Positions 1 to 64,000 of a DNA stretch of 64,000 bases are shown here, piece by piece; position 1 is the stretch's first letter; the number at the start of each line of letters is the position of its first letter. The stretch is from Squalus acanthias. Lineage: Eukaryota. The translations under genes were made by a program, and so were the position numbers. The stretch is from NCBI GenBank assembly GCA_030390025.1, contig CM059432.1, forward strand, positions 25,112,001 to 25,176,000. The letters run 5' to 3'. The notes below the pieces were generated by a model. That model ran no database searches, was not told the DNA's origin, and saw only the letters and a program-made list of their open reading frames with translations.

Positions 1-329
1 ATGGTCGATAATTTTCTGGGAGCTGCTTTTGATCTGCCACCATAGCTTCACCGAAAGTGCAGGTGAAAACCCCATTTACGTGCACTTCTGAGGAAATTAC
101 TGGCCAATGATTTGGTCATTATTACACCACACTGTGGCTGAATTTGGTAGAACCACAGCATCAACTATTTTACATTATTTGAGCTGCAAGGTTGGTTCAG
201 TTGGTTGCATTCTTGAGCAGACAGTTGAGACTGACATTTCACTGCACAGTTGAGGGAAGGTTCGAACTTGTTGGAGAGCCTGTCCATTAGATGAGGTGTT
301 AAATTGATATTCTGCCTGTTCAGGTGGAT

Positions 330-560
330 GTTAAATATCCCACAGTTGAAGAAAAGCAAGTTGTTATTCTGGCGTTTTGGCCAACATTCCTTTCTCATCC
401 AGAAAGACCAAAAAAAAAATCAAATAGAGTAGTCATTTATCTCATTACTGTTTGTGGTGAAGAATGCTACCATTTTTGGTTATATGTCAATAGTCACGGC
501 ATTGTAAAAAGTAATTCAATGCTTTGAGATATTTCAATGTGATAAGAAAAGGAACGCTTT
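330..560 (+). repeat. Degenerate 3' part of DeuSINE/SacSINE1-like SINE
   Basis: ggccaacatt...gtcatttatctcattactgtttgtgg resembles the better copy at 41020-41470. Confidence 0.5.
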
Positions 561-649
561 GCAATTATATAGCACATCTCCCATATGTCTCAAAGCACTT
601 GACATGCAATTAATTTTAGACTACAATACAATTGCATATAATCAATGTT

Positions 650-1580
650 AGGTAGTCGAGTGGTTCTGGTGCTGGATGAGTAATCCAGAGGTCATGAATG
701 CAAATCCCATCATGGCAAATTGTTAAATTAAATAAATCTGGTAATTTGTGGGTTGGCCCCAGGAACATGACCATGGAAACTGCCAGATTGTTTTAAAAAT
801 CCAACTGTTTCTCTAATGTCCTTCAGGAAGAGAACTATACCAATCTCACCTGGTTTGAGCTACATGTGACTCCAGTCTCACACTATATGGTTGACACTTA
901 GGGGTAAAAATTGGGTAGCGCCCCCTAAGTTAGCGCCCCCGCGGCCGATTTTCCCAGGTAGCGCCCCAAGAGGGAGGAGGGGCGCTATTGGAAGCGTCCC
1001 GCATCCCTGTTGGGGTGCTGCGAGCCAGCATTGCGGCGCTACGTGCCACAATACTGCAGGCCTTCCTCCCCTTATTAAAGGGGAGGGGCCTGGCGCAGCG
1101 CATCCCGGTGCCCAGCTGGGTCACCAGGGATCGGGAGTGCCGGCAAACGAGCCCGGTACTCAAGAGGAGTGCCGGGCTCATGGAGAGCAGCCGGCACCCT
1201 GCGGGGGGGCTTCACGGGAGCCGGGGACAGCAACGGAGGCAGGTGCTGGCAGGCGACCAGCAACAAAAATGGTCGCCCGCCACCTCCCCTTTAACTAGCG
1301 CCACCCCGGCCGCAGGTAGGCCCTCCTGACCCCGGCGGACATAGCGTCCGGTGGTAAGTCGGGGGACGTCATCCAATATTACAGCCAGGCCGCGAGCGGG
1401 GCGCTGCACACGGCGATGACGTCATCGCCGGCAGCGCGGCGCGGCACTATGAATTTTGTGGGAGGTGTTAGTGGCGCCACGCCCAGGCGCTAGTTGATTT
1501 GCGCCCTGTTAGCGCCCATAACCGAACTTAGCCCCCTTAATGTCTTGCGAGTGTTGCCTGCATCCCAAGATAAAAATATA
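650..1580 (+). repeat. tRNA-derived SINE (family B), split by the MITE at 901-1536
   Basis: Homologous to 56113-56505 and 25006-25268 (tgaccatg..aac, ctaatgtccttcaggaag, tacatgtgactccag); tail resumes after 1536. Confidence 0.7.
901..1536. mobile_element. PIF/Harbinger-type MITE
   Basis: TTA target duplication (898-900, 1537-1539), GGGG...CCCCC imperfect termini, GC-rich, repeated TAGCGCC motifs, cleanly interrupts a SINE. Confidence 0.75.
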
Positions 1581-1859
1581 AGAATTACTCTGAAGTACAT
1601 TGACTGCTGTTATATAGTTAAGTGCAGAAGTCATTTTGGCATAAGACCCCACCTGCAGCAGTGAGATGTAAAACCTGTTTATCAGGGTTTTTATGGTGTT
1701 GGTTGAGGAAACAGCGTTCAGCCAGGAACCCTGGGAGAAATCAATCCGCATCTTCAAAACGTGCCATGGGATTTTAATCTTCACCGAAACAGGCAGGCAG
1801 AGCCTTGGTTTAACGTCTTATCTGAAGGATTATCCCCCTCCAACAATACAGTTGCATAT

Positions 1860-2483
1860 TAGTGAAGTTATGCTAAATTAGTGAAGTTATGCTAAACTTG
1901 TATCGAACCTTGGTTAGACCACACTTGGAGTACTGCGTACAATTCTGGTCGTCATATTACAAAAAGGATATAGAGGCACTGGAGAGGGTGCAGAGAAGAT
2001 TTACAAGGATGATACCAGAAATGCGAGGGCATACCTATCAGGAAAGGATGAACAGGCTGGGTCTCTTCTCTCTTTAAAAAAGAAGGATGAGGGGTAACCT
2101 AATTGAGGTCTTTAAAATTCTGAAAGGTTTTGATAGAGGAGATACAGAGAGAATGTTTCCACTTGTGGTGAAGAGCATAACTACAGGCCATCAATATAAG
2201 ATAGTCACCAAGAAATCAAATAGGGAATTCAGAAGAAACTTCTTTACCCAGAGAGTGGTGAGAATGTTGAACTCGCTACCACAGGGAGTGGTTGAAGTGA
2301 ATAGTATAGATGCATTTAAGGGGTGGTTAGACAAGCATATGAGGGAGAAGGGAATAGAGGGTTATGCTGATAGAGTTAGATGAGGAAAAATGGGAGGAGG
2401 CTCGAGTGGAGCATAAACCAGCATGGACTGGTTGGGCCGAATGGCCTGTTTCTGTGCTGTATATCCTATATAATCCTATGTAA
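1860..2483 (+). mobile_element. CR1 LINE 3' fragment, inserted in a degenerate minus-strand SacSINE1-like copy
   Basis: ORFs 1889-2077 and 2087-2383 match the CR1 ORF2 C-terminus (LVRPHLEYCVQFW, RNFFTQRVV); CR1 3' UTR follows. Confidence 0.9.
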
Positions 2484-3939
2484 TGCAACACTGCCTCAGT
2501 AGTGCACTGAAATGCAAACATACAAAAATGATGGGGCTAATAAGGGGGAAATAAAAATCAGAAAAATTTCTCTCCAGCCCCCGTGGGCGATTGAAGCCAG
2601 CCCAGGAGATCACATTGACCATGTGTACATTAACCGTCAATCCATTTACCTTCTATATAATGGAATATCATCCTAGATTACCTGTTCAAATTCTGTAGGT
2701 GGATATACACCCACAATGTCTGACTCAGATGTAAAATTTGCACTAACAGAGCCAACTACAATGTAAATACTGTATATCATTTTTTTAATTTAATTTTGAA
2801 ATTGCTTTGAAAGAATTGTAATAGCTTCCTCCAAAATAAAAATGAAAAGGACCGGAGGCATTGGGGCAGGATAATTTACTTCTTCTTTTCCTCAGAATGA
2901 AGATGTTTCAACTTCTGCATCTTTTTACAAATAAATACATGCTGGGTGAGTTCCTTTGCTAAAGAAGCACTTTAGGATGAGGTATAGCATGGGGCAGTTT
3001 GAGAGAAAAGCTGCTTCTACCTTGCCCAATTAAGTCTTAACCACAGGCAGAGAAGAGCACCCTTAGTGCACCAGTGTGACATTATCATTTCACATAGCGG
3101 CCATCCTTATGATCGGTCTTGATTCAGAATGCCAATTTGGGGGCCGTTTTTTCACCTTGGGTAGACATGTGGCAGACTGCGTGATTGTGATGCCCACCTG
3201 ATAACCTTTGATGGCTATGTCTCATCTGCATAATGTCGGCAAGCTGTGAGCACTGAATCAGGGATTACGGGCAGTTCGCCAGTTGGTGGTGGCTGGATAT
3301 AAAGTGGCCCCACCATAGAGCCGAGATGGAAGATCAATGTTAAAGGGAGTGGGGCGAGAGTGGCGACCGGCTGTGGGCTGGAAGATTTTTGTGGGACCAG
3401 TAGGAACGTTCATGCATTCCTGCCCCTCCTGGCAAACAAAAATCTCAAACACGCAACCTGCAGTGGTTCCTTTAAGGTTAGGCCACTCTACCTTTTGTGC
3501 TAATGGACGTCCATGTGTGGGGTACTCTATATTGGCACCTCAAAATTGCGTTGGGGTATGTCGTAGGACCCCGATCTGCATATTACAAGTAGGCTGCCGC
3601 CTAAAACAGGCAGGTGTCTGGGCCGCTCATGTGAAGGCCCCAATGAAAATGTTGGCAGGCAGATCAGGAGCTGAACAGGGCGGTAAGTTGAGGCCCAGGA
3701 TTTTTGGAGTGCTACCGCCCCATATCCGCCTGGCGGAGTCCATTAAAATAGTCACTTTAAGGTCAATTGCTTGTAGTTTTGCCTTGTGGACTCAACTCCA
3801 CGAACTCAAACTCTCTGTGCAGGATCCTTACACTTGGCAGAAAGAGAGAGAGAGATTCAACGTAGGTCCCAGAGGTTTTAACCAACTAAACCAGCAGTTG
3901 TCCTCATCCACAATAAGATAAAACTTCCCAGATAGATGG

Positions 3940-4147
3940 TGATATCTATAGCCATCTGAGAGGGCAGACAGGACCTCGGTTTAAAATCTCATTGAAAGAC
4001 AACACCTCCAACAGTGCAGGACCTCCTCAGTACTGGCACTGGGAGTGTCAGCCTGGATTGTGTGCTCAAGTTTCTGGAGTGGGGCTTCAACCCACAACCT
4101 TCTGACTCAGAGGCAAGAGTTCTACCCACTGAGCCATGGCTGACACT
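3940..4147 (-). repeat. SacSINE1-like SINE, 5' (tRNA-derived) half
   Basis: Homologous to 53990-54167; A-box-like and B-box-like motifs on the minus strand. Confidence 0.75.
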
Positions 4148-4149
4148 AG

Positions 4150-4365
4150 TACCACCCTCAACCCCAGCTACTGTCTCAGGTTGAATTAGACTGTTTGCAA
4201 ACTCGGTGAACTATTCTACCCTGTGCTGAGTGGCTGACCCCATATCCTCCCTATCATAAAGAATGCCGACTTCTATCTCTGCAACATCACCTGCCTCCAA
4301 CTCTGCCTTAGCTCGTTTGCTGCTAAAACTCTCATCTATGGCTTTGTCTCCTCCAGACTCAACTT
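4150..4365 (+). mobile_element. Old L2 LINE fragment
   Basis: ctgctaaaactctcatctatggctttgtctcctccagactc matches the AAETLIHAFVTSRLD region of the L2 at 12117-13073. Confidence 0.6.
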
Positions 4366-4410
4366 GTATTTTTATTCATTCCTGGGATGTGGGCACACTG
4401 GCAAGGCCAG

Positions 4411-5119
4411 ACAGTGAATGGGTGACCAAAAAGCAGGGCAATATCAGGAAGGTAGTGCAGGAGTCCCCTGTGGGCATCTCCCTCCAAAACAGGTATGCCG
4501 CTTTGGATACTGTTGGGGGAGATGGCCTACCAGGGGAAGGCACTAGCAGCCAGGTTCATGGCACCATGGCTGGCTCTGCTGCACAGCAGGGCGGGAAAAA
4601 GAGTGGTAGGGCTATAGTGATAGGGGACTCAATTGTAAGGGGAATAGACAGGAGTTTCTGTGGCCGCAAACGAGATTCCAGGATGGTATGTTGCCTCCCT
4701 GGTGCAAGGGTCAAGGATGTCTCGGAGCGGCTGCAGAACATTCTGAAGAGGGAGGGTGAACAGCCAGCTGTCGTGGTGCGCAGGTAGGTACCAACAATAT
4801 AGGTAAAAAGCGGGAAGAGGTCCTACAAGCAGAATTTAGGGAGCTAGGAGCTAAATTAAAAAGTAGGACCTCTAAGGTAGTAATCTCTGGATTGCTACCA
4901 GGGCCATGTGCTAATCAGAATAGAGAGAACAGGATAGTGAGATTGAATACGTGGCTTGAGCAGTGGTGCAGGAGGGAGGGATTCAAATTCCTGAGGCATT
5001 GGAACCAGTTCTGGGGGAAGTGGGACCTGTACAAAAGGGACGGTCTGCACTTGGGCAGGACTGGAACCGATGTCCTCGGGGTAATATTTGCTAAAGCAGT
5101 TCGGGAGGATTTAAACTAA
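4411..5119 (+). pseudogene. CR1 ORF1, SGNH/GDSL esterase domain (frameshift near 4783)
   Basis: VIGDSIVRG, CCLPGARVKD and DGLHL motifs; 4-nt gtag duplication near 4783 breaks the frame; ends LN-stop. Confidence 0.9.
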
Positions 5120-8102
5120 TATGGCAGGGGAATGGGAACCTATGTAGCGAAACAGGGGGAAGTAATATGCAGTCAGAAACAAATGTTAGAAGGGTGAGAA
5201 ACAATAGGGGAAGGCCGAGTAAACAAAGGCAAGAAACACAAAGAGCCATACTAAATCATAAGTCTAACAGGACAAAGGATGTTAATAAAACAAGCCTAAA
5301 GTCTCTGTGTCTTAATGCAAGGAGTATCCGTAATAAGGTGGATGAATTGACTGTGCAAATAGATGTTAACGGATACGATGTGATTGGGATTACAGAGACG
5401 TGGCTCCAGAACAATCAAGGCTGGGAACTGAACATCCAGGGGTATTCAACATTCAGAAAGGATAGAATAAAAGGAAAAGGGGGTGGGGTAGCATTGCTGG
5501 TTAAAGAGGAGATTAATGCAATAGCTAGGAAGGACATCAGCTTGGAGGATGTGGAATCAATATGGGTTGAGCTGCAGAACACCAAAGGGCAGAAACGTTA
5601 GTGGGAGTTGTGTACAGACCTCCAAACAGCAGTAGTGAGGTGGGGGAGGGTATGAAACAGGAAATCAGAGGTGCGTGCAAAAAAGGCACGGCAGTTATCA
5701 TGGGTGACTTTAATATGCATATAGATTGGGCTACTCAAACTGGAAGCAATACGGTGGAGGAGGATTTCCTGGAGTGTTTAAGGGATGGTTTCCTAAACCA
5801 ATATGTTGAGGAACCAACTCGAGGGGAGGCCATCCTGGACTGGGTGTTGTGTAATGAGGAAGGACTAATCAGCAATCTTGTGGTACGAGGCCCCCTGGGG
5901 AAGAGTGACCATAGTATGGTGGAGTTCTACATTAGGATGGAGAAGGAAACAGTTAAGTCAGAGACCATGGTCCAGAACTTAAATAAGGGCAACTTTGAGG
6001 GTATGAGGCGTGAATTGGTGAGGTTAAATTGGCAAGCGATATTTAAGGGGCTATCAGTGGAAGGGCAATGGCAGACATTTAGAGATCGCATGGATGAACT
6101 ACAACAATTGTACATCCCGGTCTGGCGTAAAAATAAAAAAGGGAAGGTGGCTCAACCATGGCTAACAAGGGAAATCAGGGATAGTATTAAAACCAAGGAA
6201 GTTGCATACAAATTGGCCAGAAGTAGCAGCAAACCCGGGGACTGGGAGAACTTCAAAACTCAGCAGAGGAGGACGAAGGGTTTGATTAGGGCAGGGAAAA
6301 TAAAATATGAAAGGAAGCTTGCAGAGAACATTAAAATGGACTGCAAAAGCTTCTATAAATATGTAAAAAGAAAGAGGTTAGTAAAAACAAACGTAGGTCC
6401 CCTGCAGTCGGAAACAGGGGAAGTCGTAATGGGGAACAAGGAAATGGCAGATCAATTGAACAAGTACTTTGGTTCGGTGTTTACTGTGGAGGACACACAC
6501 AACCTGCCGGAAATAAAAGGGGTCAGAGGATCTGGTAAGAGGGAGGAGCTGAGGGAAATCCTTATTAGACGGGAAAAGGTATTGGGAAAATTGATGGGAG
6601 TGAAGGCTGAAAAATCCCCGGGGCCTGATGGTCTGCATCCCAGAGTACTTAAGGAGGTGGCCTTGGAAATAGTGGATGCATTGACGATCATTTTCCAACA
6701 TTCCTTAGACTCTGGATCAGTTCCGATGGAGTGGAGGGTGGCCAATGTAACCCCTCTTTTTAAAAAAGGAGGGAGGGAGAAAGCAGGGAATTATAGACCG
6801 GTCAGCCTGACATCGGTCGTGGGTAAAATGATGGAAGCAATTATTAAAGATGTCATAACAGACCATTTGGAAAGTGGCGACATGATAGGTCCAAGTCAGC
6901 ATGGATTTGTGAAAGGGAAATCATGCTTGACAAATCTTCTGGAATTTTTTGAGGATGTTCCCAATAGGGTGGACAGGGGGGAACCAGTAGATGTGGTGTA
7001 TTTGGACTTTCAGAAGGCCTTCGACAAGGTCCCACACAAGAGATTGGTGAGCAAAGTTAAAGCACATGGGATTGGGGGTAATGTATTGACGTGGATTGAG
7101 AACTGGTTGGCACACAGGAAACAAAGAGTAGGAGTAAATGGGTACTTTTCAGAATGGCAGGCAGTGACCAGCGGGGTACCGCAGGGTTCGGTGCTGGGAC
7201 CCCATCTGTTTACATTATATATTAATGATTTGGACGAAGGGATTAAATGTAATATCTCCAAATTTGCGGATGACACTAAATTGGGAGGCAGTGTAAACAA
7301 TGAGGAGGATGCTAGGAGGCTACAGAGTGACTTGGACAGGTTGGGTGAATGGGCAAATGTATGGCAGATGAAGTACAATGTGGATAAATGTGAGGTTATC
7401 CACTTTGGTGGTAAAAATAGAGAGGCGGACTATTACCTGAATGGTGGCAGATTAGGAAAAGGGGAGGTGCAACGAGACCTGGGCGTCATGGTACATCAGT
7501 CACTGAAGGTGGGAATGCAAGTGCAGCAGGCAGTCAAGAAAGCAAACGGAATGATGGCCTTCATAGTAAGGGGATTTGAGTACAGGAGAAGGGAGGTGAT
7601 GCTGCAGTTGTACAGGGCCTTGGTGAGGCCACACCTGGAGTATTGTGCGCAGTTTTGGTCTCCTAACTTAAGGAAGGACATTCTTGCTATTGAGGGAGTG
7701 CAGCGAAGGTTCACTAGATTGATTCCTGGGATGGCCGGTCTGACATATCAAGAAAGATTGGGTCAACTGAACTTGTATCCTCTGGAGTTCAGAAGAATGA
7801 GGGGGGATCTTATAGAGACATTTAAAATCCTGACTGGTTTAGACAAATTAGATGCGGGCAGAATGTTCCCAATGTTAGGGGAAACTAGAACCAGGGGTCA
7901 CAGTCTAAGGATTAAGGGGAAGCCATTTAAGACTGAGCTGAGGAGGAACTTCTTCACCCAGAGAGTGGTGAATCTATGGAATTCTCTTCCACAGAAGGTT
8001 GTTGAGGCCAGTTTGCTAAATATATTCAAAAGGGAGTTAGATATAACACTCACAACTAGGGGGATCAAGGGGTATGGCGAGAAAGCAGGAATGGGGTACT
8101 GA
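5110..8102 (+). pseudogene. CR1 ORF2, AP endonuclease plus reverse transcriptase (one 1-nt frameshift near 5596)
   Basis: LNARS, ITETW, GDFN, SDH, YRPVSL, LDFQKAFD, QGSVLGP and FADD motifs; 833-codon open segment 5601-8102. Confidence 0.93.
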
Positions 8103-11100
8103 GGTAGCATGTTCAGCCATGAACGCATTGAATGGCGGTGCAGGCTCGAAGGACCGAATGGTCTACTCCTGTACCTATTTTCTATGTTTCTATGTTTCTA
8201 TTGTCCATCCCTAATCGCCCTTGAGAAGTTGGTGGTGAGCCGCCTTCTTGAACTGCGACAGTCCTTGTGGTGAAGGTACTCCTGTAGTGCTTTAGGGAGG
8301 CAGTTGCAGAATTTTGACCCAGCGACGATGAAGGAACGGCGATATATTTCCAAGTCAGAATGGTGTGTGACTTGGAGGGGAACTGGGAGGTGGTGGTGTT
8401 CCCATGCACCTGCTGCCCTTGTCCTTCTAGATGGTAGAGGTCCCTGGTTTGGGAGGTGCTGTCGAAGAAGCCTTGGCGAGTTGCTGCAGTGCATCTTGTA
8501 GATGGTACACACTGCAGCCACAGTGCACCGGTGGTGGAGGGAGTGAATGTTTAAGGTGGTGGATGGGGTGCCAATCAGGCAGGCTGCTTTGTCCTGGATG
8601 GTGTCGAGCTTCTTGAGTGTTGTTGAAGCTGCACTCAACCAGGCAAGTGGAGAGTATTCAATCACATGCCTGACTTATGCCTTGTAGATGGTGGAAAGGC
8701 TTTGGGGAGTTAGGAGATGAGACACTTGCTGCCGAATACCCAGTATCTGACCTGTTCTTGTAGCCACAGTATTTATGTGGCTGGTCCAGTTAACTTTCTA
8801 GTCAATGGTGACCCCCAGGATATTGATGGTGGGGGATTCATAAGAACATAAGAAATAGGAGCAGGAGTAGGCCATTTGGCCCCTCGAGCCTGCTGCGCCA
8901 TTGAGTAAGATCATGGCTGATCCTGTACCTCAACTCCACTTTCCTGCACTATCCCCATATCCCTTGATTCCCTTAATATCCAAAAATCTATTGATCTCTG
9001 TCTTGAATATACTCAACGACTGAGCCGCCACAGCCCTCTGAGGTAGAGAATTCCAAAGATTCACCACCCTCTGAGTGAAGAAATTTCTCCTCATCTCAGT
9101 CCTAAATGGCCGACCCCTTATTCTGAGTCTGTGACCCCTGGTTCTAGACTCCCCAGCCAGGGGAAACATCCTCCCTGCATCTACCCTGTCAAACCCTGTA
9201 AGAAATTTGTATGTTTCAATGAGATCGCCTCTCATTCTTCTAAACTCTGGAGAATATAGGCCCAGTCTACTCAATCTCTCCTCATAGGACAATCCCCCCA
9301 GCCCAGGAACCAGTCTGTTGATCCTTTGTTGAACTCCCTCTATGGCAAGTATATCCTTCCTTAGGTAAGGAGAGCAAAAATGTACACAATACTCCAGGTG
9401 TAGTTTCACCAGGGCCCTATATAATTGCAGTAAGACGTCTTTACTCTTATACTCAAATCCTCTTGTAATAAAGGCCAACATACCATTTGTTTTCCGAATT
9501 GCTTGCTGTACCTGCACGTTAACTTTCAGTGATTCGTGTACAAAGTCCCTCTGAACATCAACATTTCCCAATCTCTCACCATTTAAAAAATCCTCTGCTT
9601 TTCTATTTTTCCTACCAAAGTGCATAACTTCACATTTCTCCACATTATATTCCATTTGCCATGTTCTTACCCACTTACTAACATTATAAGCCTTTTCCTT
9701 TGAGCTAATATTATCTTTAACTTCTCTTGTTAGCCACGGTTGGACCACTTTTCATGTGGGATTTTTGTGCCTTAAAGGAATGTATGTTTGTTGTAAATTA
9801 TGTATTAATTCTTTAAATGCTAGCCTTTGCTTCTCTACCATCATACCTTTTAATGTAGTCTCCCAATCTACCTTAGCCAACTCGCCCCTCATACCTACAT
9901 AGTTTGCTTTGTTTAGATTTAAGACCCTAGTTTCAGATTTAACTGAATCACTTTCAAACTCAATATAAAATTCTATCATATTATGGTCACTCTTCCCTAA
10001 AGGCCCATTTACTACAAGGTTATTAATTAACCCTTTCTCGTTGCACAATAATAGATTTAAAATAGCCTGTTCCCTAGTTGGTTCCTCAACATACTGATCT
10101 AAAACTATGTTGCATACATTCCATGAATTCATCTTCCACACTATTACTGCAAATTTGGTTTGCCCAGTCTATATGTAGATTAAATCCCCCATGATTACTG
10201 CATTACCCTTATTACATGCTCCTCTAATTTCCTGATTTATACTCTGCCCTACATTACAACTATTGTTTGGGGGCCTATAAACAACTCCTACCAATGTTTT
10301 CTGCCCTTTGCTGTTTCTTAGCTCCACCCAAATTGATTGTACTTCTTGATTTTCGGAGCTAAGATCCTTTCTCTCTACTGTCTTTATCCCATCCTTTATT
10401 ATCAGGGCTACCCCTCCTCCTTTTCCATTTTGCCTATCTCTCCTAAAAGTTAAGTATCCTGGAATATTTAGTTCCCAACCTTGGCCACTTTGTACCCACG
10501 TCTCCGTAATGGCTATTAGATCAAACCTGTTAATTTCTATCTGCACTATTAATTCATCTGTTTTATTGTGAATGCTTCGTGCATTCAGATATAGTGCATT
10601 TAGCTTTGACTTATTTCTATTTTTCCCTGCTGTCACCTTAGTCACTGATGCCTTATTACCTTTGTTACTCTCTCTGTCCATTCCTGACCCACTCTGCTTA
10701 TTTTTACCCAATACTCTACTCTGCTCTAGAGCCTTGACATTTCTCTCACTGCTTTTAAATTTACTCTTTCCTGAATCCTCCCATCCCCCCATTCATTAGT
10801 TTAAAGCCCTGTCTACTGCCCTAGTTATTCAGTTCGCCAGGATACTGGTCACAGTCCGGTTTAAGTGGAGCCTGTCCCAATGGAACAGCTCCCTCTTTCC
10901 CCATTACTGGTGCCAGTGCCCCATGAACTGAAACCCCTTCCTCTCACACCACTCTTTGAGCCATGCATTTAAACCTCTAATCTGTTTGTCCCTATGCCAA
11001 TTTGCGCGTGGCTCAGGCAACAATCCAGAAATTATTACCTTTGAGGTTCTGCTTTTTAATTTGGATCCTAGATCCTCAAACTCCCTCAGCTGAACCTCAT

Positions 11101-11852
11101 TCCTAGTTCTACCTATGTTGTTGGTTCCTACGTGGACCATGACAACTGGATCCTTCCCCTTCCGCTTCAAGTTCTCCTCCAGCCGCGAGTTTTTAATCCT
11201 GGCACCGGGCAGGCAACACAACCTTCGGAACTCTCGGTCACGGCTGCAGAGAACAGTATCTATCTCCCTGACTATACTGTCCCCTACCACAACTACATTC
11301 CCTTTCACTCCCCCACTTGAATGGCCTCCTGCACCATGGTGCCATGGTCAGCTTGCTCATCCATCCTGCAGGCTTTTCCCTCATCCACACAGGCAGCAAG
11401 AACCTCATACCTGCTGGACAAGGGCAAAGGCTGAGGTTCCTCCAGCACTGCACCTGGGGTCCCCTTACCTGCCTGAGTAGCAGTTACATCCTCCTGTCCC
11501 TGATCACTAACCAGACCTGTTCCACTACCTAACCTAAGGGGTGTGACTGCCCCATGGATCAAAGTGTCCAGGTAACTCTCCCCATCCCTGATGCCCCGCA
11601 ATGTCTGCACCTCAGACTCCAGCTCAAAAACTCTGAGCTCAAGATGCAGGCACTTACTGAAAATGTGGTTGTCCAGGATCACAATGCTCTCCACAAACTC
11701 CCACATGCTGCAGTTGCGGCACTCCACCTGCACTGCCATCCCTATATGAACTTGTTTTATTTAATTAAATTTAATTAAATTTGTAAATAGGTAACTTAGT
11801 TTACAGTGTAGTTTCTTGACTACTTACTTGATCTAAATTAAGTTATACAATA

Positions 11853-13205
11853 TCAACAACAACTTGTATTTATATAGCGCCTTTAACGTTGTAAAAAATC
11901 CCAAGGCGCTGCACAGGAGTATTTTAAGACAAAAAATTTGACACCAAGCCACATAAGGAGAAACTAGTGCAGGTGACCAAAAGCTTGGTCAAAGAGGTAG
12001 GGTTTGAAGGAGCGTTTTAAAGGAGGAAAGAGAGGTAGAGAGGTTTGGGCAGGGAATTCCAGAGCTTAGGGCCAAGGCAACAGAAGGCACGGCCACCAAC
12101 GGTTGAGTGATTATAATCAGGGATGCTCGAGGGCAGAATTAGAGGAGCGCAGATATCTCAGGGGGTCGTGGGGCTGGAGGAGATTACAGAGATAGGGAGG
12201 GGCGAGGCCATGGAGGGATTTGAAAACAAGGATGAGAATTTTGAAATCGAGGCGCTGCTTAACCAGGAGCCAATGTCGGTCAGCGAGCACAGGGGTGATG
12301 GGCGAACGGGACTTGGTGCGAGTTAGGATACGGGCAGCCGAGTTTTGGATGACCTCAGGTTTACGTAGAGTAGAATGTGGGAGGCCAGTCAGGAGTGCGT
12401 TGGAATAGTCAAGTCTAGAGGTAACAAAGGCATGGATGAGGGTTTCAGCAGCGGATGAGCTGAGGCAAGGGCAGAGATGGGCGATGTTAAGGAGGTGGAA
12501 ATAGGCGGTCTTTGTTATGCTGCGGATATGTGGTCGGAAGCTCATTTCAGGGTCAAGTATGACACCAAGGTTGCGAACAGTGTGGTTCAGCCTCAGACAG
12601 ATGTTAGGGAGAGGGATGGAGTCAGTGGCTAGGGAATGGAGTTTGTGGCGGCGACCAAAAACAATGGCTTCGGTCTTCCCAATATTTAATTGGAGAAAAT
12701 TTCTGCTCCTCCAGAACTGTATGTCGGACAAGCAGTCTGACAATTTAGAGACCGTGAAGGGGTCGAGAGAAGAGGTAGTGAGGTAGAGCTGGGTGTCATC
12801 AGCGTGCATGTGGAAACTGACGCTATGTTTACGGATGATGTCGCCAAGGGGCAATATGTAGATGAGGAATAGGAGGAGGCCAAGGATAGATCCTTGGGGG
12901 ACACCAGAGGTAATGATGCGGGAGCGGGAAGAGAAGCCATTGCAGGTGATTCTCTGGCTATGATTAGATAGATAAGAATGGAACCAGGCAAGTGCAGTCC
13001 CACCCAGCTGGACCACGGCGGAGAGGTGTTGGAGAGGGATGGAGTGGTCAAACGTATCAAAGGCTGCAGACAAGTCAAGAAGGACGAGGAGGGATAGTTT
13101 ACCTTTGTCACAGTCACAAAGGAGAACATTTGTGACTTTGATGAGAGCTATTTCGGTACTGTGTCAGGGGCGGAAACCTGATTGGAGGGATTCAAACATG
13201 GAATT
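11853..13205 (-). mobile_element. L2 LINE 3' part (RT)
   Basis: ORF 12117-13073 with SAAFDT, GVPQGSILG, HADDTQLY and SRLDYSNALL; tail ggcgctatataaatacaagttgttgttg. Confidence 0.92.
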
Positions 13206-13235
13206 ATGGGTACTGAAATTAAATATCTACCTGTA

Positions 13236-13561
13236 ACACAAAGCGTGGTCGTGGCCGCCATTGCGCAGCCCGGCACCATGCTGCCCGTCACCACGCAGCC
13301 CTGGTGGCCTAGTGTGGGCCATCGGAGGCCCTGCAGAGTGTGCAGCGGCCCTCCCCTTTAACTGAAGGGGAGGGGTATCGAAACGTGGCAGCCCTCCGTG
13401 GAGCGCTGCAGTTCACGCCTCGACATGACCTCGGTTCCCACCCCACCAGAAAGTGGAGCTCCTGAGATTGCGTTCCACTTCTTGTGCGGGGCAGTAAGCC
13501 GGATTTAGCTGCGCTAGATGTCCAGCCTTAACTCGGGGGGCGGTAACCGAATTTCATGCCC
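13236..13561. mobile_element. Partial Harbinger-type MITE related to 901-1536
   Basis: Shares the cctcccctt...aaggggagg hairpin and the right end taaccgaatttcatgccc. Confidence 0.55.
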
Positions 13562-15630
13562 TCTGTTTAAGCACACTCTGCTGTAAACCCACTCTGTGCA
13601 TTCGGCGATGGTAATGCTGTTGAATGTCACGGGGCGGTGGTTAGATTCTCTCTTGTTGGAGATAGTCATTGCCTGGCACTTGTGTGGCGCGAATGTTACT
13701 CGCCACTTATCAGCCCAAAATGTCGTTCATGTCTTGCTGCATTCGGGCATGAACTGCTTCATTATTTGAGGGGTTGCGAATAGAACTGAACACTGTGCAT
13801 CCCCACTCTGACCTTATGATGGATGGAATGTCATTGATGAAGCATCTGAAGATGGCTGGGCCTAGGACACTGTCCTGAGGAACTCCTGCAGCGATGTCGT
13901 GGGGCTGAGATGATAGGCCTTCAACAACCACAACCATCTTCATTTGTGCTAGGTATAACTCCAGCCAGTGGAGAGTTTTCCCCCTGATTCCCATTGACTG
14001 CAATTTTACTGGGGCTCCTTGATGCCGCACTCGGTCAAATGCTGCTTTGATGTCAAGGGCAGTCACTCTCTCCTCACCTCTGCAATTCATTTCTTTTGCC
14101 AATGTTTGGACCAAGGCTGTAATGAGGCCTGGAGCTGAGTGGTCCTGACGGATCCCAAACTGAGCATCGGTGAGCAGGTTATTGGTGAGTAAGTGCTGCT
14201 TGATAGCACTGTCAATGACTCCTTCCATCACTTTGCTGATGATTGAGAGTAGACTGATGGGGCAGTAATTGGCCGGATTGGATTTGTCTTGCTTTTTGTG
14301 GACAGGACATACCTGGGCAGTTTTCCACATTGTTGGGTAGATGGCAGTGTTGTAGCTGTACTGGAACAGCTTGGCTGGAGGCGCAGCTAGTTCTGGAGCA
14401 CAAGTCTTCAGCATGACAGCTGGGATGTTGCCGGGGCCCATAGCCTTTGCTGTATCCAGTGCGCTCACGTGGAGTGAATCGAATTGGCTGAAGACTGGCT
14501 TCTGTGATGTCGGGGACCTCAGGAGCAAACCGAGATGGATCATCCACTCGGCACTTCTGACTGAAGAAAGTTGCAAATGCTTCAGTCTTGTCTTTTGCAC
14601 TCGCATGCTGGGCTCCACCATCTTTGAGGATGGGAATATTCATGGAGCCTCCTCCTCCTGTTAGTTGTTTAATTGTCCCGCACCTTTCACGACTAGATGT
14701 GGCAGGACTGCAGAGCTTTGATCTGATCCATTGGTTGTGGGATCGCTTAGCTTTGTCTAGAGCATGCTGCTTCTGCTGTTTAGCATACATGAAGTCCTGT
14801 GTTGCAGCTTCCCCAAGTTGGCACCTCATTTTTAGGTACACTTGGTGCTGCTCCTGGCATGCTCTTCCACACTCCTTATTGAACCAGTGTTGGTCCACTG
14901 GCTTGATGGAAATGGTAGAGTGAGGGATATGCCGGGCAGCTAGATCTGTTCTGAATCTATCCCATTTAGCATGTTGGTAGTGCCAAACAACTCAATGGAG
15001 GGTGTCCTCAGTATGAAGACAGGACTTCGTCTCACAGGACTGTGGTGGTCACTGCTACCAATACTGTGATGGACAATGCATCTGCAACAGGTGGATTGGC
15101 GAGGACGAGGTCAAGTAGGTTTTTCTCTCGTGTTGGTTCTCTCAGCGCCTTCTGCAGAACCAATCTGGCAGCTATGTCCTTCAGGACTCGGCCAGCTCAG
15201 TCAGTCGTGGTGCTACTGAGCCACTCTTGGTGATGGACATTGATGTCCCCTACCCAGAGCACTATCTGTGCCCTTGCTACCCTCAGTGCTTCTTCCAAGT
15301 GGTGTTCGACATGGAGGAGTACTGATTCATCAGCTGATGGAGGGCAGTAGATGGTAATCAGCAAGAGGTTTCCTTGCCCATGTTTAACCTCAAGCCATGC
15401 GACTTTATGGGGTCTGGAGTCAATGTTGAGGACTCCCAGGGCCACTCTGTCCCGACTGTATACCACTATGCCACCACCTCTGGTAGGTCTGTCCTGCCGG
15501 TGGGACAGGACATACCCAGGGATGGTGATGGAGGAGTTTGGGACATTGGCATAAAGGTATGATTCTGTGAGTATGACTATGTCAGGCTATTGCTTGACTA
15601 GTCTGTGTGACAGCTCTCCCAATTTTGGCT

Positions 15631-15910
15631 CTTCAATGTTCTGCTGGCCGGCCTCCCATGTTCCACAATCTGTAAACTGCAGCTCATACAAAACGTTGGT
15701 GCCCGTATCCTATCACACAAGAAGTCTAGCTCACCCATTATTCCTTTCTTTACTGACCTACATTGGCTCCAGGTCTAACAACTCAAGCAATTTAACATTT
15801 TCATCATCATGTTTTAATCCCATCACGGACTTGCCCCTCCTTATCTCTGTTACCTAATCTAGCGCTACTACAACAACCCCTCCCTCCCACGCAGAACTCT
15901 CCATTTCTCT
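15631..15910 (+). mobile_element. Old L2 fragment
   Basis: Degenerate match to the L2 C-terminal region (ctgacctacattggctcc). Confidence 0.6.
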
Positions 15911-16001
15911 GATTCATTCATGAGGTGTTTTGATCCATTGTGGCAGAAGTGCCATCAATTTGAGAATGTGTTGCTGTGGTAAAGTTTTTTCCTGGCCTTC
16001 A

Positions 16002-18100
16002 ATAAGAACATAAAACATAGGAGCAGGAGTAGGTCATTTGGCCCCTCGAGCCTGCTCCGCCGTTCAATAAGATCATGGCTGATCTGATCTTGGCCTCAAC
16101 TCCACTTCACTGCCCGTTCCCCATAACCCTTGACTCCCTTACCTTTCAAAAATCTGTCTATCTCCACCTTAAATATATTCAATGACCCAGTCTCCATAGC
16201 TCTCTGGGGAAGAGAATTCCAAAGATTCACGACCCCCTGAGTGAAGAAATTCCTCCTCATTTCCAATTTAAAAGGATGCCCCCTTATTCTGAAATTATGC
16301 CCCCTAGTTCTAGATTCCCACACGAGGGGAAACATCCTTTCTGCATCTACCGTGTCAAGCCCCTTCAGAATCTTACATCTTTCAATAAGATCCCCTCTCA
16401 TTCTTCTAAAGTCCAATCAGTATAGGCCTAACCTGCTCAACCTTTCTTCATAAGACAACCCCTTCATCTCCGGAATCAACCTCGTGAACCTTCTCTGAAT
16501 TGCCTCCAATGCAAGTATATCCTTCCTTAAATAAGGAGACCAAAACTGTACGCAGTACTCCAGGTGTGGTCTCACCAACGGCCTGTACAGTTGTAACAGG
16601 ACTTCCCTACTTTTATACTGCATTCCCTTTGCAAAAAAGGCCAACATTCCATTTGCCTTCCTAATTACTTGCTGTACCTGCAGATCCCTCTGTACTTCAA
16701 CATTTTGTAATCTCTCCCCATTTAAATAATAATTTGCTTTTTTATTTTTCCTACCAAAGTGGATAACCTCGCATTTTCCCACATTAAACGCCATCTGCCA
16801 GATTTTTGCCCACTCACTTAGCCTATCTATATCCCTTTGGAGATTCTTTGCGTCCTCCACACAATTTGCTTTCCCACCTATCTTTGTATCATCAGCAAAT
16901 TTGGCTACATTACACTCAGTCCCTTCACCCAATATAGATTGTAAATAGTTGAGGCCCCAGCACTGATCCCTGCGGCACCCCACTAGTTAAAGTGTGCCAA
17001 CCTGAAGATGACCCATTTATCCCAACTCTCTGTTTTCTGTTAGTTAGCCAATCCTCTATCCATGCTAATATATTACCCCCAACCCCATGAGCTCTTATCT
17101 TGTGTAGTAACCTTTTATGTGGCACCTTATCGAATGCCTTCTGGAAATCCAAATACACAACATCTACTGGTTCCCCTTTATCCACACTGTTCATTACATC
17201 CTCAAAGAATTCCAGCAAATTTGGCAAACATGATTTCCCTTTCATGAAACCATGCTGACTCTGCTTGACTATATTATGATTATCTAAATGTCCTGCTATC
17301 ACTTCCTTAATGATGGACTCCAGCATTTTCCCAATGACAGATGTTAGGCTAACTGGTCGATAGTTGCCTGCTTTCTGTCTCAATCCTTTCTTAAATAGGA
17401 ACGTTACATTTGCGGTTTTCCACTCCGCTGGGACCGCTCCAGAATCCAGGGAATTTTGGTAGATTACAACCAATGCATCTACGATCTCTGCAGCCACCTC
17501 TTAAGACTCTAGGATGCAGGCCATCGGGTCCAGGGGACTTGTCCACCTTTAGTCCCATTAGTTTGTCCAGTACTTTCTCTCTAGTGATAGTGATTGTTTT
17601 AAGTTCCCCCCCCCCGCCACCCCAATAGCCCCTTGATTATCCATTATTGGGAGGCTTTTAGTGTCTTCTACCGTGAAGACCGATACAAAATATTTGTTCA
17701 AATTCTCCGCCATTTCCCTGTTTCCCATTATTAATTCCCCAGGCTCATCCTCCATGGGACCAATGTTTACTTTAGCTACTCTCTTCCTTTTTATATTGAT
17801 GTGGAGATGCCGGTGTTGGACTGGAGTGGACAAATGTGAGAAGTCGCACAACACCAGGTTATAGTCCAACAGCTTTATTTGAAATCACAAGCTTTCGGAG
17901 CGCTGCTCCTTCGTCACCTGACGAAGGAGCAGCGCTCCGAAACCTTTTTATATTGTAGAAGCTCTTACTGTCTGTTTTTATATTTCTTGCTAGCTTACTC
18001 TCATAAGCTATCTTCTCTCTCTTTATCATTTTTTTAGTCGTCCTTTGCTGGTTTAAAAAAATTTCCCAATCCACTAGCCTTTCACTATTCTTCGCAACAA
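16002..18100 (-). mobile_element. CR1 LINE 3' portion (RT), frameshifted
   Basis: ORFs 16925-17497, 16417-16983 (FADD) and 16096-16416; CR1 3' UTR. Confidence 0.93.
17799..17942 (-). mobile_element. Short Penelope-type (pLTR-like) insertion with an inverted end
   Basis: 13-bp TSD CCTTTTTATATTG (17786-17798, 17943-17955); homologous to 26819-27038; hammerhead core fragments. Confidence 0.75.
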
Positions 18101-18198
18101 AGTGTTTCAGTGTGTGTCCTTTAACTCATACAGTGGCTAGACATAGTTGTTAATAGTTGGTAGGCTTCCTTGAATTCAGAAACAATATTAAACATACT

Positions 18199-18331
18199 GG
18201 GGTGAAATTTGACTACGAAGTGGATGTAAAGTGGGTGTTAGCTGATCGAAGTCAATGAAAAGGAATATTGAGTGAGGTGTAAAATGGGCAGCCATGCATT
18301 TGCACCCCCGCCGAAGCTAAATCTCACCCCC
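18199..18331. mobile_element. Small Harbinger-type MITE
   Basis: GGGGTGAAATTT...AAATCTCACCCC termini, ACT flanks, gaagtcaatg core shared with 52734-52890. Confidence 0.7.
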
Positions 18332-18621
18332 ACTCTGTCTGAGCTTACTTCAGTTGGGTCTTCAACTAAGAACTAAAGTTCCCAATTTCCTGTTGCTTCA
18401 GATATGGAAAACCAAGAAAGGAACCATGTTTTGACCCCAGAAAACCTGGGAAACGGCATAACCTTTAAAATATAAAAATTGGTAAGAACGTAAGTTAGAA
18501 AATTGCCCTTTCCAAATGATCTTATGAACATTTAATATAGTCATATCAAAATCCTTTCACCACTGTAAATTTGGCTGAAGATTGGTGGAAACTCTGATTA
18601 CGTGTGTAAATCACCTAAGCA

Positions 18622-19030
18622 TTCATTGACTCGAAGTGTTAACTCTGTTTCTCTCTCCACAGATGCTGCCTGACCTGCTGAGTATTTCCTTCATTTTCTG
18701 TTTCTATTTCAGATTTCCAGCATCTGCAGTATTTTGGAAATACTCAGCAGGTCAGGCAGCATCTGTGGAGAGAGAAACAGAGTTAACGTTTCAGGTTGAT
18801 GACCTTTCGTCAGAACTGGAAAAAGTTAGAGATATAACATGTTTTATCAAAGTGCAGAAGCAGGGAAAGGGGGGAGGGGAGGAAAGAACAAAAGGGAAGG
18901 TCTGTGCTAGGGTGGAAGGCAGGAGAGATTAAATGACAAAAGGTATGATTGTACAAAGCAAATGCTGAGTCTTTCCAGCATTTTCTGTTAGTATTTCAGA
19001 TTTCCAGCATCCGCAATATTTTGATTTTGT
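18622..19030. mobile_element. Second Penelope-type family: inverted pLTR-like fragments
   Basis: Perfect 52-bp inverted repeat (18638-18689 / 18736-18787), third partial copy at 18961-19030, hammerhead core on the minus strand. Confidence 0.7.
18781..18817 (-). ncRNA. Minimal type I hammerhead ribozyme motif
   Basis: AGTT-CTGACGA-A-AGGT(CATCA)ACCT-GAAA-CGTT-AACT on the minus strand. Confidence 0.7.
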
Positions 19031-19416
19031 TCAAGTATTCTATCTGCTTGATTTACCTTTGGAGAAACTTTGCAGAACTTTTTCTAAGGAGCTAAATAAG
19101 CTTCCTGGATCACTCGGTTTGCAAGTCTGACAACACATGTGCAACTGAGCAATGCTGATCAAGGGGGCCTGAAGGATAATCCTTAGGCTGAGCTGACTTA
19201 GCAGATCAAGCAGGGTTGCCAGTTGGAGCATTACAATTAGCCTGAATACGCTTGGGTTCGATAGGGTAGAAAGGAGCCAGGGTTCCAATTCCTGATTGTA
19301 CCTAGTGACCCCTAGTGGAAAGTGTGCAGATGTCGGGGGAGGACAGGATTGCACTCAGCAGTGATGGCCATCGCAGTTGCCTTGAAATATTTGCATGACA
19401 CAATAGGAAGTATAAT

Positions 19417-19610
19417 AGAAAGAAAGAAAGACTTGCATTTATATAGCGCCTTTCACGATCACCGGACGTCTCAAAGCGCTTTACAGCCAATGAAGTACTT
19501 TTGAAGTGGAGTCACTGTTGTAATGTGGGAAACGCGGCAGCCAATTTGCACACAGCAAGGTCCCACAAACAGCAATGTGATAATGACTAGATAATCTGTT
19601 TTTGTTATGA
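19417..19610 (-). repeat. SacSINE1-like SINE 3' part (Deu domain plus L2-like tail)
   Basis: Homologous to 53731-53900; (aaag)n tail. Confidence 0.85.
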
Positions 19611-19926
19611 GTGAAATGAAAGAAATAAAAAGCATATATGAGACTCAAAGAGCATATGAATATCTTAAAGAAGTTGGGGTTAGGTAGGTAGAAAGGTAAG
19701 TGTGAAGAAATGATAAAGTGAAGCAGGCTCCAGCAGGGTGCAGAAGCCTGGTAGAAGAAAGCAGGTTGACACTGAGGATAGACCACCTTGCCAGCACGGT
19801 GTTCCAGCAGAGGGACCGCCATCTCAACTACCGATCTGTCCTCAACCCCCCAGCCCCCAATTCCCAGAAGTACAAACACATTCATCTCACATTGCCAGCA
19901 CTTCTTACTGGAGAGCAAATGGGAGC

Positions 19927-20085
19927 TATAGAACATAAATAAAAACGTAAGAAATAGGAGCAGGAGTAGGCCATTCGGCCCTTCAAGTCTGCTCCGCCAT
20001 TCAATAATATCATGGGCTGATCTTCTATCTGAACTCCACCTTCCTGCACTATCCCCATGTCCCTCGGTTCCCTTAGTATCCAAAA
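19927..20085 (-). mobile_element. CR1 3' end fragment
   Basis: CR1 3' UTR motif ggagcaggagtaggccattcggccc. Confidence 0.85.
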
Positions 20086-20464
20086 GTTAAGCCTCTCACA
20101 CCTCCAGAAACCTGGGGGTTAAAATAACGGCCGGCAGGAGGGTGGCGCAGGGAGGTAAGCACCAGTAAGTGAAGTTGAAACAGAATCCATTAAAAACAAA
20201 ATGGACATAGCCTTGATTAAGAATGAAATGGAATGTTAGGCTTAACACTGGTAGAGAAAGCATAATCTGTCTGGAGCTCAGGTCTGAAATAATGTCTTAC
20301 TGTAGGAGTGAACGTTCTAATTGCCTTTTCTTATTCTTAATCTTATGTTCAACATCCTCAGGTAAAGGATTTAATTCACAGATTAAAACTAGTAGAGAAA
20401 GCCCTGAAGACAAATGGCCAACTGTTTCAGCTGTTGCAGAATATAGAAATTGCAAACATGCTTA

Positions 20465-20622
20465 TCAACAACAACAATTTTCATTTATATAGCACTTCTA
20501 ATGTAGAAAACCTTTCTAAGGTGCTTCACAGAGGTGTAAGGAAATGAATGCTGAGACAAAGAAGGAGAGAGTAGGAAGATGACCAAAAGCTTAGTGGAAG
20601 AGGTGGGTTTTAAAGAGAGTCT
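20465..20622 (-). mobile_element. L2 3' tail fragment
   Basis: caacaacaac...tttatatagc...gaccaaaagctt, as at 11853. Confidence 0.75.
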
Positions 20623-21399
20623 TAAGCCCTGATTTTTTTTTTTACACGGGGCGGGTAGCGTGCTTGCAGGTGCCGAATCAAACGGAGAATCATCCGGCCC
20701 CCTGGAGAGTGAGACCTGGGAGATTTTAACTCCCATTAACATATGCTGACACTGACTGTTGCCTGAAACCGGCGAGAATAACGTCACCACCGGTGGGTGA
20801 GGTGGGGGTGGGGGTGGGGTGGGAGTGGGGAAGTGTGTCAAGACGCACAACATTCACGAATATTGGGGGGGTGGGGGGTGGAAATTGAGGTACTCTGCAA
20901 TCGAGGGGAAGCCCAGCACAGGGGAGGCCCAAGGTATCTTTGTGGGGCCAGGAAGAGCACTCCTGCTCCTCCTAGCCCACAAAGAACCTTTAAAACATTT
21001 TTTTTAAAACCTTACTTATCTGGGCCGGCTGAGGTCAGGATCCTTGCTGCCACCAGCTTTTGCTGATGGGCCCCAAGACTGTGTGGCCCTTAATCGGCCT
21101 ATGGTTAAAATGGTTTGCCACGTCCCGATCATCATCCTTGTCATCAACATCAGGATGCAACTTTGCCATTTAATTTAGGCCCCTGCTGTTCTGAGGTGGG
21201 CAGTTTCTTCTGCCTGAAATGAGGCACAAGGAAGGGGTCTGTAACTACCTCAGACGACTGGGAAATCCTTGGGGGACTCAGTAGAACCAAGAAAGCAAGG
21301 TCCTAACCAAGCAATCCAAGAAAATCTATCAGTATTATGTAATACTTTAATAGAGCCTCAAAATCACAAGGAAGAAAAGCGTAATACCTGTAGTACATA

Positions 21400-21665
21400 C
21401 TGGCAAAAGAACCAGAAGGGAGATGAGGAGAATTTTATTTTTTTTACGCAGTGTGCAGCTTTATCTGAAATTCAATGCCTGAAAGGGGTTGGAAGCAGAT
21501 TCAATAGTAACTTTCAAAGGGAATTGATATGTGCTTGAAAAATTTGAAGGGCTATGGGGGAAGAGCAGGGCAGTGGGACTAATTGGATAGCTCTTTCAAA
21601 GAGCCGGCACAGGCACAATGGGCCAAAAGGCCTCTTTCTGTGCTCTATACAGTACCATGGTCTTA
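21400..21665 (+). mobile_element. Old CR1 3' fragment
   Basis: gggctatggggg...ggatagctctttcaaagagccggcac CR1-type end. Confidence 0.65.
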
Positions 21666-22849
21666 TAGCTCTGTGTCTTGTGTATATGGTTGGTTTGCCC
21701 TGAATTGAAATCCATGTTCGTTACCTGAAACAGCCAGTCAATAACAGCTGTTTTATTGCCAAGCGCTGTGCAGTTGGGCATCATTGATCAGTTATTCAGC
21801 AGGCAATGACTTGAGGTACAATCTTGATCGTCTGGTAGCAAACCAACTTCAGTAATTCTGGGATATCCATTTGCCAAGTCAAGTAAATGAATTGTGGGTG
21901 TTTCAAGGCCAACCAGCAACTATTTATAATACGCATCAATTAAAGAAAATCTCTACATTGAGTGAAATTATGATCACAAACCAAAGGCAGTATGATCTAA
22001 AAGGAAGGTCACAGTGATGGGAGTGCAGACAATTGCTTCATAAATATTTGTAAAGTCACGCAGAATACCAATTTGTGCTTAATAATTCACAAACAGGTTC
22101 GGTTTTGAAGACAGACTGCATTGTCTAACACATTAATAAATAGTGCTTCAGAAGCTCTCCTTGTACAACAGGCAATGCATAGCCTCAGCTAATATGAACA
22201 TAAAACATTAGTGGCTGACAGTATTATCACAGTCTTAGTCAAATAATAGCTTCATAACCCATGCTAAATTGATACCTTTCTGATAATATTGGTGCGATGA
22301 TTTATATCTGTATATAAACTAGTCTTGGGATGAAGTGAATAGCTTTTTCTGAGATCCAGCATAGGCACGATAAGCTGAATGGCCTCCTGCTGTGCTGTAA
22401 AATTCTGATTCTTATGTCTAACACGTGTCCAACACAGCTCAAAGCATCGTGGTTGAATTCATCACATTTTGTCACACTTGCAAAGTTATCATCACACTTA
22501 TACCTAATGTTTCGAATATTGTAAAACAGCAACAATTCACAACCAAACAACCTTTGCAAACAAGTATAAAAAAAAGGGAAAGAAAACCAATCATTTCCTG
22601 CATGCTTTACTGACCTGGCCTTTCCCCAAAGGGAGGAGCCCAAGATTTTCAAGCAGCAATAATAATCGTATAAAGTTTCAGTGACATTAAAAAGCTGTTG
22701 GGCCCAACAGCCTGTTACTTTTCGATATATCAGTACCACCTATCCTAGCCCTCAAACCTTCTCACTCCAGAATCACATCTAGTTGCCTTTGAACATATTT
22801 ATACTTTTCACTACAATGGCTTTTCTGCAGCAGTTTATTCCGCAAGTTT

Positions 22850-23225
22850 ATTACTAATTGAGTGCACGATCTAGGATGGGGCTGAACCATATAGACCAGA
22901 GAGGTAGCAGGTTCAATTGCCAGCCTTTGTTGAGTTAGCTGATCTTATCTTGGTGGCAGTTGGAGTCCTGCAATTGGTCTCCCCTCTGCCCGGTGTAGGG
23001 AGGGTAAAAAGGTGTCACTGCTGATCATTACCCAGTGACCCAGATGGAAAGTACACATGTAGAAAATGGATACGGACAGGACTGGACTTGAATGTGGTGT
23101 TCCCCACAAACACTGAATCATCGGCACTCATTGTCTATGCTTGCACAGAAAAAAATGGACATTCGGCAAGGTACTGGAGTGTATTGGCCCCTTTGGAAGT
23201 GCACCTTCAGAACAGCAGTGGAGAA
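22850..23225 (+). repeat. Old SINE-like repeat (related pieces at 19180-19410 plus strand and 54390-54600 minus strand)
   Basis: B-box-like ggttcaattgcc; shared agtgaccc...ggaaagt motif among the three loci. Confidence 0.45.
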
Positions 23226-25005
23226 AACTGGAGGGAGGAGAAAAAGAGTATTAAAAGAAAGTTTTTAAAACAAACAGTAAACATAAAGCCTGCTGACATC
23301 AGAGGTATAGCAATGCAGGTAAGTGATAGAGCAGTGGAGCCCACACTCCAGTGGTCATATATCAGTTAAACGGTTGACTTAAGAACATTGTGACACTAAT
23401 GTGCATTAAGAAGGATGTTGCGCAGAACTGATTCAATTGGATCCATAAAGTTCCCTGAGCTGCACTGTACACGGACTGCTTGTATATTCCAGTTAAATGA
23501 GCTGTACAGAATATATTCACATCTATTGCTTGAATTAAATACATGAATAAGTACATAGATATATTTCTAGTTTTAAAATACAGCCTATGTAAGGTGGCAA
23601 CAAAGGTTGTTGCAGTAATACGCACGCACAATCTATACATGTAGTTCATTATGTGTGCCATCAAATATCTACTATTTGGTCGACAAATGATTCATGTCAT
23701 ATTGAATTACACTCCTGTTCTCCTGCAGTGGCTTTTCATATTTCCTTGACACCTCAATTCATTAAGGGAGCTGAGATGAAACATGCAACTGAAATCTTTT
23801 GTTCAATAACACGCAAGCTCATATCCTCTGGAACCTGCTTAATTCGCCTCCCTTAACAGAAGGTTGTTCCACTTGAGCACCTACCCTAATCACTGCTGAC
23901 TCCCTCCTGGCGCAAACCCATTGCAAACAGCACATGCATATTTGATTAAAGGTCATGCAAGCCTTCCCGTTCACCCCACAATGAGAGCAAGCAAACCTGA
24001 AAGCAATGAAAGGTAGATTAAGATAACATTACCCAATTAATGTTTGAGGCACAATAACCCATGACCCGGAACAAGTACCGTAGCCTATTGCACGACAATA
24101 GGAATAATATGTTAATTATACAGCCTGATTTTTCTAAAAAAACAAGATGTAGCTGGATGTTAAAGAAGGAAATAGAGCAGAACCACTGCATGATAAAAGG
24201 TGTCATTTAGAAAGAGGCTATAATCATTACACTGATTCTCTCTCTTCATAATTGATCTTCAATCCATTAGAACATGTTTGTTCGAGACAACCTTGGTGTC
24301 TTGAACTACACATATAGAGGATATATATTGAGGAGCTGTGGGGGTGATTACTATCCCAAGAATGGGCTGACTTGATAATGCAAGAGTTGTGCAATTGCCA
24401 GTGAGCTATCAGGTCACTGACAATAGGTGAATATAACTCATTTCCCCAAGTTCCACAATGCACATTCTATTTATCTCCATACAATTTTCTGAGACTTGTC
24501 AACAACTTTCCAGCAAAACATTTGCCTACATGAAACTAGTTGGTACGTAAGCAGCCACACAGCATTATTTTTTCACAATCAGAATTAACCCTTAGACTGC
24601 CCTGTAGGTTCGGGGAAACTCCTGCCTCCCTGGGCCGACCAGTCTTGTTTATTTTCGGCTCACGCTTAGTGATGCTGGGATAAACTCTAATATTGCACCA
24701 ATAAAGCTACTCAAACATAAGGAAGATATTTATCAATCAAATATTAAACCTAAACAACTAAAATAAATATCGAAAACATCATTTTGTATAAAAAATATTT
24801 AAAGGCCTAGAAATTCGGGGTTTTAACGCCACCCGTTACCACCATAATCGGGCAAAAAAATGGCAGCCGCCACTCTTCAGCCAGCTGGCGGCGGGTCCTG
24901 TTGCAGCCGCCATTTTGGGATGGCTGGCAGCGCTGCCAATAGACGCGATCACTGAAGTGATTGAAATTAACCAGATCATGCCATCAGTGAGTGTGCAACA
25001 CACAC

Positions 25006-25268
25006 TTTTTTTTTATTCGTTCCTGGGATGCGGGCCTCGCTGACAAGGCCAGCATTCATTGCCCATCCCTAATTACCCTCGAGAAGGTGGTGAGCCGCCT
25101 TCTTGAACCACAGAGGGCAGTTAAGAGGCAACAACATTCCTGTGGGTCTGGAGTCACATATAGGCCAGACCAGGTAAGGACGGCAGATTTCTTTCCCTAA
25201 AGGACATTAGTGAACCAGATGGGTTTTTACGACAATCCAGTAGATTCATGATCATCATTACTGATACT
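25006..25268 (-). repeat. SINE family B, 5'-truncated
   Basis: Homologous to 56230-56505; 3' tail shared with LINE family X. Confidence 0.8.
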
Positions 25269-25316
25269 TGATGCCCGATCTGCAACATTGGATTTTGCCG
25301 CTGAACTTACCGGCAT

Positions 25317-26794
25317 CTTCTTCTTCTTAGGCAGTCCCTCGGAACCGAGGATGACTTGCTTCCACATTAAAAATGGGTTCGCAGGTGACTGATGAGTCCA
25401 ATGCGGGACCTACAGTCTCTGTCACTGGTGGGACAGACGGTGGTTGAAGGGGCGGGGTGGGTGGGGTGCTTGGGTTGACGTGCGCTCCCAGCGCTGCTTG
25501 CGCTTGGCTTGCGCTTGCTCCCGGCGAAGAGACTCGAGGTTTTCGGCGCCTTCTCGGATGCTTCTCCTCCACTTTGTGCGGTCTTGGACCAGGGGTTCCC
25601 AGGTGTCGGTGGGGATGTTACACTTTTTCAAGGAGGTTTTGAGGGTGTCCTTGAAGCATTTCCTCTGCCCACCTGGGGCTCTCTTGCCGTGTCGGAGCAC
25701 CGAGTAGAGCGTTTGTTTTGGGAGTCTCGTATCGGGCATGCAGACGATGTGACCCGTCCATCGGAGCTGATCGAGCGTGGTCAAAGCTTCGATGCTGGGG
25801 ATGTTGGCCTGAGCGAGAACACTGATGTTGGTGTGCCTATCCTGCCAATGGATTTGCAGGATCTTGCGGAGGCAGCGTTGGTGGTACTTCTCCAGTGCTT
25901 TGAGGTGCCTGCTGTACATGGTCCATGTCTCTGAGGCATACAGCAGGGCGGGTATCACTGCTCTGTAGACCATGAGCTTGGTGCCGGGCTTGAGGTCCTG
26001 GTCTTCAAACACTCTCTTCCTCAGGTGACCGAAGGCTGCACTGGCACACTGAAGGCGGTGTTGGACTTTGTCATCGACGTCTGCCCTTGTTGACAGTAGG
26101 CTCCCGAGGTATGGAAAGTGGTTCACATTGTCCAAGGCCTTGTCGTGGATTTTGATAATTGGGGGGGGCAGTACTGTGTGGCGGGGGCAGGTTGGTAGAG
26201 GACCTTTGTCTTACGGATGTTTAGTGTAAGGCCCATGCACTCGTAAGCTTTGGTGAAGGCGTTGACGATGGTTTGGAGTTCGACCTCCGAGTGTGCGCAG
26301 ATGCAAGCGTCGTCTGCATACTGTAATTCGATGACAGAGGATAGGACGACCTTGGATCTGGGCTGGAGGCGACGGAGGTTGAACGGTTTCCCGTTTGTTC
26401 TATAAATTAGCTCCACTCCAGCGGGGAGCTTACTGAGGGTGAGAAGGAAGATCGAGAAGAGTGTTGGTGTGATGACACAGCCTTGTTTGACCCCGGTCCA
26501 TACGTGAATTGGGTCTGTGGTGGATCCGTTGGTCAGGATCACGGCTTGCATGTCATCGTGAAGCAGGCGGAGGATGGTGACAAACTTTTGAGGGCAGCCG
26601 AATTTGAGGAGGACACTCTATAATCCCTCACAGTTGACAGTGTCGAAGGCCTTTGTGAGATCAAAGAAGGCCACGTACAGCGGTTGGTGCTGTTCCCTGC
26701 ATTTCTCTTGTAATTGACGTGCAGTGAAGATCGTGTCCATTGTGCCCCTTAGTTGGCGGAATCCGCATTGCGACTCTGGGAGGAGCTCTTCGGC
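25317..26794 (-). mobile_element. RTE-clade LINE 3' part
   Basis: FFDLTKAFD, GVKQGC, QYADD, YLGS and QLRWTGH motifs; (AAG)n tail; TSD ACTTACYGGCAT (25305-25316, 26795-26806). Confidence 0.92.
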
Positions 26795-26818
26795 ACTTAC
26801 TGGCATGCCTTAACAATG

Positions 26819-27038
26819 ATGCGGAGATGCCGGTGTTGGACTGGGGTGGACAAAAGTGAGAAGTCGCACAACACCAGGTTATAGTCCAACAGTTTTATTT
26901 GAAATCACAAGCTTTCTCTGTCTATATATGCTTTGCCGATTCGTATTCCTTCACTTCACCTGACGAAGGGGCAGCAGCTCCGAAAGCTTGTGATTTCAAA
27001 TAAAACTGTTGGACTATAACCTGGTGTTGTGCGACTTC
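26819..27038. mobile_element. Short Penelope-type insertion with inverted arms
   Basis: 13-bp TSD TGCCTTAACAATG; perfect 57-bp inverted repeat 26860-26916 / 26982-27038. Confidence 0.78.
26956..26993 (+). ncRNA. Minimal type I hammerhead ribozyme motif
   Basis: TCAC-CTGACGA-A-GGGGC(AGCA)GCTCC-GAAA-GCTT-GTGA. Confidence 0.72.
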
Positions 27039-27279
27039 TGCCTTAACAATGGCAAACCGAGCAAGTGTTGAGAAGCCGGAAGGAGACTCCACCAGTGGTA
27101 TTTAAAATGATCATCAGCAATCACTTGCACCTGACATGTTTATGCAGTTTGATTGGCTCTGTGCTACATTCTGCAACTCCACCAGCTTTATTAATGTCTT
27201 TCAAGGTTCGAAGGTAATAGGGAGTGTTGTTGCAAGTGCAGAATGCCTTCATTATTTTTAAAGGGTTTTGCTCACAGTC

Positions 27280-28422
27280 ATGGGGCTGTATTGGTAGTCG
27301 ACCACGTGCTCCAGAAATTCGGCAGAGGGAGCGGAGGCGGCGAAGAAGATGGGAAGACGGGCACAGAGGGAGGAGGAGGAGGGCCAGGAAGGCTTTCAAC
27401 AGGAGGCCTTACCCACCTAGGGTCTTCCGAGAGCACTTCTCCTACCTCCACCTAAGCGAGGAGCAGTGTATTAGGAGGCTTCACTTCACCAAGGAGGTGG
27501 TCACAGAACTCTTCCACCTCCTGCAACCAGACCTGCAGCCTGAGAGCAGGGCGACCACGGCTCTCCCAGTGGCAGTCAAGGTCACCATCGCCCTCAATTT
27601 CTTCACCAGTGGATCTTTCCATTCTGCAGCAGGAGACATAGCTAACATCTCCCAGTTCGCTGTCCATCGCTGCATCCGGGAGGTCACTGAGGCTCTCTAC
27701 GCCAGGAGAAGGGTCTATGTTGTCTTCTCTCTGAGCAGAGAGAAGCAGGACGAGCGTGCATGTGGCTTTGCGAGGATAGCGGACTTCCCCATGGTGCAGG
27801 GTGCCATTGACTGCACCCACGTGGCTTTGTGGGCACCGCATAACAATCCTGAGATCTTCCGTAACCACTTAATGTGCAGCTGGTGTGCGACCATGCCCAG
27901 TGATTCCTCAATGTCAATGCCCGCTATCCTGGCAGCAGCCATGATGCCTTCATCCTGCATCAGTCCGGTGTGCCAGCAATCTTCCAGCCACTGCAGCAAA
28001 CTCAAAGGTGACTGCTCAGAGACAAGGGCTATCCACAGTCCACCTGGTTCATGACTCACCTCCGCAACCCCAACACTCATGCCCAGCACTCATATAATGA
28101 GAGCCATGCTTCCACCAGGAACATCATCGAGCAGACCATCGGGCTACTGAAGTAACAGTTCCGCTGCCTTGACCACTCGGGAGGAGTCCTTCAGTACTCG
28201 GCGGGGCGGGTGTCCCATTTCGTGATGGTCTGCTGCATGCTTCACGACTTGGCCATCATGAGGGTGCAGCCCTTGCCACCAGGGATTGCGGCACCACCTC
28301 AGGAGGAGGACAAGGGAGAGGATGAGGAGGAGGAAGAGGATGAGGAGGGAGGGCAGGGGTACGCAGCCACTCGCCCTTCTGGACAGGCTGTCCGTGAACG
28401 GCTCATCAGACTCCGACTCTAA
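27280..28422 (+). pseudogene. Harbinger (HARBI1-like) DDE transposase, disrupted
   Basis: RRPYPPRVFR, GAIDCTHV (D1), DKGYP (D2), [13 protein letters not shown] (E), acidic tail; frameshift near 27865 and internal stops. Confidence 0.9.
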
Positions 28423-28602
28423 TGAATTAAACCCCAGGTTCCGATTGCTCACCACATCCCCATCATACTATTCCTGTGTCACGGAATATCACAGCGTCCT
28501 CCTGGGCACAAAGCTAAAATGAGAGACACCATAAAAGATTCCAAACAAAATTAATAAATTGATCAAAAATCAGTTGACACATATTTATAGGAAAAATATT
28601 AA

Positions 28603-30625
28603 CTAATCACCCTTGTGCAATCCCTTAGTGCCTGTCGTTCATGTGCCTTTTCCGACTCTAGTGCTCCTACAAAGTGCTCCCCCAGTGGCTGCAGCATGGC
28701 TGGTGGAAGGCTGCTGAGTTTCTGTATGAGAGACTTCAGATGGCCTTGCAGGACGACCTCGAGCAGCTGTGGCCCTAGAAGGCCTGGCTGTAGACTGCAC
28801 CACCTTGGCATAGGCGGCAGCACTCCGGGCTGGCAGGCTGACAGACAGCGGCAAGGGCAATGGCGGAGTGGCAGTGGTGGAACAGGAATACTTTCATCTT
28901 GAGAGAGGACACCAGTGTCCTGCTCCACTGACCCACTGCCACTCCCCCAGCGCGGTGTCTCAGCATTCCTAGCAATCTGTTGGAGGACAGATTGCTGGCC
29001 TGCTGTGACACCTTGCAAGCCCCTTTCAACACTGGTAAACCCAGTCACGATGGTAGCAGTCAGAGCTTGGGTGGCTTCACACTGAGACTTCATGAGAGCA
29101 GTCTGATTTTGATGGCACCAAGCAGAGACTGCATGAGAGCAGTCTGAGCTTTGATGGCACCAAACAGAGACTGCATGAGAGCAGTCTGAGTTTTGATGGC
29201 ACCAAACAGAGACTGCATGAGAGCAGTCTGAGCTTCCGCTGCAGCACTAAGACGTTGGGTTGCTCCGACTCTGCTGCAATGGAAGCTGTGACATCGCCCA
29301 TCATGCACACTATCACGTCCGAGTTGGCACGGTCTCTCTGGGAGTGTACCATCATTTCCAGGCTGGAAACCCTGGGCTCCATGCTCTGCACAGAGCCTCA
29401 TGCAATGTTGGCTGCGGACTCCTCCACGCTCCTTGACATTGCCGAGATGCTCTCTGGCAGGCTTGCCATTGCACCCATCAATTTGATGTGCATGCCCATC
29501 ACCCTTCTTCTGAAGGCCGCCCCTTTGCGGTCCTCATCCGAGTCCTGCGCAGCAGAACTCGCACGCGAACTCGCCCTCCGGAGAGCTGGCCGCTGAGCTA
29601 CCCTTTTGCCTGGCTTTGCTGCAGCCCACTCGTGCCCAGCGCTTCACCCTGTGCAGACCCCTCTAATAAGTACGCGTAGTGCCAGTTTCTGAGCTGGTGT
29701 CTGCGAGTGACAGATGCAGGGACGCGGTGTCTTCTTCCTCCTCTTCTTCTCCCCCCTCGCTCTCTTCCAGGACCTCAGGGACAGGCGGCTCGGGTGCTTG
29801 TTGATTATCTGAAAGTAGAAAGGCACAAGAGTCAGGTTAGGTGAGGGGAGGCGGGGAGGGCAGCCAGATATGCATGCATACAGCATGAGTAGCTTGAAAG
29901 TGCAAAAAGATTGTGGGATGAGGGGGAAGTGGGATGTGAGAAGAAGGATTAGGAATGAACATACCGTTGTTGCCCCTAAGGGGTTCAGCCTCGCCGGTTG
30001 CCATGACCTCTACTACATGCCGCCCAATTAGCTGGAGAACTCGCTCCGCAAGCTGGCTGAAGTCTTACATTTCAACCTACCTCCCACCTGTCTGCTGCTG
30101 CACCCTCCACTTATGTGCCAGCTTGGCCTCAAGAGAAAGAGAAGTGTGCAATGTGTTTGGGTGATGTGCCTGGCATAGTTGAATAGCTGTCAGTGTGTGC
30201 AAAGTGTAAGATGTGGGTGTGAGTGTTTCAGCAGTGGTAAGGTTGTGAGGGTGAAGTGAAGCCATGATTGTGAGGTGTGAGTGGTGATAGGTAGAGATTG
30301 TTGTTAGGTGAGTACTGGGGGTGTGGTGCATTGAGCAGTGTGTGAGGCTTGTGGTGCAGATGGTGGTATGTGGCATTTTATGAAGCCTTAACTCACCTTG
30401 ACCACCCGTGTCATTAACCTTCTTCCTGCACTGGATGGGGGATCGTGGCACGACAGTACTCGCCGTTACATGGTCGGCTATCTCCTGCTACATGGTACGG
30501 GAGGTATACGGCGAGGGCTTCCTGCCACTTTTGGGTATAGTACATCCTCTCCACGGCCACAACAAGTGCCTCCAGAGCTTCATTGGAGAACTCCTGGCTC
30601 TCTCCCTGTTACGATGATCTGCCAT
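28603..30625 (-). pseudogene. Harbinger Myb/SANT-like DNA-binding protein gene, 3 exons (about 30625-30397, 30127-29965, 29808-28603), disrupted
   Basis: MADHRNRERA..SNEALEALV..QCRKKVND; GT-AG sites aag/gtgagt, ttgag/gcc, acg/gtatgt, ttcag/ata; exon 1 homologous to 61895-62132. Confidence 0.75.
29084..29235 (-). repeat. 42-bp coding tandem repeat (about 3.6 copies)
   Basis: gagactgcatgagagcagtctgagYtttgatggcaccaaaca units at 29084, 29125, 29167 and 29209. Confidence 0.95.
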
Positions 30626-31189
30626 TGCTATTGATCTGCAACTCTTGCTTGTGCTTCTCCTTCTGCTTGTTGGGGCAGCTGTAGTTCCAACTGCCCTGAC
30701 AATGAAGTGCTGTAGCATCAATGCACCTCCCCTTTAAGTACTGAATAAAGCCTGTGCCATACCTTACTGTGAATTAGACTGGCCCCGATATTGTTCCACC
30801 TGTTGAGCGTTAAGCCAATGAGCAGCAGTTTTAGCGCTGAAATCATGACTATAATCATGTTAATGAGAAGTGAGTACGAATTTTGCGTGCTACCTAGACC
30901 ATTTTCAGGTGGCGCAGCTTAACATCATTTGGTCTTAACACTGCCCGTTTCGTGGCTATGTCCAATTTCTTGACCAAAGACTTTACCCATGCTCCCCCAT
31001 CGTTCTTTTTCATCTAATTTCCTTTTTTTCTGTTTCAGTTTAAATTTTATAACTATACAAACCTTTGTTGCTTACTTTTAAGTTTTCTTCTGTTCCTGCT
31101 CCCACCATCCATTTTGGAGGTATAAACAAGAAAAAAATATTTTCATTGAAGACAGTAACCAGCCAATTGAAACCCCAGATTGGCATATC

Positions 31190-31600
31190 AACTTTTCTTC
31201 AATCCCATGCTCCTGATCTTTGGCCACTCGGTGCAGAAGGGGGGGGGGCGGGCAAGTCGGTGAACCGCCTCGTGGGTCTGCTCCTAGGCCTGGCCAAGGT
31301 GGCCATCCATAGGTCCAGGTTGGACTGCGGCCCTTGGGGGTGGTCACTCTAGCTGCCTGCCTCACTTCCGCGGCTTTTTCTGTGCCTGGGTGGCTTTGTC
31401 CGCGCCCGGGTGGCCCTGGAGAAGAACTATACGGTATCCGCCGGTACACTTGAGGCCTTCCACCGACTGGAGTGCACAGTCGACATGGGTAATAATATTA
31501 TTATTTAATTTTATAACTTTCCTTTGTTTTTTTATGATTTTGTTTTCTATTAGTTGTGCCCCTTTCAAAGGGGGCACTTTTGTTTGTTTTTGTTTGATGG
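31190..31600 (+). mobile_element. Tx1-like (L1 group) LINE 3' fragment
   Basis: LLIFGH..LVGLLLGLAKVAIHRSR resembles recalled Tx1 ORF2 C-termini; T-rich 3' UTR. Confidence 0.6.
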
Positions 31601-32521
31601 CACTGGAGCAACCCAGTATCTTCTTATCATCTAAATCAAGAAAAGGCGTACCAACTTTGTGAAACCAAACCAGGAGTTGCCTCTGTTGCCAGCAGCTTCT
31701 ACAGACTGACAGTGCCCAACAAGCAAACTCCTTTGTGGTGATTAGAGGGTTAGGTGAGATGTGCTGGCATGGTTGTCACAGAATGAGCGTCGGAACATTG
31801 ACTGACTTAATCTGGATTTCCCATCATTTGATGGTGCAATGGGAAGACTGGAAATCAGATACAAAGTTCTGAAGCCTCACAGCTAATATAAGGTTTTCAC
31901 TTTCTGCTAAGACAAAGCCAGAGGCAGGATGCTACAGGGGTAGGAGGTGACTTTTGATGTTTCCTTTTCTGCTAATGAAAATGAATTGGAAAACATAAGA
32001 ATGAATGGCTCTGGATAATAAGATACAGACATTTAAAAAAATGAACCTCTCTTTTAATAACCAGCCCTTTGCTCTCCAGTTGACAGTTCTGTACCAATAA
32101 CAATCTAGCGCTAATGCCATCTACAAACTGGGAACGTTAAGCCAATCCTCCAAATTTGACAATATAGGTAGTACATTGCATAATGCACACAATTAAGAGG
32201 AAAACCAGTCAATAACCTGTTGACAGCTGGTTTATCAGAACATCAAACCTTCATGTACATAGGGAGAACATTCAGTGGTATGTTGTGCTGCTCACCTTTT
32301 AGTAAAACTCAGGGTTCTGTATGTTTGATGAATGATTCCTCACAACATGAATAAACAAAATGTTTTTCTCACTGAAAATTATGACGTCCAATTTATGCTT
32401 TTTTTCAGTTGAATTGTGTAGGCTGTGAAAAACCATTGACTGGCAATCTGACTAACTTAGGGCTATCTGCATCTTTACATTTCTCAGCTAGTCCACCACT
32501 TTGTCCACAATCATTCTAGAC

Positions 32522-32845
32522 TAACAACAACCTATATTTATATCGCCCCTTTAATGTAATAAAGTGTCCCAAGGCGCTTCAGAGGAGTGTTATCAAAAAA
32601 AAAAAATTGACACCAAGCCAAAGAAGGAGATGTTAGGGCTAATGACCAAAAGCTTGATCAAAGAGGTAGGTTTTAAGGAGCGTCTTAAAGGAGGAAAGAG
32701 AAGTGGAGAGATTTGAGGAGGGAACTCCATAGCTTAGGACCTAGGCAGCTGAAGGCACGACCGCCAATAGTGTAGCATTTAAAATCGGAGATGTTCAAAA
32801 GGCCAGAATAGGTGGAGCGCAGAGGTCTAGGGGGATTATAGGATA
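32522..32845 (-). mobile_element. L2 3' fragment
   Basis: Homologous to 11853-12180. Confidence 0.85.
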
Positions 32846-32874
32846 ACAAAATAGCAACAGACTGGCAGTTGGTT

Positions 32875-33196
32875 CTCATACTGTCCTTTCACCTGTTGCA
32901 CCTGCATTGGAATCCAACTCAAACTGGTGGAATTAAGATGTCCTCTCCCAACTGGCTGAAAGGATTCCTTCTGAAATGGCATTAATTGGTAATTATTAAC
33001 CTCGGAGAGCCCACAAGGAAATGAAAGTCGTCAGACTGGTACAGCTGGGATTAAGGCCTGTTATTAGGGCAAAGTAGAGGGAGCCATGTTCAGCAGTTGG
33101 CAGATATTGCTGGCCCAAAATTGCGAGTCATTGCTGACACTGATGCCCTGAAATCAGGAGTGTTCCTTTCCTTAGCACTAACATCACTCACCTTTG
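32875..33196 (+). repeat. Degenerate LF-SINE-like repeat
   Basis: cctttcacct...gaatcca head; 3' part similar to 55918-56060. Confidence 0.4.
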
Positions 33197-33222
33197 GTAA
33201 GTACACAAAAAGTCATCAGCAG

Positions 33223-33529
33223 GGGCTAGAAATTCGCTACAGCCACGGAATGGGCGGTGTTAGGACTAAAAATGGTGAATTTGCTGAAAATGGTCTAAAC
33301 TGCACGCAAAATTCGTCCTCACTGCTCAGTAAAATGATTTCAGTCTTAAATCTAGTCTAAAAACCCAAGCTCATTGACGTTACACTTAAACCCGGCAGCG
33401 TTAGTGGGGGTCCGGATTTGGCATGCGGCGCTGGATTCGACAGGAGCTGTCGTTACAGCTCTCAACACCGCATTAGCGCCATCTACTGGCGCTAACGGGT
33501 GGCGCTAAGGGGACAAATATTTCCCCCCC
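33223..33529. mobile_element. MITE of the same Harbinger family as 24804-30975 and 61539-63207
   Basis: Left arm matches 61539-61710; right arm nearly identical to 63105-63207. Confidence 0.85.
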
Positions 33530-33567
33530 AATGTTTTAGAAATGTATGTAGGCATGTCAGTTTCATT

Positions 33568-36443
33568 GGCCGAGATTTTCCTTACCTCGGCGGGTCCGGG
33601 GCGGGCGATGTCGGTGGCGGGTCGCAGCCCTGCTGCTGGCTCCATCCCGCCCTGGAAAATGAATTTACATTGATAGGGCTTGTTAAGCCCGCCCAACGCA
33701 TTTCCCGGCCCAATTAGAGGAAGCGTGTCTGGTGACGTCATTCATGATGCGTCATCAGTCGGTTTCCTTAAAGGGTCAATGGCCATATTTCTTTTGGCAT
33801 TTGTGCTGTCAGTGTTCTACAGCATTGAAGTGCTGCAAACACTGACAAGCACTGCACAGAGGTGCAGGGCTGCACTCAGGTTCTCCCATGACACCCTCCA
33901 TATGCTTGTGGAGGGAGTCAGAGCACGCAGGGAGGTTCTCTTCCCTTCCGATGGGCGCAAGACACCTCCCCAGGAGACCAAAACAGGCTGGTTACACATT
34001 AAACAGGACGGCACAAGCAGGGATGTGGTCAGGAGGACCTGGGTGCAATGATGCAAACATTTCAATGATCTCATTAGATCACGATACATGAGTACAAAGC
34101 CACACTCACCTTCATCTTCCTGTGCCTTGAAGGGATATTTACTAGTCCTAGCCCCTTTGGGGTTATCCCGGATCAGGCGTATTTCTCAGACGTTCACTTT
34201 CAACTAAAGTTTGAGGTAGCTGAATCCTAAAGACGCTTAATTCAGTCTAAAGGTCCAGGCTATCTCTTCCTAAAGGAAAGGAACAACCCGAGAATGTTAC
34301 CGTCCTCCAGATAGCGCTTTTAATAAGTTTAGCTAGACTGTAACGTCTCGGATATTATGAGGGTCCAGAGAACTCCTTCAGAATTCTGTAACTCTTCACC
34401 AAAGAGTGTACAGAGATTGAGTTCACGAGTTATTGATACAGAAGACTTATGTGAGACAATTCTAAAAATATATAGAGATTTATTAAAAGAACCAACATGC
34501 AATTTACAGTTGGTGAATCAGTCAATTGCAATGTTAACAGTTCTAAAAAGAGATAAAATACGATATTTTTAACAGAGAATCTTACTTTTAAATCTTAACT
34601 TCGCTACAGTATTACAGTTCTTAAAGTTTTCTATACAGGATATCCATCAATATCAAATACCTTTGATCCCCGAGGTACAAAGAGTGGAAGACCACAGATC
34701 CGCCTCTGCAGCTGAGAATCGCTTTGTCCGATTAAAGCGACTCTGATATCCCATTTGAGACTTCAATATATATACCCTTTTACAGTTGTATTTCCTTTAA
34801 GGTTTCTGCCGACCCAAGTTAATTATCCCTATTCATCTTTCTGCTGACCTCTGCAATTCTTTACTGCTACATCAGCTTGTAATATTCCAGAATCTTGTCG
34901 CATCTCCAGGTGTTCTGAGTTCACCATATAAAACGGTGTGAAGGGCAGGTGTCCCTTATTTTATGTCATCTTTACGAGGGCAGATGTTCCTTATCTTATG
35001 TGCCATCTTTACGAAGTTTAAATTAAAACACCTTATCCAGGGTGTACCATTGTTTTGTTCCTAGAAGTCAGCCTCTCGGAGCCATGCACCTTCTGTTTCA
35101 ATAAGGTTATTTATTCAGGGCCAACAACTTGTCCTGTTTCAATAAGGCCAGAATTGTTTCATAAGATAGTGTTATTTTCTAAATAGGTTATATGGCTTAT
35201 TCCTTCACAGCCTCTCATCACATCCCCATCACTTTGCCTTCCCTACCCTATTCCTGCACATCCTTACTCACACCAACTTACCTTGCACCTCCACCATCCC
35301 CCTCTCTCTCTCTCTCTCTCTACATTATCACATCCCCATCTCACTAGCCAACCCTCACACTCACTCTCATCCTAGTGCAATCATACCAACTAACAACACA
35401 CAAGGGTAACCACTTGGGTCTTTTATCCAATGTTCATGTAAAGTTTCTGTTAATGTGCTGTCAAACATTGAAACCTTTATTTTCAACACTTTCTGTTCTT
35501 GGACAGATTTGTGTGCACCTTTGTAAGTGGCTTAGTGAGTTGCAGTGAATGATGAGCATTAACGCTACCCCCCGCAATGGTGGTGAGTGTGAAAGGAATG
35601 GCTACCCCCCGCAATGGTGGTGAGTGTGAAAGGAATGGCTTGGATATTGTAGGGATACTTTATGGTGCTGGTGTGGGGTGGTGCCAACCTGGCGCATTAT
35701 GTGGCAGCCACGGTGTATAGCATCTAGTAAAGTAAATCTGGCCATGGTGCGGCTATCCCTGGCCTCCTGGGCAGCAATGTGCTCGGGTGCTGATGCCTTC
35801 TGTCCTGTGCAGCATCAGTTGATTGCGGAGAATGTTGGTGTTGTTGTTGGTGCTGCTGGTGTTGGGGCTGATCGTTGTCGGATTCTGAGGACCAAGGTGA
35901 GACAGTATAAAGAGCACCCATGTTGATGGAATAGATGGCAGGTGAAGTAGAGATGACAGAAGCATTCTGTCAATGGTGAGAGAGTTCTTCCAAAGAGGTG
36001 AGAGTGCATGGAGAGTGGAAAGTGGAAAGCCTGCAGAATCTGTGCTGGAAATGGACTTAGAAACAGCTTATGGCTGAGGAAAGTGATTATCTGTCAGGTA
36101 GGAGCTTTTACTGTACATTTGAAGCTGTCAAGTAATCAGCTGGAGCAATGGCCACTGAACTCCCGCCTCAGGTTGACAGACGTGGTCCCCGAACAGCGTG
36201 GTCCCGTGGCCATGAAGTTAAAGTTAAAAAGTAAGTTAAAAAAGCCTGTGAGGGGTCTGCTAAGTACATTATAATAAGTTTAATTGGGTCGCCCGCCGCC
36301 GCCTGTCAGGTCTGCTCAGCGCTGACAAACCCAACATTGGGAAAGGCAAGTTGCGGCGGGTTCCTGACCCGCTGTCAAATAAAACACTTTCCCACCCGAC
36401 CCATCACCGATCCCGCCCGCTGACACCCCGGAAAATTCCGGCC
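33568..36443. mobile_element. Non-autonomous Harbinger derivative (second family) with Myb exon 1 and transposase remnants
   Basis: TIRs GGCCGAGATTTTCC / GGAAAATTCCGGCC; flanks att/act; RFSHDTLHMLVEGVRARREVLF..W..RTWVQ Myb/SANT-like segment; MGAL start on the minus strand at 35921. Confidence 0.75.
34128..35209 (-). mobile_element. Solo LTR (ERV- or Gypsy-like)
   Basis: TG...CA ends with inverted termini TGAAGGGATA / TATTCCTTCACA; 4-bp TSD GCCT; minus-strand TATA near 34770 and AATAAA at 34479-34484. Confidence 0.75.
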
Positions 36444-38374
36444 ACTGTGTGGCATGGAATGTGTAATGATAAGGCAATTTTCTGACAAACTATTCATTAG
36501 TTGAACCATTCAAGCAACTGGTGTTCTGGGTCTGAGCCTGATAGATGTTACATTCAAGATCATCACCAGTAGTGTCATCACAAGCTATCCCCAGGGAGAA
36601 GACAAACCAGCAACTGATCAAAATAATGAGATCAGCATTAATCACTCAATATATTCACATCACCAATCTGTTCCAAAGGTGCCCATTACTGTGGTCACAA
36701 CTTTGGGATACATTTGGAGTCTGATTCATTGGTCAACACGTAGGTTACACCCGCAAAGTCACAGGCCAAGCAGGGGAGTGGTATTAATTGGATAGCTCTT
36801 TCAAAGAACTGGCACAAACACAGAGGGCCGAATGGCCTCCTTCAGTGCTGTAAGATTCTTTGATTCTATGATCTACATACACTGATACTTGAGCCTTGAA
36901 ACAATGCTGTGTATTAGCCTACGAATGCTTAAATAAATTGGTCATTGCCTCAGTTAAAATAGTGGACAAATGAACATGATACAAATGCATTAAGTGGTCA
37001 TATAATAACAGCATAATTTTAAGTTCTTGATCACGAAAGTATCATCACCCTTGCTGCAGTAGGCATATGAGGCACACACCCTTTGCTAGACTGCCTTCGA
37101 TTGCACACATGCACCCTTGTAAAACCAGAAGAGATTAAAAACATATTTCTTAATTCCATAGAGTGCCAAGGATCAGATGCATCCCATCAGTAGGCTGCAT
37201 CATGTCTTCCATCCCTCTCGAGCATCACCCACTTAACCATTAGGAATTGCGCACATGTCCTCTACTTCCACGCTGATGTGGAGTAAATATGGGGCTGAGT
37301 GGTGTTGGTAAAAAATTCTGGTGGTCTAATGACACCCAGAATCAACAAATAAATTGTCATTGTTGACAAAGAATTTCAGCATCTGACATAAGTTGTGAAT
37401 TTTAGCAGGGACTCGTGATTCTGCCATCAAAATACCAGTTAAGCTCATTAAATGTGTGCGCGTGGATGTGCATAAGGGTGTGTGTGAATGAGGAGGGGGG
37501 GAATCCAATTAAATCAGGCCACATTGCAGCTTCCAGTGACTTATATAAAATCACTTCCAATCACGTACAAATCTGGCTAAAGCAATGAACTCTTTGCCAG
37601 CAACAATAAGAAGCATCCCTTCAGTTGAGGAGCAGAGTGAACAGGAGATGTGGGCACCCAGGAGAGTTGAACAATACAGCAATTTTAATGGTTTTTAACT
37701 ACAGATGCCTTTTCTCTTTTTATTTCTGGACCAATGAGATTTTGAAATACAGCAGGTATATGTATAGGCATGTGGAATCTGTCCTCCATCAAGAAATGAT
37801 GTAATACAATTACCATCACTCATATAAAAATAGGCAGCAGATGATTCCATAACCACCTTCCACACTGATGTATGAACATAGTTGTAGTGAGTAATTATCC
37901 TGATATTGGCAGAGGGAAATGTTGATTTGATTATAATGTATAATGACTTCAGGATATTCCTGTAGTCTGCTGCAAACCAGAACTTGGTGATATAAAACCG
38001 CAGTAATGATGCCACAGAGGAGAGTAATACTCTTTAATGAACATCATCTCCTTTGGACATTACCAAGGGACTCCAAAAAGCAGAAAGGGGAAAATGTTAT
38101 ATTTTTACTTAAAATAACACAGTTCGCATCATGTGAAATAACAGACTTGGATTGAGGTAAAGGCTGTGATCCGCTGCACATTCGGGCTTTGCGCTTGTGG
38201 CTAATAATCTCGCCTGGGTTAAATTATGTCTTGGCAGCTCATGTGCAGGTATCCATTATTAAATAAAATAGCTTAAAAAGAAATTATATGAACGCAGCGA
38301 AATTTGAACACAAGGTCAAATAATTTCAAAGTATAATTGACTGTCTCTAAAGAAAGCTTGAAAGAGAGAGTCCA

Positions 38375-40940
38375 ACTACCTCCTCATGACATTCAATGAA
38401 ATTACCATCGCTGAATCCCCCACCATTAATATCATTGGTGGCCCCCATTGACCAAAGACTCAACGGGACGAGCCACGTAATTACTGTGGCTACTACAGCC
38501 CGTCAGAGGCTGGACATTCAAGAGAAAGAAAGAACTTGCATTTATATAGCGTCTTTCAGGACAGTAATGTGATATTGACCAGATAATCTGTTTTTAGTGA
38601 TGCTGGTTGAGGGATAAATATTGGCCAGGACACCGGGGAGAACTCCCCTGTTCTTCTTTGAAATAGTGCAGTGCTTCTCATCCGAAAGATGGCACCTCCA
38701 ACAGTGCAGCACTCCCACAGTACTGCACTGGAGTGTCAGCCTGGATTATATGCTCAAGTCTCTGGAGTGGGTCCAGAACCGTGTTTACTGCTGAGTCGAG
38801 GCTGACAGCTGTGGCAAGTGGGTCACCACCTGACTCCCCAAAGCCTCTCTGCACAAGGCACAAGTCAAGATTGTGATGAAATACTCTCAACTTGCCTGGA
38901 TGGGTGTAGCTGCAACAACACTTAAGAAGAATCATCCAGGATAAGGCAGTCCGCTTGATCGGCAGCCCATCCACCACCTTTAACATACACTGCCTCCATC
39001 AACGGCGCACCATGGCTGCAGTAACTCGCCAAAACTTCTTCAGCCTCCCAAACCCATGACTTCCACCACCTAGAAGGACAAGGGCAGCAGGTGCATGGGA
39101 ACATCATCACTCGAAGTCACACGCCATCCTGACTTGGATCTATATCACCTTCATTATTGCTGGGCCAAAATCCTGGAACTCCCTAACTAACAGCCCTATG
39201 GCAGTGCCTTCACCATATGGACAGCATGGTTCAAGTAGAAGGCTCACGTCCACCTTCTGGAAAACTGCTAATGTAACACCCTTATTTAAAAAGGGCAGTA
39301 GACAGAAGGCTGGAAACTATAGACCGGTTAGCCTAACATCTGTGGTAGGTAAAATTTTGGAGTCCATTATTAAGGAGACAGTAACGGGACATTTGGATAA
39401 TCATAATTTAATAGGACAAAGTCAGCATGGTTTTATGAAGGGGAAGTCATGTTTGACAAATTTGCTGGAGTTCTTTGAGGAAGTAATTCATAGGGTGGAT
39501 AAAGGGGAACCAATGGATGTGGTGTATTTAGATTTCCAAAAGGCATTTGACAAGGTGCCACACAAAAGATTATTGCTTAAGATAAAAAATCACGGGATTG
39601 GGGGTAATATTCTGGCATGGATAGAGGATTGGCTATCTAACAGAAGGCAGAGAGTTGGGATAAATGGTTCATTCTCAGACTGGCAATCAGTAACTAGTGG
39701 TGTTCCGCAGGGGTCAGTGCTGGGTTCCCAACTCTTTACAATCTATATTAACGATTTGGGGGAGGGGACCGAGTGTAACATATCAAAGTTTGCAGATGAT
39801 ACTAAGATGGGAGGGAAAGTAGTGAGTGAGGAGGACATAAAAAATCTGCAAGGGGACATAGACAGGCTAAGTAAGTGGGCAGAGATTTGGCAGATGGAAT
39901 ACAATACTGGAAAGTGTGAGGTTATGCACTTTGGCAGGAAAAATAGTAGAGCAAGTTATTATCTAAATGGCAAGAAACTGGAAAGTACTGAAGTACAAAG
40001 GGATCTGGGGGTCCTGGTGCACGAAACTCAAAAGGTTAGTATGCAGGTGCAGCAAGTGATTAAGAAGGCCAATGGAATGTTGGCTTTCATTGCTAAGGGG
40101 ATAGAATATAAAAATAGGGAGGTATTGCTTCAGTTGTACAAGGTATTGGTGAGACCGCACCTGGAATACTGCATACAGTTTTGGTGTCCATACTTAAGAA
40201 AAGACATACTTGCTCTCGAGTCAGTACAAAGAAGGTTCACTCGGTTAATCCCGGGGATGAGGGGATGGACATATGAGGAGAGGTTGTGTAGATTGGGACT
40301 CTACTCATTGGAGTTCAGAAGAATGAGAGGCGATCTTATTGAAACATATAAGATTGTGAAGGGGTTGGATCGGGTGGATGCGGGGAGGATGTTCCCGATG
40401 ATGGGTGAAACTAGAACTAGGGGGCATAGTCTTAGAATAAGGGGCTGCTCTTTCAAAACTGAGATGAGAAGGAACTACTTCACTCAGAGGGTGGTAGGTC
40501 CATGGAGTATGCTGCCCCAAAAAGCTGTAGAAGCTACATCATTACATAAATTTAAAACAGAAATAGACAGTTTCCTAGAAGTAAAGGGAATTAAGGGTTA
40601 CGGGGAGCGGGCAGGAATTTGGACATGAGTCTAGGTTCAGATCGGTCATGGCCTTGTGGGTAGTGTAGCGGGCCCAGGGGCCGTGTAGCCTGATCCTGCT
40701 CCTATTTCATGTGTCCAATTCTGTTAGGTTCAGGAGATGGTTCTGTGATAGTAGATTGGCAGTTAGGATCAGATCAGCCATGATCTTATTGAATGGCGGA
40801 GCAGGCTCGAGGGGCCAATTGGCCTACTCCTGCTCCTATTTCTTATGTTCTTATGTTCTTATGTTCTCAAAGGCAACTAGGGATGGACAATAAATGCTAG
40901 CCTTGCTAGCAGCGCCCATATTCCAAGAATTATTTTTTGA
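38375..40940 (+). mobile_element. LINE family X 3' part, interrupted by a SacSINE1-like copy (38521-38770, minus) and a CR1 (39258-40866)
   Basis: Homologous to the reverse complement of 8201-8840; tail resumes at 40867. Confidence 0.8.
39258..40866 (+). mobile_element. Young 5'-truncated CR1 with an uninterrupted RT ORF to the stop at 40628
   Basis: WKTANVTPLFKKG, LDFQKAFD and FADD motifs; (ttatgttc)n tail. Confidence 0.95.
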
Positions 40941-41019
40941 AAATTAAGTAAACTCTGCTTTTCTGCTTTTGGTTTTCCTCTCTCTTTTCTCTGTTCTATT
41001 TGTTCACTGTAATCACTTG

Positions 41020-41470
41020 TTAACCTTGGCTCTGTGGTAGCATTCTCGCCTTTGAGTCAGAAGGTTGTGGGTTGAAGTCCCACTCCCGAAACATGAGCAC
41101 ATAATCTAGGCTCACACTTCAGTGCATTACTGAGGAGAGATGCATTATCGAAAATATCTTCTTTCGGATGAGATGTTAAACTGAGGCCCCATCTATCCTC
41201 TCAGGTAGACGTAAAAGATTCCATAACACTATTTGAAGAAGAGCCGTGGAGTTCTCCTAGTGTCCTGGCCAATATTTCTCCTTCAACCAACATCACTAAA
41301 ACAGCTTATCTGGTCATTATCTCATTGCTCTTAGTTGAACCTTGCTGTGCGCAAATTGGCTGCATTCCCCTTCGTTACAACAGTGACTACGCTTCAAATG
41401 GCTGTAAAATGCCTGAGGTCATGAAAGACACTATATAAATGTTAGTTTTTTTTCTCCTTTCTTTCTTTCA
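41020..41470 (+). repeat. Full-length SacSINE1-like DeuSINE
   Basis: A box tggctctgtgg, B box ggttgaagtcc, central ttgctgtgcgcaaattggctgc, tail ctatataaatg. Confidence 0.8.
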
Positions 41471-42036
41471 TTCTTTCGTTTTTCCTACTTTCTTTTATTC
41501 TTTCCTTCTTTCCTCTATATTCCCATCTTTGCTTCACTGTTATCTGTGCTTTTCTCTTTCTTGCCTTTGATTCACAGTGTCTGTTGATTGTTTCTCTCTC
41601 TCTCTTCCTTGCTTCCCTTCTCTGTCATTTTACCTACATCCATACTGTTCCAGTTCAGAGGTTTTGCTGCATATCCATCGCTAACATGCGTGCCAAACCA
41701 TTTTAGGAAGTTTATGATCATGATTCTCCATAAGGTGAGTTCCGGATCTCAGCTGTGCTGACTATAACCCCATTCTTTTAATCGCAAAGTTCATTCAAAA
41801 AAAGAAAATTTACAGTACCGTTATGTCAGTACTAAAAAGGGATCAAATGAAGAGATCAGATGATCAAATGGTAGACAGCCTAAGCTTTGAAATTATGCTG
41901 TAGGATATTGTTCTCAGCCGGGTTATCTGAAATTCCTCTCTCCACTCTTTTAGCAGAGAAATTAACCCATTTATTTTAAAGCGGTTAATGATTGTGCTAA
42001 ATCAGAGGACAGGAATTTCAGATGAAAACAGTAAAG

Positions 42037-42211
42037 AGATGATTTTAACTTTCGGAGGTAGCAGAAACTGGGTGGTAGTGGATGAGCTGTCCATTAAAAC
42101 CCGCCTGACTTTCCTTTTCATTGACTTCAGTAGAAAGGACAATTGGGCGGGAGGTATAGTGGGCAGTCGATCCGCTAGTTTTCCGTCACTGCCGAATGTT
42201 AAAGTCAGCCC
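42037..42211. mobile_element. Small MITE-like repeat
   Basis: cattgacttc core (reverse of 18199 and 52734 cores); end aaagtcagccc. Confidence 0.45.
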
Positions 42212-42218
42212 TCAAGTG

Positions 42219-45200
42219 TTTGCCGCAAGGAAGATCGAGAAGAGCGTTGGTGCGATGACACAGCCTTGCTTGACCCCGGTCCGTACATGAATTGGGTCTG
42301 TGGTGGAACTGTTGCATGTCGCCGTGAAGCAGGCAGAGGATGGTGACAAACTTCTGAGGGCAGCCGAATTTGAGGAGGACACTCCATAATCCTTCACGGT
42401 TGACAGTGTCAAAGGCCTTTGTGAGGTCAAAGAAGACCATGTACAGCGGTTGGTGCTGTTCCCTGCATTTCTCTTGTAATTGGTGCGCAGTGAAGATCAT
42501 GTCCATTGTGCCCCTTAGTGGGCGGAATCCGCATTGCGACTCTGGGAGGAGCTCTTCAGTCACTGGGAGAAGGTGATTGAGGAGGATTCTTGCGATGACT
42601 TTCCCTGTGGCAGACAGCAGGGAAACTCCTCTGTAATTATCGCAATCAGACTTGTCACCTTTCTTGAAGATGGTCACAATTACGGCGTCTCTGAGATCCC
42701 CTGGCATGCTCTCCTCCTTCCAGATAAGAGAAATTAGTTCATGAATTCGCGCCAGTAGTGCTTCTCCGCCATGCTTTAGTGCCTCGGCAGGGATTCCATC
42801 TGCTCCTGAGGCCTTGTTGTTCTTCAGTTGTCGGATGGCCTTTTCAACCTCATGCCGGGCTGGGGTTGTGTTGAGATGGTAGCGGGTAGCATGCTGCGGG
42901 ATGGAGTTGAGGACACTTGCGTTGAAGACAGAGGCGCGGTTAAGGAGATCTTCGAAGTGCTCCTTCCAGCGGGCACTGACTGCCTCCCTGTCTTTGATGA
43001 GTACCTCTCCGTTCTTGGCCCGCAGTGGGGTAGGACCTTGGGTGCTTGGGCTGTAGGTGGTCTTGACTGCGCTAAAGAATCCACACACGTCGTGGTTGTT
43101 GGCTAGCTGCTGGATCTCCTGCGCTTTCTCCACCCACCATCTGTTCTTTAGGTCGCGAGTATTTTGTTGGACCTCCGCCTTCAGGCGTCTGTAGAGCTGC
43201 ATTCTTGCTCTCGAATTGTTTTGCTGTTTCCAGATCAGGAATGCCTTGCGCTTGCGGCTTATTAGCTCCTGGATCTCCTGGTCATTCTCGTCGAACCAGT
43301 CTTGGTGTTTCCTGGTCGAGTGACCGAGCGTCTCTTCACAGGTGCTGATTATGGAGGCCTTGAGTGCAGACCAGGCGCTGTGGACACTCTGTGTCTCTGA
43401 GTCACTGGGAGTCGTCAGGTTGTTTGTGAGGCGCAGGCTGAATAGGGCTTTCTTAGCGGGGTCTTTGAGTGCTCCAGCGTTGATTTTCCTGCAGCATTGT
43501 TTCTGTTGCCGCCACTGTTTTGGGGCTACATTGATGGAGATAACAGAGAGGATTAGGCAGTGGTCTGTCCAGCAGTCATCAGCTCCTGTCATGATGCAGG
43601 TGATGCGGATGCCCTTGCAGTCCCTCGCTCGGACGATGACGTAGTCCAGCAGATGCCAGTGCTTGGAGCGAGGGTGCTCTCATGAAGCCTTGTACTAATC
43701 TCTCTGCCGGAACAAGGTGTTGGTTATGACAAGGCCATGTTCTAAGCATTTCGACAGGAGGAGGGTACCGTTGGAGTTGGCTTTCCCTACCCACTCTCTG
43801 CCGATCACACCTCCCCAGAGGTCTGTGTCCTTTCCAACTCCAGCGTTAAAGTCACCAAGGAGGATCAGCTTGTCGCCCGTTGGGACTCGGGACAGGGATT
43901 GTTCGAGGCTGGAGTAGAATTCCTCTTTGGTCTCGTCTGTGGCTTCCAGGGTTGGGGCGTACGCACTGATGACCGTAGCGCACTGGTTCCGGGCTAGGGT
44001 GAGCCGAAGAGTCATGAGGCGCTCGTTTATACCGCTAGAGAGTCTCTGAGACGCCCAACAAGTTAAATTTTTATGGCGAAGCCTACCCCATGGAGGTGGC
44101 GTTCTTCTTCAGGTTTGCCCTTCCAGAAGCATAGAAGCATAGAAGATAGGAGCAGGAGTAGGCCATTCGGCCCCTTGAGCCTGCTCCGCTATTTAATGAG
44201 ATCATGGCTGATCATCCAAATTCAGTACCCTGTCCCTGCTTTCTCCCCATATCCCTTGATCCCTTTAGCCTTAAGAAATATATCCAACTCCTTCTTGAAT
44301 ATATTTAATGAATTGCCTCAACTGCCTTCTGTGGTAGAGAATTCCACAGGTTCACCACTCTCTGGGTGAAGAAATTCCTCCTCATCTCAGTCCTAAATGG
44401 CTTACCCATTATCCTTAGACTGTGACCTCTGGTTCTGGACTCCCCCGCCATCAGGGAACATCCTTCCTGCATCTAGTCTGTCTAGTCCTGTTAGAATTTT
44501 ATAAGTTTCAATGAGATCCCCTCTCATTCTTTGAAACTCTAGCGAATATAAGCCTAATCGACCCAATCTCTCTTCATACGTCATTCCTGCCATCCCAGGT
44601 ATCAGTCTGGTAAATCTTCGCTGCACTCCCTCCATGGCAAGAACATCCTTCCTCAGATAAGGCGACCAAAACTGCACACAATACTCAAGGTGTGGTCTCA
44701 CCAAGGCCTTGTACAACTGCAGCAAGACATCCTTGCTCCTGTACTCGAATCCTCTTGCTATGAAGGCCAACATACCATTTGCCTTCTTAACCGCCTGCTG
44801 CACCTGCATGCTTACCTTCAGCGACTGGTGCACAAGGACTCCTTGATCTCGTTGCACTTCCCCTTTTCCCAATCTATTGCCATTCAGATAATAATCTGTC
44901 TTCCTGTGTTTGCCACCAAAGTGGATAACCTCGTATTTATCCACATTATACTGCATCTGCCATGCATCTGCCCAATCACCCAACCTGTCCAAATCATACT
45001 GGAGTTTCTCTGCATCCTCCTCACAGCACACACGCCCACCCAGCTTTGTGTCATCTGCAAACTTAGAGATATTACATCTAGTTCCCTTGTCTAGATCATT
45101 AATATATATTGTGAATAGCTGGGGTCCAAGCACCGATCCCTGCGGTACCCCACTAGTCACTGCCTGCCACTCGGAAAAAGATCCATTTATTCCAACTCTT

Positions 45201-48200
45201 TGCTTCCTGTCTGCCAACCAGTTCTCTATCCAAATCAGTACCTCACCCCCAATCCCATGTGCTTTAACTTTGCACGCTAATCTCTTATGCGGGACCTTAT
45301 CGAAAGCCTTCTGAAAGTCCAAATACACCACATCCACTGGTTCTCCCTTATCTATTCTACCAGTTACATCGTCAAAAAATTCCAGTAAATTAGTCAGGCA
45401 TGATTTCCCTTTTGTAAATCCATGTTGACTTTGTCCGATCCTGTCACTGTTTTCCAAGCGCTCTGCTATTACATCTTTCATAATGGACTCTAGCATTTTG
45501 CACACTACTGATGTCAGGCTATAATTGCTCGTTTTTTCTCTAACACCTTTTTTAAATAGTGGGGTTAAATTAACTACCCTCCAATCCATGGGAACTGTTG
45601 CAGAGTCTATAGAATTTTGAAAGATGACCAGCAATGCATCTACTATTTCTTGGGTCACTTCCTTCAGCACCCTAGGATGTAGATTATCAGGCCCTGGGGA
45701 TTTATCAGCCTTCAATCTCATCAATTTCCCTAACACCATTTCCCTATAAATACTGATTTCATTCAATTCCTCCCTCTCATTAGACCCTATGTTCCCCGAC
45801 ATCTCTGGGAGTTTATTTGTGTCCTCCTTTGTGAAGACAGAACCAAAGTATGTATTTAATTCATCAGCCATTTCTTTGTTCCCCATTATAAATTCTCCTG
45901 ATTCTGACTGCAAGGGACCTATGCTTGCATCACCAATCTTTTTCTCTTCACATATCTATAGAAGCTTTTACAGTCAGTTTTTATGTTCCCTACAAGCTTA
46001 CTCTCATACTCTATTTTCCCCCTCTTAATTAATCCCTTTGTCCTCCTTTGCTGAATCCTAAACTGCTCCCAATGCTCAGGTTTGCTGCTTTTTCTGGCCA
46101 ATTTATATATCCTCTCCTTGGATCTTATGCTATCCCTAATTTCCCTTGTTAGCCACAGTTGAGTCACCTTTTTTGTTTTATTTTTATGCCAAACAGGGAT
46201 GAACAAATTCTGTAGTTCATCCATGCGATCTTTAAATGTTTGCCATTGCCTATCCACCGTCAACCCTTTAAGTAATGCTCCCCAATCCACCCTAGCCAAC
46301 TCGCGCCTCATACCATCGTAGTTTCCTTTATTTAAATTCAGGACCCTAGTCTCTGAGTCAACTACTTCACTCTCCATCTTGATGAAGAATTCTATCATAT
46401 TATGATCGCTCCTCCCCAAGGGGCCTTGCACAACAAGATTGCTAATTAATCCTTTCTCGTTACATAATACCCAGTCTAAGATGGCCTGATCTCTAGTTGG
46501 TTCCTCGACATATTGGTCCAGGAAACCATCCCGTATACACTCTAGGAATTCCTCCTTCACAGTATTGTTACTAATTTGGTTAGCCCAATCTATATGTAGA
46601 TTAAAGTCACCCATGATAACTGCTGTGCCCTTATTGCACACATCTCTAATTTCCCATTTAATGCCATCCCCAACCTCAGCATTACTGTTTGGGGGCCTGT
46701 ATACAACTCCCACTAACGTTTTCTGCCCCTTGGTATTTCTCAGCTCTACCCATACAGATTCCACATCATCAGAGCTAATATCCTTCCTTACTATTGTGTT
46801 AATCTCCTCTTTAACCAGCAATGCTACCCCACCTCCTTTTCCTTTTTGCCTGTCCTTCCTGAATATTGAATACCCCTGGATGTTGAATTCCCAGCCTTGG
46901 TCACCCTGGAGCCATGACTCCGTAATCCCAATTATATCATATCCGTTTACATCTATTTGCCCAGCTAATTCATCCACCTTATTACAAATGCTCCTCGCAT
47001 TAAGACACAAAGCCTTCAGGCTTGTTTTTTTAACACTCTTAGTCCTTTTAGAATTATTATTTACTGTATCCCTGTTTGATTTACACCCTTGATTTCTCTG
47101 CCTTCCAATTTGCTTTTCTCCTTCCTGTCTTTTGCTTCTATCCTTGCTTCCCTTTCCTCTGTCTCCCTGCACAGGTTCCCAACCCCCTGCCATTTTAGTT
47201 TAAACCCTCCCCAACAGCACTAGCAAACACTCCCCCTAGGACATTAGTCCCGGTCCTGCCCAGGTGCAAACCATCCAGAAGAAGGTGTAGCCACCACCTT
47301 GCTCCTTGAGCTGGCCTTCCCTGCCCGCCGGGTCTCGCTTAGTGCGGTGATGTCAATGTCAAAACGTCTGAGCTCCCGGGCAACGATAGCAGTGCGGCGT
47401 TCCGGTCTGTCACTGTTGGGGTTGTCCATGAGGGTCCTGACGTTCCAGGTCCCGAACTTCATTCTAAAGGGTGGAAGATGCCTGTGCGTGAATTCTTCTA
47501 ACATGGGGTGGCTATTGCACACCAGCTACCACACGGTCGCCTGAGGAAGAGAGTGTTTCAAGACCAGGACCTCATGGTCTACAGAGCAGTAGTAATACCC
47601 ACCCTCCTGTATGCCTCAAAGACATGGAACATGTACAGCAGGCACCTCAAAGCACTGGAGAGGTACCACCAACGCTGCCTCCGCAAGATCCTGCAAATCC
47701 ATTGGCAGGATAGGTGCACCAACGTCAGTGTTCTCGCTCATCCCCAGCATCGAAGCTTTGACCACACTCGATCAGCTCCGATGGACGGGTCACATCATCC
47801 GCATGCCCGATACGAGACTCCCAAAACAAGCGCTCTACTCGGAGCTCCGACATGGCAAGAGAGCCCCAGGAGGGCAGAGGAAACGCTTCAAGGACACCCT
47901 CAAAACCTCCTTGAAAAAGTGCAACATCCCCACCGACACCTGGGAATCTCTGGCCCAAGACCGCACACAGTGGAGGAGAAGCATCCGGGAAGGCACCGAA
48001 TACCTCGCGTCTCTTCGCTGGGAGCAAGCGGAAGCCAAGCGCAAGCAGCGCAAGGAGCTCACGTCAACCCAAGCACCCCACCCACCCGCCCCTTCAATCA
48101 CTGTCGGCCCTACCTGTGACAGAGACTGTAGGTCCCGCAATGGACTCATCAGTCACCTGAGAACTCATTTTTAGTGTGGAAGCAAGTCATCCTCGTTTCC

Positions 48201-48221
48201 GAGGGACTGCCTAAGAAGAAG
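42219..48221. mobile_element. RTE LINE with an inverted 5' part (minus, 42219-47536) and a sense 3' part (47535-48221), interrupted by CR1
   Basis: Minus strand: GTWNVRTL, SAYAPT, LGDFNA, FFDLTKAFD, GVKQGC; plus strand: QLRWTGH, CxxC..H..H, (AAG)n tail. Confidence 0.88.
44130..47276 (-). mobile_element. CR1 LINE (ORF1 end plus near-complete ORF2)
   Basis: ORFs 45919-47193 (APE) and 44402-45913 (RT); TCCAGAAG duplicated at 44122-44129 and 47274-47281. Confidence 0.95.
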
Positions 48222-49487
48222 TTTATACACTGTTATCCACATTATAATTTAGGCCCCTAATTTCCACCAGGAGGCTACATTAAATTTGATTTGAAATAGA
48301 CGGTTTTGATCTATATTATCTTGTAAAGCATAAGGATATCCTGTGAGGTAAGTTGTACTACAGTAGACAGAAAGCTCAATTGGTAACTAGTTCTGGATTG
48401 TCTGTAAATAAAGTTATTTGTCAGTAAATTCCATGGCGGTTCTCCCACCATGACCTCAGTGGAAGATATGTGGAAACTCCAGAGAAAATGTGTAAACAAC
48501 CATTTATGACATTTTTCCAGGACTTCTGTCAATTGTACACTGGAGTTACATCGAGAGATGGGGCAATCTCCACGGAAATGTTATCTTCTTGTTCGGTAAC
48601 ATCGGCACCAAGTGGTTCTTAACCAATAGCTATTCAACAATATTAGCCAATGATGTAGATAAACATGCCACCATGAAGTCCAATATTTGACAGGTTATAA
48701 TACACCCGATTTCTTCCCTGGGATTCAGTGTGGATAGAATTGCATTGTCCTATTCAATGAGTAAGATCAACAATGATGCACTAAGTCAACTGCTGAATAT
48801 GACTAAAAGGGAAAATGACTAAAATTCATCAGGATTTAAAGGAAGACACCAGTGGTCTTTAAAAGTGACAAGATACAGATGCCCAGAGAAACTGAAGAGG
48901 AGAAACTGGTCTGTAAATGCAGTCTCAGTTGCTATTACTGTAGATCTAAAGAGTGTGCATGTGTGTTTTGAAAACTGAACACAAATAAGGTAAGACATTG
49001 GACAAGAGAATTAAACTGAAGGAAGGACTGCCTGAAAAACAGGAGTAGCTAGCAACATAAAAAAAACAAAGCTGAATGAATTAAATAGACATTCAGACAT
49101 GTTCAAGAAGCAAAGTTTTCTCCACTGTAAAAATACTCTGAGATGTCTCTCTGTAAGTGAATAGCACTAAAGAAATATAGGTTATTGTCATTGAATGGGA
49201 CTTTACTAGCTTAGTATAACTCCAAGATGCATTATTAGCCTTTTATATTTAGTACACAAAGTCCTCCTTTTATTTGCTGTTAAATGTCACCCTCTTTGAT
49301 GACCTGTTTTGCTGTATCAATGGACTGATCATTAAACTAAGTCTACAGTTGACCAGACATCTGTTCTTTACAACTGTCAGGCTATGTCATAAAAGAGTAG
49401 AAATGACTGTTCTTTAAAAATGGCTAAAGCACTCAAAACAAATTCTTCTCTGATCTATTTTAGCGTAGGTTAATGTGTTCAACATTC

Positions 49488-50728
49488 AACAACAACTAGC
49501 TTTTACACAGCACCTTTAATATTGAAAAATATCCCACGGCACATCACAGATAGGAGTAAGGAAAACAGACACTGAGCTAGGAAAGGAGAAATTAAAAAGG
49601 GTGACCAAAACCTTTGTCAGAGATTGGTTTTCAGGATTTTAAAGGAAGAGAGGGGATTTCAGAGAGTAGGACCCAGCCACTGAGGCTCTGCCCTGTGAAG
49701 AGAGGGGAAGAAACACAGAAGGCTGAAGTCAGCAGAATGGACTGTCTGGAGCAGTAATGTAGGGTTGGAAGAGATTGCAAAGTAGGGACAAGATGAGACC
49801 ATTAAAGGATGTGAAGATGACACCTAGGATTTTAAATGTAATTTGTTGGGGGAAATAGTGTAGGTCAGTGAGGACAAGAGTGATGGTTGAGTGACGTGGG
49901 ACAGAATATAGGAGCTGGGTTTTTGGATAAGTTGGGGTTTCTGAAGGAAGGAAGAAGGTATCCATCAAGAAGTGCACTGGAATAGTGATGTTTGGAGCCG
50001 GAGCCAGAGCCAGGCAGTGTTACAGAAGTGATAGTAAGCGGTCTTTATGATGGAGAGTATATGGAGTCTGAAACTAAGCTTGGTCAAACAGAATGGCAAG
50101 ATTGCAAATTACCTGATTCATCCTGAGACAACAGCCAGGGATGGGGATGGAGTCAGTGAAAAGGCACTTTGTGACAGACTGATGACAAGAGCTTCAGTCT
50201 TCCCATTGTTATTTGGAGGGAGTTATAACTCATCCAATACTGAATGTCAGGCAAAAAGTTTGACAGATTGAGAGAGGTGGTGGAGAGGGAGAGCTGGATG
50301 TCTTTGAAGTACATGTAGAAGCTGACCCCATATCTCTTGTCGATATTGGCAAGGGGCAGCATGTAAATGAACAAGAAGAGGGAGCTCAAGATAGATCATT
50401 TGTGGACTTTTGGAGTGACGATGCAGAAGTGAGAAGAGAAGCTATCGCTGGAGTTGCTGCATTTGGAATTCTGCAAGTGCAGTCCCATGGAGCTGGGCAA
50501 TGGAGGAGAGTTGTTAAAAAAGGATTGGGAGAAGATGGCATGATCCACCAAGTTGAACGCTGCAGACAGGTTGAGAAGTAGGATATGGAATAATGCACCA
50601 TGGTTACAATCATAGAGAATATCATTTGTGACTTTGGTTAGGGCTGTTTGGTGCTATGAGAAGGGTGGAAGCCAGACTGGAAAATTCAAAGATTCAAACG
50701 GAGACTTATGGGAGAGATGGGCATGGAG
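49488..50728 (-). mobile_element. Old L2 LINE 3' part
   Basis: Colinear with 11853-13205 but degenerate. Confidence 0.8.
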
Positions 50729-50756
50729 GCGAGAGAGCAGCTTAGCAAGTCAATCG

Positions 50757-52436
50757 TGGCAGAGGTTTCATGATGAATAGTGCAGGGGGTGGTGTTTTTG
50801 TGTCAGCTTCACCTCGGACTTCTGAGCGGTTCGAATCGCTCCCATGTCCTTGGTTCTAGACCTTGGACTTATTTGGGGGTTGTGACAAAAGTGCAGCGGA
50901 CAACTGGTTTGGTGCAAGAACTTTTGATCTTTATTCAAGAGAGTAAATATAACACAACAATCTTAACACTCTAATAAAATGGGGAACACTTCGGTATATA
51001 CGAGGGAAATAACATTAGAAGAATACTTCACCCCTCTCAATCCCACTTCACTAGCTAAGTTGGGCTCTAGAGAACCAGGGATAATGCTCACCAAACGAAT
51101 CCTTGACAGTTGAGCTGGTTCGCGGTTTCGGGGTTCGCTGGATTGGATTTATCGGGTGAGTACCCACTTTTCTTTGGTTAGAGGTAGGGTTTAGAGTCTT
51201 TTTAAGTAAAAAGTTTCGTAAGGCCCTTGTTGCCGCGAGGTGTCCGATGGTCACTGAGGCGGTCGCTCTGGTCTCTTCTTGCATGTCGGCCTACTTCTGG
51301 AGCTGTTGGCCTCCTTTGTTGAACGGTCTTGTTTTCAAGCTGTCGACCTCCTGGCTGGACACGTAACTGCTGAACGGTTGTACTGGAGAGCTGCTTCCTT
51401 GCTGCTTGCTGAACTCCTTGCTGCTTGCTTGTTGAACTGCTTGCTGAATTCCTTGCTGCTGTGTAACTGTTGAACTGCTTGTCTCCTGAACTGTGTACGG
51501 TAGTACTCGAGAACTCGAACTGTTGTAACTGTGTAACTGCTCCACCCTTGAACTTGAGAAAACAGGCCTTCAATTATACTGATTGGGGCCTCCTAATCAG
51601 TCCCGGGTTATTGTAAGATTTTGGCGGGTTCGTAACAGTAACCTGTTTGTAAATGTGTGAAGTGGTTTCAGGATGGTTCCATCCTGTCGATCTGCTTGCT
51701 TGATTGTAGCTGATTGTTCTCACGTTTTGAGTTTCTTGACTGGGCCTGGGATTTCTACAGAGTGGGTCTAAGTGATCTGTTTTATGCATGTCTTGATGGG
51801 TCCTGTAATTTGGGTGGAGACTATTCTTCCTCGGGTTTATTGTTAGGATGTTAATGTCTGATAGGGGCCGATTTAACTCCAAGCGAGGTCATGCGGTTCC
51901 CCAGACAGTTCCCATTAACTCCAATATCCAAACTGTCTTTACAGAGGTTGACCCCACCTTCCTTTACAGCCTTTTCTCCCTTACAAGTTCAGACATGTCT
52001 TTTAAAATACCAAGTCTTGGTTTTTGCTCTAAAATGTCCTTCGGTTAGGCCCAATGCATTTCACCACCCTGAAATAGTTAGAAAAGAGTCCAAAGTCTTT
52101 TTCCTTATGGTTTGTCTTCGAATTTTGGGGATCTGTGAATTTTGAGAATCTTACAATAGACAGCCAAAGAGGTATTCGTACGAGAACCGTTCTTACTTTA
52201 ATTTCTACTCTGCAGTATTTCCTTTGTCTTTCAGAGTCTTTTTGTTGTATTGCCTTTGTGTTTATGCAATTCTTTAGTAATATTGAATAAATGTTGGAAA
52301 TGTACTTGTTCCCTTGTCTTTGCATGACCTTCATGGTATTTTTCTTTTCTTTCTTGGTTTTACAGATTCCAGTTCTTTTCATTTGGACTGTAACCCCAGA
52401 TACATCATGGTAATTTGTGAAATGAAACCTTTTACA
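50757..52436 (-). mobile_element. Solo-LTR-like element, about 1.7 kb
   Basis: Inverted termini TGGCAGAGGTTTCAT / ATGAAACCTTTTACA; minus-strand TATA-like near 51575 and AATAAA near 50932; no clean TSD. Confidence 0.6.
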
Positions 52437-52733
52437 ATGCACACCTACAGTAATCCCAAGTGGCAGTGCATTCTACATTAATAGGACAAAAAAAAAATCA
52501 CAATTGCATCTGTCTCTGTGTCCCAGATCCCATGGCAGCCCGGAGACAAGTGGAAAATGAGTTTTAAACAGACAACTTTTTATTTTTTGAGTAGCTTCAA
52601 GAGAGATATGGGTAAGTCAAATGAATTCAAACAAAACCTGAGAACTGAGTTTTGATGAAGCGTCACACTCAAACATTAAAAAAAAGATTTCTTCTTTATA
52701 GATGTTGATCAATCTGTGCAGGTCAAACATTTT

Positions 52734-52890
52734 GGGGGTAATTGTGACTTTGGGTGATGGTCTAAAATGCACGACATCGGTTCGGCCACTCATTGAAGTC
52801 AATGGAAAAGAAAATCGGGAGAGATGTTTAAGGGATGGCCAAGCCGAAATCGCACCTTTTACCCTATGGCCAAAGGCCCAAATTACCCCC
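52734..52890. mobile_element. Small Harbinger-type MITE
   Basis: Perfect 10-bp TIR GGGGGTAATT / AATTACCCCC with TTT flanks. Confidence 0.78.
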
Positions 52891-53236
52891 TTTCTATTTT
52901 AAAAACCCTTAAATCACAAGGGTAGATATAACTAATGCTTAATATGTCCATATGGCATTCCTCTGTCCAGTACTTCAACAGAGGAGTTAACCGATTTAAA
53001 ATAAATGGCCGATCCGATTCATTCTAACAGACACTAATTCTGCCTTTGAAATGCTCTGATTGGTTGACAATCATCAATCCCATGTTTTTTTTTCTTACAA
53101 AACACTGAAAACCTACCACATGACTTGAAACATTGACTGTCATCTTAAAGAACTGATAGTGAGCATGTATGGCATAATGTGGGCTAAAGTCACATGTAAG
53201 GGCAGCAGACTCCTTTCTTTGAAGGTCATCAGTGAA

Positions 53237-53415
53237 ACAACAACAACTTGCATTCATATAGTGCTTTTAACGTAGTAAAATTTCCCAAAGCTCTTCACAG
53301 GAGCTTTTTCAGTCAAAATTTTACACCAACCCAGATAAGGGCATATTAATAACCAAAAGCTTAGTCAAAGAGATAGATTTTATGAAGTGTCTTAGAGGAG
53401 AGAGAGGTAGAGAAG
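53237..53415 (-). mobile_element. L2 3' tail fragment
   Basis: Homologous to 11853-12040. Confidence 0.75.
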
Positions 53416-53534
53416 CAGGAGAGCTGGTAAATTCATCACCTTCGGCATCATAGCATTCCCTTAATCCATTGCCCATTCTACAACATAAAATACATCAGTG
53501 AAATATGGCCATAGAGTTTTAAGGGAGTTAGCCC

Positions 53535-53730
53535 TCAACTAACATCGCTGAAACAGATTATCTGATCATTTACCTCACTGCTGTTTGTGGGACCTAATTA
53601 TATGCAAATTGGCTGATGCATTTGCGTATAGTACAACAGAGTCTATAATTCAAAAGTACTTAATTGGCTGTGAAGCGTTTTGGGACATGAGGTTGTGAGA
53701 GGCGCTATATAAATGCAGTTTAAAAAAAAA
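53535..53730 (+). repeat. SacSINE1-like 3' part
   Basis: Homologous to 41285-41445. Confidence 0.8.
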
Positions 53731-54167
53731 CACTTACATTTATATAGCACCTTCCACGACTAACAAAGCGCTTTACAGCCAATGAAATACTTTTTTGGAG
53801 TGTAGTCTCTGTTGTAATGTGGGATACATGGCAGTCAATTTGCACACAGCAAGCTCCCACAAACAGCAATGTGATAATGACCAGATAATCTGTTTTTGTT
53901 ATGTTGATTGAGGGATAAATATTGGCCAGAACACCATGGATAACTCCCCTGCTCTTCTTCGAAATAGTGCCATGGGATCTTTTACGTCCACCTGAGAGAG
54001 CAGACAGGGCCTCGGTTTAACGTCTCATCCGAAAGCACCTCCAACAGTGCAGCACTCCACTGGAGTGTCAGCCTAGATTTATGTGCTCAAGGCCCTGGAG
54101 TGGGACTTGAACCCACAATCTTCTGCCGTAGAGGCGAGTGTGCTACCCACTGAGCCACAACTGACAC
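53731..54167 (-). repeat. Full-length SacSINE1-like DeuSINE
   Basis: Minus-strand A box tggctcagtgg, B box ggttcaagtcc, Deu-like centre, L2-like tail. Confidence 0.85.
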
Positions 54168-54606
54168 ATGCAACATTTTAGCATTTTACCTCGCAAATCT
54201 CGCTATTCAGGAGTATCCAAGATCACATGTGCTAGCCCCAGCCCCTGATGTTGCATAACGGACATGGAGCACCGCAGGTGTGGATTAGCACAGACATTCA
54301 GATCCTCCAGGGCAAGATATTAAACACATGCATTGACTGGGCGAATTGTGGCTGTGAATCATAGCCCCTGCAAATAAAGATACTTCTCCCACCACTGAAT
54401 CTTCACCCGCATCAGTTGACTGCACAAATTCAACTGGGCACGGTTCTACTGGCGATCTGAACTGATCTCGCTCTCAACCAATGTTCAAATACAGGTACTT
54501 CCAGTAAGGGTCACTAAATAGCAATCAGGCTGGAAACCCTGGCTGATTTATTTTCACCTCCCTATACCCAGTGACAATGAGTCAAATAGTAGCATCTCTA
54601 CTCTCA

Positions 54607-55200
54607 TAGAACATAGAAAAATAGAAGCAGGAGTAGGCCATTCGGCCCTTCGAGCCTGCTCCGCCATTCAATATGATCATGGCTGATCCTCTATCTCAAT
54701 ACCATATTCCCGCTCTCTCCCCATACCCCTTGATGCCTTTTGTGTCTAGAAATCTATCTATCTCCTTCTTAAATATATTCAGTGACTTGGCCTCCACAGC
54801 CTTCTGTGGTAGATAATTCCAATGGTTCACCACCCTCTGAGTGAAGAAATTTCTCCTCATTTCAGTCCTAAATGTCCTACCCCGTATCCTGAGTCTGTGA
54901 CCCCTCGTTCTAGAGCCCCCAGCCAGGGGAAACATTCTCCCTGCATCCAGTCTGTCTAGCCCTGTCAGAATTTTATACGTTTCCACGAGATCCCCTCTCA
55001 TTCTTCTAAACTCTAGTGAATGCAGGCCTAGTTGACCCAATCTCTCCTCATACGACAGTCCTGCCATCCCAGGAATCAGTCTGGTGAACCTTTGCTGCAC
55101 TCCCTCTATGGCAAGTATATCCTTTCTTAGGTAAGGAGACCAAAACTGTACACAGTACTCCAGGTTTGGTCTCACCAAGGCCCTGTATAACTGTAGTATA
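54607..55200 (-). mobile_element. CR1 3' fragment
   Basis: ORF 54696-55274 matches the CR1 C-terminus; (catagaa) tail. Confidence 0.92.
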
Positions 55201-55917
55201 TCCTGGCTAAAATGAATGAACATACCAACTGAGCAAGCCTGCAACTTACCTGTTTGTACAGCTGGGTTCCACATTAAGCAGTGTATTTACCAGCTCAGCC
55301 ATTGAGGAGAGGTGTAAATAAAGATCTTTTTAGACCTGTCTATGCGTTGGGTACTTTGATTCCATTCAGTGAATTATGTTGTCTATAAAAGGTTACTCAG
55401 GAGCTTACAGAACATAATTAGGAGGAAAATGTAAAATAGGGAAAATAATTTGCTCAGATTAATTCTTTAATTCAAGACATATTTCATCTAATTACTCCAT
55501 TGACACATTGACAATCTGACTACAATAACTTTATATATGTATTTCCCTTTTAACAATAACCCTGCTGCTGCTAGCTTGAATTGCCGATTTCTGCCTTTCA
55601 TGCTAAGTCACAATTAACCTCAGGTAACCTTTTGTGTAAAATTGATAATGGCTCCTTTTCAAGTTCCGCAACATTACTCATTGTGAAGCATTGTAATCGG
55701 ATGTGAAGGAATTACGGATGTTATGTGAGAGATGAACAACAACTGGGACTCCGTTGCAGCCTTGAACACAGTTTGAAAGATTTTTTTTAATAGTATACTA
55801 GTTTATCTAATGTGGCAAAACCTATCTTCCTTTTCTATGGCATGGTCAGTCACTGTCATTTTGTTGCATTTTTAGATGTGATTGCTTGTTTTTTATAACG
55901 GAAATTTCTACTCATCA

Positions 55918-56625
55918 AGGTGAGAGATGCTGGTGCTGGGCAGTTAATCAATTTCCATTTGGGCATCAAGTACTCCCAGGTCAGCACAATGCAATTAAAC
56001 TTTTGCCACTCTGTCCCATCAATGTGCCTCAGCCCCAACCTTAGGTCAGCAACCCCTGACAAACTAGCAATCTTATGGGACCTCTGAGTGAGAGTCTCAA
56101 TTTAATGCTGAATTGGAGGTATGATAATGTAGGGGTTATGTTACTGGACTGGTCAGCCAGAGGTCTGGAATGATAATCCATGGCAGCTTGAGAATCTGAA
56201 ATCAGTTTTAAAATATCTGGAAATAAAAAGCTGGTATCAGTCCAAAAAAAATGACCATGAAACTATTGGATTGTCGTAAAAACCCAACTTGTTCACTAAT
56301 ATCGTTTAGGGAAGGAAACCTGCTGTCCTTACTTGGTCTGGCCTATATGTGACTCCAGTCCCACACCAACGTGGTTAACTCTTAACCACAAAGAAAAACA
56401 GCAGTTCAAGAAGTTGGCCCACCACCTCCACCTTCTCGAAGCAAATAGGGATGAGCAATAAATGCCAGGCTTTCCAGCGATGCTCACATCCTGAGAATAA
56501 ATTCGGAAATAAATTAGAGGCAGTGTTGTGTTGTGGTCCCGTGCTCACTAGAAACTGGATTGAGACTGTCCAAAGTCTGGGCTGGATTTAGGGCCAAAGA
56601 GGTGAAAGATGCACTGCCTCATTGA
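55918..56625 (-). repeat. LF-SINE-like element interrupted by SINE family B
   Basis: Minus strand ctttcacctct..aatccagccca, gtctcaatccagtttctagtg and tgaggcacattg match recalled LF-SINE blocks in order. Confidence 0.6.
56113..56505 (+). repeat. SINE family B, near full length
   Basis: tRNA-like head; 3' tail matches LINE family X. Confidence 0.8.
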
Positions 56626-57359
56626 GGGGAAATACAACCCATAATACACAAGGTTGTAATTATTTTAACGTGGGTCACATTTTTTATCAAATGACCGGAA
56701 GAGTATTCTATAATTTTATTAAGGTGATTACCAGATATGCAAGCGTGAGGCACTTTAGACAGTATCCTAGTGGTTAATGCCATTACTCACTGCTTGGGGG
56801 AAATACTGCAAATTGCAACACATGACACTTTAACTTTATTAATTTAACACCCAATCATAAATTAGTTTGGATTATGCAAATTAGGAAGTGGGATTGACGT
56901 ATTTAGCCTGTGTAAAGATGTGACATCATGGGCTGGTGGCAGGAAAGGACACAAACCAACAGAATGAAACAAAACAGCAAAGACATTTTGCAGACGGTGA
57001 ATTATTTATTTTGGGTAAAATAAATCCAGTTCAATGAAGCTTTCTTACTAAACAAAACAACCCTATCCACCACTGAAGGGTAAGGGTGGACATGGACTAC
57101 TAGACTTTATGGGGTCAACAAAGCATGGAAAATTCCATAATCTTCCAGGATCACGGGAACAGGCTAACAGGGCCTTTGTTTAATGTCTCATGCGCATGCC
57201 CAGCAGTGCAGCACTCTCTCAGTACTATGCTGAAGTGTTAACCTAGATTATGGGCTTTATTCCTGAAGTTTTCTGACTCAGAGTTGAGAGTGCTGCCACT
57301 GAGTCAAACTGACACTTGAATGCAATTAAATGTCCAACACACACAGTGTACCAAAAGTA

Positions 57360-59790
57360 ACATCAACTTGAATTTATTTGACATCTTTAATGTAAAAAAA
57401 ACTTTACAGAAGTGCAGTCAGACAAAAATGGTCAAGTGAAAGAAGGAGCTAATAGGAGGGGTGGCCAGAAGCTTGGTCAAAGAGATGGGCTTTATGAAGG
57501 ATCTTAAAGGAGAATACAAAGGTGGAGAGGTGGAGGAATTTAGGGAGGGAATTCCAGAGCATGGGGCTTAAACAGCTGAAGGCATGACTGTTAGTGGTGA
57601 GTGAAGAAAGTGGAATTCACAAGAAGCCAGAGCCATAGAAATGAAGAGTTTGGGTAGGTGGGCTGGGGTGGAGTTATATGGATAGATGAGGTTATAGAGA
57701 TAGGAAGGGGAGAGGCTATGAAGATATATAAACATGATATGGCATTGGGGGACTGGGAATCAACTTACATCTGCAAGTATAGAGGTGATAGTTGAGCAGG
57801 ACCTGATGTGGTACAGGATATGGCAGCAGAATTTGGATGAGCAGAAGTTTACAAAGTGTAGAGAATGGGAGACCAGTCAGGAGACCATTGAAATAATCGA
57901 GAGTCTAAAGATGACAAAGACCTGGATGAGGATTTCAGCGGTTGATGGGCTTGGGAAGGACGGAGGTGGGTGATCTTACAGATGTGGAAGTAGGCAGTCT
58001 TTGTGTTGGAGAGTTTATGGGGTCAGAAGCTCAGCTCAGGGACAAACAGGACACAGAGACTGTAAACATTCTGGTTCAGCTGAGACAATGACCAGAGTGG
58101 GGGATGGAATCGGTGGTGAAGATGATGCTTTTTGTCTTCCTAATGCTTAACTGGAGGACATTGTGGCTCATCCACAATTGGATATTGGACAAGCAGTCTG
58201 ACAATACAAAGGCAGTGAAGGGGCCGAGAGAGGTGGAGCTGTCAGCAGCATACATGTCCAAGCTGACCCCATGTCCTTGGATGAAGTAGGAAGAATGTAG
58301 ATGAGGATGAGGAGAGGACCAAGGATAGTTCCTTAGAGGACTTTAGAAGGAACAGTATGGGGTTGCAAAGAGAAGCCATTGCTGGAGATGCTCTGCCTAA
58401 AATTGGATAGGGAAGAGTGAAACCAAGAAAGAGTAATCCCACTGAACTGGAAGAAAAGTGTTGGAGGAGGATGGAGTGGTTGACTGTGTCAAAAGCTGCA
58501 GATGGGATGAAGAGGGAAAATGCACCATAATCATAGTCACAGAGGATGCCATTTGTGACTTTGGTTAGGGTCATTTTGGTTCTGTGGCAGAGGAGGAAAC
58601 TTGAGTGGTTCAATTCAAACATAGAGTTGTGGGAAAGATGGGCATGGATTTGGAAGGCGACAACACTTTCAAGAACTTTGGAAAGGAAAGAGAGGTTGGA
58701 GATATGGTGATAGTTTGCAAGAACAGGGTTGGAGGGGAGGTTAAAGGCAAATTTTTTGAGGAGGATGTGATGTCGCTGATTTTGAAAGGGAAGGGAACAG
58801 CACCTGAGGAGGCGGAACTATTTACAAAGTCGGATAGCATAGGATCCAGGAAGGGAATTTGGGTAGACAGCGGTTTAGTGGAAATAGGGTCAAGGGAGCA
58901 GGAGATGGGTCTCATGAACAAGATGAGCTTGGAGAGGACATGAGAGGAGATCAAAGATAAACTAGATAGACACAGATTCAGGGTGGGGTGAGCCTGGAGA
59001 GAGAGTTGCCTTGGGAAAGAGGAAGGGGGACACAGCAGAGGCTTCTCAATGGGTAGTCTCAAGTTTAATTACAAAAAAGTCCAGGAACTCCTCAAATTTG
59101 TTGTTGAAGGTGAAGGCGGAGGGTGCAGAATAGTGGAATGGAAAGAGATAGAAGGTACTGGTGAAAAGAAGTCAGGGGTTATATTTGCTCCAGGTTGATC
59201 CTGGGGTAGTGAGTGGCTTTGGCAGAGAGTGAGGTGAGATAGCTTGATGTGGTACAGCTAAATCTGGTAATGAATGGATAAACCAATTGTGTGTCATATA
59301 CTCTCAAGTCTGCACCCTCTTAGGCTTGAGGGAGTGAAGATGGGAGCTATACCAGAAGTATCAACCAGTATGGAAGATAAGAAAGTTTTTGCTGGGGACA
59401 AGCACATCAAAGGTGGATATGAAGGAGTAATTGAGCAGATTGACAGCTGTGCATGTGATGTGGCTAATGGATGGCCAAAGGCTATGCAGTTTGGATTTAG
59501 AAAGTACAATTATAAATGGCTTTGGGGAGATTTTTTCTAGGGAAGGACAAGTGGGGTTGGAAGAGGGTAGTGTGTAGTGAGGAATACTAGGAAATGGTCA
59601 GAGATATCCTTGTCTGTGATAGAAACCAGGGGAGTAGAGAGGCCATGGGAGATGGCAAGGTCAAATGTGTCCATGAATATTGATAGGAGAGTTTATATGG
59701 AGGGAGAGTTTTAGGGAGGATAGGTCAGTGAATTCAGAGGAGAGAGGGCAAGGAAAGCTGAAATGAAGATTGATAGCACTGAGGATAATA
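57360..59790 (-). mobile_element. Old L2 LINE, long degenerate copy
   Basis: SAAFDT, AAD and SCSLDPI remnants; colinear with 11853-13205. Confidence 0.8.
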
Positions 59791-61114
59791 ACATGACTGA
59801 CTGAGCAGTCTGGTTATTGTGAATACTGCACTTCTTTAAATGATCTTCCTCTACAGTACAAGTTGTTTGAGGGCACTTTATAATTTAGATCTTAATCAGC
59901 TTGCTAATGTCAGTTTGTTAAGTCATTAATTTGCCTGAATGAAGCCCTCTCCATATTGTTCAGAAAGGCTGTGAAGATGATTGATATGGAAAATTAACTG
60001 GCACACTGATGTGGATGGAAAGGTTATTCTATTGTTGTGAGCACCATTCATTAGAGGCTTTTATATTGCAGGCTGGGTCTTCAGCCTACGAACACCATTC
60101 TTCTTAATTTACTTTTAAATCAGGCCACTGAGATGTAATGGTGAATTTATGTCAAACATTAACAAGACCACAGTTGCAGTACTGTGTGCACTTTTGGGCT
60201 TCACACTATGGGGGCGATTTTAACCTTACCTGCCTGGTGGAAAACTGGCAGGTGGGCAGTTGAAATCGCCCAGGTTACCTACCCGCCTTGCAGCTGCTGG
60301 GAGTTGACCAGTTGGGATTCAGACCTGCCTACTGAGCAGGCGACAAGGATACCCACCCAAAGCTGACAGGGTCCTTTTTAACATATGCATGTCGGGTCCC
60401 AATAACATCATCTGGACCCTACTGCAATTTTAATTCGGCAGTCTGAGCGGGAAGCCGCAGTCAGTTTTCCGCCAGGAAAACCTAGCAAGGGAGAGGATTG
60501 GGGCAGAAGAGGCTCAAAAAAAGGTAACTTTTTAAAAATTTAGAGTATGGAAGTTAGAAAAAAAATCATAACTGGCACCCTCAACAACGCAGCACTTCCT
60601 CAGTATTGCACTGAATTGCCAGCCTAGACTATGTACTGAAATCTATAATGACACCTCAGCCAACCTCCTGCTGACTCCCAGGCAAGAGTGGCACCAATTG
60701 AACGAAACTGTCACAGTTTAAACTGGGGGCAGGTGCTAAGGCACATGAAAACATAGATCTTCCTGACCATTGATTTAACCAAAGCTGACCACTGTCTGTT
60801 GGTGTCCAAGGCTATATGAGCCAATGGCTGAAGATTAATGTAACAGTGCTTATTGTGGAGACGCAGTAGAAGGCGCTTTACTCTGTATCCAGCCCGTGCA
60901 ATGTTGATCTGGGAGTATTGCTGTTGACACTGGTTGGAAAACTGATCTATTCCCTGGTAATGACCTTCTTCACCTTGATGACACAAATATATAAATTAAA
61001 ACGGTTCACTATTAGAAAGCTGTACTATTTGCTTAGTGTATTCTTATAAGAAAGGGCCAGATGACCGTATCACTGCACAAGGGAGTGTCTTCAGGAAAGG
61101 AGAGGAGAAAACAA

Positions 61115-63262
61115 GAAGATATATATATAAATGGACTTTTAGAAGGAATTCGACAAGTGCCACACAGGAGGCTTGTTTTTAAGGGGAAAGTAGCGGTATG
61201 GATACAGAATTGGCTCAGTGACGGGAAGCAGAGGGTGATGGTGGATGGATGTTTTTCGGACTTGGAGGCGGTTTGCAGTGGTGTTGCCCAAGGGTCAATT
61301 TTGGGTCCATTACTCTTTGCAATTTTTATAAATGACCTAGACTCGGGTGTAGAGAGCAGCATTATAAAGTTTGCTGATGATGCTGAACTTGGCAACATAA
61401 TAGATAGCGATGAGGATAGTTTAAGACTTCAGGGTGACATAGACATGATGGTGAAATGGGCAGAAGCATGGCAAATGGAGTTCAATGCGGAGAAGTGTGA
61501 AATGGTGCACTTTGGGAGGACTAATATGGAAAGACAGTGGGCTAGAAATTCGTTATAGCCAAGGAATGGGCAATACTTAGACTAAAAATGGTGAATTAGC
61601 ACAAGGTGAAACTCATCTAGATGGCACGCAAAATTTGTCCTCACTCCTCATTAAAATGATATGAGCCATAAATCTAGTCTAAACACCCAAGCTCATTGGC
61701 GTTACACTGAAAAGATGGACCAATATCGGGTGTAGTCTAAACGCAAGTAATGATTGCCACTGGCTTTTTTCACTGCTTAAAGGGGAGGTTCATTGATGCT
61801 ACAGCACCTCATTCTCAGCATTGTTGGGTGTACAGCTGCCTCAACAACCATAAGAAGAAGGACAAAGAGAAGGAGCACTTATTTACAAATGCTGATGGCA
61901 GATCGCCGCCCCAGGGAGAGAGCCCTGGGGTTTTCTGAGGAAACTTTGGAGGCATTGGTTTTAACAGTGGAGAGAAGGCGGGCGGTCCTGTACCAACTGG
62001 CAGGAGGCCCTCACCACAAGTCTGCCGAACTATGTGGAGGGAGGGGGCACACCATATCACGGGCATCACTGTAGTTCCCAGGACCCACACCAGTGCAGGA
62101 ATAACTTTAACAAGCTCACACGGGTGGTCAGGGTGAGTGAAGGCTTCAACAAATGCTACATACCGCCACCTGTACCACAAGCTTCACACACTGCTCAATG
62201 TACCACACCCCCAGCACTCACCCACCAACAATCTCTACCTAGCAACACTCACACACACATCTCACACCTTGCACACAATGACAGCTATTCAACTATGGCA
62301 GGCACAAGGGTCATTAGTTATTAGAATTCATGTGATATGTGTGATATGTTTATGCACAAATCTATTAATAGAGTTTGGAATATTTTGTGGTATCTCTCAT
62401 TTCACCTTTGCACCCAGGAGGACTCTGTGATATGGCATGACACTTTGATGGTATGATGGGGATGTGGTGAGCAACAGGGATCTGGGGTTTCATTCATTCA
62501 AATCGGAGTCTGATGAGCTGGTCATGGACCGCCCGTCCAGAAGCCCAATTGTCTGGCTGCTTCCTCCCTTCCTCCTGTTCCTCGTCTACTTCCTCCTTGT
62601 CTTCTTCCTCTTCCCTCTGCACACATGTTTCTGTCTTTCTCATTGCCACCGCTCCCTCTGCCGTAGATCCTGGAGGGTGAGGTGGACTGCCAGTACAGCC
62701 CCCATGACTTTTAGCAAGTGTTGTAGGTTGAATCTTTCAAGAATAAATTTTGCACTTTTCTACTTGCCACAACACTCCTGATACCAAAGAACCTTCAAGT
62801 CACTAAATAAAACTTTTACAGTATCAGGAACTAAAACACAGGTGCTGAATCTTCACTAACGTGTCAGGTGTGAGTGATTGGGGCTGATTCCTTTAAATAA
62901 CATCCCTGAAGCCAGCTTCCTGGTGCTGCACGCCAGCTCTCCCTGTTGTTGTTAACTCCAGGCAGTGAGGTAAGTGGTGAGTAGCAATTTGGCAGATTGG
63001 GCGTTCAGTGAGCGTTGCACACTCACTGACGTCATGATCTCCCTGGTGTTGAAGTTCCCGGCGATCACTGTTACTGGCAGCGCTACAGGCGTCCCGACTT
63101 GCTGTGTGGCGCTGGATTCGACAGGAGCTGTTGTTACAGCTCTCAAAGCCGCATTAGCGCCATGTACTAGTGCTAACGGGTGGCGCTAAGGGGACAAATT
63201 TTCCCCCAGTATGCTATAAACGGCACAATTTTAGAAAGTGTAGATGAGCAGAGAGACCTGGG
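61115..63262 (+). mobile_element. Old CR1 RT fragment split by a Harbinger derivative
   Basis: QGSILGP, FADD and HFGRTNMERQ resume after 63207 as YAINGTILESVDEQRDLG. Confidence 0.88.
61539..63207. mobile_element. Internally deleted Harbinger (same family as 24804-30975)
   Basis: GGGCTAGAAATT...AATTTTCCCCC termini, AGT duplication, Myb exon 1 (61895-62132), fused transposase N- and C-ends (about 62495-62705, minus). Confidence 0.88.
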
Positions 63263-64000
63263 GGGCGATTTTGCCAGCCCTGAGGAGGCGGGTATGGAGG
63301 CGGGACTGCCGGGAAAATGGCAGAAACTGGGAGCGGGTACCGAACCTGCCACCAACCCGCCTCCGTGCCATCTTCCCAGGAGGCGAGTCCCCGACTCGCG
63401 CTGGGACCCATCTCCTCGAGGCGGGAAGGGGATTACAGCCACTTAACTACCTGTTAACAGGTAGTTAATAGGCAGTTAAGAGGATTGTCCCCATTTTTCC
63501 AACACAAGTGCGGGCTTCCCGATGTCAGGAAACCCCGCCAGGGTCAGCGAGGCTAGCAGTGGGTCTGCGGGGGTCAGAGGGTTTGAAAAGTGCGCTGTGG
63601 AGGTGAGTGATGGGTGCAAGTGTAGAGAGGTCAGTATGTGAGGTGAGCGAAAAGTCTTAGAAAAAGTTTCCTTACCTTTGTTTCTTCCTGCAGGCTTCAA
63701 TCGTTGGGGATCCGGAGGCTTCGGCATCTCCACAGCAGAGATGACAGAATGGCTGCTGCATTCTCCGAAGCAACAGCCATCTGATTTCTGCTCAGGAAAT
63801 AGGTTTGGTGAGTTTTGAGTACAAGGACTCATCAAACAACAGTGTTCTCAAAGCTGTCAAATGATGACAATTCATCTGTCAAACATTTTTGACAGATGAA
63901 ACGTCATACGCTGATGTTCTCTGCCACCGGCTTTCCCTTAATTGGTCTGCTAAACCCGCTGGGCGGACTTAACAAGGTCAATCAAGGGAAAATAGCGTGG
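63261..64000. mobile_element. Harbinger-type non-autonomous element, running off the window
   Basis: GGGGCGATTTT start interrupts the CR1; GC-rich arm similar in style to 33568-36443 and 60210-60480. Confidence 0.55.

Follow-up and report, generated by a model that had tools for sequence, protein, structure and literature searches.

Expression of the LINE ORF2 and related recoding sites

Translation of ORF2 from LINE RNAs is usually explained by reinitiation. For Dictyostelium TRE5-A and TRE3-A, non-LTR elements of the L1 clade, a figure legend states that the APE-RT ORF2s ‘require a -1 frameshift’ (PMC5911963). Among the heptamers on which mammalian ribosomes are most prone to shift, U_UUA_AAC is listed in a review (PMC5009743) that also covers the PRRSV frameshifting stimulated by nsp1beta and PCBP, where a linear motif, CCCANCUCC, lies 11 nt behind the shift site. 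CR1-group elements, with which the present work deals, are the dominant retrotransposons in most vertebrate species, and in sharks and rays they make up 22-34% of the genome (PMC13343379). The main text of that survey, so far as it was available, has no occurrence of ‘frameshift’, ‘translation’, ‘overlap’ or ‘start codon’, ORF2 expression being untreated there. No report of CR1 frameshifting was found in the excerpted literature (e.g. PMC11303007, PMC3905857, PMC5006619), to which the founding CR1 papers on chicken and turtle do not belong; frameshifting in the available text of PMC11835228 refers to retroviruses, and there is no mention of CR1 in the part of the review PMC5009743 at hand. Because those founding papers may mention an overlap, the novelty of a CR1 frameshift proposal is provisional.

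The CR1 copy in the window

The window, i.e. the whole stretch of 64,000 nucleotides of Squalus acanthias DNA that was analysed, holds a CR1 copy with the following major parts.

4400..8201, + strand: copy of the young CR1 family A, 5'-truncated and defective (99.0% identity to the intact relative L320, 3803 columns aligned)
4400..5119, + strand: what is left of ORF1, an SGNH/GDSL esterase whose frame is disrupted by two additional bases near 4779 (PF13472)
5110..8102, + strand: ORF2 frame, comprising a basic linker (68 codons), APE endonuclease and reverse transcriptase (PF03372, PF14529, PF00078)
8180..8201, + strand: tandem octamer TTCTATGT at the 3' end, about 2.75 copies, without poly(A) (read in the sequence)

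Thirty loci of family A, at 96-100% identity to the window copy, are present in the 3.7 Gb genome. Relative to L320, the window copy lacks the first ~76 codons of ORF1, carries two additional bases near 4779 in ORF1 and has lost one near 5592, where the frame of ORF2, whose endonuclease begins at Asn 5314, is broken. Because of the 5' truncation and one indel in each ORF, this copy cannot itself use the junction signal dealt with below and, judged from its sequence, is a dead relic of a putative frameshift signal. Neither its defective state nor an in-frame ORF2 ATG at 5167 had been remarked on in the initial annotation, which proposed a frameshift linking the two ORFs.

The ORF1 esterase is recognizable by PF13472 (E 6.7e-13) and by a profile match to PDB 4C1B, the ZfL2-1 esterase (E 4.1e-42). 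An N-terminal zinc-finger-like Cys4 motif, CX2C-X16-CX2C, is present in ORF1 of the intact copy L005 and has gone from the window copy through the 5' truncation. By domain architecture the element appears as a canonical vertebrate CR1 with an esterase ORF1, the tree built for it being of ORF1 3' ends. Named ORF1 homologs (n=85) are mostly from sharks and rays.

Heptamer, stop and frames at the ORF1-ORF2 junction

The sites relevant to the junction, including those of two further families on the other strand, are as follows.

5092..5094, + strand: TAA shutting the -1 frame, five codons ahead of the heptamer (30/30 family A copies)
5110..5116, + strand: slippery heptamer T_TTA_AAC, the last ORF1 codons (sequence read, synonymous invariance, blind sample)
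5117..5119, + strand: stop codon of ORF1, immediately after the heptamer (TAA or TAG in 23/23 lineages)
5121..5147, + strand: mini-ORF of 8 codons in the +1 frame from the nearest ATG, not conserved (frame reading)
10796..10805, - strand: heptamer and stop of CR1 family B, where stop and start overlap as TAATG
47195..47204, - strand: heptamer and stop of CR1 family C, in which no Met precedes the endonuclease in ORF2

As initially annotated, ORF1 closes with GAT TTA AAC TAA, which places the heptamer TTTAAAC in the X_XXY_YYZ phase, and the -1 frame, open from 5095 to 5601, leads through FKLIWQG into the APE endonuclease domain (PF03372). The description of the ATG at 5121, as being in the +1 frame and leading to a stop after 8 codons, also proved accurate. 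Since the TAA at 5092-5094 shuts the -1 frame, ORF2 of family A cannot begin further upstream, and an upstream start in that frame was rejected more broadly, with closure within 1-10 codons at 27 of 32 loci.

Within the window the nine-mer TTTAAACTA is found at three sites, 0.70 occurrences being expected (3 of 100 shuffles reach 3), and all three sites are ORF1 ends, each from a different CR1 family. None of the variants and indels listed for eight sets of contigs, of uncertain kind, falls in the heptamer region, 5109-5118.

Conservation of the heptamer

A blind sample of 120 stretches of 10 kb, taken from the genome at round coordinates, was searched with a profile that omits the last 13 ORF1 residues. 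The 22 matches included 14 that reach the DGLHL region, the other 8 being dropped. Exact TTTAAAC is directly ahead of the stop at 12 of these 14 ORF1 ends and the two deviating ends differ by one base each (C in first place in one, one A missing in the other). Heptamer, stop and GGGG at +11 are found together at 13 places in the sampled 2.4 Mb (both strands).

For broader comparison, 176 junction segments were grouped in 27 clusters, which with two hand-added loci near contig ends gave 29 lineages, 23 of them being used in a codon test. The six left out are two non-CR1 esterases, L096 and L123/L124, which are without the heptamer motif, and four decayed copies whose frame was not anchorable: the heptamer is intact in L109, where the stop is mutated, and in L246, and reads T_TTC_AAC in L129 and C_TTA_AAC in L281. 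The terminal Leu codon is TTA in 23 of 23 lineages with no synonymous change on the tree, the comparison being with seven other conserved six-fold columns that have a mean of 6.1 synonymous changes and a minimum of 4. The terminal Asn codon is AAC in 21 of 21, again with no change (two lineages carry another residue), compared with a mean of 3.6 and a minimum of 1 for seven two-fold columns. At base X, ahead of the Leu codon, 22 of the 23 lineages have T and one has G, and the codon in which this base resides specifies six amino acids, with 8 amino-acid changes. The joint Poisson tail product is roughly 1.5e-6, a guide only because the tree rests on 240 bases, and the lineages are related to one another, many being single decayed copies. 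In five ORF1s TTA is 6 of 118 Leu codons, and AAC by itself is weak evidence since it is already the commonest Asn codon there (34 of 52). Free variation of the Leu and Asn codons, which the initial annotation named as telling against its proposal, is thus not what these lineages display. Judged by this comparison, the junction signal is constrained at the RNA level, beyond coding need.

Constraint of this type need not be translational in origin. TTTAAA might act as a weak poly(A) signal, accompanied by a downstream element rich in G, and a site for RNA processing or binding, or else a protein constraint on the terminal Leu-Asn, would fit with the conserved G-tract described below and with the LN end of 48 of the 54 homologous ORF1 proteins that have a normal C-terminus (31 of 85 are without a scorable end). 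However, a protein constraint cannot fix synonymous bases, and the ZfL2-1 esterase structure matches the profile only to position 306, short of LN. A processing signal is further disfavored by the count of A-runs of 10 or more behind the stop, which is 0 in the 176 junction segments, and an explanation of this sort, considered extremely unlikely, leaves the -1 phase and the ORF2s without AUG unaccounted for.

Slippage during transcription, with the altered RNA then being copied, was rejected: an insertion in the heptamer is present in 0 of 149 segments (142 distinct) from four large clusters, the heptamer being intact in 145 and substituted in 4. A splice acceptor behind the stop was also rejected, the sequence there being purine-rich with no pyrimidine tract.

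Phase and start codons of ORF2

Both the heptamer and an endonuclease motif were found in 15 of the 27 clusters, and counts of phase refer to these. At the commonest distance, ORF2 is in the -1 phase in 14 of the 15, with 12 linker lengths from 117 to 267 nt, a single decayed copy forming the exception. In family B the length of the G-run varies, so that just 13 of 26 copies are in phase. The reading frame of intact copies stays open for 968-997 codons, counted from the heptamer. Among open copies, no Met is encoded ahead of the endonuclease in 28 of 28 for family D and in 16 of 17 for family C; the first Met codon is 198 in family C, 167 in family D and 256 in L336, with the endonuclease Asn at codons 69, 48 and 55 respectively. 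Five of the 15 lineages have no AUG ahead of this Asn and ten, family A included, have one, the first in frame being at codons 4, 4, 5, 5, 17, 20, 23, 29, 33 and 53. A conserved AUG overlapping the ORF1 stop or close behind it was not found across the 15 CR1 lineages, the window family reading TAATA.

The ATG of family A deserves particular attention.

5167..5169, + strand: in-frame ORF2 ATG, codon 20, family-specific, a possible reinitiation start (A at -3)

Its retention in 29 of 30 close copies bears on a further point that the initial annotation had set against its own proposal, a conserved in-frame ORF2 ATG: this exists within family A and does not between lineages, where 5 of 15 are without one. 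Termination followed by reinitiation, in the manner of L1 or SART1, would have ribosomes restart at a nearby AUG or at any codon to yield a separate ORF2 protein, with the cassette serving to retain the ribosome. The family A ATG, 47 nt behind the stop, would suit it, as would the TAATG of 2 of the 15 lineages and the occurrence of some early AUG in 10. L1 tolerates other sense codons in place of its ORF2 AUG (PMC1965478), SART1 couples its ORFs at an overlapping stop and start (PMC5972666), and in contig L094, which lacks the heptamer, ATG ATG is present 2 nt behind the stop. Nevertheless, the position of the AUG is scattered over codons 4-53 where it is not absent altogether, and reinitiation does not predict the X_XXY_YYZ form, the invariant T or the -1 phase at 12 linker lengths. 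Reinitiation is considered unlikely to be what the junction is for, though it may operate beside frameshifting in the AUG-bearing families; family B, despite its TAATG overlap, has kept the heptamer in 29 of 30 copies. In L094, ORF1 is open for 225 codons and ends T_TTA_CGA_TAG; the ATG ATG is in the -1 frame and the endonuclease in +1. This contig may represent a true exception, a copy in decay or an error of assembly.

Absence of an AUG and constancy of phase would equally be accounted for by release and then a -1 restart, somewhat as with StopGo, in which the 80S ribosome slides on its P-site tRNA-Asn from AAC to AAA and yields a separate ORF2 protein with no initiator. The invariable presence of the stop directly behind the heptamer (23/23) is in keeping with this, and the G-tract, at +8 when counted from the stop, is inside the usual 5-9 nt range (PMC5009743). 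Set against it is the T ahead of the Leu codon in 22 of 23 lineages, a base needed only if the second tRNA re-pairs; productive elongation after release is also without support in this analysis, and such a restart is very unlikely.

The G-tract and the search for a stimulator

5127..5136, + strand: G-tract, G4-5-NN-G3, at +11 to +20, candidate stimulator (23-lineage conservation)

A G-rich tract downstream of the heptamer is present, as initially annotated, but the conserved run begins at +11 rather than at about +6. In the window GG occupies +7/+8, GGGG +11 to +14 (5127-5130) and GGG +18 to +20 (5134-5136). Across the 23 lineages, G is found at +11 and +12 in all and at +13, +14 and +18 in 21 each, with +11 and +14 being third codon positions of ORF2.

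A local stem-loop stimulator 5-9 nt behind the heptamer was rejected on fold z-scores: at 28 loci no conserved stem-loop was found (z -1.9 to +1.8, no shared fold), and the downstream fold of the window junction, z 0.27, likewise gave no stem-loop stimulator. Folding was by ViennaRNA and covered pseudoknot-free structures, and the purine-rich tract presumably offers few pseudoknot partners. A long-range partner for the G-tract was also rejected, the best sites differing in place among 16 loci. As tested, the junction does not appear to be of the structure-stimulated stem-loop class known from coronaviruses and retroviruses. With the best of five starts taken, the G4Hunter-type score of the tract is in the top 5.4% of the element at 30 of 32 loci. 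A pattern of four GGs, as for a two-tier quadruplex, is confined to 19 of the 32 and is absent from family A.

Occurrence in other vertebrates

The same cassette is present in bird-type and other host contigs of metagenomes (L091, L097, L101, L102, L108, L112), and in host contig L092 it has G in first place (G_TTA_AAC). In the supplement of PMC13343379 there are at least 44 matches to the motif, 19 of which, judged by eye from the first 400 characters per cell and for presence only, are ORF1/ORF2 junctions, 18 with a stop following. Twelve species codes are involved (AllMis, CroPor, PogVit, AquCat, LatCha, AmiCal, AldAff, CalMil, HypSab, PriPec, ScyCan and SquAca) and, going by the codes, these would be crocodilians, a lizard, a frog, coelacanth, ray-finned fishes, a chimaera, rays and sharks. 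No relatives were found among viral contigs, and seven weak GDSL-like matches in bacterial genome contigs were unused. A weak search for natural in-frame ORF1-ORF2 fusions (7995 candidates of 603-2000 residues) gave 3 matches, none with the APE/RT families.

Proposed mechanism

Programmed -1 frameshifting that generates an ORF1-ORF2 fusion is the best reading of the CR1 junction and quite probably the correct one. Observed in its favor are the way the junction is laid out, the phase of ORF2, codons that do not vary synonymously, a G-tract at a fixed place and no AUG common to the lineages; the early in-frame AUG in 10 of 15 lineages, and L094 without its heptamer, count against it. The conserved cassette is taken to consist of T_TTA_AAC, the stop, seven bases and the G-tract. 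On the final two codons of ORF1, a minority of ribosomes would move back by one base and enter ORF2, with tRNA-Leu exchanging UUA for UUU and tRNA-Asn exchanging AAC for AAA. Such tandem slippage explains together the form of the heptamer, its invariant first base, the phase and the absent AUG. The product would have the final D-L-N of ORF1 followed by L-I-W-Q-G, so that the F-K of a literal -1 translation would be absent from it. A pause presumably comes from the adjacent stop together with the G-tract at +11, the latter perhaps as a linear binding motif or through a small G-quadruplex, and not as a stem-loop.

The outcome would be an esterase-endonuclease-reverse transcriptase fusion beside abundant free ORF1 protein, which for intact family A is predicted to be of 314 + 995 = 1,309 residues. 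Fusion may set the ratio of ORF1p to ORF2p and keep the polymerase attached to the ORF1p multimers on the RNA that encodes it. The suggestion of the initial annotation that these CR1s may make a Gag-Pol-like fusion gains support as a reading from the comparisons above, the fusion itself being a prediction. A more specific proposal is tentative, being possible rather than probable: that the esterase CR1s of jawed vertebrates generally make such a fusion with the aid of the adjacent stop and an unstructured +11 G-tract that is protein-bound or forms a quadruplex. Within this proposal the protein bound at the G-tract could possibly be ORF1p itself, constituting a feedback loop. Were it correct, it would be a natural case of G-tract-stimulated frameshifting, conserved to the letter between sharks and birds, with a reverse transcriptase tied to its own RNA particle.

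Comparison with known systems

Architecturally nothing differs from the canonical vertebrate CR1 with an esterase ORF1 (type IVB, CR1 subgroup 7, PMC4120745; survey PMC13343379). Shared with it are the SGNH ORF1 with its N-terminal Cys motif, the APE and RT of ORF2 and the 3' tandem octamer, and the CR1 consensus rows seen in PMC13343379 have the same heptamer and stop as the window element. If frameshifting operates, the CR1 polymerase would be expressed the retroviral way; in several families an ORF2 annotated from its first Met would be missing a large part of the endonuclease, and elements would have to be scored as intact on a 30-base cassette.

L1 and SART1 have a bicistronic LINE RNA, as does CR1, and yield a separate ORF2p. 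In CR1, by contrast, TAATG is confined to 2 of 15 lineages, and a conserved AUG or stop-start overlap is absent. TRE5-A and TRE3-A are of another clade and another host with an unrelated ORF1, and are likened to CR1 through the -1 frameshift stated in the legend of PMC5911963. With the coronavirus IBV, the U_UUA_AAC heptamer and its phase are the same as in CR1; unlike IBV-type sites, the CR1 junction has an immediate stop and a G-tract at +11, with no stem-loop found 5-9 nt downstream. The G_TTA_AAC of L092 corresponds to the first-triplet form, of G_UUA type, that is listed for equine arteritis virus (PMC5009743).

The linear motif of PRRSV is at the same +11 spacing as the CR1 G-tract, a resemblance in spacing only: the former is C-rich, with demonstrated binding of a protein complex, whereas the latter is G-rich and a candidate. 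A G-tract stimulator, if real, would be of a kind that the 2016 review (PMC5009743) anticipated without knowing of one in nature. Seen alongside these systems, the CR1 cassette is a strongly conserved element of recoding type that appears to work like a -1 frameshift site.

Variation at the ORF1-ORF2 junction

In individual copies of family B, the second CR1 family in the window, the layout with ORF2 in the -1 frame is masked, the window copy being an example, because the run of Gs 3′ of the ORF1 stop mutates in length. This run is a length-mutation hot spot in the family (window 10775-10795, minus strand; L031-L060), and at it 13 of 26 copies have lost the phase.

In a bird- or reptile-type CR1 contig, L094, the open ORF1 ends T_TTA_CGA_TAG (L094:1416-1470). 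The G-tract is retained at +11, ATG ATG lies a short way past the ORF1 stop, and it is the +1 frame that holds the endonuclease. Possibly this one low-coverage contig represents a lineage that has abandoned the slippery site.

Related sequences and neighboring elements

In the PMC13343379 supplement, the consensus rows SquAca_CR1-18 and CR1-3 have another TTTAAACTA in their 5′ UTR, with a purine-rich stretch after it; its presence there may be due to chance.

Two ORF1 homologs have unusual settings. One, a bird gene model (P0086), has an almost complete CR1 ORF1 fused to a C-terminal region that resembles host protein and contains PF05605, reflecting either exon capture or a chimeric prediction. 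The other (P0008) carries the label Pseudomonas aeruginosa and lies on a 4 kb contig. It shares 59% identity with the window CR1 ORF1 and ends in LN; it is likely animal DNA inside a bacterial assembly.

The window also has two distantly related LINE reverse transcriptase frames:

12117-13163, minus strand, 25% identity to CR1 ORF2
13710-14991, minus strand, 32% identity to CR1 ORF2

Elsewhere (47280-47465, minus strand), a 5′-truncated copy of family C, the third CR1 family, adjoins a different element at that element's start; judged by eye, the frame of this neighbor opens like an RTE-type endonuclease.
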